DNA from: a bacterium
GTDB taxonomy: Bacteria > Elusimicrobiota > Elusimicrobia > Elusimicrobiales > UBA9959
Assembly (NCBI GenBank): GCA_021811185.1
Contig: JAJZPL010000002.1
Span: 90,483 to 154,482 of the forward strand
Direction of reading: 5' to 3'
Length of the DNA stretch: 64,000 nt
Positions 1 to 64,000 of this stretch are shown here, in pieces; within the stretch, counting starts at the first letter, position 1; each line of letters starts with the position of its first letter. Under the pieces are notes generated by a model. The model saw only the letters and a program-made list of their open reading frames with translations, was not told where the DNA came from and did not search any database. A program made the translations under genes and the position numbers.

Positions 1-1
1 G

Positions 2-262
2 CATCCGCTCTTTTGCGAGAAGACCGCGGGCACTATGCATTTTGCGCTGGGGAACTGCTTTCCCGACGGGTTTTCCAAAAAACCGGACTCCAAAAAGGGC
101 GCCGCCCGGTTCTGCGCCCTGCTGGGGTCCGGAGTCGCCAACGCATCCTCGCAGCATACCGACCTGGTAGTATCTTTCCGCAAGGGCGGCGCCGGGCGGG
201 CCGTCTTTCTGGATGACCGGCGGCTGGAGCTGCGCGACGGGAATTGGGCTCCCGGTTCCTGA
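2..262 (+). CDS. Aminopeptidase (M29/thermophilic metalloprotease-like), 3' fragment
   Basis: Frame open from base 2: HPLFCEKTAGTMHFALGNCFP...NASSQHTDLV matches the M29 C-terminal pattern EK.GT.H.ALG...N.S..H.D; 5' part lies outside the window. Confidence 0.6.
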   Translation, partial: HPLFCEKTAGTMHFALGNCFPDGFSKKPDSKKGAARFCALLGSGVANASSQHTDLVVSFRKGGAGRAVFLDDRRLELRDGNWAPGS

Positions 263-302
263 ACCCTCCCGGGACCGGCGCGGAAGCTGCGGCAGATAAA
301 AA

Positions 303-2483
303 ATGAAAACGAACCTTAAGATGATCCTGCTGGTGGTGGGCATGAGCCTGGCCATGTTCCTTGGGATCTTCGCTTTTCACGCGTACAGGTTCGAGCACAG
401 CTACAAGCGCGAGTTCCTGCTGGAAAAGAAGGGCTTTGGCGAACAAGTATCCGGCATCGCCCTGACCGGGCTGCAGACTTCCAATTTCTTCGAGCTTTCT
501 CGCCTGGCCACCGGGCTTTTCAGGGCGGATTCGATGTTGTACCTGGCTGTCTTGGACGATGCCGGGCAGGAGGTGCATTTATGTACCGAGAGCGATATCG
601 GAAAGATAGAGGAGTTCCGTAAAAAATTTACCGCTGACGTTATCCAGGAAAAATTGAGTTTTGACGGAAAAAGCGTTGCCGTCGTGCGTTCGGAGGTGCG
701 GGACGACACAGGGAAGCTTTGGGGCACGGTGGAGATCGCATATTACTGGGATTCAGCGTACCGGATCTTCCTGGACCAGCTGGTAAGCGTATTTGTTTTT
801 TGCGTTATTTTTATCCCCGTCTGGAGCGCGATCCTGCTTTATAATACCAGGGCGCTCCTGCGTCCGCTGGACCAATTTGTAACGAATCTCAGGGAAATAG
901 AGGCGGAGTGGCCTATTCCCGTAGGGGATTTTAATTCGCGCCTGGTCCCGGCTAAGGCCAATTCTGAGGTCAAGGTGCTGCTGGACGTACTGCGCACCTC
1001 CCTGGTAAAACTTATCGCGGCGCAGGAAGCTCACGAGAAGGAAGCGAAGTTCTCGGCCCTGGGGAAACAGGCCGCGCAGGTGGCGCACGATATCCGCTCC
1101 CCGCTGGCCGCGATGGATTCCATTACCAGGGACACCGCGCATCTGCCCGAGGAAAAACGCGTTATTCTCCGCAGCGCCGTCGGCCGTATCCGGGACATCG
1201 CGAACGACCTGATAGAAAAGAACCGGCAGTTGCCGGCGGCCGCCGCCGCCGGGGCCTCGTCCGAACCTCCTTCCGCCCAGCTGCTTTCGGCTCTTATCGA
1301 GTCCATCGTCACCGAGAAGCGCCTCCAGTTCCGCTCGAAGATCGGGGTGGAGATTGACGCCAGGCTTGAAAAAGATTCCTATGGGCTGTTCGCCAGGATA
1401 AACCCCGGCGAATTCAAGAGGGTGTTGTCCAATATCCTTAACAACGCCGTAGAAGCTTTGGAGAAGACCGGGTCCGTGATAATCCGGATGGCGCCTGCGG
1501 GCGGCGGCATCTCCATCACCGTTAAAGACAATGGCAAAGGTATTCCGGAGAAGATCCTGGCCCGGCTTGGCCGGCGCGGCGAAACGCACGGGAAAGCCGG
1601 CGGGTCCGGGCTCGGGCTTTACCATGCCAGGACCGCGGCGGAGGCTTGGGGGGGGGCCTTGTTGATAAGTTCCGAGGCCGGCCGCGGGACGGTAGTAGAG
1701 TTAAAAGTTCCCAGGGCCGATATCCCCGGCTGGTTCCTGCCGAAGCTGGAGCTCGCTCCTGGAGAGCAGGTTGTGGTGCTCGACGACGACACTAGTATCC
1801 ACCAGGTGTGGCAGGGCCGTTTCGACTCCCTCCGCGCCGGCGAGAAGGGCGTCGGGCTGCTGCATTTCTCTACCCCTGCCGAGTTCCGCGCCTGGGTGAC
1901 CGGCAATCCGCCGGTTTCCGGAAAAGCCCTTTATCTGCTGGATTATGAACTGTTCGGATACACTGAAACGGGATTAAGCCTGGCCGAAGAGCTTCAGCTT
2001 GGCCCCCGCTCCGTCCTGGTGACCAGCCGGTACGAGGAGAAACAGCTCCTGGAGCACTGCGTCCGGCTGAAAATGCGGCTGATGCCGAAGGGCCTGGCGG
2101 GGCTTATCCCGATCGGCATCGGGGAAGGCTCCCCGGCCGAAGGCGGGGCGGCCGCCGCGCCGGCATCCGTCGTGCTTATTGACGACGATATGCTGGTGCA
2201 TATGAACTGGAAGCTGGCCGCCAAGGCCGCCGGCATTGGCTTAACGGCCTTTACCGATCCGGCGCTTTTTTCCGCCAATATCGGGACTTTCTCCAAGGAG
2301 ACGCCGCTGTATATAGATTCCGAACTGGGCGGCGGCGTGGAAGGGGAAGAGATCGCCAAAGATCTGCGCGGCAAAGGCTTTTTTAATATTACCATGACTA
2401 CCGGGCATGACCACGAAAAATTCGCTCATCTTACCTGGCTGAAGGTTATCGGGAAAGAGCCGCCTTTCGGCGGCGAGCGCTAG
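303..2483 (+). CDS. Hybrid sensor histidine kinase with two C-terminal receiver-like domains
   Basis: Two TM segments, H-box QVAHDIRSPL, N-box NILNNAVEA, G-boxes DNGKG and GSGLGL, then VVVLDDD and VVLIDDD receiver starts. Confidence 0.9.
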   Translation: MKTNLKMILLVVGMSLAMFLGIFAFHAYRFEHSYKREFLLEKKGFGEQVSGIALTGLQTSNFFELSRLATGLFRADSMLYLAVLDDAGQEVHLCTESDIGKIEEFRKKFTADVIQEKLSFDGKSVAVVRSEVRDDTGKLWGTVEIAYYWDSAYRIFLDQLVSVFVFCVIFIPVWSAILLYNTRALLRPLDQFVTNLREIEAEWPIPVGDFNSRLVPAKANSEVKVLLDVLRTSLVKLIAAQEAHEKEAKFSALGKQAAQVAHDIRSPLAAMDSITRDTAHLPEEKRVILRSAVGRIRDIANDLIEKNRQLPAAAAAGASSEPPSAQLLSALIESIVTEKRLQFRSKIGVEIDARLEKDSYGLFARINPGEFKRVLSNILNNAVEALEKTGSVIIRMAPAGGGISITVKDNGKGIPEKILARLGRRGETHGKAGGSGLGLYHARTAAEAWGGALLISSEAGRGTVVELKVPRADIPGWFLPKLELAPGEQVVVLDDDTSIHQVWQGRFDSLRAGEKGVGLLHFSTPAEFRAWVTGNPPVSGKALYLLDYELFGYTETGLSLAEELQLGPRSVLVTSRYEEKQLLEHCVRLKMRLMPKGLAGLIPIGIGEGSPAEGGAAAAPASVVLIDDDMLVHMNWKLAAKAAGIGLTAFTDPALFSANIGTFSKETPLYIDSELGGGVEGEEIAKDLRGKGFFNITMTTGHDHEKFAHLTWLKVIGKEPPFGGER

Positions 2484-2555
2484 ACGGCCGCGGGGCCGGG
2501 GTCGCGTACGGATGAGAGGCATCAGGTCAGGCAGAAATGCCGAAAGGGGAGTTCC

Positions 2556-3569
2556 ATGAAGAAAGACGCTTTAAAACTCGTGTTCGTCCTGGCGATCGCC
2601 GCTCTTCCGGGCTGCGGCAAGAAGCAGGACGCCGCCTACGCGCAGTCGGCTGTAGTAATGGGTGTGCAGGCCCAGGTTAAGGTCTACGGGGCCGACGCCG
2701 CCGCCGGTAAGCCCATCGCCGACGCCATCCTGGCCGAATTCAGGCGCGTCGACGGCGAATTCAGCTTTACCGAGCCTTACAGCCAGACCTCCCTGGTCAA
2801 CAAGAAAGCCGCCGCCGGATGGGTGAAGGTGGACGACGAGTTCCTGCGCCTGCTCGGACTTTCGCTGAGTTACTACCAGCTTACCGGGGGGGCTTTCGAC
2901 ATCACTTTCGCGCCGCTCTGGCCCATCTGGAAGGAGGCCGCCTCCAGCCGCAAGATGCCGGCCAAAGAGGAGATCGCCCGCGCGCTGGAGAACATGGGTT
3001 CCAACAACGTGCAGGTGGACGCGGCCCGGAAGATGGTGCATTTCCTGAAGCCCGTGCAGATCAACATGGGCGGGATCCTGCGCGGCTACAGCTTCGTGCG
3101 GGTCTACGGCATCCTGAAGCAGCTGCCCCCGGCCTACCCCGTAGAGGTGCGCCTGGGGGGGAACATGCTGGCCTACGGCAAAAGGCCCTGGAAGTACGAG
3201 GTGGCCGACCCCTTCCACGAAGATAAGACTTTCGGCACCATCTCTTTCGACCAGGGCGTGGTGATGTCCTCCTCGGGGCGCGAGCGTTTCGTGCAGATAG
3301 AGGGCAAACTTTATTCCCACATCCTCGACCTTAAGACCGGTTACCCGCTGGAAAACTTCTCCAACCTCATCGTCTACTTCCCGCGCATGGAGAACGAGAA
3401 CTACCTGGCCTCCGCCATGCTGGCCGTAATGGGAAAGGAGAAGGCCTTCAGCCTGTTGTCCAGGATGAAAGGCTCCACGGCCGTCTGGATAGACGGGCAG
3501 GGCAGGGAGAGCGTGCTGGCCACCCCCACGAGCACCGCGAAGTGGGAAAGAAAGAAAAGCTTTTTCTAG
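2556..3569 (+). CDS. apbE: FAD:protein FMN transferase lipoprotein
   Basis: Lipobox LPGC; GGAFDITFAPL, NMGGILRGY, SHILDLKTGYP motifs. Confidence 0.85.
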   Translation: MKKDALKLVFVLAIAALPGCGKKQDAAYAQSAVVMGVQAQVKVYGADAAAGKPIADAILAEFRRVDGEFSFTEPYSQTSLVNKKAAAGWVKVDDEFLRLLGLSLSYYQLTGGAFDITFAPLWPIWKEAASSRKMPAKEEIARALENMGSNNVQVDAARKMVHFLKPVQINMGGILRGYSFVRVYGILKQLPPAYPVEVRLGGNMLAYGKRPWKYEVADPFHEDKTFGTISFDQGVVMSSSGRERFVQIEGKLYSHILDLKTGYPLENFSNLIVYFPRMENENYLASAMLAVMGKEKAFSLLSRMKGSTAVWIDGQGRESVLATPTSTAKWERKKSFF

Positions 3570-3578
3570 GCTGTGCAA

Positions 3579-3629
3579 AAAAAGGGGACAGGCTACTTTA
3601 TTTTAAATAAAGTAGCCTGTCCCCTTTTT
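3579..3629. repeat. Long palindrome, copy 1 (REP-like element / bidirectional terminator)
   Basis: AAAAAGGGGACAGGCTACTTTATTT-T-AAATAAAGTAGCCTGTCCCCTTTTT between convergent genes; near-identical copy at 12397. Confidence 0.9.
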
Positions 3630-3631
3630 AG

Positions 3632-4120
3632 TTATCTTATCTCTTCGAACTCGCCTTTGGCCTTGTTCTTGCGCACGTTGTCCCAGTTGAAGTACCTGCC
3701 GTTCATGGCGATGTAAACGCCCGGGGGCAGGACCTGCGCGAACGAGAGCGCCGAGCCGAGGTTGAACATCCCGTCGGAGGAGCCGAACTTGTAGGGGATC
3801 ATGGCGCCGGTGAGCACCACGGTCTTGTCCTTCACTTTCGGCCCGAGCACGGCCGCGGTCTCCGGCATGGTGTCGGTGCCGTGCGTGATGACGATGCGCT
3901 TCTCGGCGCAGGCCAGGCATTCCGCCAGGACCTTCGCGCGGTGCGGCGCCTTCATGAAGAGGCTGTCGATCATCATCAGGGTCTTCACTTTTACCGGCAC
4001 GCGCGAGCGCCCCAGCTTGAGCATCTCCTGCAGGTGGGTCTCCCGGAAGAACAGCTCGCCGTTAAGCTCGTTGTACTCCTTGTCGAAAGTCCCGCCGGTG
4101 ATGAGCAGTTTTATCGTCAT
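3632..4120 (-). CDS. Short-chain L-asparaginase (N-terminal domain only)
   Basis: TGGTFDK, ITHGTDTM, VLTGAMIP motifs; 162 aa. Confidence 0.85.
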   Translation of the reverse strand: MTIKLLITGGTFDKEYNELNGELFFRETHLQEMLKLGRSRVPVKVKTLMMIDSLFMKAPHRAKVLAECLACAEKRIVITHGTDTMPETAAVLGPKVKDKTVVLTGAMIPYKFGSSDGMFNLGSALSFAQVLPPGVYIAMNGRYFNWDNVRKNKAKGEFEEIR

Positions 4121-4123
4121 CGT

Positions 4124-5566
4124 TTATTTCCTGCCGTCCTGCAGGAAGGCCAGGTAGCCCTTGTAGGCCATGTAGATGTCCAGCTTGCCGGCCAGTTCCA
4201 TCGGGGCGTGCATCGAGAACAGGCCTACGCCGCAGTCCACTACTTTCATGCCGTAGCGGGCCATCAGGTAGGAGATCGTGCCGGCGCCGCCCTGGTCCAC
4301 CTTGCCGAGTTCGCCGGTTTGCCAGAGCACGCCGTTCTTGTCGAAGATGCGGCGGATATGCGCCAGGAATTCGGCGCTGGCGTCTGAAGAACCGGACTTC
4401 CCGCGCGCTCCGGTGAATTTAGTGACGCAGACGCCGTGGTTGACGATGGCGGAGTTCTTCTTGTCGAAGAACCCGGGGAACATTGGGTCGAACAGCGCGT
4501 TGACGTCGGCCGAAAGCATCCACGAATTGCTGAGCGCGCGTTTGAGCGCGAGTTCGCTGTATGCGTTCGTAGTGAGGTTAAGCAGTTCCGAGGCCGCGTT
4601 CTCGAAGAAGTTCGAGGCCATACCGGTGGAACCGACGGAGCCGATTTCTTCCTTGTCGCAGAGCAGTACGCAGGACGTATATTCCGGCACGCCCTTAAGG
4701 TCTAGCAGCGCTTTGAGCCCGGTGTAGGCGCAGACGCGGTCGTCGTGGCCGTAGGAGAGGATCATTGACCGGTCCAGGCCAGCTTCGCGGGGCTTGCCCG
4801 CGGGCACCATTTCGAGTTCGGCCGAAAGGAAATCCTCTTCGTTTATGCCGTATTTCGCGTGCAGCAGCTTGAGGATGTTGTACTTGAATTTTTCCTTGCG
4901 GTCTTTCTCGTCAGCCGGCACAGAGCCGAACACCACATCCAGGCCTTCTCCCGGGATGGCCTCGCCCAGCGGCTTCTTGGCCTGGTCCGCGGCTATGTGC
5001 GGCAGCAGGTCGGTTATGCAGAACACGGGGTCCGAGGGGTCCTCGCCAATGCTGACCTTGACCTTTCTGCCGTCGGACTTTACGAACACGCCGTGCAGCG
5101 CCAGCGGGATCGTTACCCATTGGTATTTCCGGATGCTGCCGTAATAATGGGTGTCCAGCAGGGCCAGGTCGCCGTTCTCGTAGAGCGGGTTCTGTTTTAT
5201 ATCTATGCGGGGGGCGTCGGTGTGGCCGCCCACGATGTGCATGCCGGCTTCCAGCGGTTTTTTGCCGACCACAATGGCCATCAGCGTCTTGCCTTCGCAG
5301 GACTTGTAAACCTTGTCGCCGGGGTTCAGGCGGATGTTCTCTTTCTCGTGCTTCGCCATGTCCGAGAAACCGGCGGCTTCCAGCAGCAGCACGGCCTCGT
5401 CATGGGCCTCGCGCTCGGTCTTGGCCTTGCCTATGAAATCCATGTACATCTTGTTGAGCTCGTCGGAGCGTTTCAGGTCGGCGGGAGAGATCTTCTCATA
5501 GCCGTTCTTGTTGGTGAAAGAGAGGTCCTGCTGCTTGCCGGTCTTTTTCGCGGGTTTAGTTTTCAT
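4124..5566 (-). CDS. M18 family aminopeptidase
   Basis: GHTDAPR, GHDDRVC, DKEEIGS, SMHAPME motifs. Confidence 0.9.
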   Translation of the reverse strand: MKTKPAKKTGKQQDLSFTNKNGYEKISPADLKRSDELNKMYMDFIGKAKTEREAHDEAVLLLEAAGFSDMAKHEKENIRLNPGDKVYKSCEGKTLMAIVVGKKPLEAGMHIVGGHTDAPRIDIKQNPLYENGDLALLDTHYYGSIRKYQWVTIPLALHGVFVKSDGRKVKVSIGEDPSDPVFCITDLLPHIAADQAKKPLGEAIPGEGLDVVFGSVPADEKDRKEKFKYNILKLLHAKYGINEEDFLSAELEMVPAGKPREAGLDRSMILSYGHDDRVCAYTGLKALLDLKGVPEYTSCVLLCDKEEIGSVGSTGMASNFFENAASELLNLTTNAYSELALKRALSNSWMLSADVNALFDPMFPGFFDKKNSAIVNHGVCVTKFTGARGKSGSSDASAEFLAHIRRIFDKNGVLWQTGELGKVDQGGAGTISYLMARYGMKVVDCGVGLFSMHAPMELAGKLDIYMAYKGYLAFLQDGRK

Positions 5567-5650
5567 TGCTGCCTCCTGTGGCGGTTTTGCTGGAAATTCT
5601 ATTTATATATTAGCATAATCTTTTTGCTATTATAGTACTACCGAATCAAC

Positions 5651-6859
5651 ATGAATTCCGACGGCTACTCCAAAAAAGTCCTAACCCTCATCTTCTGCCT
5701 CAGCCTTTTTAACTATATAGACCGCCAGGTCCTTTACGCGGTCTTCCCGCTTATAAAAACGGACCTGCGCCTGAGCGATTCCGAGCTGGGCTTCCTGGCC
5801 TCCTCGTTCATGATCGTCTATATGTGCTTCGCCCCTTTCACAGGGTACCTGGGCGACAGGATACGCCGGCCGCTCATCCTGGGCGTAAGCGCCATTTTCT
5901 GGAGCATCTCCACGGTCTTCAGCGGCATCGCGAAGACCTACGGCCAGCTGATCTTCGCCCGCTCGGCGGTAGGCATAGGCGAGGCGGGTTACGCCACCGT
6001 CTCCCCGTCTTTCCTGGCGGAGTGGTTCCCGGTGGAAAAGCGGGCCAGGGTGATGGCCCTTTACGCGCTGGCCATCCCGGCCGGCAGCGCCGTGGGCTAC
6101 CTGCTGGGCGGCTACCTGGGCCAGCGATTCGGCTGGCGTAACGCCTTTTATATAGTGGCCGTGCCGGGGATGCTGCTGGGCGTGACCTCGTTCTTCCTGA
6201 AAGAAACTCCGGAAAAGAAGGAGCGCTCGGAGCATATCCCGCTGAAGGGCTACCTTGCGCTTTTTAAGAACCGCACCTACCTGCTGATCAGCCTCTCGCA
6301 GGCCATCGGCACTTTCTCCATAGGCGGGCTGGCCGCCTGGATGCCTTCCTATTTCGTGCGCGCCTTCGGGCTGTCCGTGGCCAGGGCCGGCTTCCTTTTC
6401 GGCGCGGTTACGGTGACGGCGGGCATCGCCGGCAGTTTCGCCGGGGGCTGGGCGGCCGACTGGCTGCACAAGCGCACCAGACGCGCCTACTTCATAGTGG
6501 GCTACCTTAGTTTCTTCATCAGTATCCCGTTCGGGGTACTGGCCGTGCTTACCTCGAACCTGAACCTGGCGCTCGCCATGGTCTTCCTGTCCGAGTTCTT
6601 CATCTTCGCCTATTCCGGGCCTTACCACGCCGCTATCGTCGAGACCGTGCCGGTCACCATGCGCTCCATGGCCTTCGCGCTGAACATCTTCATCATCCAC
6701 GCGCTGGGCGACGCGGTCTCGCCTTTCCTGCTGGGCATCGTTTCGGACGCCGCCGGCCTGCAGGTGGCCATCTTCCTCGCCATGATCTACCTGCTGCTGG
6801 GCGGAGTAACCTCCATCCTGGCGGGGGAAACTTACAAGAAGGATTTCCATATCGCATGA
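5651..6859 (+). CDS. MFS transporter (spinster-like)
   Basis: NYIDRQ, GYLGDRIRR motif A, RSAVGIGEA; about 12 TM segments. Confidence 0.9.
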   Translation: MNSDGYSKKVLTLIFCLSLFNYIDRQVLYAVFPLIKTDLRLSDSELGFLASSFMIVYMCFAPFTGYLGDRIRRPLILGVSAIFWSISTVFSGIAKTYGQLIFARSAVGIGEAGYATVSPSFLAEWFPVEKRARVMALYALAIPAGSAVGYLLGGYLGQRFGWRNAFYIVAVPGMLLGVTSFFLKETPEKKERSEHIPLKGYLALFKNRTYLLISLSQAIGTFSIGGLAAWMPSYFVRAFGLSVARAGFLFGAVTVTAGIAGSFAGGWAADWLHKRTRRAYFIVGYLSFFISIPFGVLAVLTSNLNLALAMVFLSEFFIFAYSGPYHAAIVETVPVTMRSMAFALNIFIIHALGDAVSPFLLGIVSDAAGLQVAIFLAMIYLLLGGVTSILAGETYKKDFHIA

Positions 6860-7503
6860 AAGACCTATTCGAAGTGGTAAAAGAGACCCCGGAACTGCTG
6901 GTGATCAACAAGCCTTCGGGCCTGCTCACCATGCCCGCGCGCGGCGACCTGGCCAAGGAGAAGCACCTGGTGGGCCTGCTGCACCAGAAGTTCGGCAAGG
7001 TCTACGTGACCCACCGCCTCGACCGCGACGCCAGCGGCCTGATCATTTTCGCGCGCACCGCCGCGGCGCACCGCTACTACTCCGGGCTCTTCGAGACCCG
7101 CGAGGTGGAGAAGCACTACCTGGTGGTGGTGGAGGGAAAGATAGAGGAGCGGCGGGGCGAGATAGACAAGCCGCTGAAAGAGCGGGGCTCCGGGCGCATG
7201 TCCGTAGTGTTCGACGGTAAAAAGTCGCTCACCAGGTATTCCGTGATCGAAAAGCTGAAAGCCTCCACGATCCTGGACGTTTCCATAGTGACCGGCAGGC
7301 GGCACCAGATCCGGGCGCATATGTATTCCATCGAGCACCCGGTGCTTGGCGACAGGCTTTACGGCGACGCCGTGAAGCAGGCCAGGTACCCGCGGCTGAT
7401 GCTGCATTCCTGGAAGCTCAAGTTTAAGGATATGGGCGGCAAGACCCTGTCCTTCGAAGTGTATCCGCCTAAGGATTTCATGGGCGTGCTGAAAGTGCTC
7501 TGA
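6856..7503 (+). CDS. RluA-family pseudouridine synthase
   Basis: NKPSGL, HRLDRDASG, TGRRHQIRAH, GDRLYG. Confidence 0.92.
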   Translation: MKDLFEVVKETPELLVINKPSGLLTMPARGDLAKEKHLVGLLHQKFGKVYVTHRLDRDASGLIIFARTAAAHRYYSGLFETREVEKHYLVVVEGKIEERRGEIDKPLKERGSGRMSVVFDGKKSLTRYSVIEKLKASTILDVSIVTGRRHQIRAHMYSIEHPVLGDRLYGDAVKQARYPRLMLHSWKLKFKDMGGKTLSFEVYPPKDFMGVLKVL

Positions 7504-7617
7504 AATAATATAGAATCCGGGTATGCGCCGTTGACCAAGGCATCTTCGCGGTGCCTTGTTCTTTTATGAAACTCAGGGGTTCCGGGGGCATCTGATTATG
7601 CGGTACAGGGAGGGGTT

Positions 7618-7824
7618 ATGATAACCAAGAACGTCGGCAATGCGGACAGGATCATAAGGATCGTAGTCGGCCTGGCTTTATTTTTCGCGGCCTACAGCAC
7701 CGGCGGCGCCGCCGCCATCGTGCTGGCTATAGCCGGGGTGATAGCGCTGGCCACGGGGCTTATAGGCTGGTGCGGCCTGTATACCCTGCTGGGCATAAAC
7801 ACCTGCAAGATAGACAAGCCCTAG
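7618..7824 (+). CDS. DUF2892/YgaP-like small membrane protein
   Basis: NVGNADRIIR...WCGLYTLLGINTC; SD GGGAGG upstream. Confidence 0.85.
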   Translation: MITKNVGNADRIIRIVVGLALFFAAYSTGGAAAIVLAIAGVIALATGLIGWCGLYTLLGINTCKIDKP

Positions 7825-7826
7825 CC

Positions 7827-10800
7827 TTACCTGGCGGACAGTTGCAATTCCGCCGAACTCTCGACTCCCCCGGAGAGGAAGGTTATTCCGACCTTCTGCC
7901 CGGGGGAGAGTTTTTTTAGCGCCTCGGAATAGGCCTTCAGCCCGTCCACCGGTTCCCCGTTAACCGCTATGATAACGTCGCCGGCCCTGAAGGCGGTGGC
8001 CGCCAGCGGCGAGCCCGGGGTTACGTCCTGGGCGCGCACGCCTTTCCCTTCGAACGTGAAATCCGGCACCAGGCCCGTGGAAACTTTGCGCGCGGGCCCC
8101 GCGGCCTTCACCGCGCCCGCCGCGCCGGAAGGGCGGGTGAGGAAGTCGGAATCGCCGGCCAGGTAATCTATGATCTCGCGCGCGAATTCGGCCTGTTTTA
8201 CGATGCCGGCCGCGTCTATCTTCTCCGCCGTGTCGGTGGGCTTGTGGTAGTCCGCCTTGGGGCCGCTGAAGAACTGCACCGCCGGCACGCCTTTCTCTAT
8301 GAAGGAAACCTGGTCGCTGGAATCCAGGTCCTCCTTTACCAGGTCGTAGTCCGCGCCGGTGACGAAACCTGCCCCGCGGAAAATATGCACCCATTTATCC
8401 GACGAGTTAGCCCCCAGCACCAGGACCTTGCCGCTCCCCAGGCGGCCGACCGTGTCGAAGTTCAAGGCGGCGTCCATCTTCTCCGCTGCACCTGCCGGCA
8501 GCCCCGTCATGAAAGCCCTTGAGCCCGCCAGCCCGGCCTCTTCCCCGTCGAAAGCGGCGAATATTATGGAGCGCGGGGCGGGGTGTTTGCCGTAATAGCG
8601 CGCCAGTTCCAGCAGCAGCGCCACGCCCGAGGCGTTGTCGTCCGCGCCCGGGTAGACCGCCCCGTTAGCGGCCGGCAGGTGGTCGTAATGCGCGCTCAAT
8701 ACCACGGTTTCTTCTTTTTTCGAAACTCCGGGCAGAATGCCCAGCACGTTGGCCAACCCTGGTTTGTTCTGCTCCGCGGTGAAGTCCTTTCCGTTAAAAG
8801 GTTTAAGCCCCGCTTTTTTAAATTCAGAAACTATATACGCGGCGGCTTTCTCATGGCCGCGCGATCCCGGGCTCCTGCCTCCGGGCAGAGCGGCCAGGAA
8901 CTCCACGGTGTCCTTTATCCGGTCTTTCGAGAAGGCCGAGGGCGGTTCGGCCAGCGCCGTTCTCGGGTGAGGGTTCGGAGTTACATCCCCTCCGCCGGGA
9001 AGGTCGCGGGCCAGGGGGGAGGCCGATATCTCCCACAGCCCGGCGGCGAGGGAATTCATCCCGCGGTCGAAAACGAGCCAGGAGTATTTGCCGTAATGCG
9101 GCAGTTTTACGGCCAGCAGCGGCAGCTTATCCGGGCTGCCCGAGATTACCAGCCCGGCGGAGAGGCCGGCGAAGACAAAAGTGTTCCCTTCGCGCGGGAA
9201 GCGGCGGTTGCCTATGGTTACGGTGTCCGTCGAGAAGCGCGCGCCGTAGACTTCCAGGTCCTTTTCCAGGCCCGGGGCCAGCCTGTTCTCCGAGCCAAGC
9301 ACCCAGTAAGCGCCGCCGGAAGGCGCCGTGCCGGTGTCGGAGAGAACTGCCGGCAGGTTCTCTTTGTCCTTGGTCCAGGCGCCGGCCAGGGCGCGCCAGG
9401 GCGCGGCGGCGCCGCCGGGGGGGAGGACCAGGCCCGGGGTCTTCGCGCCCAGCAGGCGGGAAAGGGTGGGGGGAGTTTCACCCGGGTCGAGCTTCCGGAA
9501 CACGTCGAAGTCCGGGTCTATCTCCAGCCGCTCGGGGCGGACCGGGGAGGTGTAGGTGTAAGTCTCTTCCCTGGAATCCATGGCCAGCATCTTGACGCGT
9601 GGCTGGCCGAGGCCCTTTATGTAGATGGACGCCGGCACCTGCAGCGCGTAGGCCGGGCCGTCCTGCTTCTGTACCAGGGTGAACTGCAGGTCGTAGCCTT
9701 CCAGCCCCGGGCCCAGCTTCACGTCCTTCAGCTCCAGCTCGGGCGCGCCCGCGCGTTCCGTCCACTGTGCGAAGAAGTCTTTGAGCCGCCCGGCCCCGGT
9801 GAATTTTTCGAAAGAAGCCCGCAGGTCCGCGTACGAGGCGTACTTGAACTTGTTCGTCGCGTAAAAATCCCTCAGCGCTTTCCTGAAATTGTCGTCGCCG
9901 ACCAGGTTCCTGAGCATGTGGAACATCATAAGGGCTTTGCCGTAGCCCACCGCTTCGGAGGCGGAGGAGTGCCGCGAGCGGAAGGCGGTCAGCGGGAAAT
10001 CCTTGCCGGCCGAGACGTAGTCCGCGTACTTCTGCAGCGTGGTCATGCGGTACTCGCGCCCTTTGCCGCGGTATTCGGCTATAAGGTAGTCGGCCAGGTA
10101 GGCTGTGAGGCCTTCGGACCAGTTGCCTTTTTCATAATCCACGAACACGCCGTTGCCCCACCAGTTGTGCAGGATCTCGTGCGGGTAGGAAGAGTTCAGG
10201 ATGAAAGGCAGGCGCAGTACCTGCGGCCCGAGCAGCGTGAACGACGGGAGGCCGTAGCCGGTATCCCAGAAATTCTCTACCAGCGCGAACTTGCCGTAGG
10301 GATAAGGGCCTATCAGGTCCGAATACATCTTGATATACTTCGTGTCGGCTTCCAGGTATTTGGAGGCAAGCGCCTCGTCGGGCGAGCGCAGGAAAACGTA
10401 ATACGTCCGCGGGCCGTCCTTGACGGAGTATTCGGAGTATTTGCCGCAGGTCAGGGTTATCTCGTCCTGGGGGACCCTGGTATCCCAGACCGTCCGGTTC
10501 GTCCCGTCCCCGGTCTTGCGGCTGACCCTGTCGCCGCCCGCCACGGTGTCGTACGGGGCCGGGAGCGCGGTCCGCAGCCGGAATGTGACCAGCGCGCCGG
10601 CCGTGAAGGGGTACCAGCCGGAGGACCCCGCCAGGTAGCAGCCGTCGGCGGAGATGATGCCGGGTGTTTCGGAGAAGGAGCGCGAATATTCCTCGGCCTG
10701 TTCGCCCAGCGGGTGCGCTATTACGCCGGCATACTTAAGCCTGAAAGACCGGAAGGCTTTGGGGGAGGCCAGCCGGTAGGTTTCCATCGGCGCGGAGTCC

Positions 10801-11057
10801 GAAGAGAAATTGATGCCGTAGGCCGCCCCGGCCTTTTCCGCGGTAAGCGTTTCCAGCGTCCCGCCGGCGGCCGCGGGGTTGAGCCCCTGGTGCAGGGAGA
10901 AGACGTAGTAGGTCGCCGGGGCCGGCAGCGTAACGGTGTCTTCCGCTTCCAGCCGCCCGGTGCCCGGGAAAATATCGATTTTCAAATTATGATCCACCGG
11001 CCCGGCCTGGGCCGTCCCCGCCGCCAGCATAAAGAATGAAAAGATTGTTTTTAACAT
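7827..11057 (-). CDS. Secreted M1 aminopeptidase-M28 peptidase-PDZ fusion
   Basis: Signal peptide; HEILHNWWG...WSEGL (M1); SAHYDH, GADDNASG, GEEAG (M28); C-terminal PDZ (GLVPDF...GDVIIAVNG). Confidence 0.88.
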   Translation of the reverse strand: MLKTIFSFFMLAAGTAQAGPVDHNLKIDIFPGTGRLEAEDTVTLPAPATYYVFSLHQGLNPAAAGGTLETLTAEKAGAAYGINFSSDSAPMETYRLASPKAFRSFRLKYAGVIAHPLGEQAEEYSRSFSETPGIISADGCYLAGSSGWYPFTAGALVTFRLRTALPAPYDTVAGGDRVSRKTGDGTNRTVWDTRVPQDEITLTCGKYSEYSVKDGPRTYYVFLRSPDEALASKYLEADTKYIKMYSDLIGPYPYGKFALVENFWDTGYGLPSFTLLGPQVLRLPFILNSSYPHEILHNWWGNGVFVDYEKGNWSEGLTAYLADYLIAEYRGKGREYRMTTLQKYADYVSAGKDFPLTAFRSRHSSASEAVGYGKALMMFHMLRNLVGDDNFRKALRDFYATNKFKYASYADLRASFEKFTGAGRLKDFFAQWTERAGAPELELKDVKLGPGLEGYDLQFTLVQKQDGPAYALQVPASIYIKGLGQPRVKMLAMDSREETYTYTSPVRPERLEIDPDFDVFRKLDPGETPPTLSRLLGAKTPGLVLPPGGAAAPWRALAGAWTKDKENLPAVLSDTGTAPSGGAYWVLGSENRLAPGLEKDLEVYGARFSTDTVTIGNRRFPREGNTFVFAGLSAGLVISGSPDKLPLLAVKLPHYGKYSWLVFDRGMNSLAAGLWEISASPLARDLPGGGDVTPNPHPRTALAEPPSAFSKDRIKDTVEFLAALPGGRSPGSRGHEKAAAYIVSEFKKAGLKPFNGKDFTAEQNKPGLANVLGILPGVSKKEETVVLSAHYDHLPAANGAVYPGADDNASGVALLLELARYYGKHPAPRSIIFAAFDGEEAGLAGSRAFMTGLPAGAAEKMDAALNFDTVGRLGSGKVLVLGANSSDKWVHIFRGAGFVTGADYDLVKEDLDSSDQVSFIEKGVPAVQFFSGPKADYHKPTDTAEKIDAAGIVKQAEFAREIIDYLAGDSDFLTRPSGAAGAVKAAGPARKVSTGLVPDFTFEGKGVRAQDVTPGSPLAATAFRAGDVIIAVNGEPVDGLKAYSEALKKLSPGQKVGITFLSGGVESSAELQLSAR

Positions 11058-11147
11058 ATGTCCCCGCCGTTTTGAAAAAATATTACAATATAGTACAACT
11101 TTTAAAACGGGCAGTCAGAGGACGCCCGCGCAGGCACTGGAGAACAT

Positions 11148-12377
11148 ATGAAACAAGGGACGAAGACCGCGCTGCTGCTGGTGATAGACGCCATGGGCCT
11201 TTCTACGCTGGAATACCTGCTCTCCAAATATCCCGGCAAGGTGAACCTGCCGAACCTCTCCCGGCTGGGCCTGGGCGGCATCGTCGCGCCGGAGTTTAAA
11301 AAGCGCTTCCCGGTAAAAGCCTCCGGCAAGGCTTACGCCGCGGGCGTCTCGCAGGTGTCCGCCACCGCCGACAGCCTGGTGGGCCACCGCGAGATGATGG
11401 GCGTGATCGACCACCGCACCTACGACCTGTTCAACGACGGGTTCAGCAAGGAGTACCTGGCCGAGCTGGAGCGCCGCATCGGCCGCAAGACCTTCTTCAA
11501 CAAGATGGCGGGCGGCCTGGAGGCCATAGAGCTGAACGCCGCGGAGCACGAACGCACGGGCTCGCCCATCGTCTACGCCAGCAAGTGCGACCCTCTGATC
11601 CAGCTGGCCATGAACGAGGATATCATCCCTGTGCCCGAGCAGCACAAGATCGCCGACATCGCCTTCTCGCTCGGCCGCGAGATGGGCATCCCGATAACCC
11701 GCGCCATCGCGCGCTCCTATATAAGGAACAAGCAGGGCGAGATCATCCGCACCTCCAACCGGCACGACGCCGTGCTGCCTATCGGCCAGGATACCCTGGT
11801 GGACATTCTTCACAGGAACGCGGTCTGGACCGTGGCCGTGGGCAAGACCAGCGACCTGGTGAACACGTCGTATCACGCCAAGGTAAAGCTCAACAAGGAG
11901 ATCTTCATCGATCCTTCGCTGAAGCTGCGCTTCGTGCACGCCAAGAAAAAGGACACCAACCCTTTCTCCATCCAGGGCACTATCAACGCGCTGCAGGCGG
12001 CGCACGCCGTGTACCGCCCCAAGGGCACGTTCATCTTCACGAACCTCGTCGACACCGACAGCGTATACGGCCACACCCGCGATATCGAGGGCGGGCTGAA
12101 GTCGCTGGAGGAGATAGACCGGACGCTGCCGCTGATCGAAAAGAACCTGGCCAAGGGCGACCTGCTGGGCATCACGGCTGACCACGGCATGCTGCACCGC
12201 GAGGACTACGGCTACCATAACAACGAGCCGCTGCCTTTCATCGCTTACCGCAAAGGCTGCGACAGGAAGCTCGGCGGGCTTAAGACCGGGCAGATGAAAG
12301 GGCTGGCCGACATCGGGAACGTGTTCGCGCAGTTCTTCGGCTTGCAGGGGGAATACAAGAAGATCGTTAAGCTGTAA
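11148..12377 (+). CDS. deoB: Phosphopentomutase
   Basis: GHREMMG, TNLVDTDSVYGH, ITADHG motifs. Confidence 0.8.
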   Translation: MKQGTKTALLLVIDAMGLSTLEYLLSKYPGKVNLPNLSRLGLGGIVAPEFKKRFPVKASGKAYAAGVSQVSATADSLVGHREMMGVIDHRTYDLFNDGFSKEYLAELERRIGRKTFFNKMAGGLEAIELNAAEHERTGSPIVYASKCDPLIQLAMNEDIIPVPEQHKIADIAFSLGREMGIPITRAIARSYIRNKQGEIIRTSNRHDAVLPIGQDTLVDILHRNAVWTVAVGKTSDLVNTSYHAKVKLNKEIFIDPSLKLRFVHAKKKDTNPFSIQGTINALQAAHAVYRPKGTFIFTNLVDTDSVYGHTRDIEGGLKSLEEIDRTLPLIEKNLAKGDLLGITADHGMLHREDYGYHNNEPLPFIAYRKGCDRKLGGLKTGQMKGLADIGNVFAQFFGLQGEYKKIVKL

Positions 12378-12396
12378 CTGGCTGGACTGGAAATAA

Positions 12397-12445
12397 AAAA
12401 AGGGGACAGGCTACTTTATCAAATAAAGTAGCCTGTCCCCTTTTT
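12397..12445. repeat. Long palindrome, copy 2 (REP-like element / bidirectional terminator)
   Basis: AAAAAGGGGACAGGCTACTTTAT-CAA-ATAAAGTAGCCTGTCCCCTTTTT between convergent genes. Confidence 0.9.
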
Positions 12446-12448
12446 GGC

Positions 12449-13690
12449 TTATTTGGCGGCGGCCACGGCCTGCGGGAAAACAGGCGCTACGAAAGAGGGG
12501 TCCACGAAAGCCCGGTAGGACTGGGGCGTGAGGGCGTCCCAGGTATACCTGTTGCCGGCGTTCCAGAGCACCCAGCTCTCAAGGTAGTTAAGGTGCGCCG
12601 CCGTGAGCTGCGCGCGGACCTGCGCCGGGCCGTATTTCGGGACGCCGAGGTTGAAGTCCTGCAGGTAAGGGCGCAGCTTGGCGTAATTGGGGCCAAGTTT
12701 CACCATGGCGTCCTTCAGGCCCCGGTTGATCACCTTGTAGGGCTCGGCGTTGGGGCTCTTCAGGCCGTATTCGCCCGGGTAGTAGTGGGAAGGGTACATC
12801 ATGGGGTAGACGTAGTCGGCGCCTGACGCCAGCGTGGCTATATCCTGGCCGATGCCCATGTCGTCCTTAACCGTGGTGGTCAGGCCGAACACGTCGGCCG
12901 AGATCTTAACGTTGTAGGGCGCCAGGCGCTTGCGCGCGTAGTCCAGGAAATCCTTCAAATTGCTCGTGGCCGTCTGGCGGTTATGCGGCTTGGAGTAGCG
13001 GCAGAGCGCCGTGTTGCCCTCGGACGGGTAGCGCAGGTAGTCGAACTGGATCGAGTCGACGCCCAGCTTGGCGGCCAGTTCCGCGATGTCCAGGTTATAG
13101 TCCCACACTTCATGATTGTATGGGTCCACCCAGGTGGCGCCGTTGCGGCTGCGCCAGAGGTCGCCGGAGGGAGTGCGCACGGCGAGGTCCTTGCGGACCT
13201 TCGGCAGCACCTTGTCCTTGAACATGACGATGCGCGCGATGGTATAGATATGCGCGTCCTTGAAATCCTTGACCATGCCGGCCGGGTCGGTGATGGCCGA
13301 CTCATGGGAACCCCATTTTACGGCTTTCTCCACGCCGGGGATATAAACTTTCCCGTCGGTCTCTTTGAGGGCGATGACTACCGCGTTGAGGACGGTGCCG
13401 GACATCTTCCGGATGATCTCGCGCCTGCTCCTGGCCGAGCCTGCGCCCCAGCAGGTGAGGTGGATGCCGCGGATCTGGTGCTGGGCCAGCACCAGTTCGT
13501 GCAGGGTAGTCGTGGAAATAGCGGCCTTAACGGTTTCGGTCGCCGCCTTTACGGTATCCGTGGCCGCCTGCGTAACCGCCGGTTTGGCCGACGTGCCGGC
13601 ATGGTGCCTGGGGGCCGTTTTCGCGTGGTGGGTGCCGGCGGAAGCGGGGAGGGCGGAAGCGAGAAGTAAAAAAAGCGCTGTATGAAGCAT
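12449..13690 (-). CDS. Putative secreted glycoside hydrolase (DUF4015-like)
   Basis: Signal peptide; IARIVMFKD, WVDPY, IQFDYLRYP, PMMYPSHY. Confidence 0.8.
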   Translation of the reverse strand: MLHTALFLLLASALPASAGTHHAKTAPRHHAGTSAKPAVTQAATDTVKAATETVKAAISTTTLHELVLAQHQIRGIHLTCWGAGSARSRREIIRKMSGTVLNAVVIALKETDGKVYIPGVEKAVKWGSHESAITDPAGMVKDFKDAHIYTIARIVMFKDKVLPKVRKDLAVRTPSGDLWRSRNGATWVDPYNHEVWDYNLDIAELAAKLGVDSIQFDYLRYPSEGNTALCRYSKPHNRQTATSNLKDFLDYARKRLAPYNVKISADVFGLTTTVKDDMGIGQDIATLASGADYVYPMMYPSHYYPGEYGLKSPNAEPYKVINRGLKDAMVKLGPNYAKLRPYLQDFNLGVPKYGPAQVRAQLTAAHLNYLESWVLWNAGNRYTWDALTPQSYRAFVDPSFVAPVFPQAVAAAK

Positions 13691-13760
13691 ATGGATATAT
13701 TTTACAATTTAGGCGCAGTGCTACGGAGAATTTTATTCGCGGTCCGCTGTCGGGGGTTTT

Positions 13761-16250
13761 ATGAAGCTTTTGAAAATATTATCGCTGGGGGCCATGATCA
13801 TGCCGCAGAGCCTTTTCGCCTCGGATACTCTGGTTATACATTACAGCCGCTTGGGCGGCGATTACTTCGGCTGGAACCTGTGGACCTGGAACGAGTCCGA
13901 CAGGAAGCCGGGCTTTGACCTGGCCCAGTCCGGTTCGGACGCCTACGGGGCCGTTTACCGCCTGGATCTTTCCTCTTCGGGCTTCGCCGGGGCCAAGGCC
14001 GGGTTCCTGCCGCGCAAGGGGAACTGGGCCGAGAAGGACTCGCCCGACCGCTTTATTAATTCCGTAAAAGGCGGCGATGTTTTTATTCAGGAGGGGGACG
14101 GCGCGGTCTACGCGGCGCCGCCCGTGATCTCCACCGCCGTCACCGGGGCCTGGCTGGACGGCGACGGCGTGGTGCGCGCGGCTTTTAACCGCCCTGTGGA
14201 CCGGGCCTTCGTCGACAGGCAGGGGTTCTACCTTACGCGCGGCGAGTCGGCTTTCCAGCCGGTGCGCGGCGATACCGCCGGCGGGGCGGCTTATTCCCGC
14301 GCGGCCCTGCTTACCTTCGACAGCCTCGGCAACCCGGATTACCGGGCGCTCAACGCCGGCAAGTACCTGCTGCATTCCCGCGATTTCAAGCCTTTCCCGC
14401 TGGAACTCGGCAAAGCCGTTTACGGCGAGGATTTTAACCCGCGCCTGCCCCTGGGCCTGCTCGAGGAAAGCGGCGCTTCGGTCGTCCGTATCTTCGCGCC
14501 CAAGGCTGTCAGTGCCGAAGTCCTGCTGTACGACCGGCCCGGCGCCAAGCCCGAGGTATACCCGATGACCTACCGCGACCGCGGCGTCTGGGAGAAGAAT
14601 TTCGGGCGCGCGCTCACCGGCGGCTACTACCGCCTGCGCACCGTGCAGGGCGGCAAGACCTACGAGGGGCTGGACCCCTACGCGCGCTGCGTTACCGGCG
14701 ACGCCGGGCTGGCCCAGATCGCCAGGGACACTACGACCGTTGCCCCCGGGCCTTCTTTCGACCTGTCCGAGACCGTGCTCTACGAGGTGCACCTGCGCGA
14801 CCTCACCTCCGACCCCTTTTCCGGCGTGAAGCACCCGCGCGGCTACCTGGGCGCGGCCGAGACCGGCACCCGCCACCCGAAGTTCCCGGAGATCATGACC
14901 GGGCTGGACCATATCGCCGAGCTCGGCGTGAACGCGGTGCATATCCTGCCGTTCCAGGACTTCGAGAACGGCGACAGCACCAGCGCCTACAACTGGGGCT
15001 ATATGCCGGTGAACTTCAATTCGCCGGAAGGCGCTTACGCCTCCAGCCCCGCGGACCTTTCCCGGGTGCGCGAGGCAAAACTGATGATCGACGCTTTCCA
15101 CAAGAAGGGCCTGAAGGTGATCATGGACGTGGTCTACAACCACACGGCCGAGACCAAAACGCGGATCTACAACTTCAACGCCCTGGCCAAAGACTACTAC
15201 TACCGCGCCAATCCCGACGGGACCTATTCCAACGGCTCCGGCTGCGGCAACGAGTTCATGACCGAGGCGCCGGCGGCCCGCCGCTTCCTGCTGGACAGCC
15301 TGCTCTACTGGGTGCGCGAGTACAAAGTGGACGGGTTTCGCTTCGACCTGATGGGCCTGATAGACACCGACACCGCGGCCGAAGTGGCGCGGGTGCTGCG
15401 GCAGGAGAAGCCGGACATCATCGTCTACGGCGAGCCCTGGACCGCCGGGGCCAGCCCCGTGCACGGCGTGAAAAAAGGCAGCCAGCGCTCCAAGGGTTAC
15501 TCGGTCTTCAACGACAACTTTCGCGACGCTATCAAGGGCAGCGTGTTCTCGCTGGCCGACCTGGGCTACGTGGAGGCCGCCCGCAACCGCGACGCCGTGA
15601 TGCGCGGCATCCGCGGCTCGGTGGACGACTTCACCGACGGCCCGCTGGAGACGCTGAACTACGTCTCCTGCCACGACAACCACACGCTGTGGGACCGCAT
15701 CGACCTCTCGGTGAAGGACGAGCCGCTGGCCAACAAGGTGGCCATGGACAAGCTGGCCAACGCGCTGGTGCTGACCTCGCAGGGCGTGCCGTTCCTGCAC
15801 GCCGGCGAGGAGTTCCTGCGCACCAAGAAGGGCGAGGAGAATTCCTACAACCTGCCTGACGAGATCAACCGCCTGGACTGGACCCGCAAAAAAGAGAACA
15901 TGCCGGTCTTCGAATACTACCGCGACCTGATAGCGATGCGCAAAGCCCACCCTGTCTTCCGCATGTCCACGGCGGCCGAGGTCAGGGAGAATCTCAAGTT
16001 CTACGAAGAACTGGGGCTGAAGGTGGAGCCGCCGGCCATCGCCTACATGCTGTACGGCAGCCGCGAAAAGGACAACTGGAACCGCGTGCTGGTGCTGGTG
16101 AACCCGCTGAAGACCGCGCTTAAGTTCGCCCTGCCCCAGGGCTCCTGGCTTACCGCCTTCGACGAGAAAGGGCTGGTGAAAGAGCCGGGCGCGCCGCATA
16201 CGGGTTCTTACGAGGCGCCGCCGCTGTCCCTTACGGTGCTGAGACTTTAG
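13761..16250 (+). CDS. pulA: Type I pullulanase (GH13)
   Basis: YNWGYMP, MDVVYNHT, DGFRFDLMG, YGEPW, SCHDNHTL; N-terminal CBM41-like domain. Confidence 0.92.
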   Translation: MKLLKILSLGAMIMPQSLFASDTLVIHYSRLGGDYFGWNLWTWNESDRKPGFDLAQSGSDAYGAVYRLDLSSSGFAGAKAGFLPRKGNWAEKDSPDRFINSVKGGDVFIQEGDGAVYAAPPVISTAVTGAWLDGDGVVRAAFNRPVDRAFVDRQGFYLTRGESAFQPVRGDTAGGAAYSRAALLTFDSLGNPDYRALNAGKYLLHSRDFKPFPLELGKAVYGEDFNPRLPLGLLEESGASVVRIFAPKAVSAEVLLYDRPGAKPEVYPMTYRDRGVWEKNFGRALTGGYYRLRTVQGGKTYEGLDPYARCVTGDAGLAQIARDTTTVAPGPSFDLSETVLYEVHLRDLTSDPFSGVKHPRGYLGAAETGTRHPKFPEIMTGLDHIAELGVNAVHILPFQDFENGDSTSAYNWGYMPVNFNSPEGAYASSPADLSRVREAKLMIDAFHKKGLKVIMDVVYNHTAETKTRIYNFNALAKDYYYRANPDGTYSNGSGCGNEFMTEAPAARRFLLDSLLYWVREYKVDGFRFDLMGLIDTDTAAEVARVLRQEKPDIIVYGEPWTAGASPVHGVKKGSQRSKGYSVFNDNFRDAIKGSVFSLADLGYVEAARNRDAVMRGIRGSVDDFTDGPLETLNYVSCHDNHTLWDRIDLSVKDEPLANKVAMDKLANALVLTSQGVPFLHAGEEFLRTKKGEENSYNLPDEINRLDWTRKKENMPVFEYYRDLIAMRKAHPVFRMSTAAEVRENLKFYEELGLKVEPPAIAYMLYGSREKDNWNRVLVLVNPLKTALKFALPQGSWLTAFDEKGLVKEPGAPHTGSYEAPPLSLTVLRL

Positions 16251-16339
16251 ACCCAGGACGCGCCGGGCCTAAAGCCTCTAGTGCCCGGCCCGGGTTTCAG
16301 GTAGAATATTTTAGCAGTCCATATACGCAGGAGGGTTCG

Positions 16340-16993
16340 ATGAAAAAAATTCTATTGGCTCTGGTCATGGTCTCTTCGGCTTCGGCCGCTTACTCCTCGG
16401 ATTTCAACCTTGAAACTATAAAAGCCGCCGACCTCGGCGTAAAGACCGAGGCCGCGGAAGTTCCCGCGCCCGCCGCCCCCGCCAGGGACGCCGCGCAGGA
16501 CCAGCTGGCCAGGTACCAGCAGGTAGTCAACGAACTTAACGCGGTCCGCAACGACCTTACCTGGGTAAGGAGCGACCTGGATAACATGGAGATCCGCGTC
16601 AGAAGGGCTATCCAGCTTAACGGCCCCGACCTCTTCATTCAGTCCGATATCCGCCGCATGAGCATGGATATGTCCCGCCGTTTCGACAATATGCAGCGCG
16701 CGGCCATGGACGTGAGAGGCCTGCTCGCTTCCGCCGTAAAATCCGCCGAACTTAATAAAGCGGCGCGCGACATGGACTGGGCGGCCAGTGACATTCTCCG
16801 CGACGTCTGGCCTACGCTCGAGAATTCGGCGCAGCGCCTGGAATCCGCTATCCGCTCCGGCAGGCCCGAGATCGTGGGTTACGACTCACAGTGGGCCGCC
16901 ATGGACATCTCGCGCTTCAGCCGCCAGTTGAGCGACCAGGCCCGCAACGCTTCTTTCGACACGCGGACCCTGGTTTCCCAGACCCAGCCTTAA
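16340..16993 (+). CDS. Secreted helical hypothetical protein
   Basis: Signal peptide MKKILLALVMVSSASAAYS, strong SD, host-like codon usage. Confidence 0.75.
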   Translation: MKKILLALVMVSSASAAYSSDFNLETIKAADLGVKTEAAEVPAPAAPARDAAQDQLARYQQVVNELNAVRNDLTWVRSDLDNMEIRVRRAIQLNGPDLFIQSDIRRMSMDMSRRFDNMQRAAMDVRGLLASAVKSAELNKAARDMDWAASDILRDVWPTLENSAQRLESAIRSGRPEIVGYDSQWAAMDISRFSRQLSDQARNASFDTRTLVSQTQP

Positions 16994-17022
16994 AACGACC
17001 GGTGCGGCTTAGCGCCGCCCAT

Positions 17023-17051
17023 AAAGCGGGACCATAGGGTCCCGCTTTTTT
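17023..17051 (+). terminator. Intrinsic terminator
   Basis: AAAGCGGGACC-ATAG-GGTCCCGCTTTTTT. Confidence 0.8.
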
Positions 17052-17118
17052 GTTTGCTAGAATTAATGAACTAATCAGGCCGCCCCGGCTACTAAAGAAC
17101 GGAGGGCGCCGCGACTAT

Positions 17119-17685
17119 ATGGAAAACAGCAGCGACGAAGAACTTATCCGGGCGGCGGGGCGGGGGGAGGGCCCCGCCCTGGGGGAACTCGTCCGGCGCT
17201 ACCAGGACCGGGTCCTGAGTTTTATGGCCTGGAACTTTTCGCTGCCGGCCGAAGAAGCGCTTGATATGACGCAGGAGGTGTTCCTGGCGGTCTGGAAGAG
17301 CGCGGGCTCGTACCGGGGAGAGTCCCTGTTCCGCACCTGGCTTTTTTCGGTGGCGAGGAACGTGGGATTGAGTTATTTCCGCCATTACCTGGCCAAGAAG
17401 ACGGAGAGCGCCGGGCTGCTGTTCGGCGACGAGGAATTCGAGAACATCCCGGACGCCGCGCCCGGCCTGCTGGAGGGGCTGGAGACCGGGGAGCGCGCTG
17501 CTTTCGTCCGCGCTTCGGTGGAGAAGCTGCCGGGCAAGCTGAAGGCGGCGCTGCTGCTGCGTGAGTGGGAAGGCCTGCCTTACGAGGACATCGCCGTGGT
17601 GCTGGGCGTGCCGGTGGGGACCGTGCGCTCCAGGCTGCATAACGCCCATGCCAGGCTTTTCAAACTGCTGAGGGAGAGGATATGA
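17119..17685 (+). CDS. ECF sigma-70 factor
   Basis: DMTQEVFL, FRTWLFSVARN, YEDIAVVLGVPVGTVRSRL; start moved to the ATG after GGAGG. Confidence 0.92.
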   Translation: MENSSDEELIRAAGRGEGPALGELVRRYQDRVLSFMAWNFSLPAEEALDMTQEVFLAVWKSAGSYRGESLFRTWLFSVARNVGLSYFRHYLAKKTESAGLLFGDEEFENIPDAAPGLLEGLETGERAAFVRASVEKLPGKLKAALLLREWEGLPYEDIAVVLGVPVGTVRSRLHNAHARLFKLLRERI

Positions 17686-18200
17686 ACTGCGATGCTGAAA
17701 TGAGAACGCGCGTAGCCGCGCTGGCCGCCGGGGAGCTGACCCCGGCGGAGGCGCTGGAAACGGAACGGCATATAGCCGGCTGCCCTGCCTGCGCCGCGCT
17801 CAGGCTGGCCGCGCTCGAGGAGCGGGCCGCCCTTAAGGAAGCCGGCGCCCCGCTGCTGAAGGCGGGCCCCGCTTTTGCCGCCAGGGTCCTGGCCGCGGCC
17901 GCCGCGGGCGAAAGCCGCGGACAGCGCGCCGCGGCGGCGGCTCTGGCTTTCGCGGCCGGTTTCGCCGTGCTCATGCTTTTCATGCCGCACGGGCGCGGCT
18001 CAGTCAGCCCGGCCCGCTCTTCGCTGAACCCGCTTTACGCGCCCAATCTGGCCGGCGGCGGGGCTCCGGCCGCCAGCGTGCTTGGCGACCTTAAGGGCAG
18101 CACCGCCGACCTGTTCTATATGCTGAGCTGCAGGAAGGAACTGCCGGCGGCGGCTGGATCTGTTATAAACTTGAAAAATGGCGGTCAGGAGGGATTATGA
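17682..18200 (+). CDS. zf-HC2 (ZAS) anti-sigma factor
   Basis: HIAGCPAC (HxxxCxxC), one TM segment, ATGA overlap with the sigma gene. Confidence 0.8.
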   Translation: MNCDAEMRTRVAALAAGELTPAEALETERHIAGCPACAALRLAALEERAALKEAGAPLLKAGPAFAARVLAAAAAGESRGQRAAAAALAFAAGFAVLMLFMPHGRGSVSPARSSLNPLYAPNLAGGGAPAASVLGDLKGSTADLFYMLSCRKELPAAAGSVINLKNGGQEGL

Positions 18201-18643
18201 AAGTGAAAACTATGGCGGCGCTGGCGGCGATACTGGTTCTGGCCGGAATATTTTTCGGCCCTTACCGCAGGCACATGGAGGACCGCAGGCCGGCGCTGGC
18301 GCCGGGCTACCGCGGCCTCGTGATGCAGTTCCCGAAGGAGCAGCTGCAGTGGGTGAAGAAAGGGGACGCCCTGGACGTGATCTGCGTGTTCGACGCCATC
18401 ATGGGTCCCAAGAACGGGGGGGCGACCACGAAAGAAAAAGTGGCGGCGACGCTCCTTCAGAACGTGAAGGTGGCCGGCGTTAACTCCCATAAGGGGACCA
18501 TCGTGCTGCTGGTGAACCCGAACGAGGCCCAGTACGCCGCGCTCTCGCTGTCGCAGGGTAACGTAAGCCTGTCGCTCAGGACGGCGGGGGATTCGGAGCT
18601 GAAGCCCATGGAGATAGCCAGCTTCAAGCGCCTGATCCGCTAG
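18197..18643 (+). CDS. CpaB/RcpC-like protein
   Basis: VKKGDALDVI...TLLQNVKV...LLVNPNEAQ...LSLSLR pattern of the RcpC domain. Confidence 0.65.
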   Translation: MKVKTMAALAAILVLAGIFFGPYRRHMEDRRPALAPGYRGLVMQFPKEQLQWVKKGDALDVICVFDAIMGPKNGGATTKEKVAATLLQNVKVAGVNSHKGTIVLLVNPNEAQYAALSLSQGNVSLSLRTAGDSELKPMEIASFKRLIR

Positions 18644-18651
18644 GGAAACGT

Positions 18652-18687
18652 TCCCGCGCCGGGCCTGTAGACCGGCGCGGGAGTTTT
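18652..18687 (+). terminator. Intrinsic terminator
   Basis: TCCCGCGCCGG...CCGGCGCGGGA-GTTTT. Confidence 0.65.
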
Positions 18688-18807
18688 AGCGAGGAGTTCG
18701 CGGAACCTGCCTTCTTGATTTTTTCCGGAAATGTAACATTTTGGACATTAAAAAGGCCGGGCGTTAATGTATACTATATTATCGCGGCCGGGCCCGCGCT
18801 CTTTGCT

Positions 18808-19854
18808 ATGAAGAAATCGGCCAGGACCATGCTTTTGCGTGCTATAGCTGCGGCTGCCCTTTTGGCCGCCTGGCCGGCTCCGCGCGCCCTCGCCGGAGGG
18901 GCCGGTACCACTACCGCCAATTTCCTTAAGATCCCCGTAGCCGCAGTGCCTTCCGGGCTGGCCGAAGCCTATACCGCCATGGTCGGGCCCGACTCTATGC
19001 TCTATAACCCGGCGGGCTTGGGCTTGCTCAGCTATTCTTCGCTTTCGGGCTCCCATAACCAGTATATCGACGGTATAACCCAGGAGTACCTGGCCGCCAC
19101 CTGGCGGTCGCCGTGGGGCACCCTGGGGGCCGCCTTCACCACGCTTAACAGCGGCAGCATCGACGCGTACGATGCCAACGACATGCGCATCGGCGATACC
19201 TCGAGCGGGCATACCATGATGTCGCTTTCCTTCGGCCAGTCCTGGCCGCATTTCAACCAGGATATCGGCAAGCTGGACCCCATGCTGATCACGCCCGGCT
19301 GGACCAAGGTGCCGCTGGTCCGCGACTACCGCCCCAGGTCCTACAGGTTCTCGGCCGGCGCCACCGTTAAAAAAATAAGCGAAAAGCTCGGCAGCGATTC
19401 CGCTTCCTCCTACGCTTACGACGCGGGGGTCCTGCTGGTGTTGCCCCATCATTTCCATCTCGGGGCTTCCGCCCTGAACATGGGCGGCAGCGAGAAATTC
19501 GCGGGGGAAACCTACAAGCTGCCCTCCGCCGCGCGCTTCGGCTTCGCCAAGGACTTTCGCACGATAAACGACGTGATGGTGTTCACGCTCTCTTCCGACC
19601 TGGTGAAGTATTCCGACAGTGGGTATATCAGCGCCACCGGCCTAGAGACAGACGTGATGCGGCTGTTCCAGCTGCGCATCGGCTACCAGACGCGCAAGGA
19701 TTCCGGCTCGCGCATCAGCGGCGGTTTCGGCATGACCTTCGACAGCCTGGCGGACAAGAACAGTTTCCTCCGCGGGGCGCGCGTGGATTATTCCTACCTG
19801 GACTATGGTTCGCTGGGGGGCACCCACCGGCTGGGGGTCCAGTTCATCTGGTAG
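18808..19854 (+). CDS. PorV/PorQ (UPF0164)-family outer-membrane beta-barrel protein
   Basis: FLKIP...AYTA...YNPAGL N-terminus; DYSY...LGGTHR...W C-terminus; start uncertain. Confidence 0.75.
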   Translation: MKKSARTMLLRAIAAAALLAAWPAPRALAGGAGTTTANFLKIPVAAVPSGLAEAYTAMVGPDSMLYNPAGLGLLSYSSLSGSHNQYIDGITQEYLAATWRSPWGTLGAAFTTLNSGSIDAYDANDMRIGDTSSGHTMMSLSFGQSWPHFNQDIGKLDPMLITPGWTKVPLVRDYRPRSYRFSAGATVKKISEKLGSDSASSYAYDAGVLLVLPHHFHLGASALNMGGSEKFAGETYKLPSAARFGFAKDFRTINDVMVFTLSSDLVKYSDSGYISATGLETDVMRLFQLRIGYQTRKDSGSRISGGFGMTFDSLADKNSFLRGARVDYSYLDYGSLGGTHRLGVQFIW

Positions 19855-19880
19855 CGCGGCCTTTTTTGTATAATTCAATA

Positions 19881-20810
19881 ATGGATGTCGATGAATATAT
19901 AAGGCAACGCGCCGCCGCTATAAACGCGGCTCTCCCGGGTTTTATAACCAGCCTTAAAGGGGCGCAGCCCGCCCTCTCTAAAGCCATGGCCTACCCGCTG
20001 GCGGCCGGCGGCAAGCGCCTGCGCCCGCTCCTGATGGGCGCCTCTTACGAGATCTTCGGCGGCAGGGCCGCCGACATCCTGCCCGCGGCCTGCGCCATAG
20101 AGATGCTGCATACCTATTCGCTCGTTCACGACGACCTGCCGGCCATGGACGACGACGACCTGCGCCGAGGCCGCCCCACCAGCCACAAGGTTTACGGCGA
20201 GGCCCTGGCCATCCTCTCCGGCGACGCGCTGCTGACCGACGCTTTTACCGTCCTGCTTTCCTCGAAGTATCCCGGCGGCGTCAAGCCGGAGCGCGTGCTC
20301 CGCGCCGCGGGCATCCTTGCCTCCAGGGCGGGCGCCCGGGGCATGGTGTCGGGGCAGGCGGCGGACCTGGGAGCCGAGGGCTTTCTCCCGGGGGGGAAGA
20401 TCCCGGCCGCCCGGAAGAAAGCCGGGCTGAGGCTGCTTTCCTACATCCACCAGCACAAGACCGCCGACTTGATCACCGCCGCGGTGGAGATGGGCGCGGC
20501 CCTGGCCGGCGCCCCGGAAAAAGACTTTAAGGCCATGTCCGCCTTCGGGCGCGATCTGGGCCTCTGCTTCCAGGTGGCGGACGACATCCTGGACGTGGTG
20601 GGGGATAAGAAGAAACTCGGGAAGAGCGGCAGCGACGCGCGCAACCGCAAGCTCACCTACGCCTCCCTGCTGGGCGTGGAGGAAGCCCGCGGCCGGGCGG
20701 CGGCGCTGATGCGCCGGGCCCTGGCCGGTCTCGCCGGGGTAAACGGCGCGGCCGCCCCAAAAGAAGCCCTGGCCGGCCTGGCCGGTTTCGTCTACGGGAG
20801 GGAAAGCTGA
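19881..20810 (+). CDS. ispA: Farnesyl/geranylgeranyl diphosphate synthase
   Basis: GGKRLRP, HDDLPAMDDDDLRRG, FQVADDILD. Confidence 0.92.
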   Translation: MDVDEYIRQRAAAINAALPGFITSLKGAQPALSKAMAYPLAAGGKRLRPLLMGASYEIFGGRAADILPAACAIEMLHTYSLVHDDLPAMDDDDLRRGRPTSHKVYGEALAILSGDALLTDAFTVLLSSKYPGGVKPERVLRAAGILASRAGARGMVSGQAADLGAEGFLPGGKIPAARKKAGLRLLSYIHQHKTADLITAAVEMGAALAGAPEKDFKAMSAFGRDLGLCFQVADDILDVVGDKKKLGKSGSDARNRKLTYASLLGVEEARGRAAALMRRALAGLAGVNGAAAPKEALAGLAGFVYGRES

Positions 20811-20811
20811 T

Positions 20812-22695
20812 ATGCCTCTCCTCTCCAATATAAGAGGTTCGGAAGACATAAAGAAACTTTCCGCGGCGGCCCTGCCGGAACTGGCCGAGGAAGTGCGCCG
20901 GCTCATCATAGAGGGCGTCAGCCGCACCGGCGGCCACCTGGCCTCCAGCCTGGGGGCGGCGGACCTGATCCTGTCGCTGCATTACGTCTTCGACACGCCC
21001 CGCGACCGCATAGTTTTCGACACCGGGCACCAGGCCTACGCCCATAAGATCCTCACCGGGCGGGCCGACAGTTTTCACACCATCCGTACGAAGGGCGGCC
21101 TTTCCGGTTTCCTCAAACGCTACGAATCCGAATACGACGCCTTCGGCGCCGGGCACGCCTCCACGGCCCTTTCCGCCGCCGCGGGCATGGCCGCGGCCCG
21201 CGACCAGGCCGGGGCCTCTTACCGCGTGGTGGCCGTGGTGGCCGACGGCGCTATGACAGGCGGCATGGCCTGGGAGGCCATGCAGAACGTCGGGCAACTG
21301 GGCACGGACCTGCTGGTGGTGCTGAACGACAACCAGATGTTCATCTCGCAGCGCGTCGGGCGCCTGGGGCGCATCCTCACGAAGCTCCTCACGCTGGGCA
21401 CGATCCAGAACGCCGAGCGCAAGGCCGAGCTGTTCCTGAACCGCTTCCAGTTCTGGGGCAAGAACATCCTGCGCGTGGCCAAGCGCGCGCGCGTGCTCTT
21501 CTTCCCCGGCATGATCTTCGAGGAAATGGGCTTTACCTACTACGGGCCGGTGGACGGTCACAATATAGCCGAGCTGGTGGAAGTGCTGGGCTACGTTAAA
21601 AATCTGAAGGGCCCCGTCATGCTGCACGTGGTCACCAAAAAAGGCCGCGGCTACGCGCCGGCGGAGACGGCCCCCACCAAATTCCACGGCGCGGCCAGTT
21701 TCGACGTGGAAACGGGGATCTCGGCCAAGGCGTCCGCGCCCGCCGCGCCCTCTTTCACCTCGGTCTTCGGTACGACCCTGGTTAAACTGGCCAGGAAGGA
21801 CAGCCGGATCTGCGCTATAACCGCGGCCATGCCGGAGGGGACAGGGCTGGACCTGTTCCGCGACGCTTTTCCCAAGCGGTATTACGACGTCGGCATCGCC
21901 GAAGAGCACGCCATCACCTTCGCCGCAGGGCTTGCCGCGGACGGTATGAAGCCGGTGGCCGCCATCTACTCCTCTTTCATGCAGCGCGCTTTCGATCAGG
22001 TACAGCACGACATCTCCCTGCAAAAGCTGCCGGTGGTGATCGCGATGGACCGCGCCGGCCTGGTGGGGGAGGACGGCCCCACGCACCACGGCGTGTTCGA
22101 TATTTCCCTTTTCCGGATGCTGCCTGACGTGGTGGTTATGGCCGCCGCCGACGAGAACGAGCTGCAGCACATGCTGGCTACGGCCTTCGCCTGCGGCAAG
22201 CCCGCGCTGCTGCGCTACCCGCGCGGCCGCGGCTTCGGCGTGCCGATGGACCCCGAACCGGCGGAGCTGCCGCTCGGCAAGGGCCGCGTGCTGCTGCCCG
22301 GCAAGGACGTCAATTTTCTGGCCATAGGCAACCGGGTACACCCGGCCGTTAAGGCCGCCGAACTCCTCCGGGCCTCCGGCATAGACGCCGGCGTGGCCGA
22401 TATGAGGTTCGTGAAGCCGCTCGATACGGAACTCATAAACAAACTGGCCGCCTCCGGGCCGCTGATCACCGTAGAGGATAACGCGCTCGCCGGCGGCTTC
22501 GGCTCTGCGGTGCTGGAATACCTTAACGGGTCCGGCATGGAGACCAGGCTGCTGCGCCTCGGCATTCCGGACGAATACGTCGAGCAGGGCAAGCCCGAAG
22601 AGCTTTACGAGGACCTGGGCCTGACCGCGGAAAAGATGGCCGCGCAGGCCTCGGCGTGGCTCGCGAAAAAAGATCTGCTGAAGACCAACAACTAA
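20812..22695 (+). CDS. dxs: 1-deoxy-D-xylulose-5-phosphate synthase
   Basis: GGHLASSLG, DTGHQAY, DVGIAEEHA, DRAGLVGEDGPTH. Confidence 0.97.
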   Translation: MPLLSNIRGSEDIKKLSAAALPELAEEVRRLIIEGVSRTGGHLASSLGAADLILSLHYVFDTPRDRIVFDTGHQAYAHKILTGRADSFHTIRTKGGLSGFLKRYESEYDAFGAGHASTALSAAAGMAAARDQAGASYRVVAVVADGAMTGGMAWEAMQNVGQLGTDLLVVLNDNQMFISQRVGRLGRILTKLLTLGTIQNAERKAELFLNRFQFWGKNILRVAKRARVLFFPGMIFEEMGFTYYGPVDGHNIAELVEVLGYVKNLKGPVMLHVVTKKGRGYAPAETAPTKFHGAASFDVETGISAKASAPAAPSFTSVFGTTLVKLARKDSRICAITAAMPEGTGLDLFRDAFPKRYYDVGIAEEHAITFAAGLAADGMKPVAAIYSSFMQRAFDQVQHDISLQKLPVVIAMDRAGLVGEDGPTHHGVFDISLFRMLPDVVVMAAADENELQHMLATAFACGKPALLRYPRGRGFGVPMDPEPAELPLGKGRVLLPGKDVNFLAIGNRVHPAVKAAELLRASGIDAGVADMRFVKPLDTELINKLAASGPLITVEDNALAGGFGSAVLEYLNGSGMETRLLRLGIPDEYVEQGKPEELYEDLGLTAEKMAAQASAWLAKKDLLKTNN

Positions 22696-22713
22696 GACCC
22701 CAAGGAGCGCAAC

Positions 22714-23577
22714 GTGAAACAGACACAAGAGATGAGGGAACAGGTTTTAAAATTACGCAGGGCCAAGGCCTACAGGAAAGCCTATACCGACCCGGATTTC
22801 CTCAGCAGCGATGAAATGCGCCCCGTGCGCCTGCAGCTGGAACTGCAGAAACCCGAAATGGCGCTGGCGGCCCACGACGTGAAGGCCACCGTGGTGGTTT
22901 TCGGCAGCGCCCGCATCTGGGATAAAGGCCAGTCCGAGGACAGGTCCGCTGAAATAAGCAAGCTCCTGAAAAAGGACCCCAAAAACCCGCTGCTGGTCAA
23001 CAAGCTGGCCTCGGCCAGGCGGCTGGAGGCCTCCGCCAAGTTTTACGAAGTGGCCCGCGATTTCGGCCGGCTGGTTTCCCTGGCCGACGTGCTGCCGGAC
23101 CGCAAACTGGTGGTGGTCACCGGCGGCGGCCCCGGCATCATGGAAGCCGCCAACCGCGGCGCCTACGAGGCAGGCGCGAAGACCATCGGCCTGAACATCA
23201 CGCTCGACATGGAGCAGGGTCCCAACCCTTACGTCTCCCCCGAGTTCTGCTTCCGCTTCCATTATTTCGCCATCCGCAAGATGCACTTCGTCATGCGGGC
23301 GCGCGCGCTGGTGGCGTTCCCCGGCGGCTTCGGCACCATGGACGAACTGTTCGAGGTGCTGACGCTGGTGCAGACCGGCAAGAAGCGCCGCCTGCCCATC
23401 ATCCTGGTCGGCAGGAAATACTGGGACGACGTGGTCAACTTCGCGAACATGGCCAAGTGGGGCTATATCGCCAAGGAGGACCTGAAGCTGTTCCGCTACG
23501 CGGAGACCGGCGCGGAGATCCTGGAGCATATCACCGAGTTCTACCGCAAAAACCCCCAGGCCAACGGTAAAAAATGA
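22714..23577 (+). CDS. LOG-family (TIGR00730) nucleotide phosphoribohydrolase
   Basis: VFGSAR, TGGGPGIMEAANRGA, PGGFGTMDE. Confidence 0.9.
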   Translation: MKQTQEMREQVLKLRRAKAYRKAYTDPDFLSSDEMRPVRLQLELQKPEMALAAHDVKATVVVFGSARIWDKGQSEDRSAEISKLLKKDPKNPLLVNKLASARRLEASAKFYEVARDFGRLVSLADVLPDRKLVVVTGGGPGIMEAANRGAYEAGAKTIGLNITLDMEQGPNPYVSPEFCFRFHYFAIRKMHFVMRARALVAFPGGFGTMDELFEVLTLVQTGKKRRLPIILVGRKYWDDVVNFANMAKWGYIAKEDLKLFRYAETGAEILEHITEFYRKNPQANGKK

Positions 23578-24800
23578 AGTCCTTACGGGGAGGCACGGCT
23601 GCGGCGCTGGCGGTACTTACCGCCGGCGCCGCGCTGGGCGCCTCGGCGCTGATCGCGCTTCTCCCTCCGCCTTCCACCTTTTCGCTGCTCTTCCCGCCGC
23701 AAAGTCCACATATCAGGGCCGGCCGTTTCGCCGTGCCGGTCTGCAACGGCGTGCAGTGCCGCCTCTGTCCCTACGAATGTTTCCTGCCCGAGGGCGCGCG
23801 CGGGCGCTGCAAGGTGCGCGTCAATTACGGCGGGCGCATAAAGACGCTGGTCTACGGCCAGCCCGCGGCGGTCAACCTGGACCCGATAGAAAAAAAGCCC
23901 GTCTACCATATGTACCCTGGCAGCCTTATTTACTCCATCGCGGCGCCGGGGTGCAACCTGTCCTGCAAGGCCTGCCAGAACTGGGAGATCTCCCAGATCT
24001 ACCCCGAGCAGGCCCGGGGCTCCGTGTCCATCCCTTCCGCGCTGGAGATCCTGCCGGGGCCCGGCGGCAAGCCCTACGCCCGGCTGCGGGCGGCCCGGGT
24101 TTCGGAGCTGCCGCCAGCCGACGTGGTGAAGTACGCGCTCGCTACCCGGTCCAGGGCCGTCGCCTACACCTATTCCGAGCCGGTGATCTTCTACGAGTAC
24201 ATGTACGACACGGCCGCGCTGGCGCGGAGCAAGGGGCTTAAGAACGTGATGGTCAGTTCCGGCTATATCAACAAGGAGCCGCTGGACGAGCTGCTGCCGC
24301 TGATGGATGTGGTCAAGATAGACCTGAAGGGTTTTAATGAGAAATTCTACCGCGATTACACCGGGGCCAGGCTGGAACCTGTTAAGCGCACGCTGCTGGA
24401 GCTTAAGAAGAAAGGGATGCTCTTCGAGGTGGTGAACCTGGTGGTGCCCGGGCTTAACGATTCGCCCAAGGACATAGCGGAGCTTTCCTCGTGGGTGAAG
24501 GATAACCTTGGGGCGGACACGCCGCTGTTCTTTTCGCGCTTTACGCCCAATTACCTGCTGTCCGAGCTGCCGCCAACACCCGTGGAAACGCTTACGCTGG
24601 CGCGCGCGGAGGCCGTCAGGAAAGGTCTCAAGTACGTGTACGTGGGGAACGTGCCCGGCCACGAGGGGGAGAATACTTACTGCCCCAAGTGCGGCCGGGT
24701 GCTGATACGCAGGTACGGCTACGCGGTGCTGGAAGACAGGCTGACGCCTTCGGGCGGCCGCTGTCCCTGGGACGGCACGAAAGTTCCGGGTATCTGGTAG
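23574..24800 (+). CDS. amrS: AmmeMemoRadiSam radical SAM enzyme with N-terminal hydrophobic segment
   Basis: CRLCPYEC...C, DPIEKKP, CNLSCKACQNWEISQ (CxxxCxxC), YVYVGNV, TYCPKC. Confidence 0.9.
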   Translation: MKSLRGGTAAALAVLTAGAALGASALIALLPPPSTFSLLFPPQSPHIRAGRFAVPVCNGVQCRLCPYECFLPEGARGRCKVRVNYGGRIKTLVYGQPAAVNLDPIEKKPVYHMYPGSLIYSIAAPGCNLSCKACQNWEISQIYPEQARGSVSIPSALEILPGPGGKPYARLRAARVSELPPADVVKYALATRSRAVAYTYSEPVIFYEYMYDTAALARSKGLKNVMVSSGYINKEPLDELLPLMDVVKIDLKGFNEKFYRDYTGARLEPVKRTLLELKKKGMLFEVVNLVVPGLNDSPKDIAELSSWVKDNLGADTPLFFSRFTPNYLLSELPPTPVETLTLARAEAVRKGLKYVYVGNVPGHEGENTYCPKCGRVLIRRYGYAVLEDRLTPSGGRCPWDGTKVPGIW

Positions 24801-24817
24801 GGATCGGGAGGGGGATC

Positions 24818-26281
24818 ATGAAAAGAATACTTATGGCGCTGGTTCTGGCGGCCCAGGCCGCCGCCGCGGGCGCGCGCGAACCGGCCGTGGCGGGGCAGTT
24901 CTATCCCGCGGACAAGGCCGCGCTGGCGGCTTTCGTGGACGCCGCGCTCGCGGCAAAAAGCACCGCGAAACTCCCTGGCGCGGTGGTGGCCGTGCTGGCG
25001 CCCCACGCCGGCTACGAGTTCTCCGGCAGGATGGCGGGGCTGGCCTACGCGGAGATCGCGGACAGTTACGACACCGTGGTCATTCTAGGCACCGCGCATA
25101 CCGAGGCGGTGAAAGGCGCGGCGCTGCTGGCCGCGGATTCTTACGAAACGCCGCTGGGGAAAGTTCCGACCGACAGGAAGCTCGCCGCGGCGCTGCTTAA
25201 GGCCAGCCCGCTCTTCGAGGACAGGCCCTCGGCGCACGCCCGTGAGCACTCCGTAGAGGTGCAGCTGCCTTTCCTTCAGCGCAGGCTTAAGAAGCCTTTT
25301 AAGCTGCTCGCGGCCGTGCTGAATACCGGCGACTTGGCAGACCTGAAGAAGATCGGCGCCGCGCTGGCTTCGGCTCTTAAGGGAAAGAAAGCCCTGCTGG
25401 TTATCTCCACCGACTTCTCCCATTACCCGCCGCACAGCACGGCTGCCGCCGCCGACGGGGCCATGCTGCTGGCCGTCGAGACCCTGGACCCGGCGCTGCT
25501 CTGGTCCGCTTCGAAGATGATCCTGCAGAAGCAGGAGCCCGGGCTGGAGACCTGCGCCTGCGGCGAGGCCGCGCTGGAAGCCGGCATGGAGGCCGCGCGC
25601 CTGCTGGGCGCGGGGTCGTTCGTGCCGTTAAAACTTTCCGACTCTTACGCGGAGAACCCGGCGGCCTCGGAAGCCGGAAGGGTCGTGGGCTATCTTTCGG
25701 GGGTTTTCGTTAAAGGCGGGCGTCCCGAAGAACTTAAGCTTTCGGCGGTGCAGAAGACCGCGTTGCTCGCCGAGGCGCGCCGCACGCTGTCGGACGCGTT
25801 CGCGAAGAGACCGGCCGATCCCTCTTTGAGCGGCGACCCGAGGCTTAACCTGCCCGGCGCGGTCTTCGTGACGCTGACCGAGGGCGGGGAACTGCGCGGC
25901 TGCGTAGGCACCGTGGAGCCGGCCATGACCCTGCTGGACGCGGTGCGCTATGGGGCGTTTTCCGCGGCCTTCCGCGACGGGCGCTTCCCGCCGCTGAAGC
26001 CCGGCGAACTGGACAAAGTGCGGATAGAAGTTTCCGTGCTGTCCCCGCTCAAGCCGGTAAAGCCGGACGCTGTAAAGCCTGGCAAGATGGGTATTGTAGC
26101 CGTGAACGGAGAAAAGTCCGGGCTTTTCCTGCCTCAGGTCTGGGAGCAGCTGCCTGGGAAAGACGCGTTCCTGGGCGAACTGTGCTCCCAGAAGGCCGGC
26201 CTGCCGCGGGGCTGCTGGAAGGACGGTAAAACGAAACTCTATTCTTTTACCGTGGACGCTTTTTCCGAAGAGAAAAAATAG
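24818..26281 (+). CDS. amrB: AmmeMemoRadiSam protein B (MEMO) fused to protein A (AMMECR1)
   Basis: REPAVAGQFYP, PHAGY, EHSVEVQLPFLQ, STDFSHY; C-terminal FVTL...LRGCVG, GLFLPQVW; signal peptide. Confidence 0.9.
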   Translation: MKRILMALVLAAQAAAAGAREPAVAGQFYPADKAALAAFVDAALAAKSTAKLPGAVVAVLAPHAGYEFSGRMAGLAYAEIADSYDTVVILGTAHTEAVKGAALLAADSYETPLGKVPTDRKLAAALLKASPLFEDRPSAHAREHSVEVQLPFLQRRLKKPFKLLAAVLNTGDLADLKKIGAALASALKGKKALLVISTDFSHYPPHSTAAAADGAMLLAVETLDPALLWSASKMILQKQEPGLETCACGEAALEAGMEAARLLGAGSFVPLKLSDSYAENPAASEAGRVVGYLSGVFVKGGRPEELKLSAVQKTALLAEARRTLSDAFAKRPADPSLSGDPRLNLPGAVFVTLTEGGELRGCVGTVEPAMTLLDAVRYGAFSAAFRDGRFPPLKPGELDKVRIEVSVLSPLKPVKPDAVKPGKMGIVAVNGEKSGLFLPQVWEQLPGKDAFLGELCSQKAGLPRGCWKDGKTKLYSFTVDAFSEEKK

Positions 26282-28337
26282 GCCCGCCGGCCGCCCGGCG
26301 CCGGCGCAGGGCGACCAGCAGCCCGCCCGCCAGCGCCGCTCCCGCGGCCGCGCCGGCCAGGTGCAGCGCCCCGCTTATGCCCCAGAGCGGGGCGGAGAAA
26401 GCGGCCGTTACCAGCCCGCCCGCGGCCCCGCCGACCAGGTCTAGCGCGTAGATCCCGGCAGGGCCGCTCCCGGCGGCCTTTGAAAAGAAAAAACCTGTAA
26501 GCGTTCCCGCCGCCGCTATGAAAGCCCATACCCAGGCGCCGCCCGCTATCATGGCCGGCGCTCCGGCGCAGCCGAAGGCCAGCGCGGCGGCCGCCAGTTC
26601 CGCCGCAAGTATGCCCCCGCCGCTTTTCCCGCCCGCCCAGGCCCCCGCCGCGCCGCCCGCCATGAAGACCGCGAACAGCAGGCCCAGTTCCGGATTAAGC
26701 CTGCCCGTGCCCGCCTGGAAGGCCAGCAGCAGCGAAGTCTCGAAGGCCAGCGCCCAGAACCCCATGAAGAAAGCTTCGCCCGAGCGGTCCTCCGGCGTGA
26801 AGCCCAGGAGCCCGGCGACGCGGAAGCCCCCGAGGACGGCCGCCAGGCCCAGGGCGGCCAGGCCGAGCAGGGCCGGCGGCGAAGCCACCATAGAGAGCCA
26901 GGCCCGCCAGAAGCGGAAGTAGGCCAGCGGGTTCAGGTCGGTGTTGAGCGGCGGGTGTTTAACGCGCGCTATTTCCATTTCCGCCCAGGCTCGCCGGTAA
27001 GGGTCCAGCATGAACGGGAACGCCGGCGTTGTTACCGTCCGGTTCTTTATCCCGCGTTCGGAATATCTGCGCGCCAGCAGGGGGAGCTCCAGTTTTATCG
27101 GCTTCAGCGAGGCCAGCACGGTAAGCCGGCGGCCCGGCACCAGTTCGATATAGGGGAACACGGCCTTGGCGGAGGCCAGCACGCAGGCCGCGGCGTAGGC
27201 GGTCTCCCGCGGCAAGTAGTTCTCCGCGAACGGCAGCTGGAAGGCCAGGATGCCGCCCGGCGCCAGCATGCCGGCGGCCAGGCGGAAATATTCCAGCGTG
27301 AAGGACCTGTTCAGGGCGGCGTTGTCCGGCGAGGCGTCGGTCTGGAAAATTACGTCGTAAAAGCCGGAACGGCCTTTCAGTTCTCTCGGGTCCAGCGGCA
27401 GCAGCGCGCAGGTGCCGTTCCGCGCGCCTGCCCAGGCGGCGAGCGCGCGCGCCTTGAACCGGTCCGGCTCGGCGATCTCCACCGACGAGGGCCGGTGCTT
27501 CAGGACTTCCGGCAGGATAAAGAAAGCCCCGCCGCCGGTAAGGAGCACGCGGCCGGGGCCGGGCGAGGCCAGCAGCGGGATATGGGCCAGTTCCTCCGGC
27601 CCGGTGTCCCCCGCGGAATTCAGCAGCCGCCCGTCCTCGTAGACGGCGCGCTCCGCTCCGCCGGTGAAAGCGAGCCTGGAGCCCCCGGTAAGCGCTACCC
27701 GGGCGGGCCGCGGGGCCGGCGGTTTAAGGGTATAGCAGAGGGGCGCGGCGGCAACGGCCAGGGCGCAGGCGGCCAGGAGGGCCGCGGCGGCGTACAGCCG
27801 TTTTTTCACGGAGCCCGCCTGCGCCGCGTAAAAAGCTCCTAGCCCCAGCCCGGGCAAAGCCAGCGCGAGCACGGGCTCCAGGGAGGGGAAATAGCGGAAA
27901 TAGAGAACCGTGAACATCCCGGCCGCGGCGGCGCCGGCGGCTTCGGCGGCGTAAAAGAAAGCGGGCCTGCCGGCAAGCCCTGCGCCCGCGGCATAGCCGT
28001 TGGCTAAGCCGCAGGGCAGGGCCAGCAGCAGCGAACCGGCCGCCATGGAGAACAAGCCCGGCTGGGAAAGGCCGCCGGGCAGGGCGGGCGCGAGCCGCGC
28101 CAGCAGCAGGTTGGCCGGCGCCAACGCGGCCAGCAGCAGCGCCGCCGCCGGGAAATTCAGCCGTGCCCCGGCCGTTTTGGCTGCGGCCAGCCTGGCCCCC
28201 GCGGCGGTCCACAGCAGCCAGGCCGCCAGCGCCGCGGCCAGCGAGAGTTCGTGGGCGGAGAACAGCTGCGAGATCTCGCGCACCAGCAGTACCTGCGCCA
28301 GCAGCGAATAAAAACCGAACAGCAGGAATATCCCCAT
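26247..28337 (-). CDS. Membrane-fused spermidine synthase-like protein
   Basis: QVLLVRE N-terminal TM block, EELAHIPL, LLTGGG, FTLEYF, NTDLNP, IYALDLVG. Confidence 0.75.
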   Translation of the reverse strand: MGIFLLFGFYSLLAQVLLVREISQLFSAHELSLAAALAAWLLWTAAGARLAAAKTAGARLNFPAAALLLAALAPANLLLARLAPALPGGLSQPGLFSMAAGSLLLALPCGLANGYAAGAGLAGRPAFFYAAEAAGAAAAGMFTVLYFRYFPSLEPVLALALPGLGLGAFYAAQAGSVKKRLYAAAALLAACALAVAAAPLCYTLKPPAPRPARVALTGGSRLAFTGGAERAVYEDGRLLNSAGDTGPEELAHIPLLASPGPGRVLLTGGGAFFILPEVLKHRPSSVEIAEPDRFKARALAAWAGARNGTCALLPLDPRELKGRSGFYDVIFQTDASPDNAALNRSFTLEYFRLAAGMLAPGGILAFQLPFAENYLPRETAYAAACVLASAKAVFPYIELVPGRRLTVLASLKPIKLELPLLARRYSERGIKNRTVTTPAFPFMLDPYRRAWAEMEIARVKHPPLNTDLNPLAYFRFWRAWLSMVASPPALLGLAALGLAAVLGGFRVAGLLGFTPEDRSGEAFFMGFWALAFETSLLLAFQAGTGRLNPELGLLFAVFMAGGAAGAWAGGKSGGGILAAELAAAALAFGCAGAPAMIAGGAWVWAFIAAAGTLTGFFFSKAAGSGPAGIYALDLVGGAAGGLVTAAFSAPLWGISGALHLAGAAAGAALAGGLLVALRRRRAAGGPIFSLRKKRPR

Positions 28338-28359
28338 TGATTTTGATATTATAATACAA

Positions 28360-29496
28360 ATGAAAACCACCGGAAGCGTAAAGGAGGGGGCGGCGCCGGC
28401 GGCGTTATTTTCCGCGCTGATATTCGCGACCGTCCTTTTCTTCTCCCGCCTGGTCGTGGCCAGGGAGATCAGCGCCTTTTACGCGCTGGCCTGGGCGCTG
28501 TTCTCGGCGGGTATCGGCTTCGCCATCGCGTACACGGGCCGCGTTTCTTTTTACCGCCGCATCTTCTTTTCGGTTTCCGCGCTGGCCTTCCTGGCGCATT
28601 TCAAGTTGAGCCTGCTGGGCCGGATAGCCCCTTCCTCCTGCTTCAAGGAAACTCCTTTCTGCCACATAGCCATGGCCCCGTATTTCCTGAACTATCTCTA
28701 CCAGCAGTACCTGGCCGTGCTGAGCGGAGGGTGGAAGCTGTGGGGGCCGCTCACGCTGGGCGCGGCCTGGCTTTTTGTTACCCTGGCGCTGGGCCGGGGC
28801 TGGTGCGCCTGGGCCTGTTTTTACGGCGGCATCGACGACGGGCTTAGCGCGCTGCCGCGCCGGCCGCTGCTCAGGCTCGGGCGCTGGGCGCTGAAGTTCC
28901 GGGACCTGCCGGCGGCGCTGCTGGTATTCCTGCTGCTGGCTTCCTTTGCCTATATGCTGCCGGTCTACTGCCTATGGCTCTGCCCGTTCAAACTGACCGG
29001 GGTTTTTATGGACGCCGACGCCGGCACACACCGGCTTCAGTACGCTTTAATGCTCGCGGCCCTGGCCGCGCTGGTGCTGGGGCCGCTGCTCACTAAAAAA
29101 AGGGTATTCTGTTCCTACCTCTGCCCTTTCGCGGCCTGGCAGGCTTTCTGGGGGCGGCTGAACCCCTTCCGGGTTTCGCTGGACGCCGCCAAATGTTCGG
29201 GCTGCCTTAAATGCGCCTCGGTCTGCCCTATGCTGGCCCTTAAGGCTTCCCCGGAGGGGAAGCCGGAGTTCCTGGCCTACTGCAATCTTTGCGGGGAATG
29301 CCTAAGCGCCTGCCCTTCGGGGGGACTGCGGTACACCGTGCTGGGCCGGAACCTTCCCGGGGCCGGGGGCTGGGCGGGGCGGCTGTTCACGGCTGGGTAT
29401 TTCTACGTTTATTCAGGCTTAACGCTTGGGGCGGTTTTCGCGTCCCTTTGGGCCCCGGCCGCGCTGCGCGATATTTTCGGGCTGATCAAGTTTTAA
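28360..29496 (+). CDS. Membrane 4Fe-4S ferredoxin-type protein (NapH/MauN-like)
   Basis: RGWCAWAC, YCLWLCPF, FCSYLCP, two CxxCxxCxxxCP motifs. Confidence 0.85.
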   Translation: MKTTGSVKEGAAPAALFSALIFATVLFFSRLVVAREISAFYALAWALFSAGIGFAIAYTGRVSFYRRIFFSVSALAFLAHFKLSLLGRIAPSSCFKETPFCHIAMAPYFLNYLYQQYLAVLSGGWKLWGPLTLGAAWLFVTLALGRGWCAWACFYGGIDDGLSALPRRPLLRLGRWALKFRDLPAALLVFLLLASFAYMLPVYCLWLCPFKLTGVFMDADAGTHRLQYALMLAALAALVLGPLLTKKRVFCSYLCPFAAWQAFWGRLNPFRVSLDAAKCSGCLKCASVCPMLALKASPEGKPEFLAYCNLCGECLSACPSGGLRYTVLGRNLPGAGGWAGRLFTAGYFYVYSGLTLGAVFASLWAPAALRDIFGLIKF

Positions 29497-29511
29497 ATTC
29501 AGGGAGGACCA

Positions 29512-29706
29512 ATGAAAGACGGAAAATGGCTGGAACCGCGGTACACAAATAAGGACATCTTCGAAAAGGACTACTGCAAGCTGGACCTGAACGGCATGGA
29601 CGTCAAATGCCCCGGCTGCAAGGATACGGTACCGCTCAACCGCAAGAACAACTTCGGGAAAGCCGCCGGCTGGTGCAAGCGCTGCAACCGGGCGGTGAAC
29701 ATTTAG
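29512..29706 (+). CDS. Small zinc-ribbon protein
   Basis: CPGC...CKRC; SD GGAGG. Confidence 0.7.
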   Translation: MKDGKWLEPRYTNKDIFEKDYCKLDLNGMDVKCPGCKDTVPLNRKNNFGKAAGWCKRCNRAVNI

Positions 29707-29717
29707 CCGGTCGAACG

Positions 29718-30332
29718 ATGCCGGCTTTATTTTCCGAAGGCTTCCTGCTGGGGCTTTCCACGGGCTTTTACTGCCTGGCAGCCTGCCTGCCGCTGCTGGC
29801 CCCGTACCTGCTGGCTGAGGGAAAGACAGCCTGGAGGTTCAACTTCCGGATCTTCCTGGAGTTCATGGGGGGGCGTTTCGGGGCCTATATGCTTTTCGCC
29901 CTGCTGGCTTCGCTGGCGGGCAAGGCCGGGCAGGGGGCCCTTCCGCCAAGGCTTCTCCCCGCCGGCATGCTGTCCTGCGGCCTGGTGATGGTGCTGCTGG
30001 CCGCTTTCCGGATCACTTCAGGCCCGGCCGCCTGCCTGCTTAAGACCGACATTAACCCTTTTTTTCGAAGACTGCCCCTGGCTATGGGGTTCATTACCGG
30101 TATAAATATCTGCCCGCCCTTCGCCGCGGGTTTCCTGCGCCTGATGGAAATGGCCGATGTTCTTAAGGGCCTGGTATACTTCTGCGGTTTCTTCGGGGCT
30201 ACCTCCCTCTTTATCTCCCCTGTCATGCTGGGCACTCCCTGGATAGGCGCCCGGGCTAATGAAATAGGCCGGCTTACCCTGCTCATAGCCGGGCTGTGGT
30301 ACACTTTCCTGGGCATTAGCGGGCTTATATAG
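29718..30332 (+). CDS. DsbD_2 / TauE-like membrane protein
   Basis: GFLLGLSTGFYCLAAC, GRFGAY, GINICPP; about 6 TM segments. Confidence 0.7.
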   Translation: MPALFSEGFLLGLSTGFYCLAACLPLLAPYLLAEGKTAWRFNFRIFLEFMGGRFGAYMLFALLASLAGKAGQGALPPRLLPAGMLSCGLVMVLLAAFRITSGPAACLLKTDINPFFRRLPLAMGFITGINICPPFAAGFLRLMEMADVLKGLVYFCGFFGATSLFISPVMLGTPWIGARANEIGRLTLLIAGLWYTFLGISGLI

Positions 30333-30444
30333 GGGCCAAAGGGCCCAGGTGGGCATAGGTCCTTTGGCCTTGCCGGTATTTGGCTTTAGGTCCTATAATT
30401 TATAAAGACTTGACTGTTATCAACCGCAGCGGAGGTTTTCAGCG

Positions 30445-31746
30445 ATGAAGAAAATTTTACTCTCTTTTGCTTTACTCGGAACACTTTCCATGTCAGTCCG
30501 CGCCGCTGCCGACCAGCCCGCTGACGCCTCCTCTTTTGACCAGCTGCTCAAGCAGATAACCGTAGAAACTCCCGCCGCCCCCGAACCCGCTTTCAACATA
30601 GAGAAGACCGAAGTCCTGCCCGCCGAGGGCCGCTTCTGGGTAACCGTAAAAGCCGCCGACAAGTACGAGCGCACCCGCCTTCTGGAAGCCGGCATGGACA
30701 TCGTTGAAATCAAGGGCGACCTGGTCTCAGGTTTCGCCGGCCAGCACACCATGGACGCTTTGTCGTCCAAGGCCTTCTCCCTGGTGAGCAAGATGACGGT
30801 GGAGCAGAAGTACGCCCGCGGCGTCACCAAGGATTTCCCGGCCGCGGACGCCGCCTACCATAACTATAAGGAGACCACCGACCTGCTGAACCAGCTGGCC
30901 TCCAAGAATTCCGACATCGCCTCCGTGTTCTCGATCGGCAAGACCACCGAAGGCCGCGACATCTGGTGCCTGCGCATCAACGCCAGCGCCAAGGGGACCG
31001 CTCCCAGTTCCAAGCCCGGCGCCTTCTTCCTGGGCAACGTGCACGCCCGCGAGCACCTGGCCAACGAAGTGCCGCTGCTGTTCGCGTCCTGGCTGTTCGA
31101 CCACCGGAACGACGCCGACATCAAGCGGTACATCTCGACCCTGGACATCTATATCATCCCGATGGGCAACCCCGACGGCGTGGAATACGACATCAAGGGC
31201 GGCAAGTACCAGTACTTCCGCAAGAACGCCCGCGTGAACCCCGACAAGTCCATCGGCGTGGACTTGAACCGCAATTTCGATTCCTGGTGGTGCGAGGCCG
31301 GCGCCTCCACCTACCCCGGCGCGGACACTTACTGCGGCCCCAAGGCCTTCTCCGAGCCCGAGAGCCAGCACCTGAGGGATTTCATGCTGGCGCGCAAGAA
31401 CCTCAAGACGCACATCAGCTACCACTCCTACGCCAGCGAGATCCTGTACCCCTGGGGCGGCAACGACGCGGATGTGCCGAACGCCAAGGATAAGGACGCT
31501 TTCGTGAAGATGTCCGGCGAGATGGGCAAGCTGACCGGCTACACCGCCCGCAAGTCCAGCGACATGTACATAGCCACCGGCGACAGCTGCGACTGGGCCT
31601 ACGACAAGGGCGGCATCCTGGCCTTCACTTTCGAGCTGGAAGGCAACGGCTTCTACCCTGGCGCGGGCCTGATCACCAAGACGGTGAACAGCAACATCAA
31701 GGCCGCGGTCTACCTGCTGAGCAAGACGGCCAACCCTTACAATTAA
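30445..31746 (+). CDS. Secreted M14 zinc carboxypeptidase
   Basis: HAREH, NPDG, RKN, GVDLNRNF, SYHSY, FTFEL. Confidence 0.92.
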   Translation: MKKILLSFALLGTLSMSVRAAADQPADASSFDQLLKQITVETPAAPEPAFNIEKTEVLPAEGRFWVTVKAADKYERTRLLEAGMDIVEIKGDLVSGFAGQHTMDALSSKAFSLVSKMTVEQKYARGVTKDFPAADAAYHNYKETTDLLNQLASKNSDIASVFSIGKTTEGRDIWCLRINASAKGTAPSSKPGAFFLGNVHAREHLANEVPLLFASWLFDHRNDADIKRYISTLDIYIIPMGNPDGVEYDIKGGKYQYFRKNARVNPDKSIGVDLNRNFDSWWCEAGASTYPGADTYCGPKAFSEPESQHLRDFMLARKNLKTHISYHSYASEILYPWGGNDADVPNAKDKDAFVKMSGEMGKLTGYTARKSSDMYIATGDSCDWAYDKGGILAFTFELEGNGFYPGAGLITKTVNSNIKAAVYLLSKTANPYN

Positions 31747-31763
31747 ACGCGAGCGCGCCGACT

Positions 31764-31793
31764 AAAAAGCCCGGGAAAGTTCCCGGGCTTTTT
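31764..31793. terminator. Bidirectional intrinsic terminator
   Basis: AAAAAGCCCGGGAA-AG-TTCCCGGGCTTTTT between convergent genes. Confidence 0.85.
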
Positions 31794-31813
31794 AATTTTA
31801 ACGCCTGAGCCGC

Positions 31814-32719
31814 TTATTTAAGCGTGAGCGTATAGGATCTTACTTTAGCGGCAGGATAATACGATTCCTTGGTTTTGATGAGGCCCGGCTTGCCCAGGTC
31901 GCTTTCCTTGTTGACGCGGGCGTATGCGGGGGGGAGGCGGGCCGCGAATTCCTTATCGAGAAACTGGTAAAGGCCCTTTACGTCGTCCAGCGCCTTCTCG
32001 AAGTTCAGCACGAAAGTGTCCGGCGCCAGGCGCGAGCCCAGCGCGAAGCCGCAGATCTCGCCGTCGATAAGCACGAGGATGCCCTTCATTTCCAGCAGGT
32101 CCAGGTGCTTGAGCGAATTCACGATGGCCTTGCGCTCGCAGTTGAGCATGTCCAGGCGCGCGCCGGTCTCGGGGTCGTGGGCCCAGCGGTCAAGGAGCTT
32201 AAGACAGGCGTCAGTGTTGGCGGCGGTTATGGCTTCCACGGCAACCTTTCTGACGGCGGCCGTCTGCTTGTTGAACTGCGCCACCAGGTTGCGCTTCTTG
32301 GAGTACTTGTGCCCGGCCAGCCCCGCCAGGTCCGTGGTGTTGTAAAGGTAGTCCATGAAGCCGGGCTGCTCCTCGGCCGTGAACAGGGCCTCGATTTCGG
32401 CCTTATGCCTTTCCAGGTAATCCTGCGGTACGTAGTAAAAACTGTAGTGCCGGTTGCGCCCCGCTATCGCCGCAAGTTCGGAGGGCGGCACGTCGCGGAA
32501 CGGGCAGGGCACCGGCATCAGCAGGCGGCGCGCCGCGGGCGGCTCCAGGTCGGTTTCGGCCAGCAGCAGCAGGTCGCCGTCCAGCTTCCAGGACACCTCG
32601 TAAAGGCAGCGGTTCCAGGCTATTACGGCGGAAAGGGAATATTCGCAGAGGGTGTACGTAGGCCCGTCGAAGTATTTCCTGAGCTCCGGGTAATCTTCGG
32701 GCGTTAGGAGTTTAAACAT
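31814..32719 (-). CDS. DUF2156 / aminoacyl-phosphatidylglycerol synthase-like domain protein
   Basis: DYLY...LAGHKYSKKRN, FEKA, NKESDLGKPGL..TKESY. Confidence 0.85.
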   Translation of the reverse strand: MFKLLTPEDYPELRKYFDGPTYTLCEYSLSAVIAWNRCLYEVSWKLDGDLLLLAETDLEPPAARRLLMPVPCPFRDVPPSELAAIAGRNRHYSFYYVPQDYLERHKAEIEALFTAEEQPGFMDYLYNTTDLAGLAGHKYSKKRNLVAQFNKQTAAVRKVAVEAITAANTDACLKLLDRWAHDPETGARLDMLNCERKAIVNSLKHLDLLEMKGILVLIDGEICGFALGSRLAPDTFVLNFEKALDDVKGLYQFLDKEFAARLPPAYARVNKESDLGKPGLIKTKESYYPAAKVRSYTLTLK

Positions 32720-33140
32720 TGCTGCCTTTGGAGAGCATCGGCGCCGCGTTCTTCAGGGTCCTGAACCCCAGCTTAAGGTAGAAAGGTTCGGAATGGTCCT
32801 GGGCTATCAGGCCAAGCCAGCCCACGCCGTCGCGCTTGAGCCGGGCCTTAAGGGCTTTAACTATGGCGCTGCCGGCACCGGAATGACGTTCGCTCTTTAG
32901 TACGGCCACGTCCTGGATGTAGGCGTCGCTGACCCCGTCGCTGATGGCCCGGCCGATGCCTACGATACGGCCGTCCAGTTCGGCCACGACGAAGCCGTGG
33001 CTGCCTTTTATCAGTTTTTTAAGCAGCGCGGGGGTGTCGGTGCGCTTCCACCAGCCTTGCGCGCGGTAAATTGTTATAATTCCGTTTAACGTTCCGGCAT
33101 CCGCCTTGCCGATGAACCTGCAGGTAACGCGGTGTGACAT
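32712..33140 (-). CDS. GNAT N-acetyltransferase
   Basis: GRAISDGVSDAYIQDVAV...RHSGAGS...FYLKLGF; the real gene is the 3' third of the 430-aa track ORF. Confidence 0.85.
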   Translation of the reverse strand: MSHRVTCRFIGKADAGTLNGIITIYRAQGWWKRTDTPALLKKLIKGSHGFVVAELDGRIVGIGRAISDGVSDAYIQDVAVLKSERHSGAGSAIVKALKARLKRDGVGWLGLIAQDHSEPFYLKLGFRTLKNAAPMLSKGSNV

Positions 33141-33200
33141 GCGGTTATAATAACAATCTTGGGGCCGGCAGTGAAAGCCGGCCAGGTTTACGGGGGAAAA

Positions 33201-33983
33201 ATGCATACTGAAGAAAAGAACGGCCTTAAGCTGCTGCGGTTCGACCTGTTCAGGAACCAGGAAGACCTTTCCTGCGCGGTGGCCACCCGCGCCGGCGGGG
33301 TAAGTTCCGGCCCGTATTTCGGCCTTAACCTGGGCTCGGGCACCGGCGACAAGCTGGAGCTGGTGGAAGAGAACCTGGAGCTGTTCTGCGGCGTGATGGG
33401 GGCGGAGTCCGCCCGGCTCGGGCGGATGCAGCAGCGCCATACGGCGAACGTGGCGGTGCTGGAGAACGGCGGGGGGGCCGCCACCGAAAACACCGACGCG
33501 CTGGTCACCGCCGTGCCGGGAGTGCCGCTGCTGGCGCTTTCGGCAGACTGCGCTCTTACCTGCTTTTACGATCCCAAAAGAAAGGTGCTGGCCGTGGCCC
33601 ACAGCGGCTGGCGGGGGGCTTTCCTGGGCGTCTATGCCGCCACCCTGAACGTTATGAAGATGCGCTATGGAACGGAGCCGGGGGACGTTACGGCGGGAGT
33701 TTCGCCCATGATCTCGGCGGCCAACTACCCGGTGCGTGAGGATTTCCTGGAAAAACTGAAGGCCTTCTATCCCGGCGGGGCGGACAAGCGCTTTCTTACG
33801 ATGAAGGACGGCCTGCATTTCTTCAACCTGCGCGAACTCCTGCGCTCCCAGTTGGAGACTCTGGGCGTGAAGGACCATGAGTTCATGCACCTCTGCACGT
33901 ACGCGGAAAAAGAAATGTTCTATTCCTGGCGGCGGGACGGCGGGAAGACCGGCCGCTTCGGCCTGATGGCGATGATAAAGTAG
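33201..33983 (+). CDS. pgeF: YfiH/PgeF-family purine nucleoside phosphorylase
   Basis: TRAGGVS, QRH, DALVT, ADC, HSGWRG, YSWRR. Confidence 0.88.
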   Translation: MHTEEKNGLKLLRFDLFRNQEDLSCAVATRAGGVSSGPYFGLNLGSGTGDKLELVEENLELFCGVMGAESARLGRMQQRHTANVAVLENGGGAATENTDALVTAVPGVPLLALSADCALTCFYDPKRKVLAVAHSGWRGAFLGVYAATLNVMKMRYGTEPGDVTAGVSPMISAANYPVREDFLEKLKAFYPGGADKRFLTMKDGLHFFNLRELLRSQLETLGVKDHEFMHLCTYAEKEMFYSWRRDGGKTGRFGLMAMIK

Positions 33984-33985
33984 TT

Positions 33986-34759
33986 TTATCTCACCATGTT
34001 CCACACGATCTTGGCGAGCAGGGCGGCGGAGACGGTGAACAGCATCGGGCGTATGACCCAGGCGCCCTTTTTAAGGGCCAGGTGGGAGCCGGCGTAATTG
34101 CCGGCCATGCCGGCCAGGCCCATGGCGAGGCCCAACTTGAGGTGCACGCGGCCGAGGTACAGGAAAGCGCCCAGCGCGGCCAGGTTGGAGACCAGGTTTA
34201 AAAGCTTGGCCAGCGCCGTGGCGCGGAGCAGGTCGAAGCCGCAGACCCTGGCGAAGGCCACGGCCAGGAAAGTGCCGGTGCCGGGCCCGAGCAGCCCGTC
34301 GTAAAAACTCACACAGAAAGAAATGCTCCCGGACCGCGCCAGCAGGGCGTTGTCGTTGAAGCGCGCGCTGGTATCCGCCAGGCCGAAGCTCTTTTTTGCG
34401 GCCAGGAAGATGGCCACCGGGGGGAGCAGGACTATCAGCAGGTAGCGGATGGCTTCCGGCGGCACCAGCGCGATGGCCCTGGCGCCCAGGAAGGCCCCGG
34501 CCGCGGCCAGGAAGACAAGGATGAAGAGCAGGTCCCACCTGGTGCGAGTTTCCTTAAGGAAGCGCGCGGCGGCTACCGTGGTGCCCATGGCGGAAGAAAG
34601 CTTGTTGGTGCCGAGAAGATACAGGGGGCTTACGCCGTAGGCCAGATAAGCCGGCAGGGTTATCAGGCCGCCGCCGCCGGCGATGGCGTCCACAAAGCCG
34701 GCCAGGAAGACCAGCAGGGCGAGAGGGGCGTAAGGCAGGGCGGCGTGAAGCAGGTCCAT
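33986..34759 (-). CDS. TSUP (TauE/SafE, YfcA-like) transporter
   Basis: AGFVDAIAGGGGLI, GTNK, FYDGLLGPGTG. Confidence 0.9.
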   Translation of the reverse strand: MDLLHAALPYAPLALLVFLAGFVDAIAGGGGLITLPAYLAYGVSPLYLLGTNKLSSAMGTTVAAARFLKETRTRWDLLFILVFLAAAGAFLGARAIALVPPEAIRYLLIVLLPPVAIFLAAKKSFGLADTSARFNDNALLARSGSISFCVSFYDGLLGPGTGTFLAVAFARVCGFDLLRATALAKLLNLVSNLAALGAFLYLGRVHLKLGLAMGLAGMAGNYAGSHLALKKGAWVIRPMLFTVSAALLAKIVWNMVR

Positions 34760-34838
34760 AGAAACAATATATTACTATTTTGCGAAGAACCCCGCGAAAA
34801 TGTAGAATTACTGCATCTCATACAAGGCGGTGCTAACG

Positions 34839-36581
34839 ATGGAACTCGATGCTAACCTGGAAAAACTTAAAAACACCATAGAGATCTCCGGCGGCGCCAA
34901 GCCCGTGGACCTGCTGCTTAAGAACGCGCGCGTGATCAACACTTTCTCCGGGGATATCCACCGCACGCACGTGGCCATCCACGGCGGCCGCGTGGTGGGC
35001 TTCGGCGACTACAAGGCCCGCCAGACCATGGACCTCAAGGACGCCTACGTCTCCCCCGGCTTCATCGACGGCCACGTCCATATCGAAAGCTCCATGGTGA
35101 AGGTGCCCGAGTTCGCCAGCGTGGTGCTGCCGCACGGCACCACCTCCGCCGTGATCGACCCCCACGAGATCGCCAACGTCCTGGGCCTGGACGGCATCAG
35201 GTACATGATGGCCTCCAGCGAGGACAGCCCCCTGAGCGTGTACGTCATGCTCCCTTCCTGCGTGCCCGCCACCTCCCTCGAGACCGCCGGCGCCGAGCTT
35301 TCCGCCCACGACCTGGGCCTGCTGCTGAACGACGAGCGCGTGCTGGGCATCGGCGAGATGATGGACTACCCCGGCGTGATCTACCGCAACGAGGAAGTGC
35401 TCAAGAAGATCCTGATCGCCAAGAACAAGGTGATAGACGGCCACGCCCCGATGCTGAAGGACAAACAGCTTTACGCCTACGTGGCCGCGGGCATCCGCTC
35501 GGACCACGAGTGCACCGACGTGGCCGAGGCCAGGGAGAAGCTGCGCGCCGGCATGTACATCATGATCCGCGAGGGCACGGCCGCCAAGAACCTCAAGGGC
35601 CTGCTGCCGCTGGTGAACTCCGAGAATTCCCGCAAGTTCTTCTTCGTGACCGACGACCGGCACCTGGAGGACATCGCCCGCGAAGGCCACATAGACTACC
35701 TGGTGCGCACCGCGGTGCGCCTGGGCGTGGACCCGATCCGCGCCATCCAGATGGCCACCATCAATACCGCCGAGTACTTCGGCATCAAGAACCTGGGCGC
35801 CATAGCTCCCGGCTACGCGGCCGACCTGGTGGTGTTCGACGACCTGAAGAAGATGAAGATCTCCAAGGTGTTCAAGAACGGCAAACTGGTCTCGAAGGCC
35901 GGCGTGATAGAGCCGGGCGTAATAAAGGACTACCACGGCAAGACCCGCGGCACCGTCAACGTCAAATGGATAGAGCACGAGGACTTCGCGCTGAAGGCCG
36001 AGAGCCAGCACGCCCGCGTGATCAACGTGATCCCCGACCAGATCGTCACCAGGATGACCGTGGAAAAAGTCAAGGAGGACGGCGGCTACGTCTCTTCCGA
36101 CACTGAGAAGGATATCCTGAAGATCGCCGTGATAGAACGCCACATGGCCTCCGGCCGCGTGGCGCTGGCGCTGGTGAAAGGCTTCGGCCTCAAGAAAGGC
36201 GCCATCGCCTCCTCGGTCTCGCACGATTCTCATAACATCGTAGTGATAGGCACGCACGACGGGGATATGTATACCGCCGCCGTGCAGGTGGTCAAGATGC
36301 AGGGCGGCATAGTGGCGGCGCTGAACGGCCAGGTGCTGGAAGCCCTGCCGCTGCCCGTGGCCGGCCTGATGTCCGACCGCAGCGCCGAGTTCGTGCGCGA
36401 AAAGCAGAAGCGCCTGAACGAAATAGCGAAGATGCTGGGCTCCAAACTTTCGGACCCGTTCATGGCCATGTCCTTCCTTACGCTGCCGCCCATCCCCGAG
36501 ATCCGCCTCACCGACCGCGGCCTGATCGACGCCGTCAAGTTCAAAGTGGTGCCGCTGTTCTGCGGCCCCGGGGGCAAATGA
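34839..36581 (+). CDS. ade: Adenine deaminase
   Basis: PGFIDGHVHIESS, DPHEIANV, DGHAP, SDHEC, HDSHN; start may be GTG at 34830. Confidence 0.95.
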   Translation: MELDANLEKLKNTIEISGGAKPVDLLLKNARVINTFSGDIHRTHVAIHGGRVVGFGDYKARQTMDLKDAYVSPGFIDGHVHIESSMVKVPEFASVVLPHGTTSAVIDPHEIANVLGLDGIRYMMASSEDSPLSVYVMLPSCVPATSLETAGAELSAHDLGLLLNDERVLGIGEMMDYPGVIYRNEEVLKKILIAKNKVIDGHAPMLKDKQLYAYVAAGIRSDHECTDVAEAREKLRAGMYIMIREGTAAKNLKGLLPLVNSENSRKFFFVTDDRHLEDIAREGHIDYLVRTAVRLGVDPIRAIQMATINTAEYFGIKNLGAIAPGYAADLVVFDDLKKMKISKVFKNGKLVSKAGVIEPGVIKDYHGKTRGTVNVKWIEHEDFALKAESQHARVINVIPDQIVTRMTVEKVKEDGGYVSSDTEKDILKIAVIERHMASGRVALALVKGFGLKKGAIASSVSHDSHNIVVIGTHDGDMYTAAVQVVKMQGGIVAALNGQVLEALPLPVAGLMSDRSAEFVREKQKRLNEIAKMLGSKLSDPFMAMSFLTLPPIPEIRLTDRGLIDAVKFKVVPLFCGPGGK

Positions 36582-37753
36582 GACGCCTCCTACCTGCCGC
36601 CGTCCTCCTGCTCCTGGCCGGCGCCGCCGCCGCGGCGCGCGTTGAGCGCGGGCCCTACCTGGAGAACATGGCGCAGGACATGGTGACCGTCCGCTTCCGG
36701 GCGGACGTCTCTACCCCGGCCTGGCTCTCTTACGGCGTCGTTCCCGACTGCGAGCGGTTCCTTACCAGCGCGGCGCAGCTGAAGGAACAAAAAATAACGC
36801 TGTTCGGCCTTACGCCGGATACCACTTACTGTTACCGGCTTTACCTGCCGGCCGACCAGAGCACCGGAGTCTACAAGGCCTTCGAGGGGCCTTTTACCAC
36901 TTTCAAAGGGGAAGATAAACCCGAATTCTCTTTCCTGGCTTTCGGCGATTCCGGCTCGGGGTCGCAGGAGCAGCGCGATCTCGCGGCCCAGATGGACAAG
37001 TTCCATCCCGATTTCGTGCTGCATATGGGCGACATGGTGGAATCGGGCCTGGATTCAGACGCCGACGCGCAGTACTTCAAGCCCTACGCCGGGCTGCTGG
37101 CCCGCGCGCCGTTCTTCCTGGCGCTGGGCAACCACGACTACGGCAAGGACCTGCGCACGCCGGACGGGCGCGGCTTCATCAAGGCCAACTACGCCCCGTT
37201 CCACAGCGTCCCGCTCACCGGTCTGCCGCCCCATTACTATTTTTTCGACGAGGGCAACGCGCGCTTCTTCGTGCTGGATACCAACGCCTTCGACGGCGCC
37301 AAGTTCGCCCCGGCGCTGGAGCCGGGCTCCAGGCAGTATAAATGGCTGGAGCGCTACCTGGCGAAATCGGCCGACAAAGAATGGAAGTTCGTGGTGGTGC
37401 ACGAGCCCATCTATTCCACCGGGGCGCACGGGGCCGCGGAAGCGGAAGTTAAAGCGCTGGAACCGCTGCTGCTTAAATATAAAGTGGACATAGTCTTCCA
37501 GGGGCACGACCACGACTACGAGCGGACGATGCCGGTGAAGGAAGGGCTGCCCGACGAGGCGGAGGGGATCGTGTACATCACGCTGGCGGGCGGCGGCAGC
37601 ACGCTCTATATCCAAAGGCGCAATGAGGAATGGTCGGAGAAATTCCTGCCGACCTACCACTTCGCTTTTATCGAGGTTAAGGACCAGGTCTTCAATATGT
37701 CCGTCTACAACAAAGACGGCGAGGTAATAGATTCCCTGGAGATACAGAAGTAG
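36578..37753 (+). CDS. Secreted purple acid phosphatase-like metallophosphoesterase
   Basis: GD, HMGD, GNHD, HEP, GHDHDYER; N-terminal FN3-like domain. Confidence 0.88.
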   Translation: MRRLLPAAVLLLLAGAAAAARVERGPYLENMAQDMVTVRFRADVSTPAWLSYGVVPDCERFLTSAAQLKEQKITLFGLTPDTTYCYRLYLPADQSTGVYKAFEGPFTTFKGEDKPEFSFLAFGDSGSGSQEQRDLAAQMDKFHPDFVLHMGDMVESGLDSDADAQYFKPYAGLLARAPFFLALGNHDYGKDLRTPDGRGFIKANYAPFHSVPLTGLPPHYYFFDEGNARFFVLDTNAFDGAKFAPALEPGSRQYKWLERYLAKSADKEWKFVVVHEPIYSTGAHGAAEAEVKALEPLLLKYKVDIVFQGHDHDYERTMPVKEGLPDEAEGIVYITLAGGGSTLYIQRRNEEWSEKFLPTYHFAFIEVKDQVFNMSVYNKDGEVIDSLEIQK

Positions 37754-37765
37754 AGGGCTTTGTAA

Positions 37766-38569
37766 ATGAAATTAATGGCCGGCGTGATTTCCGAGACTGA
37801 GGCCAAGTCTTTCTCCGATTCCGGCGCCGACGAACTTTATTGCGGCCTTTGCCTCATAAACAACCATCGAGACCCGGAACTGAGCGTTGACCTGGCGGGC
37901 CTTACGCGGATTATAAAGGCCGCCCGGAACCGCCGCAAACCAGTATTCCTAGCAGCTAACGAGACCTATCATCAAAGCTGGTACCCGCGTATCGTGGAAA
38001 CGATCTCGGACTGCCTGGCCGCCGGCCTGTCCGGGCTGATAATTAGGGATATGGGTTTGCTCTCCTACCTGCGGGAGCGAAGTGTGAAAACACGGTTTAT
38101 ATTAAGCGCGCTAGGCTGCTGCTTCAACTCCGGCGCGCTGTCCTTCTATGCCTGCCTCGGCATAGAGAGGATAACGGTTCCCCAGCAACTTACTCCTGCC
38201 GAGGCCGGAAGGCTGCTCCATAACCGGCTTGGGCTTGAAACCGAAGTGTTCTTCCACGATTTCAGCTACTGCGTCAATATAGACGGGGCCTGCGTGCTGC
38301 ACGATTTCCCGGGAGCGGCATGTGCCTCTCACCCCTGCCTCGAGACCTATACTCTGCAGGGGAAAAAATTCGTTATGCCCAAGCCGTCCCGCCCGGAGAT
38401 GATGCGCATGTTCTACTCTTTTTACAAAGAGGGAGCTCAGTATCTTAAGACCCCCCGCTATGGTGATTTCAGTCACGGTGCCGCGGTGGTCCAGAGAGCC
38501 CTTAAACTTATCTCCCTTGCCGGCGCCAGCGCCAGCGAGAGCGAATTCCTTACGGCGGCTGGCCGATGA
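37766..38569 (+). CDS. U32 peptidase-family protein
   Basis: GADELYCG, LIIRDMGL, ETEVFFH...CVNIDGAC...C..PC, YLK. Confidence 0.75.
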   Translation: MKLMAGVISETEAKSFSDSGADELYCGLCLINNHRDPELSVDLAGLTRIIKAARNRRKPVFLAANETYHQSWYPRIVETISDCLAAGLSGLIIRDMGLLSYLRERSVKTRFILSALGCCFNSGALSFYACLGIERITVPQQLTPAEAGRLLHNRLGLETEVFFHDFSYCVNIDGACVLHDFPGAACASHPCLETYTLQGKKFVMPKPSRPEMMRMFYSFYKEGAQYLKTPRYGDFSHGAAVVQRALKLISLAGASASESEFLTAAGR

Positions 38570-39369
38570 TGGAATACGCCGTCGCCCTTTCTTCCGCGCA
38601 GTTGCGCTCCACGCCTGCGGGGGCGTTCTCGGCCTTTGACCGCATTTACGCAGGCAGCGAATTCTGTCAGAACCTTCTGCCGGACCCGGCGGCGCTGGCA
38701 TCGGCCTGTAAAAGGCTGGCCAGACCTTTTACGCTGCTGCTGCCGCCAGTTACGGACGAGTTCCTCCCAAGGGCTGCGGCTTTGTCCGGCGCGCTGACCT
38801 CGGCCGGGTATGTGGACGAAATAGTGGTCAACGATCCCGGCCTGGCTGGCCTTCTGTCCGTAAAAGTACCGCGGCAAAAAGCGCGGCTTTCTGCCGGCAG
38901 AGTGCTTACCGTAATGATGGGGCACAGCGCTTTTTCCGGTATCTTTTTCACCGTTTTCGGCGGACGCCTCGAAGCGATTGAAGCGGACAGTCCTGACCGG
39001 CTGCGAATGGCGCAGGGGGGGGCGTCAGCGCCTGTCAATTTTCACGCCCCGCTGGCTTACCTCAGTGTTACAAGGTATTGCCACTTTAAAAAAGGTTTTA
39101 ATGGCCCCTGCAAGGTGCCGTGCGGCGAGAAGCTGCGCCCGGTGGCGTACCGCGGGAGGCCGGGCGGGTTCTATATCCGCGGAAACGCTTGCCTGCGTGA
39201 CAACCGGGAAGAGCTTAAGAGGGGCGGCGGGATTGACGGTCTTCTCGCCGCTTTCCCGGCGGTCAAGAGACTGGTGCTGGCCGCTCCCGGTGGAGCTGGG
39301 TTTAGCAGGCTGATGGGAGTGACGGACAGGCGAAAACTCCTGGAAGAGGCTTTTGGCGCTTTGCAATAA
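38566..39369 (+). CDS. U32-like partner protein
   Basis: RIYAGSEFC, DEIVVNDPG, SVTRYC...C...C; ATGA overlap with the upstream gene. Confidence 0.6.
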   Translation: MMEYAVALSSAQLRSTPAGAFSAFDRIYAGSEFCQNLLPDPAALASACKRLARPFTLLLPPVTDEFLPRAAALSGALTSAGYVDEIVVNDPGLAGLLSVKVPRQKARLSAGRVLTVMMGHSAFSGIFFTVFGGRLEAIEADSPDRLRMAQGGASAPVNFHAPLAYLSVTRYCHFKKGFNGPCKVPCGEKLRPVAYRGRPGGFYIRGNACLRDNREELKRGGGIDGLLAAFPAVKRLVLAAPGGAGFSRLMGVTDRRKLLEEAFGALQ

Positions 39370-39584
39370 CGTCACCGGCCCCGTGGCCATGTCCAGCCAG
39401 GGAAATCCCCGGAGGCGGGCCGCGGCTTTAAAGTTTTCCACCGCTCACAAAACGAAGTTCCCGGGGCCGCAATGCCTACGATACCTGCCGGATCTCAATT
39501 CCAAACACCGTATTTACCCTGTCACTTTTACTCGTTGTGGCGGATATCGCGGTCATGAGATGTAAGTTCTTCCGACGTGAAATG

Positions 39585-39613
39585 TTGCAAAAGTCTTTAC
39601 CTTGTGCTATACT
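39585..39613 (+). promoter_or_regulatory. Sigma-70 promoter of tRNA-Met
   Basis: TTGCAA-17 nt-TATACT with extended TGn. Confidence 0.75.
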
Positions 39614-39618
39614 TATTG

Positions 39619-39695
<77 letters not shown>

Positions 39696-39741
39696 TTTAG
39701 ACGCTCTACAGATCGAACTTGCAATGAAAATAGCAGGGCAT

Positions 39742-39764
39742 GAACCTCCGAAAGGGGGTTTTTT
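39742..39764 (+). terminator. Intrinsic terminator after tRNA
   Basis: AACCTCC-GAAA-GGGGGTT then T run. Confidence 0.75.
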
Positions 39765-39789
39765 GTTGCCCTGGCGCACGCGGTTCCTC

Positions 39790-41523
39790 CTATGGGACCG
39801 GGGGGGTTACGCGCTGAAGCCCGCCCGCCGCAGGCGAAGCCTGCGGTGGACCGGCTGAAGGCACCGCTACCGAGTAGACCTCTACCGAATTGCCGCCGGC
39901 GCCGTCTATTCCCTGCGAGGTTACCCACAAAGAACCGCCGTCGGGGCTGATGTCCAGGCCCACGGGAAAAGAGTCCGCCGCCATACGGGAGGCCACGGTC
40001 ATGCCGGCCGTGTCCACTACCGCCACTTCGGAGGCCCCGTTCAGCGCCACGTAGAGCCATTTTCCGTCGGGGGATAATTTCATGGAGCGCGGCAGGCCGC
40101 CCACCTTGGCCGCGGTCACCGCGATCCCGCGCGCAGGCCCTTTGGCCGAAGCCGCGTTTATCACCGCGGCAGTCTCGGCGCGCAGCACGCTGCCGGTCTT
40201 GCTGGCGGTAACGTACAGCCACCGCCCGTCGGGGGAGACGAGCAGGTCGCGGGGCTTGCCGCCCAGGTCTACCCGGCCCAGCAGCCCGGGGCTGCCTGGG
40301 GAGCTGACGCTGATAACGCCTATGCCGCCCGGCCCGCCCATGCAGCCGGCGAACAGCGTGCCGGAATCCGCCGTCCAGGCGAGGCCCCGCACGCACAGGC
40401 CGCATTCCAGGTCCCGGTTAACGGCCTCGGCGCCCGGAGGCGGGGACGCCGGCCCCAGCGCGATGACCGCGGCCGAGGAGAAGGCCATGGGATCCGCGGA
40501 GGAAATGTCGATGAGCCCGACGCTGTTGTTGCCCCAGTGGGCTACGGCCATGTAGCGCCCGTCGGGGGAAGCCGCGGCGTTCTTGGCGATGGGCCCCGTG
40601 GGCAGCACGCGGACTATCGCGCCGGTCCGCGTGTCTATTATCGCCGCGGCGGAGGGCTGCGTGCCGTCCAGGTCGAAATTGCGGCGGTAATACGGCACCC
40701 ACAGGAAACGGCCGCCGTGGCTGAATTCGCTTTCCACGGGCTTGCCCGTGAAAACATTGGGCCCCTCCGGAGGCAGGTCCTCGGAGAAAGCGCCGCCCAG
40801 CCAGGGTGCGGCGCCGGGGAACAGCCCCGCCCGCGCCGGGCCGAACACATGAGGGATGGTCCCGAGTTTGGTCAATGTCCGCGCGTCGTAGATCACTGTG
40901 CGCGCGCCTTCCAGGGAATTCACGTACGCCTTGCTCCCGTCGGAAGAGATCCGGACGGACTTGGGCGAGTCGATGTCTTTGTCGTAGACGTCGGCGGCGT
41001 CCACGGGCTTGGGGTTGTAGCGCTGGAAGCGCGCTATGAGGCGGAGTTCCGGTAAAGCGCCGGCTGGCGAGGACACCGCCCCGATGGCCGGGTGCGTGGC
41101 GGCGCGGGCCCTGCGTTCCAGATAGGCTTTCCAGGAGCGGCGCGCGGCCGCCAGACGCTGGACCAGTTTGCGGTCCTCCGGGCGCAGCCGGGAAAGCTCG
41201 GCCCAGGCCTGCACCGCGTCCTCCCACTCGCGCAGGGCTGCGTGCGCGCGGCCTTTGCCGTCCAGGCATTCCTGGCGGGCAGGCTCCAGCACCAGGCAGC
41301 GGTGGAATTCGCTGACCGCGGCGCCGGCTTTGCCGCGGCGCAGCAGGGCTACGGCGCGGTCTAGGGCCGCCGCCGCACGCAGGTTCCGCGCGGGACGGGC
41401 GGGCAGGACGGCGGCGGTCTCAGGGCCGCCGGTTCGCGCGGGCGGGGGCACACGCCGGGCATGGCAGCCGGCCAGAGCCAGCAGCGCGGAACAGCCAAAG
41501 ACGAAAGAAATACGCCGTTTCAT
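39790..41523 (-). CDS. Lipoprotein with TPR and YVTN/YncE beta-propeller
   Basis: Lipobox LAGC, TPR-like helices, repeated SPDG..LYV blades. Confidence 0.75.
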   Translation of the reverse strand: MKRRISFVFGCSALLALAGCHARRVPPPARTGGPETAAVLPARPARNLRAAAALDRAVALLRRGKAGAAVSEFHRCLVLEPARQECLDGKGRAHAALREWEDAVQAWAELSRLRPEDRKLVQRLAAARRSWKAYLERRARAATHPAIGAVSSPAGALPELRLIARFQRYNPKPVDAADVYDKDIDSPKSVRISSDGSKAYVNSLEGARTVIYDARTLTKLGTIPHVFGPARAGLFPGAAPWLGGAFSEDLPPEGPNVFTGKPVESEFSHGGRFLWVPYYRRNFDLDGTQPSAAAIIDTRTGAIVRVLPTGPIAKNAAASPDGRYMAVAHWGNNSVGLIDISSADPMAFSSAAVIALGPASPPPGAEAVNRDLECGLCVRGLAWTADSGTLFAGCMGGPGGIGVISVSSPGSPGLLGRVDLGGKPRDLLVSPDGRWLYVTASKTGSVLRAETAAVINAASAKGPARGIAVTAAKVGGLPRSMKLSPDGKWLYVALNGASEVAVVDTAGMTVASRMAADSFPVGLDISPDGGSLWVTSQGIDGAGGNSVEVYSVAVPSAGPPQASPAAGGLQRVTPPVP

Positions 41524-41700
41524 GTTTTACCCCTGCCCGCGGCGGGCCGGCCCCTTAACCATGGACTATTCTAATAAATAGGCCCCGGCATTAAAAGTAG
41601 AGCCCCGGCGGTAAGCCGTGAGGCGTGCAGATCCCGGGCAGGGATTTTTCTTTATCCTGTTTTTTTAGTAAGATTACCCTGATAGTTCAGGAGGAAACAA

Positions 41701-42465
41701 ATGAAGAAGATCATACTCGCGGTTCTCGCCTGCTTCATCGCCGGCAGCGCTATAGCAAAGGACGACACCATGACCGAAGACCAGAAGACCCTTTATTTCC
41801 TGGGCAAAGCAGTAAGCTCCAAGATCAAGCAGTTCGATTTTACCCCGGAAGAGACCAAGTACATAGTAATGGGCTTTTCCGACACCCTGGCCGGAGCCAA
41901 GGCCAAGGTCGACGACTCCTACGGCAACAAGCTGAACGAGTACCTTGGCAAGAAACAGGAAGGCATCGTGGCCAAGCAGAAAGAGGCCGCCAAGCCCTTC
42001 CTGGAGAAAATGGCCAAGGAGCCCGGCGCGGTCAAGCTGCCCTCCGGCGTGATCATGATCCCCATGAAAGAAGGCACCGGCGCTATGCCCAAGGCCACCG
42101 ACATGGTGAAGGTCCACTACCACGGCACTTTCCCCGACGGCAAGGTGTTCGATTCCTCCGTTGAGCGCGGCACTCCCGCCGAATTCCCGCTTTCCGGCGT
42201 GATCCCCTGCTGGACCGAAGGCGTGCAGAAGATAAAGGTCGGCGGCAAGGCCAAGCTGGTCTGCCCCTCCGACACCGCCTACGGCGATCAGGGCGCCGGC
42301 GGGGCCATTCCCGGCGGAGCCACGCTGGTGTTCGAAGTGGAGCTGCTCGATATCCTTAAGAGCCCGGCTCCCGCGGACGTTTCCGTGAAACCGGCCAAGG
42401 CCGAAAAAGCCGTAAAGCCCGCGGCCAAGCCCGCGGCCGCCAAGCCTGCCGAAGTTAAGAAATAA
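41701..42465 (+). CDS. FKBP-type peptidyl-prolyl isomerase (FkpA/Mip-like)
   Basis: VHYHGT, FDSS, VIPCWTEG, AYG, LVFEVELL. Confidence 0.95.
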   Translation: MKKIILAVLACFIAGSAIAKDDTMTEDQKTLYFLGKAVSSKIKQFDFTPEETKYIVMGFSDTLAGAKAKVDDSYGNKLNEYLGKKQEGIVAKQKEAAKPFLEKMAKEPGAVKLPSGVIMIPMKEGTGAMPKATDMVKVHYHGTFPDGKVFDSSVERGTPAEFPLSGVIPCWTEGVQKIKVGGKAKLVCPSDTAYGDQGAGGAIPGGATLVFEVELLDILKSPAPADVSVKPAKAEKAVKPAAKPAAAKPAEVKK

Positions 42466-42480
42466 ATACAGGCCTGAATA

Positions 42481-42510
42481 AAAAAAGCCCCGGAAGTCCG
42501 GGGCTTTTTT
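42481..42510. terminator. Bidirectional terminator
   Basis: AAAAAAGCCCCGGA-AG-TCCGGGGCTTTTTT. Confidence 0.85.
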
Positions 42511-42520
42511 GTTGCGCGCC

Positions 42521-45175
42521 TTATGGCCGGCCGCGGCGGCGAACAAGTTTTTCTGCCTCGACCGCCAGGAATATTACCGACGACAGGGTTAAAGCGAGGA
42601 TGAGCTGGCCCGCGGGCAGGGGCTCAGTCCGGAATATCCTGTTGGCCCACGGCGCATAAATTACCGCCAGCTGAAGGCCCAGCGTGAGAAGCACGGAATA
42701 AAGCAGCGGTTTATTGGACAGGAGCCCCATCCGGAAAAGAGAGCGCTTTTCCGAGCGTATCGCCAGCGCATGGCCCAGCTGGCTCAGGCAAAGCACCGTG
42801 AACACGATGGTCTGCCAATGCGCTCCGGCTTTCATGGCCCAGGCCTGCGTGCCAAGGCACAGGAAGCCCATAAGCAGCCCCACCCAGATGACGTGCGCGC
42901 CAAGCCCGCCCGCGAAAAGGCTTTCGCATGGCGCGCGCGGGGGCCTTTCCATGATATCGGGCTCGGCGGCCTCGGCCGCCAGGGCCAGCCCCGGCAGCCC
43001 GTCGGTAACCAGGTTTATCCACAGGATCTGGATGGGCAGCAGCGGGATGGGCAGGCCCAGGAACGGCGCCAGGAAGATGGTCCAGATCTCGCCGGAATTG
43101 CAGGTGAGCACATAGCGCACGAACCGCCTGATATTGTCGAAGATCCTGCGGCCCTCGCCCACCGCCTTAACGATAGTGGCAAAGTTGTCGTCGAGCAGTA
43201 TCATGTGGGCCGCTTCCTTCGAAACGTCCGTGCCCGTTATCCCCATGGCCACGCCGATGTCGGCCCGCTTGAGAGCCGGGGCGTCGTTCACTCCGTCGCC
43301 GGTCATGGCGGCGAAATGCCCGCGCGCTTGCAGCGCCTTTACGATGCGCAGCTTCTGCTCCGGGGCGACCCGGGCGTAAACCCTTATGTTCTCAACCCGC
43401 CGCGCGAAGGCCTCCGGGGAGATCTTTTCCAGCTCCGCGCCGGTCAGCATGGCTGCGGCGTCGCCCGTGTTTATGATCCCCAGGCGCTCGGCGATATTGC
43501 GCCCCGTGACCGGGTGGTCGCCGGTGATCATCACCGGCACTATGCCCGCCGACCGGCATTGGGCCACCGCCGCTTTGGCCTCTTCCCTTGGCGGATCGGT
43601 TATGCCCGCCAGGCCGATAAAGACCAGGTCTTTCTCGGCGTCGGCCAGGGACCCCGGGAAGGCGTCCCACTGCCTGGCCGCCAGGCCCAGCACACGCAGG
43701 CCCCTGGCGGCCATCCTCTCGGCCGCGGCGCGTATTTCTTTCTTGCCGTCCGGTGTCAGCCCCGAAGAGGTCATAATCCGCGGGGAGTTTTCCAGCAGGC
43801 TCTCGGCGGCGCCCTTGGTCAGCGAGAAATAGGCCCCGCCCGCCCAGCCGCACAGCTGGCCGGCGTGGAAGGTGGTCATGCGCTTGCGCACGGAATCGAA
43901 AGGCAGCTCGGCTTTGCGCGGGTACTTGGCGTCCAGTTCCAGCTTCTCCAGGCCGCCGGCCTCCGCCAGCACGCAGAGCGCGGTCTCGGTGGGGTCGCCT
44001 GCCCAGCCTTCGCCTTTCCGCAGCGAATCGTTGTTGAGCGCGAAGCCCGCGAGCAGCCGCGCGTAGAGGTCGGGCTGCGGGGGGGCTTGCCCGGCCGCCA
44101 GCGGCGTTCCGTCCAGGTACAGCTCCTCCACCGTCATCTTGTTCTGCGTGAGCGTGCCGGTCTTGTCCGTGCAGATGTAGGTCACCGAGCCCAGGGTTTC
44201 CACGGCGAGCAGTTTGCGCACCAGCGCGTTCTGCTTCACCATCCTGCCGGCGCCCAGCGCAAGCGCTATGCTCATGACCGCGGGCAGCGCTTCGGGAATG
44301 GCCGCCACCGCCAGCGACACGGCCGTTAAGAACATCAGCGCGGGCGGTTCGCCGCGCAGCAGGCCGGAAACAAAAACCAGGGCGCAGACGGCCAGCACGG
44401 CCCAGGCCAGCTTCTTGCCGAAGGCCGTCAGCCGCTTTTGCAGCGGCGTCTCGACCTCTTCCTCGTCCTGCAGCGAGCCGGCTATCTTGCCGAGCTCCGT
44501 GGCCATGCCGGTGGCCGTTACCACGCCCCGGCCCCTGCCGTAGGAGACCGTGGTGCCGCTGTAGGCCATGTTCAGCCTGTCGCCCAGCGGCAGGTCCCCG
44601 CCTGGCAGCGGGCCGCATTGTTTCTCTACGGAGAGGGATTCGCCGGTAAGCGCGGCTTCCTCGGTCTTCAGCGAAGCGCACTCGATAAGGCGCAGGTCCG
44701 CCGGCACCACGCTGCCGGCTTCCACCAGCACGAGGTCGCCGGGCACCAGCGCGGCGGCCGGGACGGACTCGGGGTTGCCGTCCCGGATCACGGAAGCGGA
44801 GGGCGCGGCCATTCTTTTAAGCGCCTCCATGGCTTTCTGGGCGCGGTATTCCTGCGTGAAGCCCATCACGGCGTTCAGGATAACTATGGCCCCTATAACG
44901 GCGGCGTCCAGCATCTCGCCTATGGCGCCTGAAACTATGGCCGCGGCTATCAGTATCCCTATCAAGAAATCTTTGAACTGGCCGAGGAACATGGCCAGCG
45001 CGCCGCGCCCGGCTTTTTCCACAAGGGAATTCGGGCCGTATTCGGCCAGGCGCAGGGCCGCCTCCGCCGGGGAAAGCCCGGACAGGGAGGCGCCGAGCTC
45101 TTTTAAAAGCTGCGGGATCTCTTTGTTGTGCCAGTTTAAGGAGTTCGTTGCCATTAAATACTGCCCCGCGGCCAT
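42521..45175 (-). CDS. P2A-type (Ca2+/Mn2+) P-type ATPase
   Basis: TGES, IPEALP, DKTGTLT, TGDGVNDAP; start may be ATG at 45154. Confidence 0.95.
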   Translation of the reverse strand: MAAGQYLMATNSLNWHNKEIPQLLKELGASLSGLSPAEAALRLAEYGPNSLVEKAGRGALAMFLGQFKDFLIGILIAAAIVSGAIGEMLDAAVIGAIVILNAVMGFTQEYRAQKAMEALKRMAAPSASVIRDGNPESVPAAALVPGDLVLVEAGSVVPADLRLIECASLKTEEAALTGESLSVEKQCGPLPGGDLPLGDRLNMAYSGTTVSYGRGRGVVTATGMATELGKIAGSLQDEEEVETPLQKRLTAFGKKLAWAVLAVCALVFVSGLLRGEPPALMFLTAVSLAVAAIPEALPAVMSIALALGAGRMVKQNALVRKLLAVETLGSVTYICTDKTGTLTQNKMTVEELYLDGTPLAAGQAPPQPDLYARLLAGFALNNDSLRKGEGWAGDPTETALCVLAEAGGLEKLELDAKYPRKAELPFDSVRKRMTTFHAGQLCGWAGGAYFSLTKGAAESLLENSPRIMTSSGLTPDGKKEIRAAAERMAARGLRVLGLAARQWDAFPGSLADAEKDLVFIGLAGITDPPREEAKAAVAQCRSAGIVPVMITGDHPVTGRNIAERLGIINTGDAAAMLTGAELEKISPEAFARRVENIRVYARVAPEQKLRIVKALQARGHFAAMTGDGVNDAPALKRADIGVAMGITGTDVSKEAAHMILLDDNFATIVKAVGEGRRIFDNIRRFVRYVLTCNSGEIWTIFLAPFLGLPIPLLPIQILWINLVTDGLPGLALAAEAAEPDIMERPPRAPCESLFAGGLGAHVIWVGLLMGFLCLGTQAWAMKAGAHWQTIVFTVLCLSQLGHALAIRSEKRSLFRMGLLSNKPLLYSVLLTLGLQLAVIYAPWANRIFRTEPLPAGQLILALTLSSVIFLAVEAEKLVRRRGRP

Positions 45176-45236
45176 TATATGACTTAAGCGGACAAAAAAA
45201 GAAGCCCCGGTTTGCCGGGGCTTTTTTTGCGGGCCG

Positions 45237-46181
45237 TTACTTTGCCTTGTCCGCCTCAGGCGGCGCTTTGTGCGGGTGCTTTATCACCACCGACAGCATG
45301 ATGGAAACCGCTAGTATGCCCAGCACCACGGAGAGCGAGATCAGGGCGTGGATGTGTATATAGCCGGAGATGAGCATTTTTACTCCGACATAGAACAGTA
45401 TGATGGAAATGCCGGCTTTTAGGTAGCGGAACAGGTCCATCACGGAGGCCAGCAGGAAGTACAGCGAGCGCAGGCCCACTACGGCGAAGACGTTGGAGGT
45501 GTAGACGATGAACGCTTCCTTGGAAATGGCCAGCACCGCCGGAATGGAGTCCACGGCGAAGATCAGGTCCGTGGTCTCTATCACCAGCAGGGTGGCGAAC
45601 AGGGGGGTGGCGTGCCAGATATGGCGCTTGACGAAGAACTCGCCGTCGGCGGCCTCCTTGTCGATCGGGACGATCCTGGCCAGCAGTTTAAGCACCGGGT
45701 TGGAGCCGGGGTCCATCTCACCGTCCTTCTGCAGCATCATCTTGACCGAGGTGATGATAAGGATGCCGCCGAAGACGTAGATGATCCAGTTGAAGTTCTG
45801 TATCAGCTTGACGCCGGTGAAGATGAGGATGAGGCGCATGAACACTGCGCCCAGGATGCCCCAGGTGAGGATCTTCGGCTGGTACTTCTTGGGGATGCCG
45901 AAGTAGGCGAAGATCATGATGAACACGAACATGTTGTCCATCGAGAGGGAATACTCTATGACGTAGGCCGTGAAGAACTCTATCATCCGCTCGAAGCCCA
46001 GCATGTAGCCTGTCAGGAAGCCGAACAGCGCGGCCACTATAACCCAGAAGGCGCAGAGCATCAGGGCCTCCTGGCGGGTGATCTCGTGGGCGCGCCCGGC
46101 CGAGAGTTTAATGTCCGCTATGAAAAGGCCGGAGGCGGTGACCGCGAATACGAGCCACATTATTTCCAGGTTGGTGAGCAT
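45237..46181 (-). CDS. TerC/Alx-family metal homeostasis membrane protein
   Basis: EYSLSMDN, DLIFAVDSIPA, TSNVFAVVGLRSLYF. Confidence 0.93.
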   Translation of the reverse strand: MLTNLEIMWLVFAVTASGLFIADIKLSAGRAHEITRQEALMLCAFWVIVAALFGFLTGYMLGFERMIEFFTAYVIEYSLSMDNMFVFIMIFAYFGIPKKYQPKILTWGILGAVFMRLILIFTGVKLIQNFNWIIYVFGGILIITSVKMMLQKDGEMDPGSNPVLKLLARIVPIDKEAADGEFFVKRHIWHATPLFATLLVIETTDLIFAVDSIPAVLAISKEAFIVYTSNVFAVVGLRSLYFLLASVMDLFRYLKAGISIILFYVGVKMLISGYIHIHALISLSVVLGILAVSIMLSVVIKHPHKAPPEADKAK

Positions 46182-46277
46182 AACGTAGATTATATAAATA
46201 AAGCCGTGCAGGATAAACTTCTTGAAAATACTCCGGATATAAATTAGAATTTAGGCATACTTCAGTCAGGAGGAACA

Positions 46278-47261
46278 ATGAGCGAAACTTTCGACATAGT
46301 GCTGCTGCTGGCCCTGCCGGCTTCCGGGAAGTCCGAAGTGAGGCGTTTTCTCGCCAACATCGAGCCCCAGCGGCTCAAGAAAGAATTTCACATAGGGGCG
46401 AACCTCCAGCTGGACGACTTCCCCTACGTGCACATGATGCGCCGCGCCGACGACGAACTGGTAAAGCTCGGCAAGGCCCGCATCTTCTTCAAGGCCGGCG
46501 ACAAGCCTTTCATAAATACCAAGGATTGGGGTACGCTGATCCACCTGCTGAACGAGGACTACTACGACCTGATGGCGAAGAAGGTGACCACCACCTCCTC
46601 CGCCGCCGACCTGCTGCTGCGCCGCATCGACCTGGCCGGCGAAAAGGCCAAGATCGCCCCGCGCCTGGTCAAACTCGATAAGGATACCTGGAGCACTGTG
46701 GCCGCCGCGCTCGAGAAAGAAGCCCGCGCGATGCTGGACGAAAAGCACGCCGCCTACCCCGACTCTTTCGAAGGGAAGACCATCGTGATAGAGGCCGCCC
46801 GCGGCGGTCCCGATAAGTCCTCCTTCCCGCTGCAGGACCCGCTGGGCTACCAGTACTCGCTCAGGGAGCTGGCCCCGGAGATCCTCAAGAAAGCCGTTAT
46901 CCTGTACGTGTGGGTCACCCCCGAGGAGTCCCGCCGCAAGAACACCGCCCGCACCAACCCCAACGACCCCGGCTCCATCCTGCACCACGGCGTGCCGATG
47001 GAAGTGATGCTGAACGACTACGGCTGCGACGACATGGACTACCTGGAGAAGAATTCCGAGGTTCCCGGTACCATCACCGTGGCCGCCCACGGCACCAAGT
47101 ACCATCTGCCCATAGGCCGCTTCGATAACCGCGTGGACAAGACCTCGTTCCTGCGCGTGGAGAAGAAGGACTGGGACCCGAAGATGGTGGCCGACGTCAC
47201 CAACGGCATAAAGGCCGCCACCGACAAACTGTTCTCCATGAAGACGCTCGCCGGCAAATAA
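46278..47261 (+). CDS. Uncharacterised P-loop kinase-like protein
   Basis: VLLLALPASGKSE Walker-A-like motif; strong SD, own terminator, highly biased codons. Confidence 0.7.
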   Translation: MSETFDIVLLLALPASGKSEVRRFLANIEPQRLKKEFHIGANLQLDDFPYVHMMRRADDELVKLGKARIFFKAGDKPFINTKDWGTLIHLLNEDYYDLMAKKVTTTSSAADLLLRRIDLAGEKAKIAPRLVKLDKDTWSTVAAALEKEARAMLDEKHAAYPDSFEGKTIVIEAARGGPDKSSFPLQDPLGYQYSLRELAPEILKKAVILYVWVTPEESRRKNTARTNPNDPGSILHHGVPMEVMLNDYGCDDMDYLEKNSEVPGTITVAAHGTKYHLPIGRFDNRVDKTSFLRVEKKDWDPKMVADVTNGIKAATDKLFSMKTLAGK

Positions 47262-47274
47262 GCCCGGTTAACAT

Positions 47275-47316
47275 AAAGAGAGGCCGCCGGTTTTAAACCC
47301 GGCGGCCTCTCTTTTT
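47275..47316. terminator. Bidirectional terminator
   Basis: AAAGAGAGGCCGCCGG...CCGGCGGCCTCTCTTTTT. Confidence 0.85.
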
Positions 47317-47331
47317 GCCTCGCGTGAACCG

Positions 47332-48801
47332 CTACTTGTTCCAGCTGTCCACCCTGGCTTCCGCCAGTTTGCTGTGGTGCCGGCCGTAGAAGAAGTAGAT
47401 CGCCATGCCCACGGCCATCCAGATGATGAGCCGCAGCCAGGTGGCCCAGGGCAGGAAGCCCATCTGCGCGATGCAGATGGCGGCGCCCAGGGCCGGCACG
47501 AGCGGCACCAGCGGGGTCTTGAAGGGGCGCGCCAGTTCCGGGTGCGTGCGGCGCAGCACGATGATGCTGACGCAGACGATCGCGAACGCCAGCAGCGTGC
47601 CGATGGAGACCATTTCGCCCAGCGCGCCTATCGGGAACAGCCCGCCCAGCAGCGCCGCCACCGCGCCGGTGACCATGGTGGTAATGTGCGGCGTGCGGAA
47701 GCGCGGGTGCACCTTGGAGAAGAAGGGGGGGAGCAGCCCGTCGAGCGACATGGAGTAGAAGATGCGCGGCTGCCCCAGCAGCAGCACCAGCATCACGGAG
47801 GACAGGCCCGCGATGGCGCCTATCTTTATGAACTTCCTCAGCCAGAACAGGCCCTGGCCGGCGGCGTTGACGCCAACGGCGATGGGGTCCGGCACCAGGA
47901 GCTGGTCGTACTTTACTATGCCGGTGAGCACCAGCGCCACCAGGATGTAGAGGACGGTGCAGATGGCGAGAGAGGACAGGATGCCTATGGGCATGTCGCG
48001 CTGGGGGTTCCTGGCCTCCTGCGCCGCGGTGCTGACCGCGTCGAAGCCTATGTAGGCGAAGAAGATCACGCCGGCCCCGCGCGCTATGCCGCTCCAGCCG
48101 AACTGCCCGAACGTGCCGGTATTGGCCGGGATGAACGGGTGCCAGTTGGCGGAATTAACGTAAGCCGCGCCGAACGCTATGAAGAGGATGACCACGACCA
48201 CTTTAACGGCTACGGCGATGTCGTTCACCGTGGCTGATTCGCTGATGCCGATCACCAGCAGGCCCGTGACCGCCGCGATGATCAGCACCGCCGGCAGGTT
48301 TATGATGGCGCCTGTGGAGGCCCAGCCCGCGACGTGGTCGAAGGAGAAGGGCGCCGAGGAGAGGGCGTAGGGGATGTTGACCCCGAAATCCCTGAGGAAG
48401 CTGGTGACGTAGCCGGACCAGCCCACTGAAACCGTGGCCGCCCCGAACAGGTATTCCAGGATCAGGTCCCAGCCGATGATCCAGGCAAGCAGCTCGCCGA
48501 TGGTGGCATAGGAATAGGTATAGGCGGAGCCCGCTATGGGGATCATGGAGGCGAACTCGGCGTAACACAGGCCCGCGAAAGCGCAGCCCGCGGCCGAGAT
48601 GATAAAGGATAGCACGATGGCCGGGCCGGCGTACTGGGCGGCCGCCTGGCCTGTCAGCACGAAGATGCCCGCGCCGATGATGCCGCCCACTCCGAGCAGC
48701 GTAAGGTTCATGGCGCCCAGGGTTCGTTTGAGCGAGTGCTCTTTCTCCTCGGCCTGCGCCATCAGCGCCTGCAGGGACTTCTTCCTGAATAATGCTTTCA
48801 T
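47332..48801 (-). CDS. APC-family amino acid permease
   Basis: GAGIF, CYAEFASMIP.AGSAY, FFAYIGFD; start after SD GGGAGG. Confidence 0.93.
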   Translation of the reverse strand: MKALFRKKSLQALMAQAEEKEHSLKRTLGAMNLTLLGVGGIIGAGIFVLTGQAAAQYAGPAIVLSFIISAAGCAFAGLCYAEFASMIPIAGSAYTYSYATIGELLAWIIGWDLILEYLFGAATVSVGWSGYVTSFLRDFGVNIPYALSSAPFSFDHVAGWASTGAIINLPAVLIIAAVTGLLVIGISESATVNDIAVAVKVVVVILFIAFGAAYVNSANWHPFIPANTGTFGQFGWSGIARGAGVIFFAYIGFDAVSTAAQEARNPQRDMPIGILSSLAICTVLYILVALVLTGIVKYDQLLVPDPIAVGVNAAGQGLFWLRKFIKIGAIAGLSSVMLVLLLGQPRIFYSMSLDGLLPPFFSKVHPRFRTPHITTMVTGAVAALLGGLFPIGALGEMVSIGTLLAFAIVCVSIIVLRRTHPELARPFKTPLVPLVPALGAAICIAQMGFLPWATWLRLIIWMAVGMAIYFFYGRHHSKLAEARVDSWNK

Positions 48802-48901
48802 AGCCCTCCCGGTGTACACAGAATTTTAAAATGGTACCAACTTTGCGCGGCCGCGCGCAATCGGCTTTTCGCCGGGCGCGGTAAAAGGTAGAATTGGCCT
48901 G

Positions 48902-49099
48902 GTGATCCACTTTAACGACCAGCCGTTGGAAACGGCGAAAGACGGCACCCTGGAGGACCTGCTCAGACGGCTGGGCCGCGAGCCGGCCCGCACGGTTGTA
49001 ACGGTGGACGGGGACTTCGTGCCGCCCTCGGAGTATAAAAGATTTAAGGTGCCCGACGGGGCCCGCGTGAGCGCGCGGGAACTGCCGGGCGGAGGCTGA
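48902..49099 (+). CDS. ThiS/MoaD-family sulfur carrier
   Basis: 65 aa, ubiquitin-like size, C-terminal GGG. Confidence 0.8.
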   Translation: MIHFNDQPLETAKDGTLEDLLRRLGREPARTVVTVDGDFVPPSEYKRFKVPDGARVSARELPGGG

Positions 49100-49102
49100 A
49101 CT

Positions 49103-50992
49103 ATGGATAAACAATTGAAAGTTCTGCACGTGGACGCGGCTTCGGCTTTTTACCGCGTGGAGCGGTTCCCGGTGGGCCCTTTCTGGGGGCCGGTGGACCT
49201 GGGCCTGCACCTCGTCGGGCGCGAGGCGGGCAGGCAGAGCGTGCTCAATTTCGGCACGGGCCTGCTGGCCGGCTCCATTTTCCCCGGTTCGAACCGGCTG
49301 ATGTTCTCCGGGCACTCGCCCTGCTGGGGCGGGTTCTATATTTCCGCCATGGGCGGGGCCGGACTGATCTTCGACGACCTGGGCATCAACATGGTGTCCC
49401 TGCGCGGCAAGGCGCCCGCGCCTTCCGTGCTGGTTCTCAACCGCGAGCATGGCGAAGAAGTGCAGGTGGAGATAGTGCCCGTGGATGTTAAAGCCATCTG
49501 GGGCGCGGCCCCGGGCGGCGTGTACTCGCTGATGGACGCGGTCTACGCGCGCTGGGCGGGGGAATTCAAGCAGACGCCGCGCGTGCTGGCCGTCGGCCCC
49601 GCGGCGGAAACCACCGATTTCGGCGCCATCGTCTCGGCTCCTTTCGCGGACGGCAAGAGCACCCACGCCGACTGCTGGGCCGGGCGCGGCGGGTTCGGCA
49701 GCAAGCTGTTCCGGGAGCACGGCATCTGCGCCGTGATCTACGGCGGCACCTGCCTCGACGAGGATTTCCGCGACCGCACCGTGGCCGACGAGTGGTTCCG
49801 CGGCCGCTACGAGCAGAAGGTGGCCGCCAAGGATTTCGAGGCCACCACCAAGTACCGCTTCGACCCCAAGTTCAATACCGGCGGCACGTTCGGCGTCAAT
49901 TATTCCACGCTGAACGGCAAGATCATGGCGTTCAACTACCGGAGCGCCCTGTGGCCCGAAGAGCGGCGCCTGGCCATGAACAAGGCCCTGGTGACCGGCC
50001 ACTACCTCAAGCAATTCAATAACGAGACCATAGCCGCCAAGCAGCAGCGCACCTGCGGCGAGCCCTGCGCGGCTGTCTGCAAGAAGCTCAACGGCGAGTA
50101 TAAGAAGGATTACGAGCCCTATCAGACCATGGGGCCGCTGTGCGGCATCTTCGACCAGCGCGCCGCCGAGCGCCTCAACCACCACGCCGACGCCGCGGGC
50201 TTCGACGCCATCTCAGTTGGGGGGGTGCTCAGCTGGCTGATGGACTGCCTTGCCGACGGGCTGCTGAAGCCCGATGCGATCGGCGTAAAAACCGCGCCAC
50301 GCTGGGACCTGGACAAGTTCGACGTCGTGGCCGATTCCTCGCACAACGCCGACCTCGGGAAGGCGCTGATAGACGTTATCCTCAAGCCCGGCGGGCCGCT
50401 GGACCTTTCGCTCGGGCCCCGCAAGCTCGCCCGCAGGCTGTCGCGCGAGAAGAACCCTGAGATAGGCAAGCGGCTGGTCTGCAACGCCAACGCCCGCAAC
50501 GGCTGGATGGTGCCAAACCAGTACTGGAACTCCGGCGCGCTGAGCCCCATGCCCATCATGGGCAAGTACTACATGTACTACGGCTTCGATTTCGTGCCGC
50601 CCCGGCAGCTCGGGCGCCTGAACGCCAACCGCATGGTGCAGGAGCTCATCATCGACGACCTGGGCATCTGCCGGTTCCACCGGGGCTGGGCGGAGGAGAT
50701 GGCGCCGGAGATCGTGGAACATATCTGGGGGAACTCCGCGCAGTTCCTGGACGTGGTCAAGGCCACCGCCGGGCGGATCAACAGCAGGAACGTCGCGGTG
50801 TTCTGGGAATCCGAAAGAGACATAGACTTCGTGTTTTCCGCCATGAAGCGGCGGCGCGACGTGGACGGGGACAAAGCCCCGGAGTTGGATAAATGGATAA
50901 AGGCCTTCGAGGCAGACAAGAACGCGGCCGCGCTGGACTATTGGTTCGAGATCCGCAAGGGCATAGCCGAGACCCTGAACACCCTGGCCTGA
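49103..50992 (+). CDS. Aldehyde:ferredoxin oxidoreductase family, GAPOR-like
   Basis: WAGRGGFGS, TKYRFDPKFNTGGTFG, TCGEPCAAVCKK, DYEPY, DAAGFDAIS. Confidence 0.8.
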   Translation: MDKQLKVLHVDAASAFYRVERFPVGPFWGPVDLGLHLVGREAGRQSVLNFGTGLLAGSIFPGSNRLMFSGHSPCWGGFYISAMGGAGLIFDDLGINMVSLRGKAPAPSVLVLNREHGEEVQVEIVPVDVKAIWGAAPGGVYSLMDAVYARWAGEFKQTPRVLAVGPAAETTDFGAIVSAPFADGKSTHADCWAGRGGFGSKLFREHGICAVIYGGTCLDEDFRDRTVADEWFRGRYEQKVAAKDFEATTKYRFDPKFNTGGTFGVNYSTLNGKIMAFNYRSALWPEERRLAMNKALVTGHYLKQFNNETIAAKQQRTCGEPCAAVCKKLNGEYKKDYEPYQTMGPLCGIFDQRAAERLNHHADAAGFDAISVGGVLSWLMDCLADGLLKPDAIGVKTAPRWDLDKFDVVADSSHNADLGKALIDVILKPGGPLDLSLGPRKLARRLSREKNPEIGKRLVCNANARNGWMVPNQYWNSGALSPMPIMGKYYMYYGFDFVPPRQLGRLNANRMVQELIIDDLGICRFHRGWAEEMAPEIVEHIWGNSAQFLDVVKATAGRINSRNVAVFWESERDIDFVFSAMKRRRDVDGDKAPELDKWIKAFEADKNAAALDYWFEIRKGIAETLNTLA

Positions 50993-51054
50993 GCGGCCCA
51001 GTAAATGAAAAGACCGGAGGAAGGCCTCCGGTCTTTTTCTTTGGCCGCGCGGCG

Positions 51055-52377
51055 TCAGGGTTCGTCTATGTACTTGCGGGTTTCCGCCGCGACCACCGGG
51101 GCCAGCAGCAGCAGCGAGATGAGGTTCGGAACGGCCATCAGGCCGTTGAAGATGTCGGCGAAATTCCAGACGGCCGGCAGGGCAGCCACGGACCCCACCA
51201 TGACGGCGGCTATCCAGAGGTACCGGTACGGCATCACGGACTTCACGCCCAGCAGGTATTCCGCGGCTTTCTCGCCGTAGTATTCCCAGCCCAGGATGGT
51301 GGAGAACACGAAGGTCAGTAGCCCCAGGCTGAGCACCGCCGGCCCTATATATGGAATATGGGAGAAGGCGCTCTTGGTCAGCTCCGCCCCTTTCAGCCCG
51401 CTTTGCCAGTCGCCGGCGCTCACGATAACCAGGCCCGTCATCAGGCACACGACCACGGTGTCCCAGAAGGTGCCCGTGGAGGAGACCAGCGCCTGCCGCA
51501 CCGGGTTCCTGGTCTGGGCGGCCGCGGCCACTATTGGGGCCGAGCCCAGGCCGGACTCGTTCGAGAAAAGGCCGCGCGCGATGCCGTAGCGCATGGCCTC
51601 TTTAACGCCCGCGCCCATAAAGCCGCCGACGGCGGCCTGGCCGGAAAACGCGGAAGAGATGATCAGGGCGATGGTCCCCGGCAGCCTGCCGAAGTTCAGC
51701 AGCAGGATCAGCCCGCAGCCCAGCACGTAGAAGACCGCCATGAACGGCACCAGCTTTTCGCACACCCTGGCGATGGACTTTATCCCGCCGAGGATAACGA
51801 CCGCGGTGAGCGCGGTCATCGCCGCGCCGCTGATCCAGGCGGATAGCCCGAAGGTGTGCCGGAGCATCTGGGCGATGGAATTGGCCTGCACCATGTTGCC
51901 GATGCCGAAGGCGGCCACGGCGGTGAAGAAGGCGAAGATCACGCCCAGCCACCTGGCGTTGAGGCCGCGCTCCAGCACGTACATCGGGCCGCCGGAGATC
52001 TCGCCGTTGGGGAGCGTGACGCGGTATTTCACGGAGAGCAGCGCCTCGGCGTACTTGGTGGCGATGCCGAACACCCCGGTGAGCCACATCCACAGCACGG
52101 CGCCGGGGCCGCCCGCGGCCACCGCCGTGGCCACGCCCACGATGTTGCCGGTGCCGATCGTGGCGGCCAGCGCCGTCATCAGCGCGCCGAACTGCGAGAT
52201 CTCGCCCGCGCCCTCTTTCTCCCGGCTGAAGGAAAGTTTTATGGCCTTGGGCAGGTGGCGCTGGATGATCCCCAGCCTGAAAGTAAGGTAGAGGTGCGTG
52301 CCGAAAAGCAGGATGATCAGCGGCGCGCCCCAGACGAGGGCGCTGGTCCTTTCAAGCAAGGCGTTAAAATTTTCCAT
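51055..52377 (-). CDS. Sodium:alanine (AGCS) symporter
   Basis: TIGTGNI.GVA, GGPGA, GGPMY, RGLFSNESGLGS. Confidence 0.95.
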   Translation of the reverse strand: MENFNALLERTSALVWGAPLIILLFGTHLYLTFRLGIIQRHLPKAIKLSFSREKEGAGEISQFGALMTALAATIGTGNIVGVATAVAAGGPGAVLWMWLTGVFGIATKYAEALLSVKYRVTLPNGEISGGPMYVLERGLNARWLGVIFAFFTAVAAFGIGNMVQANSIAQMLRHTFGLSAWISGAAMTALTAVVILGGIKSIARVCEKLVPFMAVFYVLGCGLILLLNFGRLPGTIALIISSAFSGQAAVGGFMGAGVKEAMRYGIARGLFSNESGLGSAPIVAAAAQTRNPVRQALVSSTGTFWDTVVVCLMTGLVIVSAGDWQSGLKGAELTKSAFSHIPYIGPAVLSLGLLTFVFSTILGWEYYGEKAAEYLLGVKSVMPYRYLWIAAVMVGSVAALPAVWNFADIFNGLMAVPNLISLLLLAPVVAAETRKYIDEP

Positions 52378-52472
52378 CCGTGAATTCTAACTTATTTCGC
52401 CGTCCCCAGGGCCTGGCCGCCGCCGTTCGCAGTGAAAACCGCTTAAGCGTCCCGGGCCGTTCAGCCGGGTTT

Positions 52473-52501
52473 TTGTAAAACCCCTGTTAATTTACTAATA
52501 T
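52473..52501 (+). promoter_or_regulatory. Sigma-70 promoter for tRNA-Thr fragment
   Basis: TTGTAA-17 nt-TAATAT about 15 nt before the tRNA 5' end. Confidence 0.55.
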
Positions 52502-52516
52502 ATATTGACGTTATTC

Positions 52517-52560
52517 GCCGAGGTAGCTCAACTGGTAGAGCGTTCGCTTCGTAAGCGAAT
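52517..52560 (+). pseudogene. tRNA-Thr(CGT) 5' half, interrupted; island attachment site
   Basis: GCCGAGG-TA-GCTC-AACTGGTA-GAGC-G-TTCGC-TTCGTAA-GCGAA, then no T-arm or 3' acceptor strand. Confidence 0.85.
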
Positions 52561-52713
52561 TAGACCCTCATAAAAACCCCTAAATTTGACCTCAAACCGG
52601 CCTTTCCCATGGCCTTGAGCCTCCAATGAGAGCGCCCCACTTTGCCATGTTTAATTTTTGATCGAAAGTATTCTGCTCATTCCAATGCCAATTTAGCTCA
52701 ATTTTGTCCTAAT

Positions 52714-52747
52714 TGTCCACCAAATAGCCACCGAATTAGCCACTAAA
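52714..52747 (+). repeat. Three short direct repeats (candidate integrase arm-type sites)
   Basis: TGTCCACCAAA / TAGCCACCGAA / TTAGCCACTAAA about 155 bp inside the island end. Confidence 0.5.
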
Positions 52748-52970
52748 AAAAACTGTCCATTATCCTTGGCTTTAGGCCTGGCTAAAGTCCGAGGAATGTG
52801 GCAAAGCCTGAAATAGGCCCCAAACCTGCCTTAAAACGCAGTTTCAGGCCCTTTAAGGGGCTTTCTGTGTCGGGGAGTGGAAGCTTGATTGTCGCGTTTA
52901 GCGCGTTAAATACGAAAAAATCCGCCGCAACCAAATAAATGAATAGTGTTGGCGGATTAAGTTGGGGGAT

Positions 52971-53363
52971 TTAAGCGCTTTTAAACTGAGCGACCAAGGA
53001 TTTGGCTATTTTGATAATACGCTTGCGGTTCTTCGGAGAACTACTGCGAAGGATCTTAATTAGGGAGAGCAGGTCTTTGTCTTCTGCCGGAGAAAAATAC
53101 ATTGCTGTTTTCTCACGAGTTGCCGAGACCGCCTGCAAGCTGGCTCCTGCCGCCCCGGCAAGTAAGTCCGTAATAGGCTTTTTCAGCCCATCAGCTATCT
53201 TTTTAAGATTGACCAGCGAGGGATTGCGCCTGCCGCGCTCTACGTCACCCAGGTAATTCGGATGGAGCTGCGCCCGGAAAGCTAATTCCTCAAGAGTCAG
53301 GCAGTCCGCTAGCCTGAATTTACGGATATTTTTGCCTACCAGCGCTTGTATCTTTACGTCCAC
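52971..53363 (-). CDS. XRE-family HTH regulator (C-protein-like)
   Basis: GKNIRKFR...LTLEELAFRAQLHPNYLGDVERGRRNPSL. Confidence 0.92.
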   Translation of the reverse strand: MDVKIQALVGKNIRKFRLADCLTLEELAFRAQLHPNYLGDVERGRRNPSLVNLKKIADGLKKPITDLLAGAAGASLQAVSATREKTAMYFSPAEDKDLLSLIKILRSSSPKNRKRIIKIAKSLVAQFKSA

Positions 53364-53439
53364 ATTTCCTCCGAACCGATATTAAATTTTATTCAATGCC
53401 ACCCCCTTTAGCCACAATGAATAAGTGTTGCGCTCTATT

Positions 53440-53468
53440 TTGACAATACCACGGATAAGTGGTATATT
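53440..53468 (+). promoter_or_regulatory. Sigma-70 promoter with palindromic operator in the spacer
   Basis: TTGACA-17 nt-TATATT enclosing ATACCAC-GGATAA-GTGGTAT. Confidence 0.7.
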
Positions 53469-53568
53469 TTTTTGATATGGGACTGGGCGCCTCACTGCAT
53501 TTCTCCTAAATGTTCGATTAAGTCCTGGATAAATAATTGATTCTGAGCCGTTTGCTAAGGAGCATCTA

Positions 53569-53964
53569 ATGAGAAAGAACGTACTTTTCCTGGTTGGCTT
53601 ACTTGCAATGGCAGCCTGTGCCACTGTCGAACCTGTCTGGAGAACTATTCCCGAATCCGAATACCCTTATAAGAAAGCATGGCCGATCATCGTAAGTACG
53701 ATAAGCAATAAATTCGATATTGCCACTATCGACGCTAATTCCGGTTATATGCGGACAGATTGGAAAATCAAAAAAGACATGTTCGGCACTCCTAAAACAA
53801 GGACTAGAATGGCGGTGAAGACGGAAAGCAAGCAGCCGTTAAAGTTCAGTTTTCGGGCGGAAGTCGAAAGTTGGAACGCTTTCTCCGAGAGTTGGACCCC
53901 CAAGGGCAATGACGCCACCATCGAGAGCGACATCCAAGAAGAATTCGCGTCCCGGCTTAAATAA
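53569..53964 (+). CDS. Hypothetical lipoprotein (BamC-domain-like)
   Basis: Lipobox MAAC; DANSGYMRTDW; SD AAGGAG. Confidence 0.7.
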   Translation: MRKNVLFLVGLLAMAACATVEPVWRTIPESEYPYKKAWPIIVSTISNKFDIATIDANSGYMRTDWKIKKDMFGTPKTRTRMAVKTESKQPLKFSFRAEVESWNAFSESWTPKGNDATIESDIQEEFASRLK

Positions 53965-54042
53965 TTACCAGACGTTAAGAGTTAGGACATAGTTCTCGCC
54001 GGATACTGCCGGCTATATACTCACAAATTGCGGGGGTTTCTT

Positions 54043-54351
54043 ATGGTCCAATATGATGAGAAGATAATCGAGACGTTTGCCGAGGAGCTTTATCGCGAAG
54101 CGGCATCCCTTGTGTTGAAATCCACACTGAAATGGACATTTATCGGCGTATTAGCGGGTGGAATCGGGGGGGCTGGGGCAGGAAACTGGGAAAACTCTGC
54201 CAACGCTTTAATAGCCGCTGTACTTGCCGGCGCGGTCTGCGGCTCTATCGGATATAGTCTCGGCAAGCGCCGTATTTTCACCCTGAAACTGCAAGCTCAG
54301 ACAGCGCTTTGCCAAACGCAGATAGAGCGTAACACCCGCAAAACAGAATAA
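54043..54351 (+). CDS. Small two-TM glycine-rich membrane protein
   Basis: Two hydrophobic Gly-rich helices, C-terminal LKLQAQTALCQ.QIE.NT. Confidence 0.65.
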   Translation: MVQYDEKIIETFAEELYREAASLVLKSTLKWTFIGVLAGGIGGAGAGNWENSANALIAAVLAGAVCGSIGYSLGKRRIFTLKLQAQTALCQTQIERNTRKTE

Positions 54352-54520
54352 TCGGGCAAATAGCGGGGACTGCAATGTGTGTATACATACCAATACCACA
54401 TTAACAACTAACGGTGTAAGCTGCTTTTTTGGGAGATAGTCCAATGGTTGTATACGTACGAAGTGTAGCGGAATCTATGAAATCTGTTGTGTGCCGAGCT
54501 TCGGAAGAAGAGGGGAAATA

Positions 54521-55759
54521 ATGAACGTATTTACTCGGTGGATCTTATTCCTGCTGTCTGCTGGTATAACTTCGATAGCCTTTGTAACAGATAGTACTGC
54601 CAAAGTGTTCGGCGAACTTGAGGTGTATTCCCCTGGGAAGGTTGCAGAGGGTGAAGAAGTAAATCTTAAAAAAGTCGCCGCTGCACTTGTGGCAGGAGGC
54701 TCTGACTCAGCCGGATATACCATTACAACGCCCGTCGCTTTTGGCGGACGATTAGGGATACTTTACCCTGTGCAAGACGTCGGAGACCTTGGGATTAGCG
54801 TGGGATATGTCGCCGGTCCAACGTCTGAAGTTAAAGTTACAGATAAAGACCCTGGCATAGGGACAAGTCATTTCGACTATACCAGGGAGTTGAGTTTTGT
54901 TCGCGCCTTGTTCGAATATAGGAAAGAATTTTCAATTAACGATAACTGGGCTTTCTTCCCGGCGTTCGGGGTGGGGATGGGGTTCGGGGCTGAGAAAAAT
55001 AAAGTAAAAATGGCTACCAATTTTTTTGCCGGGGATTCACTTGAGTCGGCAAAATGGAGCGGGCTGACTTGGGAAGTAACTTCCGGATTTGCGTATAAGA
55101 TGGACAGCTCTGATTTAACAATTGCTGTGCGTTACGCGGCTTTTCCGTCATTTAAGGGTGATACCGCCAAAGGGCTGGCGAAAGTGGACTGGGGAACTAT
55201 AGGATTTTCCTTCGGACTAGGGTTTGGTGGGGGAAGGTCCTTAACGCCCTCAGCAAAATATTATGGTTCTCCCCAAAAAACCGACGAACACAGTTCCAAA
55301 GACATGGAACCCGCAGATCCGATCGAGCCTGTAGCAGCGCCCGAAACTTCAGAGAGCGTTGAAAGTTATGATACTTATGTGGGTTATGCAGAAGATTATG
55401 TCTCCCAGGGGAATTATTCAAAGGCTCTTAATGAATATGACAATGCGTTGGCGCTTTTGCCCCCTAATGATGCACGTAAAGTGTATATCTGGGAAAGGAA
55501 AGGCTCCGCGCTGTCTGAGAAAAAAGATTACATTAAGGCCAAAGGCTTTTATGCTTTTTCAATAAAGACCGCTAAGGGCCTTCGTGTTTCAAATGCGTCG
55601 GTAGTTAATGCCTATTTGGGGTTAGCTTATTGCTTGGAAAAAACCGCGAATACTTCTGATGCCATCCGAAATTATGAGAAAGCGCTCCAGCTTTCTACCA
55701 ACACCAGAACTAAAGCAAGAATAAGAAAGATCATCCAGAAATTAAAAACGCAATCATAG
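54521..55759 (+). CDS. Outer-membrane beta-barrel-like domain fused to TPR repeats
   Basis: Signal peptide; alternating beta-strand region ending IGFSFGLGF; acidic/Pro linker; TPR helices (AYLGLAYCL...AIRNYEKAL). Confidence 0.6.
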   Translation: MNVFTRWILFLLSAGITSIAFVTDSTAKVFGELEVYSPGKVAEGEEVNLKKVAAALVAGGSDSAGYTITTPVAFGGRLGILYPVQDVGDLGISVGYVAGPTSEVKVTDKDPGIGTSHFDYTRELSFVRALFEYRKEFSINDNWAFFPAFGVGMGFGAEKNKVKMATNFFAGDSLESAKWSGLTWEVTSGFAYKMDSSDLTIAVRYAAFPSFKGDTAKGLAKVDWGTIGFSFGLGFGGGRSLTPSAKYYGSPQKTDEHSSKDMEPADPIEPVAAPETSESVESYDTYVGYAEDYVSQGNYSKALNEYDNALALLPPNDARKVYIWERKGSALSEKKDYIKAKGFYAFSIKTAKGLRVSNASVVNAYLGLAYCLEKTANTSDAIRNYEKALQLSTNTRTKARIRKIIQKLKTQS

Positions 55760-56092
55760 TTAAGCTTTTTGCAAGAATTACCCCCAAACAGGTTGAGCTA
55801 AGACATCTTTCGATTGAAAGATGGTGAAGTCGAAAGTGCTTAGAGCCTGAAAGCATGATCGTAACCTCCTGATTTTTGCCTAAAAAACTTGGTGTATTCC
55901 ATTGGGCTCTCCACCTATTATTTGTCACTGGTGTTTTCTTCATTAAAGATTCAATCGCCAAAAACTGACGTTAGCAGCCCGACACTACGTTGTCGGGTTG
56001 TTCTGCTACACTATTTTGTAAAAGTGATTGCCGCTGAAGAGTTAGAATATGTTCAGGCCCTTGCCAAATTAAACATAGCCCGCTACGCCCCT

Positions 56093-57130
56093 ATGGAAAA
56101 CATCCTGAGTATTTCTTTGAAAGCTAGTAATGTCTCTCCCCAGGGCTTTCACGACTTCGAGAAGATGGCGAAGGTTTGCCATGAGTACATGGTCTCCTTT
56201 GCAACCGAGGTCGGAATGCCTAAAAGGATAGAGCTAATTCTGGCGGAGAATTTTGATGAAGTCGTTTCAGACATATTAGGGAAATCTGACACTGCAAGTG
56301 GCAGATTTTCTTCTGCTCGTCCTCACGGTTGTGTGGTGGGGAAAAATATTGTTAAGGACGATTCTTGGGATCATGTTGTAATCGTTTTCAACGCAACATT
56401 TTGGGACTGCACAGCAAACAGCAACTCTGGGAACGTGCTGTTACAACTCGGACTTATTGCCCACGAACTCGCCCATCCGTACATTGACAGGATGAGATTC
56501 CGAAGCGGAGCCGTAAAAGTCGCCACGACAGACGCTTTAGAACTGAACGTCAGAAACCTGTCCCGACTTATAATCGATGAGTATTTTGCTGATCTAATTG
56601 CGGATGCTATTGTTGTGATAGCGACCCGGAAACCTACAGACGCTGGCGTTACTCCCGTGCATATGTGGGATATCTTGGGAACCAATCAGATCGACACACT
56701 CAGAACTTATCTGACAGATAACTGCGCTGCCCTCCCGAATTATGCGAATGAATATAGAGCTAATAAAATTACTTTCCAAGTGATGTGGGGGGAAATATTG
56801 TCTGGGATCGAACAGTTGTTCACTATATATATCCATGCAAGGGCTTTTGCAGACGCCACTAAAACCGAGATTCCCATATTCGACTCCCCAGAAATCCAAG
56901 CAGTCCCTTTTGTCCAAAAATATATCCCGAAGTCATCGATGCAGTTCCTGGATCAACTTAGGAAGTATCGTCCGCCAATGTCATTGGGCGAATGGCATAA
57001 CATGGAAGCAGTATTGCTTCCTGCGGGGGAAAAATCTTTTCTGGAAATATGGGAGTTGTTATGTGTCCCAAAAATACCCACGCCACCCAGTTTATTGCAT
57101 TTAGTATGGTCATATCTGATGAGAGTTTGA
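56093..57130 (+). CDS. Hypothetical HExxH zincin-like protein
   Basis: IAHELAH with downstream DEYFADLIA; start uncertain. Confidence 0.6.
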   Translation: MENILSISLKASNVSPQGFHDFEKMAKVCHEYMVSFATEVGMPKRIELILAENFDEVVSDILGKSDTASGRFSSARPHGCVVGKNIVKDDSWDHVVIVFNATFWDCTANSNSGNVLLQLGLIAHELAHPYIDRMRFRSGAVKVATTDALELNVRNLSRLIIDEYFADLIADAIVVIATRKPTDAGVTPVHMWDILGTNQIDTLRTYLTDNCAALPNYANEYRANKITFQVMWGEILSGIEQLFTIYIHARAFADATKTEIPIFDSPEIQAVPFVQKYIPKSSMQFLDQLRKYRPPMSLGEWHNMEAVLLPAGEKSFLEIWELLCVPKIPTPPSLLHLVWSYLMRV

Positions 57131-57266
57131 ACGGGCAAGGCAATACGCTAAAATTTTATATCTTATTCTGGATCTTGTAGTTGAATGTGCCCGTCGTTGA
57201 CACTGATGATTGGAAGTTATAGGCTCTTCTGGGTGGACGAGCCGCCGGCTTGTTTAAGGACTACAA

Positions 57267-58379
57267 ATGAACGTACAGTGTTGCGAGAATTGTTTTCTTG
57301 AGCCAAGTATTCGAAATTATATCCATAAAATCGGATTGGTCTCAAAGGAGCCATGTGAGTACTGCGGCTCAATAGAGATGCCGAGTGTTGAGGTTTCTAC
57401 TCTTAGGGAGCTTTTTGAACCTGTAATTCAAAAACATTATCTTACCTGCGATAACCTTAGTCAATATCGGCACGAAGACCCTGGCAATGGTGAGGACCTC
57501 GTTACTCTTCTTGACTCTGACTTCGGAGTGTTTTCCGAAGAGGTCGAAGATAGTTGTGAGCTTCTTAACGATATACTAAATCTAGATCGTGATCAGTGTG
57601 AGCCTGAAATGGATCCGCGCGACTCGTGGTTCAGGATTGACGATGATTGGGGATACAGATCGCCTGAAGAAGAACACGATGAGGCACTTTCCACCCTAAC
57701 TGATGCGATAGAAACTCACGGGAGTGGAATTACTATTCTTTTGTCACGTAAGCGGCTTCCGGCAGAGGTTGGATATGCGTGCGCGGATATTTTAAATGCA
57801 TTAACGCACTCCTCGCTTAAGGCCGGGGAATTGTTGTGGCGTGCGAGGGTTGGAAATTGGGATGATGTGGAGCAGATAAAAGCTCCTCCCTCTCATTGTG
57901 CGAAGCCTGGGCGTTGCAGTCTGGGGGGGCAACCTGTGCTGTATGTCGCATCATCTCGTGACACGGCTGTGAGCGAAGTCCGTCCCAGCAAGCGGGATAT
58001 TGTTTCAGTCGCCCAGTTCAAGCTTAAATATGATGTCAAGATTTGCGACTTACTCTCTGTTCCGGTTGTTGCATCGCCGTTTACCGAGTTTGATGCCTAT
58101 TGTCTGGAACTCCGAAGGAAGGCGTTAGCTGACACGTTAGGTCAAGCCTTAGCCAAGCCTATAAGACCGGATGAGGAGCCAAGGGAATATCTCGTGACAC
58201 AAGTTCTCTGTTATCTGATATTCGATAAAGGATTTGACGGTATTCGGTATCATTCCTCCCAGCATGACGGCGGCGTAAACATGGTTTTCCTGGAACCAGA
58301 GATTGCAGAGCCGGTCGCAACATCGTTTAGCCATGTCACGGTAAAAGCGGTTTCTTACAGTATTGGGGAAGGTCAATAA
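57267..58379 (+). CDS. RES-domain protein with Cys-rich N-terminal domain
   Basis: CCENCF...CEYC; LWRAR, GR...VLYVA...AVSEVRP, FDGIRYHSS, NMVF. Confidence 0.88.
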   Translation: MNVQCCENCFLEPSIRNYIHKIGLVSKEPCEYCGSIEMPSVEVSTLRELFEPVIQKHYLTCDNLSQYRHEDPGNGEDLVTLLDSDFGVFSEEVEDSCELLNDILNLDRDQCEPEMDPRDSWFRIDDDWGYRSPEEEHDEALSTLTDAIETHGSGITILLSRKRLPAEVGYACADILNALTHSSLKAGELLWRARVGNWDDVEQIKAPPSHCAKPGRCSLGGQPVLYVASSRDTAVSEVRPSKRDIVSVAQFKLKYDVKICDLLSVPVVASPFTEFDAYCLELRRKALADTLGQALAKPIRPDEEPREYLVTQVLCYLIFDKGFDGIRYHSSQHDGGVNMVFLEPEIAEPVATSFSHVTVKAVSYSIGEGQ

Positions 58380-58499
58380 GCCGACAACCGCTTAATGGGT
58401 GAAAATCCAGAAGGGAATATTTTTTTCACTGTTTAAGTGAAAGTACGCGAAGCACTCTGCATTTTAGTGTTGCCATTGCCGCTATTCTTGTGATCCGCA

Positions 58500-59063
58500 T
58501 TAAAACAAGCAGGTTGCTTCAGTACGGAATGGCGTTTGTGTCGTTTCGGGAGTGCGCCGGATGTATTCCACCGCGCTTGCGCGCGTCTTCGGATCTAGAT
58601 TCTTTAGATATTCTAAGGCTGTCGCTACGGAGAATGGTTGCTTGTATACCTCTTCAAAATTTGAGGTTAAGGCGGTCCAAACTATAGCATCGAATCCTTG
58701 CTGAATAGCCCAACGGCGAATAGTTTGGCAGGCGGAAGGATGCTGAGTGTGTGCCCAGGTTTGTACCGTGTCAGTCCGTAAATTTATAAATCCTATTCTG
58801 CTTTGATTGCTGCGCTCTCTTTTTCCCAAGTCGATAATGCTTTCATCCAACACATTGCGTGAACTGGTAATAAATTGAGTTGATACGGGTGCCCCATTAA
58901 TGGGGTCAATCACCAGCGTCAAGCAGCCAGCTCTGACACCTCTTTGAGAGATACGAGAAAACTCAATTGGTATAACTGGACCGCCAGTCTGCCAGTCACC
59001 AGTGACGGGTAATTCTCCACGCTCAGTAATTAAGGAGCCCCATCCAAGGATTGCAATCTTCAT
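58500..59063 (-). CDS. Hypothetical protein, gamma-glutamylcyclotransferase-like N-terminus
   Basis: MKIAILGWGSLI resembles the GGCT/AIG2 YGSL loop; starts 10 bp after the SMC ATPase stop. Confidence 0.65.
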   Translation of the reverse strand: MKIAILGWGSLITERGELPVTGDWQTGGPVIPIEFSRISQRGVRAGCLTLVIDPINGAPVSTQFITSSRNVLDESIIDLGKRERSNQSRIGFINLRTDTVQTWAHTQHPSACQTIRRWAIQQGFDAIVWTALTSNFEEVYKQPFSVATALEYLKNLDPKTRASAVEYIRRTPETTQTPFRTEATCLF

Positions 59064-59073
59064 AGGAAGGCAT

Positions 59074-61023
59074 TTATTTACCCCGATACTTTTTGATAAG
59101 TGGGGGATTTTCCACATCATCCGGTTTCATATGTCTTTCCTGGAAATCCAGTTTCTTGGGGTCTTCTGGACGAAATATCTCTTTATCTATTACTATGAAC
59201 TGAGTTCCTTTTAATTCAGTTTCCGCTAGCTTATGAAGCATTTTGTGGAACCCTGCAAATTGCATGAGATTCTCTCTTTCGCTGACGTTTTTCATTGGTG
59301 AATCAATAATTAAAATCGTTGGCAATGTTACGCCATTCCTTACTGCCAATCTGTGAATAGCAACCGCAAAACAACATTTAAAGAATGTTTTTTTACCTCC
59401 ACTGCCCAAATTGGCAAAGGAAGTTCGCACTATATCACCAGTACTTTGACCGTAGACTTGTGGTAGGAATTTTGGGGAGTTTATTTCCACAGAGTCGTCA
59501 GATTTAAAGCCGTGGAGATGAGACTTTACCAAACAATCAAGGAATAACTCCTTAAGAAGATCCAGGTTTGAAGTATCCTTCTCCGCTTCAGCACGCACGA
59601 TTTTTAATTCAGCCCTAATTTCGGCTTCACGGCCTGCCAATTGAATAGTTTCTTCCTGAAGTTTCTCTATTTTATTTGCCAAAGCCTCTACCTGCTGCAA
59701 ATCCTCTGTCCTCTGTATGAGTCGCGCGCGTTCTTTTTCAAATGCCAATGCTGCGGCCAAGTATTTGGAATCATACTCTCGCAATGCCTGTTCTAAATCG
59801 TTATCGACCGTCGTTTTTTCACTGGCAATATCTTGCCGTTGGCGTTTTAGACGTCTCGTTTCCTCTAATTGCAGGTCAATCCGTTCCTGCAATTCATCTG
59901 CGCGGGCCTTTGTATCTGCCTCAATTGCGTCATCATTGATGGGACTTTGCGGCATATCCTGGTGGGCCTGTCCGCAAACGGGGCAAAGAGTTCCATCCTT
60001 GGGCTCCAAAGGTTGATAGCACTGAGGACACTGTATAAACTCTATACCCGTCAAAACGGAGCGAGCGGCTTGTGCTCGTTTCTGGCGAGTCGCCAATGAG
60101 AGAAGTGTATTTCTATGGCTTTTATCTCTTGCAATAGTTTGTTCAAGATCATCCAAGGCAGCATCTGTTTCCGCTATTTGGAAGGAGAGTTTGCGGCCTC
60201 TCTGTTGCAAAAGCTCCGTCTCATGGGAACGTAATTTTCCAGTTTCGGTGCGTATTTTTTGTATCTGAATCTCTAACCTTTCAACCTCAGCCTTAATCTT
60301 TTGACGAAGGGCCTCAATTTCCAGGGGCGTAGCCAAATGTTCTACAGCGAGAGCTTCCTTAATGGCCTCTGCCGCAGATTCACAGCGAAGTTTCTTGTCT
60401 TTCACCAACTCTAATTCTGCTTCTAAATCGGATACTCTTTCTTGGTGGAAACCCAAAATCAGGCGCAAAACGTCACGGCTTTTCAATTGAACGGCAAAGT
60501 TTGCCGCTTCATCAAGATTAAAAAAACTGCTGTCCATCGACTCCTGATTAAGGTAACAGTACCAAAACATATCGCGGAAGCTTAATCGGACGAGTTCAGA
60601 TTCTTCTTTAAGTTTACTTTTGCGGACGTGTGGGGGGGTAACTCCTGCCAAACGGAATAACAAGTCTGAAAGCACTTCAATTCCAGTCCCTATAAGGACT
60701 TCACCATTAGCCACCTTGCCTGGAATTAAAACGTCATAAGGTTGATCTTTTTCTGTCCACTGGGCGTGGATTTTGTTTTCGCCGGAATTCCGAGTGAGAA
60801 AAAGTGGCGTCCCATTTATTTCAATGTCTAAAGTCGCCGACACGAACTCCTGTTGCAGGGCTGGAGTATATTCCAGTTTGCCTCCGAGACAGAAATCGAT
60901 TAGGCGGGCGATGGTTGACTTGCCGGACCCCATTGGCCCGTAGTAATAATTAAACTTGGAAAAAGTCAGAATATCATTCTCTTTCTTGCAGTTCAGTGTG
61001 AGTTGTCGGATGTGGAAATTCAT
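59074..61023 (-). CDS. lmuB: SMC/Rad50-like ABC ATPase (Lamassu / ABC-3C sensor)
   Basis: Walker A GPMGSGKS, coiled coils around CPQC...CPVC, signature LGSGG, Walker B ILIIDSP. Confidence 0.85.
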   Translation of the reverse strand: MNFHIRQLTLNCKKENDILTFSKFNYYYGPMGSGKSTIARLIDFCLGGKLEYTPALQQEFVSATLDIEINGTPLFLTRNSGENKIHAQWTEKDQPYDVLIPGKVANGEVLIGTGIEVLSDLLFRLAGVTPPHVRKSKLKEESELVRLSFRDMFWYCYLNQESMDSSFFNLDEAANFAVQLKSRDVLRLILGFHQERVSDLEAELELVKDKKLRCESAAEAIKEALAVEHLATPLEIEALRQKIKAEVERLEIQIQKIRTETGKLRSHETELLQQRGRKLSFQIAETDAALDDLEQTIARDKSHRNTLLSLATRQKRAQAARSVLTGIEFIQCPQCYQPLEPKDGTLCPVCGQAHQDMPQSPINDDAIEADTKARADELQERIDLQLEETRRLKRQRQDIASEKTTVDNDLEQALREYDSKYLAAALAFEKERARLIQRTEDLQQVEALANKIEKLQEETIQLAGREAEIRAELKIVRAEAEKDTSNLDLLKELFLDCLVKSHLHGFKSDDSVEINSPKFLPQVYGQSTGDIVRTSFANLGSGGKKTFFKCCFAVAIHRLAVRNGVTLPTILIIDSPMKNVSERENLMQFAGFHKMLHKLAETELKGTQFIVIDKEIFRPEDPKKLDFQERHMKPDDVENPPLIKKYRGK

Positions 61024-61595
61024 AATTCGATGGGGTTCCCCCATTTCATGGAAATTATTTCAGGGACTATTTTGTATACGAACGATGTTAGTTTGGTTGA
61101 TGGCATATGCCCTACTGCCCCATTAACCGTCTTCGCTCTTTCGACAAGGGCGGTAAATCCATTATCCGCTTCCAATCTACCCGCCAGGGTCTTGCCGGCT
61201 TCAGTAAGTTGTATTTTCACTGTTCTGCCTTCGCGATAAACTATTGCTAATTGCTTTGCCACTAAGATGCTAAGCCATCGGCGATATCTGGGATCCCAGG
61301 GCCCAAAGCGAAATCGTATCATCCGGGCCTCAATAGTATCCCTGTCTTCTTCTGGTATGCCAGAAGTGGCAGCCTCAGCTGTTTCCCCTGGTTTTTTTAG
61401 TTCCGCCAACGCACGCGCTAGGACATTTGGATAACGGAGCAAAAAATCCATCTTTGCCAGCTTCATTATCCCTTCCAGTGGCCTGGGTGTCTTTCCCCTG
61501 CCTGCGGCAACCTTTAGTAACAGTAATAGCCGTGCTTCATTGAACTCATCAGAGTTTTCTATAGCAGCGGCTGTTTTAAGAATTCTTAAACTCAT
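61020..61595 (-). CDS. lmuC: ABC-3C middle component (kleisin/wHTH-like)
   Basis: ARLLLLL...KLAKMDFLLRYP...RFGPWD...LTEAG; 4-bp overlaps with both neighbours. Confidence 0.72.
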   Translation of the reverse strand: MSLRILKTAAAIENSDEFNEARLLLLLKVAAGRGKTPRPLEGIMKLAKMDFLLRYPNVLARALAELKKPGETAEAATSGIPEEDRDTIEARMIRFRFGPWDPRYRRWLSILVAKQLAIVYREGRTVKIQLTEAGKTLAGRLEADNGFTALVERAKTVNGAVGHMPSTKLTSFVYKIVPEIISMKWGNPIEL

Positions 61596-62857
61596 GATTT
61601 TTCTTCTAAATCGAATTTATCACTCCACCAAACTAAACAACTTTCGGTTAAGATCCCAGCCATACCCATTAGCGCCTCATACGGTTGGTGCGCTACTTTA
61701 CCAGGCTCGCTTTTAGCTATCTGGCGTAATCTGTCTTGCACGCTAATTAACATCCGCTGGCCATAAGGGGCTGCCCCCTGTGCTGCGCGCAATTGCGCAT
61801 CGTCGCATTCCGTCTTAACCACATTTTCTATCTGCACTAATTCAGCTTCGGTCTCCGGTCCACGCGTAGCCATTTCCAAGAAGATTGCTTCTGCGGAGAG
61901 CAACTGCGTACGTAAAGAATATGCATTGTTATCAAGGCCGCCTCGCTTGAGCTTTAAGTCAAAGCGTCGCTTATCCTTGCCTGTTTGCTTGAGGGGTTGC
62001 GTGGTGAGAGTCGGCAAATATCGGAAGGTCGGTGTTGTTAGATCACGACTTCTCAAAACGAACTCATCCACCGTTATTCTCTTGAAAGTTAGTTGGGGAT
62101 CTGGCTGTCCATCTTCGATATGACGAGGAAGGTGTCTCGCCGCGTCCTGAGCTGAAAGAGAGGATGCCCCAGTTACCATCGAGATCATATCTCGCACCAA
62201 GGGTTCCAATTTGTCTTGCGGGAGGCGACACCAGTCCAGTTGCCTTAAGTGGTTTTGTGCAAGCTCCGCGACAAATGATTCTCGAGAAGGGGGCAATTTT
62301 GCAAAACCGAATTTTTGAAGAACTGCGAATAGTTCTTCCGGAGTGGTTTTTGTTGTGACTTTGGCGAGCAAGGCATTAAAGCCTTTCGTCTCGGGGTCTG
62401 ACAGTGCGGTTGAGGATGCACTGGCAAGAACTGCTGAAACAAGACGCTGCGGAGAAAGATGCGTGGTCGCAGAGGCGTCACTCTCCGAAGACTCAACATT
62501 GGTAACAAAATTAAAGTGCTTAAAGCGCCCAGGGAAACGTTTGTTCAATCTTAAGAAGCCATTAATAGCGCTAACAAAGGCATCGTCTGTTAAGTTCCAC
62601 TTTCCGTTTTCCGGCTTTCTAGTTTTAACTTGGTAGGCATCGAAAGACTTGTCATCAATTTGCGCTAGGACATCGTCCTCCTGCTCACACCAGACGGCTA
62701 TATAGTCCCTTTTGCCAGCTGCAGCAGCAACAAGCAATACGACAGCATACGCTGATTGGTAACAAAAATTGCGGAATGTCTCGGCGCCAATATCTTGCGC
62801 GGGCAATTGTGTGATAGGACTTGGCAGTTCTGTATTAGAGTGTTCTTCAATTGACAT
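61592..62857 (-). CDS. lmuA: Cap4-like (DUF4297) dsDNA endonuclease effector
   Basis: G....RNFCYQ, CEQEDDV, YQVKT restriction-like motif; C-terminal GILTESCLVWW adaptor-type domain. Confidence 0.8.
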   Translation of the reverse strand: MSIEEHSNTELPSPITQLPAQDIGAETFRNFCYQSAYAVVLLVAAAAGKRDYIAVWCEQEDDVLAQIDDKSFDAYQVKTRKPENGKWNLTDDAFVSAINGFLRLNKRFPGRFKHFNFVTNVESSESDASATTHLSPQRLVSAVLASASSTALSDPETKGFNALLAKVTTKTTPEELFAVLQKFGFAKLPPSRESFVAELAQNHLRQLDWCRLPQDKLEPLVRDMISMVTGASSLSAQDAARHLPRHIEDGQPDPQLTFKRITVDEFVLRSRDLTTPTFRYLPTLTTQPLKQTGKDKRRFDLKLKRGGLDNNAYSLRTQLLSAEAIFLEMATRGPETEAELVQIENVVKTECDDAQLRAAQGAAPYGQRMLISVQDRLRQIAKSEPGKVAHQPYEALMGMAGILTESCLVWWSDKFDLEEKS

Positions 62858-63080
62858 GGCTAAGCATGTAGCAGTTTAGTTGCCACTTTGATCAGTCTTG
62901 CGCCCAAATACCGCAGATTTGCAATTAATGATTCCAAATCCCGGCCCTAAAGTTATAATACAAAAAAGTTAGGGGAGCAAACAGTTGCATAATTGTTTGC
63001 AGTTCAGCACTATTTCATTGTAAACAAGAAATTTTGCGTAAAAATTTGTAAAGTTGATGTTACTAGCTGGGGGAATAACA

Positions 63081-64000
63081 ATGAGCCTTACCTCTTTAAT
63101 CAGGTCTTCTGATTCGGAAACCAAACGCTTCTTCGATAAGCATTTCCCGAACGTGACTGAGGCTGTGAAATTAATTAATCAAGATCTGGCTGCTAAAAAG
63201 CTTCACGACTGTCTACCGAAAAAATCACCTGGACATGTATATGGCTGGGTGGGAACCGCTTTTGATTACAGGGCTAGATACTATTTAAAAATCACTCCAT
63301 ATAAACAGTTAATGGCCTATAGTGGCGGGAAAATATTTGAAAACAACCAAACCTTCGGAAAAAATCTTGACGCTTGGCTCCGAAGAACCCAAAAGCCTAA
63401 AAAGAAACTTACTGCCGTGCAAGAAAGGAATATCTGCTTGCTCACTCTTCTACTAGCTAAACTGGAAGTGTTGGGGCGGGCGTATATGGTCGAGTCTCCA
63501 GTGGAAGTGTTAGGCGAGGTGCACTATCCTATAGTAAAAGAAGCCATTGCGCAGCCGACGATCGCCAAGACACTCAAAATCCTTGCGGGCAAGTACGACC
63601 CTAACGTGGTTAAGGACCTTGCAGCGCTTTCCAGGATCTTTCGGAAGAATCTAGTGGCCTGGAATGTTCGTGCTTCTGTATTGAATCCTTTATTCGCCGG
63701 CAGTGCCGATGTCGGAGGCGCGGATGCTGATTTGATCCTTGGGTCTGTGTTAGTTGAAATTAAATGCAAGAAGAGAGCTATCGGGCGCAACGATATCTTT
63801 CAGCTAATCGGGTATAAACTGCTGGATTATCGGAATTGGTATGGGATCGATTGCCTGGGGATATATTTCGGGAGATATGGCATTCTTGAATACTGGCCGA
63901 TACAAAAGATGTTCAAGGGCTTGGGCTGCTCAATAAGCAGCATAAGCAAGCTGCGCGAAAAGTTCAGGCGCGCCATAGAGAAAGATATGCGATTTATTAA
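63081..64000 (+). CDS. PD-(D/E)XK nuclease-like protein (3' end outside the window; absent from the ORF track)
   Basis: Open from ATG 63081 (SD GGGGA) to the window end; my translation gives GTAFDYRAR, LNPLF, GGADADLIL...VEIKC, QLIGY. Confidence 0.75.
   Translation, partial: MSLTSLIRSSDSETKRFFDKHFPNVTEAVKLINQDLAAKKLHDCLPKKSPGHVYGWVGTAFDYRARYYLKITPYKQLMAYSGGKIFENNQTFGKNLDAWLRRTQKPKKKLTAVQERNICLLTLLLAKLEVLGRAYMVESPVEVLGEVHYPIVKEAIAQPTIAKTLKILAGKYDPNVVKDLAALSRIFRKNLVAWNVRASVLNPLFAGSADVGGADADLILGSVLVEIKCKKRAIGRNDIFQLIGYKLLDYRNWYGIDCLGIYFGRYGILEYWPIQKMFKGLGCSISSISKLREKFRRAIEKDMRFI

Follow-up and report, generated by a model that had tools for sequence, protein, structure and literature searches.

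Probable reversed insertion of a defence island into the single tRNA-Thr(CGT) gene of an Elusimicrobiales bacterium

What becomes of a tRNA gene when mobile DNA is inserted into it, and which half of the gene does the element itself bring along? This question is raised by a locus at which a promoter-like region and the first part of a tRNA-Thr(CGT) gene run directly into unrelated DNA. The locus lies within a 64,000-nucleotide stretch (termed here the window), which corresponds to C3:90483-154482 of the genome G000, a draft bin of 79 contigs and 3.09 Mb that is 93.6% complete and has an estimated contamination of 5.2%; relatives are labelled G001, G002 and so on by genome, and contigs are denoted by C. 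The analysis described here points with high probability to an island of at least 31.5 kb, equipped with a tyrosine integrase and anti-phage defence cargo, that has been inserted site-specifically and in a reversed manner into the single tRNA-Thr(CGT) gene, the tRNA being rebuilt at the far junction (attR).

The junction within the window

The features at this junction, including those assigned provisionally as parts of an attachment site, are as follows.

51055-52377, minus strand: sodium:alanine symporter gene, the host left flank (440 aa; Pfam PF01235, E 4.1e-140)
52473-52516, plus strand: promoter-like region of the host tRNA-Thr(CGT), original and orphaned (by sequence reading)
52510-52558, no strand: putative shared att core region, GTTATTC plus tRNA nt 1-42 (49/49 identity between the C3 and C7 junctions)
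52517-52559, plus strand: displaced 5' fragment of tRNA-Thr(CGT), the tRNA part of attL (42-nt identity to C7:14597-14638; Rfam)
52548-52554, no strand: anticodon loop TTCGTAA, the proposed 7-bp overlap region, with inverted repeats TTCGC and GCGAA on either side
52560-52760, no strand: putative element-side arm (P' arm) of the attachment site, with TAGCCAC direct repeats
52560-64000, no strand: left part of the island (GC 0.43-0.48; G016 empty site), continuing to the end of C3 and resuming at C7:1-14596

The symporter gene is transcribed away from the tRNA fragment, and its homologue in the relative G016 directly adjoins an intact tRNA-Thr(CGT). The region between symporter and tRNA (window 52380-52470) is about 33 nt longer in G000 than in G016 (…GTGAAAACCGCTTAAGCGTCCCGGGCCGTTCAGCC…).

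The stretch ahead of the fragment was taken to be a host-like promoter in the preliminary description of this DNA. The elements in question are present, namely TTGTAA (52473-52478) and TAATAT (52496-52501) with a spacer of 17 nt, and a AATTTACTAATATATA block is invariant upstream of tRNA-Thr in G000 (both copies), G016, G024 and G007; a sigma-70 consensus scan, however, did not call the pair, which matches at 8 of 12 positions where the tool requires at least 9. Its position and conservation nevertheless suggest that the TTGTAA/TAATAT stretch served as the promoter of the host gene.

The fragment itself comprises tRNA nt 1-43, that is, the acceptor 5' strand, the D arm and the anticodon arm (GCCGAGG-TA-GCTC-AACTGGTA-GAGC-G-TTCGC-TTCGTAA-GCGAA), with the anticodon CGT at 52550-52552. 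Because nt 1-42 are 100% identical to the start of an intact tRNA-Thr(CGT) gene on contig C7 (E 3.3e-14 within the genome), the fragment is no chance match, and its earlier characterization as a perfect 5' half extending through the anticodon arm is borne out; position 43 is A in the fragment, which makes the stem perfect, and C in the intact gene. The same holds for the statement that what follows is unrelated DNA: sequence reading finds neither a T arm nor an acceptor 3' strand after 52559, ARAGORN calls no tRNA at 52517-52559, and with the Rfam tRNA model the fragment, lacking a T arm, scores 25.7 bits and so falls short of the gathering score (29). At this point the GC content drops from 0.63-0.66 to 0.43-0.48, and it stays low through the end of the window and on towards the end of C3; the DNA after the fragment averages about 46% GC, as against 61% for the genome. 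The sole ARAGORN call in the window is an intact tRNA-Met(CAT) at 39619-39695 on the plus strand.

The far junction and the site in relatives

Two consequences of such an insertion had been envisaged: that the far end of the element provides the 5' half, or that integration inactivates tRNA-Thr(CGT) and excision restores it, which would amount to a recombination switch on the decoding of ACG. A switch would be in keeping with the lack of a restored tRNA at the promoter-proximal junction and with the frequent use of ACG by this host, which was correctly anticipated (in 1048 long ORFs, ACG makes up 28% of the Thr codons and occurs 11.7 times per 1000 codons). An intact tRNA-Thr(CGT) gene and an integrase gene are both found on contig C7.

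C7:9443-10531, co-directional with the tRNA: tyrosine integrase (362 aa; PF00589 Phage_integrase E 1.4e-26, plus Int_N and Phage_int_M)
C7:14597-14669, plus strand: intact tRNA-Thr(CGT) (ARAGORN; Rfam tRNA 68.3 bits, full model)

Among the 40 tRNA genes that ARAGORN finds in the whole G000 assembly this is the only tRNA-Thr(CGT), and the assembly contains no copy of the 42-nt block beyond the C3 fragment and this gene. Nor is the 3' half absent genome-wide, a possibility that had also been considered: the host 3' half is part of the C7 gene. It is the first consequence, then, that agrees with what is found, inasmuch as the intact gene is preceded by an island-borne promoter-like block and nt 1-42, whereas a switch is contradicted by the very presence of an intact tRNA-Thr(CGT) at the other junction. 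Moreover, no gene for the tRNA-Thr(UGU) that had been proposed to read ACG by wobble, and that might serve as a back-up, was found in the 79 contigs of this 93.6% complete bin, and all of the sister elements examined rebuild the tRNA in the same way. A translational switch is therefore considered very improbable. Since no tRNA-Thr(UGU) was found, the host would probably pay heavily for losing tRNA-Thr(CGT), and this is in line with selection for elements by which the tRNA is rebuilt.

The 14.6 kb that precede the intact gene (C7:1-14596) are low in GC (0.38-0.56), and the composition becomes host-like past the tRNA. Fragment and intact tRNA both lie on the plus strand of their contigs, i.e., in direct-repeat orientation, and the island parts assembled on C3 (16.9 kb) and C7 (14.6 kb) give the minimum size of 31.5 kb. 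The tail of C3 overlaps neither the head of C7 nor any other contig end of G000; because the two parts thus lie on separate contigs without end overlap, the middle of the island is unseen.

Immediately upstream of the intact tRNA, 7 nt are identical to the window copy and a further 50 nt are clearly related to it. Over about 75 nt this island-borne block shows homology to the sequence that natively precedes the tRNA in G016, agreeing with it in 50 of 71 aligned columns, the invariant AATTTACTAATATATA among them; the orphaned copy agrees with G016 in only 42 of 102 columns, so that the island-borne copy is the nearer of the two. Likewise, the island copy has GTAG where the orphaned host region has GACG, and GTAG is also found in G016 and, at most about 15 nt upstream of the tRNA start, in six other G000 tRNA genes. 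The sigma-70 consensus scan at the C7 junction did not call the island-borne copy. In sister elements whose upstream DNA is unrelated, TATAAT-like or extended -10-like sequences are still present. Given the homology to G016, the GTAG motif and the TATAAT-like sequences of the sisters, the island-borne block is tentatively read as a working promoter, in which case the rebuilt tRNA-Thr(CGT) would be under island control.

Many G000 tRNA genes have an extended -10-like motif (TTTTGnTATAAT / TTTGTAGAAT) ahead of them and GTAG about 8-12 nt before the start, and upstream of six tRNA genes there is a conserved, GC-rich element resembling a hairpin (…CCGCCCCGC…GCGGGGTGCGAC…). Within the genus, three distinct types of upstream or promoter region occur at tRNA-Thr(CGT), and G011, G003 and G001 have the type of the G021 island ahead of their tRNA as well; these three genomes may harbour related islands or their remnants.

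An empty site of the kind that the preliminary description proposed to look for in relatives is present in G016 (contig C29). There, the matches to the C3 left flank (81% identity) and to the C7 right flank (83%) are contiguous and overlap at about -49 to +42 of one intact tRNA, the left match extending from the symporter gene to nt 42 and the right one starting at -47. Because both flanks adjoin around this single intact tRNA, the site is an empty one; at E<=1e-30, G016 has no relative of the island integrase.

An occupied site is seen in G021 on a single 764-kb contig, on which the fragment (545729-545770) and the intact tRNA (from 514304) have the integrase between them. Along this contig, GC-rich DNA leads to the promoter and the 42-nt fragment; 31.5 kb follow that are for the most part lower in GC, and after these come another promoter-like block and the intact tRNA. 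This arrangement bears on the suspicion that the G000 fragment is an assembly or binning artefact, with a chimeric junction at 52559/52560, as might be feared of a contaminated draft bin (5.2%, 79 contigs) whose two junctions are on different contigs. With the full layout on one contig of G021, misassembly is ruled out as a general explanation; fragment and tRNA also share a contig in G089, G013, G137 and G174. Furthermore, the element-side arm that follows the fragment is conserved in G000 and G021 and partly in G003, something that a chimera would not reproduce, and an artefact thus has very little to recommend it. Annotation should accordingly treat 52517-52559 as an island boundary (attL) rather than as a lost tRNA, and the boundary on C7 links two contigs of the draft.

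G006 was considered as an empty counterpart of the G021 site and set aside as not clean: its right flank matches (92%), and on the left the match is confined to 113 nt of promoter and tRNA. In G003, an attL-like fragment is on C89, an intact tRNA on C25 and a partial integrase match on C66; no integrase relative lies within 15 kb upstream of the intact tRNA on C25.

A host tRNA broken at its own promoter is also the outward sign of tRNA-dependent lysogeny, which is described for mycobacteriophages (PMC10865867): the common core is short, the host tRNA is not rebuilt, and a separate, complete phage tRNA gene of the same isotype compensates. In G000, by contrast, the common block measures 49 bp as against a core of about 10 bp, a rebuilt tRNA is present at attR, where the host 3' half and right flank are attached to it, and the assembled island parts contain no free-standing tRNA gene, which leaves such compensation with scarcely any probability.

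Integrase, attachment site and cargo

The integrase ORF is full length, and the R, HxxR and Y motifs are visible in its sequence. It ends 4.1 kb upstream of tRNA-Thr(CGT), and the solved structures nearest to it in sequence are 5c6k_A ('Integrase'; E 3e-20) and the HP1 integrase 1aih (E 7.7e-18). Its counterpart in G021 is 74% identical and occupies the same relative position, with the tRNA 6.1 kb downstream.

Where such an integrase would exchange strands is suggested by the tRNA sequences at the junctions. The core of attL is a perfect 5-7-5 dyad (TTCGC-TTCGTAA-GCGAA). The blocks of identity in the sister elements extend as far as nt 37-46, where the anticodon loop or its stem comes to a close: to the last anticodon-loop base in G137 (Arg-TCT, nt 38) and in G002 and G105 (Val-CAC, nt 37), and 1-6 nt past the loop in the others. 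Because attL and attR differ within the D loop in G003 and G043, the crossover is placed 3' of nt 16-18. The crossover is thus probably at the anticodon loop, with the loop as overlap region. An anticodon loop and stem serving as overlap and core is the classical layout of tRNA attachment sites according to PMC8371274; the G000 element would resemble that layout in overlap and core and departs from it in that the homology runs the opposite way.

Candidate arm-type sites flank this core. The arm in the window contains two TAGCCAC direct repeats (52725-52731 and 52737-52743), and the corresponding arm of G021 bears (T/A)AGCCACC three times, equally 157-190 nt away from the core; the opposite arm contains a set of three in G000 as well as in G021, situated 80-115 nt ahead of the intact tRNA. 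On each arm, repeats of the TAGCCACC type thus occupy matching positions in the two elements. Across the whole window TAGCCAC occurs 6 times as against 5.5 expected, i.e., at chance level, and it is the clustering and conserved position of the (T/A)AGCCACC repeats that argue for their being arm-type integrase sites.

From these elements the reversed insertion is reconstructed, with high probability, as follows. In the attP of this island, tRNA nt 1-42 and the promoter-like region ahead of them take the place of the 3' part that elements of this kind mostly bring. The crossover falls within or next to the anticodon stem-loop; the likeliest overlap is the 7-nt loop, and the likeliest core sites for the integrase are the two arms of the stem. 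The products are, on one side, an attL (window 52473-52760) made up of the putative host promoter, a dead 43-nt 5' fragment and an element arm and, on the other, an attR (C7 ~14480-14669) made up of an element arm, the putative element-borne promoter and the 5' half joined to the host 3' half. The cell retains an intact tRNA-Thr(CGT) gene, which is now preceded by element DNA.

Whether the island could still leave in this way is a separate matter. It is conceivable, though on balance unlikely, that the reversed integration took place as described and that the island is now fixed, decayed or composite and no longer excised. The middle of the island, between C3 and C7, is missing and may hold more than one element; GC content is heterogeneous, reaching 0.52-0.55 in the final 2 kb of C3; neither a free attP nor a circular form came to light; and the orphaned host region has diverged from the GTAG of the island copy, G016 and the six tRNA genes. 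A scan of metagenome contigs with an 18-nt attL/attP junction pattern returned 13 loci, none with the tRNA 5' part upstream, and these were dismissed as chance matches in unrelated DNA. Against decay stand the full-length integrase with its catalytic motifs, the 49/49 identity of the att copies, the occurrence of a single fragment and a single intact copy in the assembly, and an HTH_17 protein of the excisionase type; together these are consistent with an island that may be mobile at present.

The genes found on the assembled parts of the island include the following.

52971-53363, minus strand: HTH_3 'control protein'-like regulator (130 aa; Pfam PF01381 E 1.3e-11; PADLOC Control_protein E 1.3e-14)
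57267-58379, plus strand: RES-domain protein (370 aa; Pfam PF08808 E 1.6e-17)
59074-62857, minus strand: Lamassu-type operon, with LmuA, LmuC and LmuB adjacent and co-oriented (PADLOC and Pfam)
61592-62857, minus strand: LmuA with Cap4-nuclease domain (PADLOC 8.3e-22; Pfam Cap4_nuclease)
61020-61595, minus strand: LmuC (PADLOC 1.3e-12)
59074-61044, minus strand: LmuB (PADLOC 1.5e-74)
C7:2478-5804: large ORF of 1108 aa with no match at all
C7:6074-6583: HTH_17 (excisionase-type) protein (Pfam)
C7:6593-8316, plus strand: AAA_23/PtuA-like N-terminus of 174 aa, overlapping the next ORF (425 aa) in another frame
C7:10667-14389, plus strand: ORF of 1240 aa between integrase and tRNA (PADLOC PD-Lambda-4_A E 1.3e-21 over residues 201-729; no Pfam match)

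The first island gene, that of the HTH_3 regulator, faces the orphaned promoter, which is antisense to it, and no terminator was called between the two. With LmuA (effector), LmuB (SMC-like ATPase) and LmuC, which belongs to some Lamassu types, all together, the Lamassu-type operon is predicted to be complete; the Pfam domains within it are Cap4_nuclease and AAA_23. A TPR protein is further cargo and, beyond the window, the island encodes a PDDEXK-like protein, a NERD protein, a PtuA-like ATPase fragment and a type II methyltransferase fused to HTH_17; the two overlapping ORFs at C7:6593-8316 may be a frameshifted or split ATPase gene. Judged by these predicted genes, the island is a defence island and does not look like a prophage.

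Related systems and the integrase clade

The expectation, stated in the preliminary description, that elements in tRNA genes normally supply the 3' half is right for the majority and does not hold throughout: according to Table 1 of the Islander paper (PMC4383910), the displaced fragment is a 3' one in 3760 of 3919 islands and a 5' one in 159. The G000 element is like the latter in that a tyrosine-integrase element occupies a tRNA gene, with the displaced 5' part upstream and a rebuilt gene at the far junction. It is unlike earlier 5'-fragment tDNA islands in its host, Elusimicrobiales (a new phylum for such elements), and in that the habit is common to most of its integrase clade. Zhao & Williams (2002, J Bacteriol 184:859), who are cited on this subject along with archaeal cases, are said to have reported tDNA islands with 'reversed target gene orientation'. 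A literature search found no report of such elements in Elusimicrobia, which does not prove that none exists. The G000 arrangement is thus rare but already described, and the clade-wide bias is its only modestly new part. Island finders that seek 3' fragments only would miss the G000 element.

Comparable arrangements are known from other integrases. The pTN3-like integrases of archaeal (Thermococcales) plasmids and viruses, as portrayed in PMC8371274, have the 5' half of a tRNA gene as attB, a choice called 'seldomly encountered in bacteria'; once they have integrated, the tRNA gene is again uninterrupted, and its expression is driven by sequence of the element. Likened by description, they share with G000 the 5'-half attB and the restored tRNA; G000 differs in having the 1240-aa ORF between integrase and tRNA and a separate, native-like promoter-like copy directly upstream of the gene. 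Integrases specific for dusA (PMC4482086), again likened by description, also target a 5' end, but that of a protein-coding gene. The HP1/P2-type ('class I / A-site') integrases, to which HP1 as one of the solved structures nearest in sequence belongs, resemble that of G000 in using a dyad-symmetric anticodon stem-loop as probable core and overlap; the identity block of G000, in contrast, runs from the anticodon arm to the 5' end and the promoter rather than to the 3' end. HP1 uses a site in the anticodon region.

To what extent is the reversed layout a property of the integrase rather than of this one island? Relatives of the integrase (E<=1e-30) are present in 62 of the 201 genomes of the order, and the best 30 loci were surveyed, each with 1.5-kb flanks. 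At 14 of these a tRNA gene lies just downstream of the integrase gene and co-directional with it; at 3 it is convergent, which is the usual layout; and at the remaining 13, including those of G000 and G021 with their tRNA 4.1 and 6.1 kb downstream, the flank contains no tRNA. In other words, 14 of the 17 loci with an adjacent tRNA are co-directional, in contrast to the roughly 4% of islands with a 5' fragment in Islander's Table 1 (PMC4383910). The co-directional targets are Val-CAC (3), Thr-TGT (4), Arg-TCT (2), Pro-GGG, Ala-GGC, Arg-GCG, Phe-GAA and Ser-TGA, and the convergent ones Gly-GCC (2) and Val-TAC; the reversed habit extends over at least 9 different tRNA targets.

With G000 and G021 added there are 16 co-directional cases, 13 of which were covered by a search for displaced fragments (that is, all but G028, G150 and G098). 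A 5' fragment was found for 9 elements among the 16.

Same contig, upstream: G021, G089 (11.75 kb), G013 (6.1 kb), G137 (6.3 kb), G174 (18.0 kb)
Another contig: G000, G002, G105, G043

No fragment was found genome-wide in G138 and G059, or in the remainder of the contig in G026 (7.3 kb), G055 (3.8 kb) and G059 (8.8 kb); the convergent control G061, extended to 26 kb, likewise has no 5' fragment. When the 30 integrases are arranged in a maximum-likelihood tree, co-directional loci occur throughout the larger subclade (15 of 20 rows), inside which the convergent Gly-GCC pair is nested; as the tree is rooted at the midpoint only, no ancestral state is claimed. Taken together, gene order and fragments suggest that this Elusimicrobiales clade mostly works by the reversed, 5'-fragment mode. 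The clade is thereby a natural set in which to ask why an element comes to carry the one or the other half of a dyad-symmetric tRNA site, and how costly it is for a host to cede its tRNA promoters to mobile DNA.

A broader reading can be put forward as speculation that is more probably wrong than right by a good measure: that capture of the 5' half is the normal mode of the whole Elusimicrobiales clade, that the tRNA genes concerned are run from mobile-element promoters, and that the orphaned host promoters, being strong and tuned to growth rate, fire into the islands. The genes affected would be those for Thr-CGT, Thr-TGT, Val-CAC, Arg-TCT and Ser-TGA and, probably, Pro-GGG, Ala-GGC, Arg-GCG and Phe-GAA. 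If this were true, the orphaned promoter of G000, antisense to the HTH control protein, could couple regulation or excision of the defence island to the growth state of the host, and it would release a stable 5' tRNA-half RNA.

Two tRNA genes with the integrase on their 5' side have 3' fragments as well: the Arg-TCT gene of G055:C61 is followed after 53 nt by a 3' fragment of 30 nt, and the Val-CAC gene of G105:C120 after 132 nt by one of 21 nt. In both G055 and G105, the two ends of one tRNA gene appear to be used by different elements.
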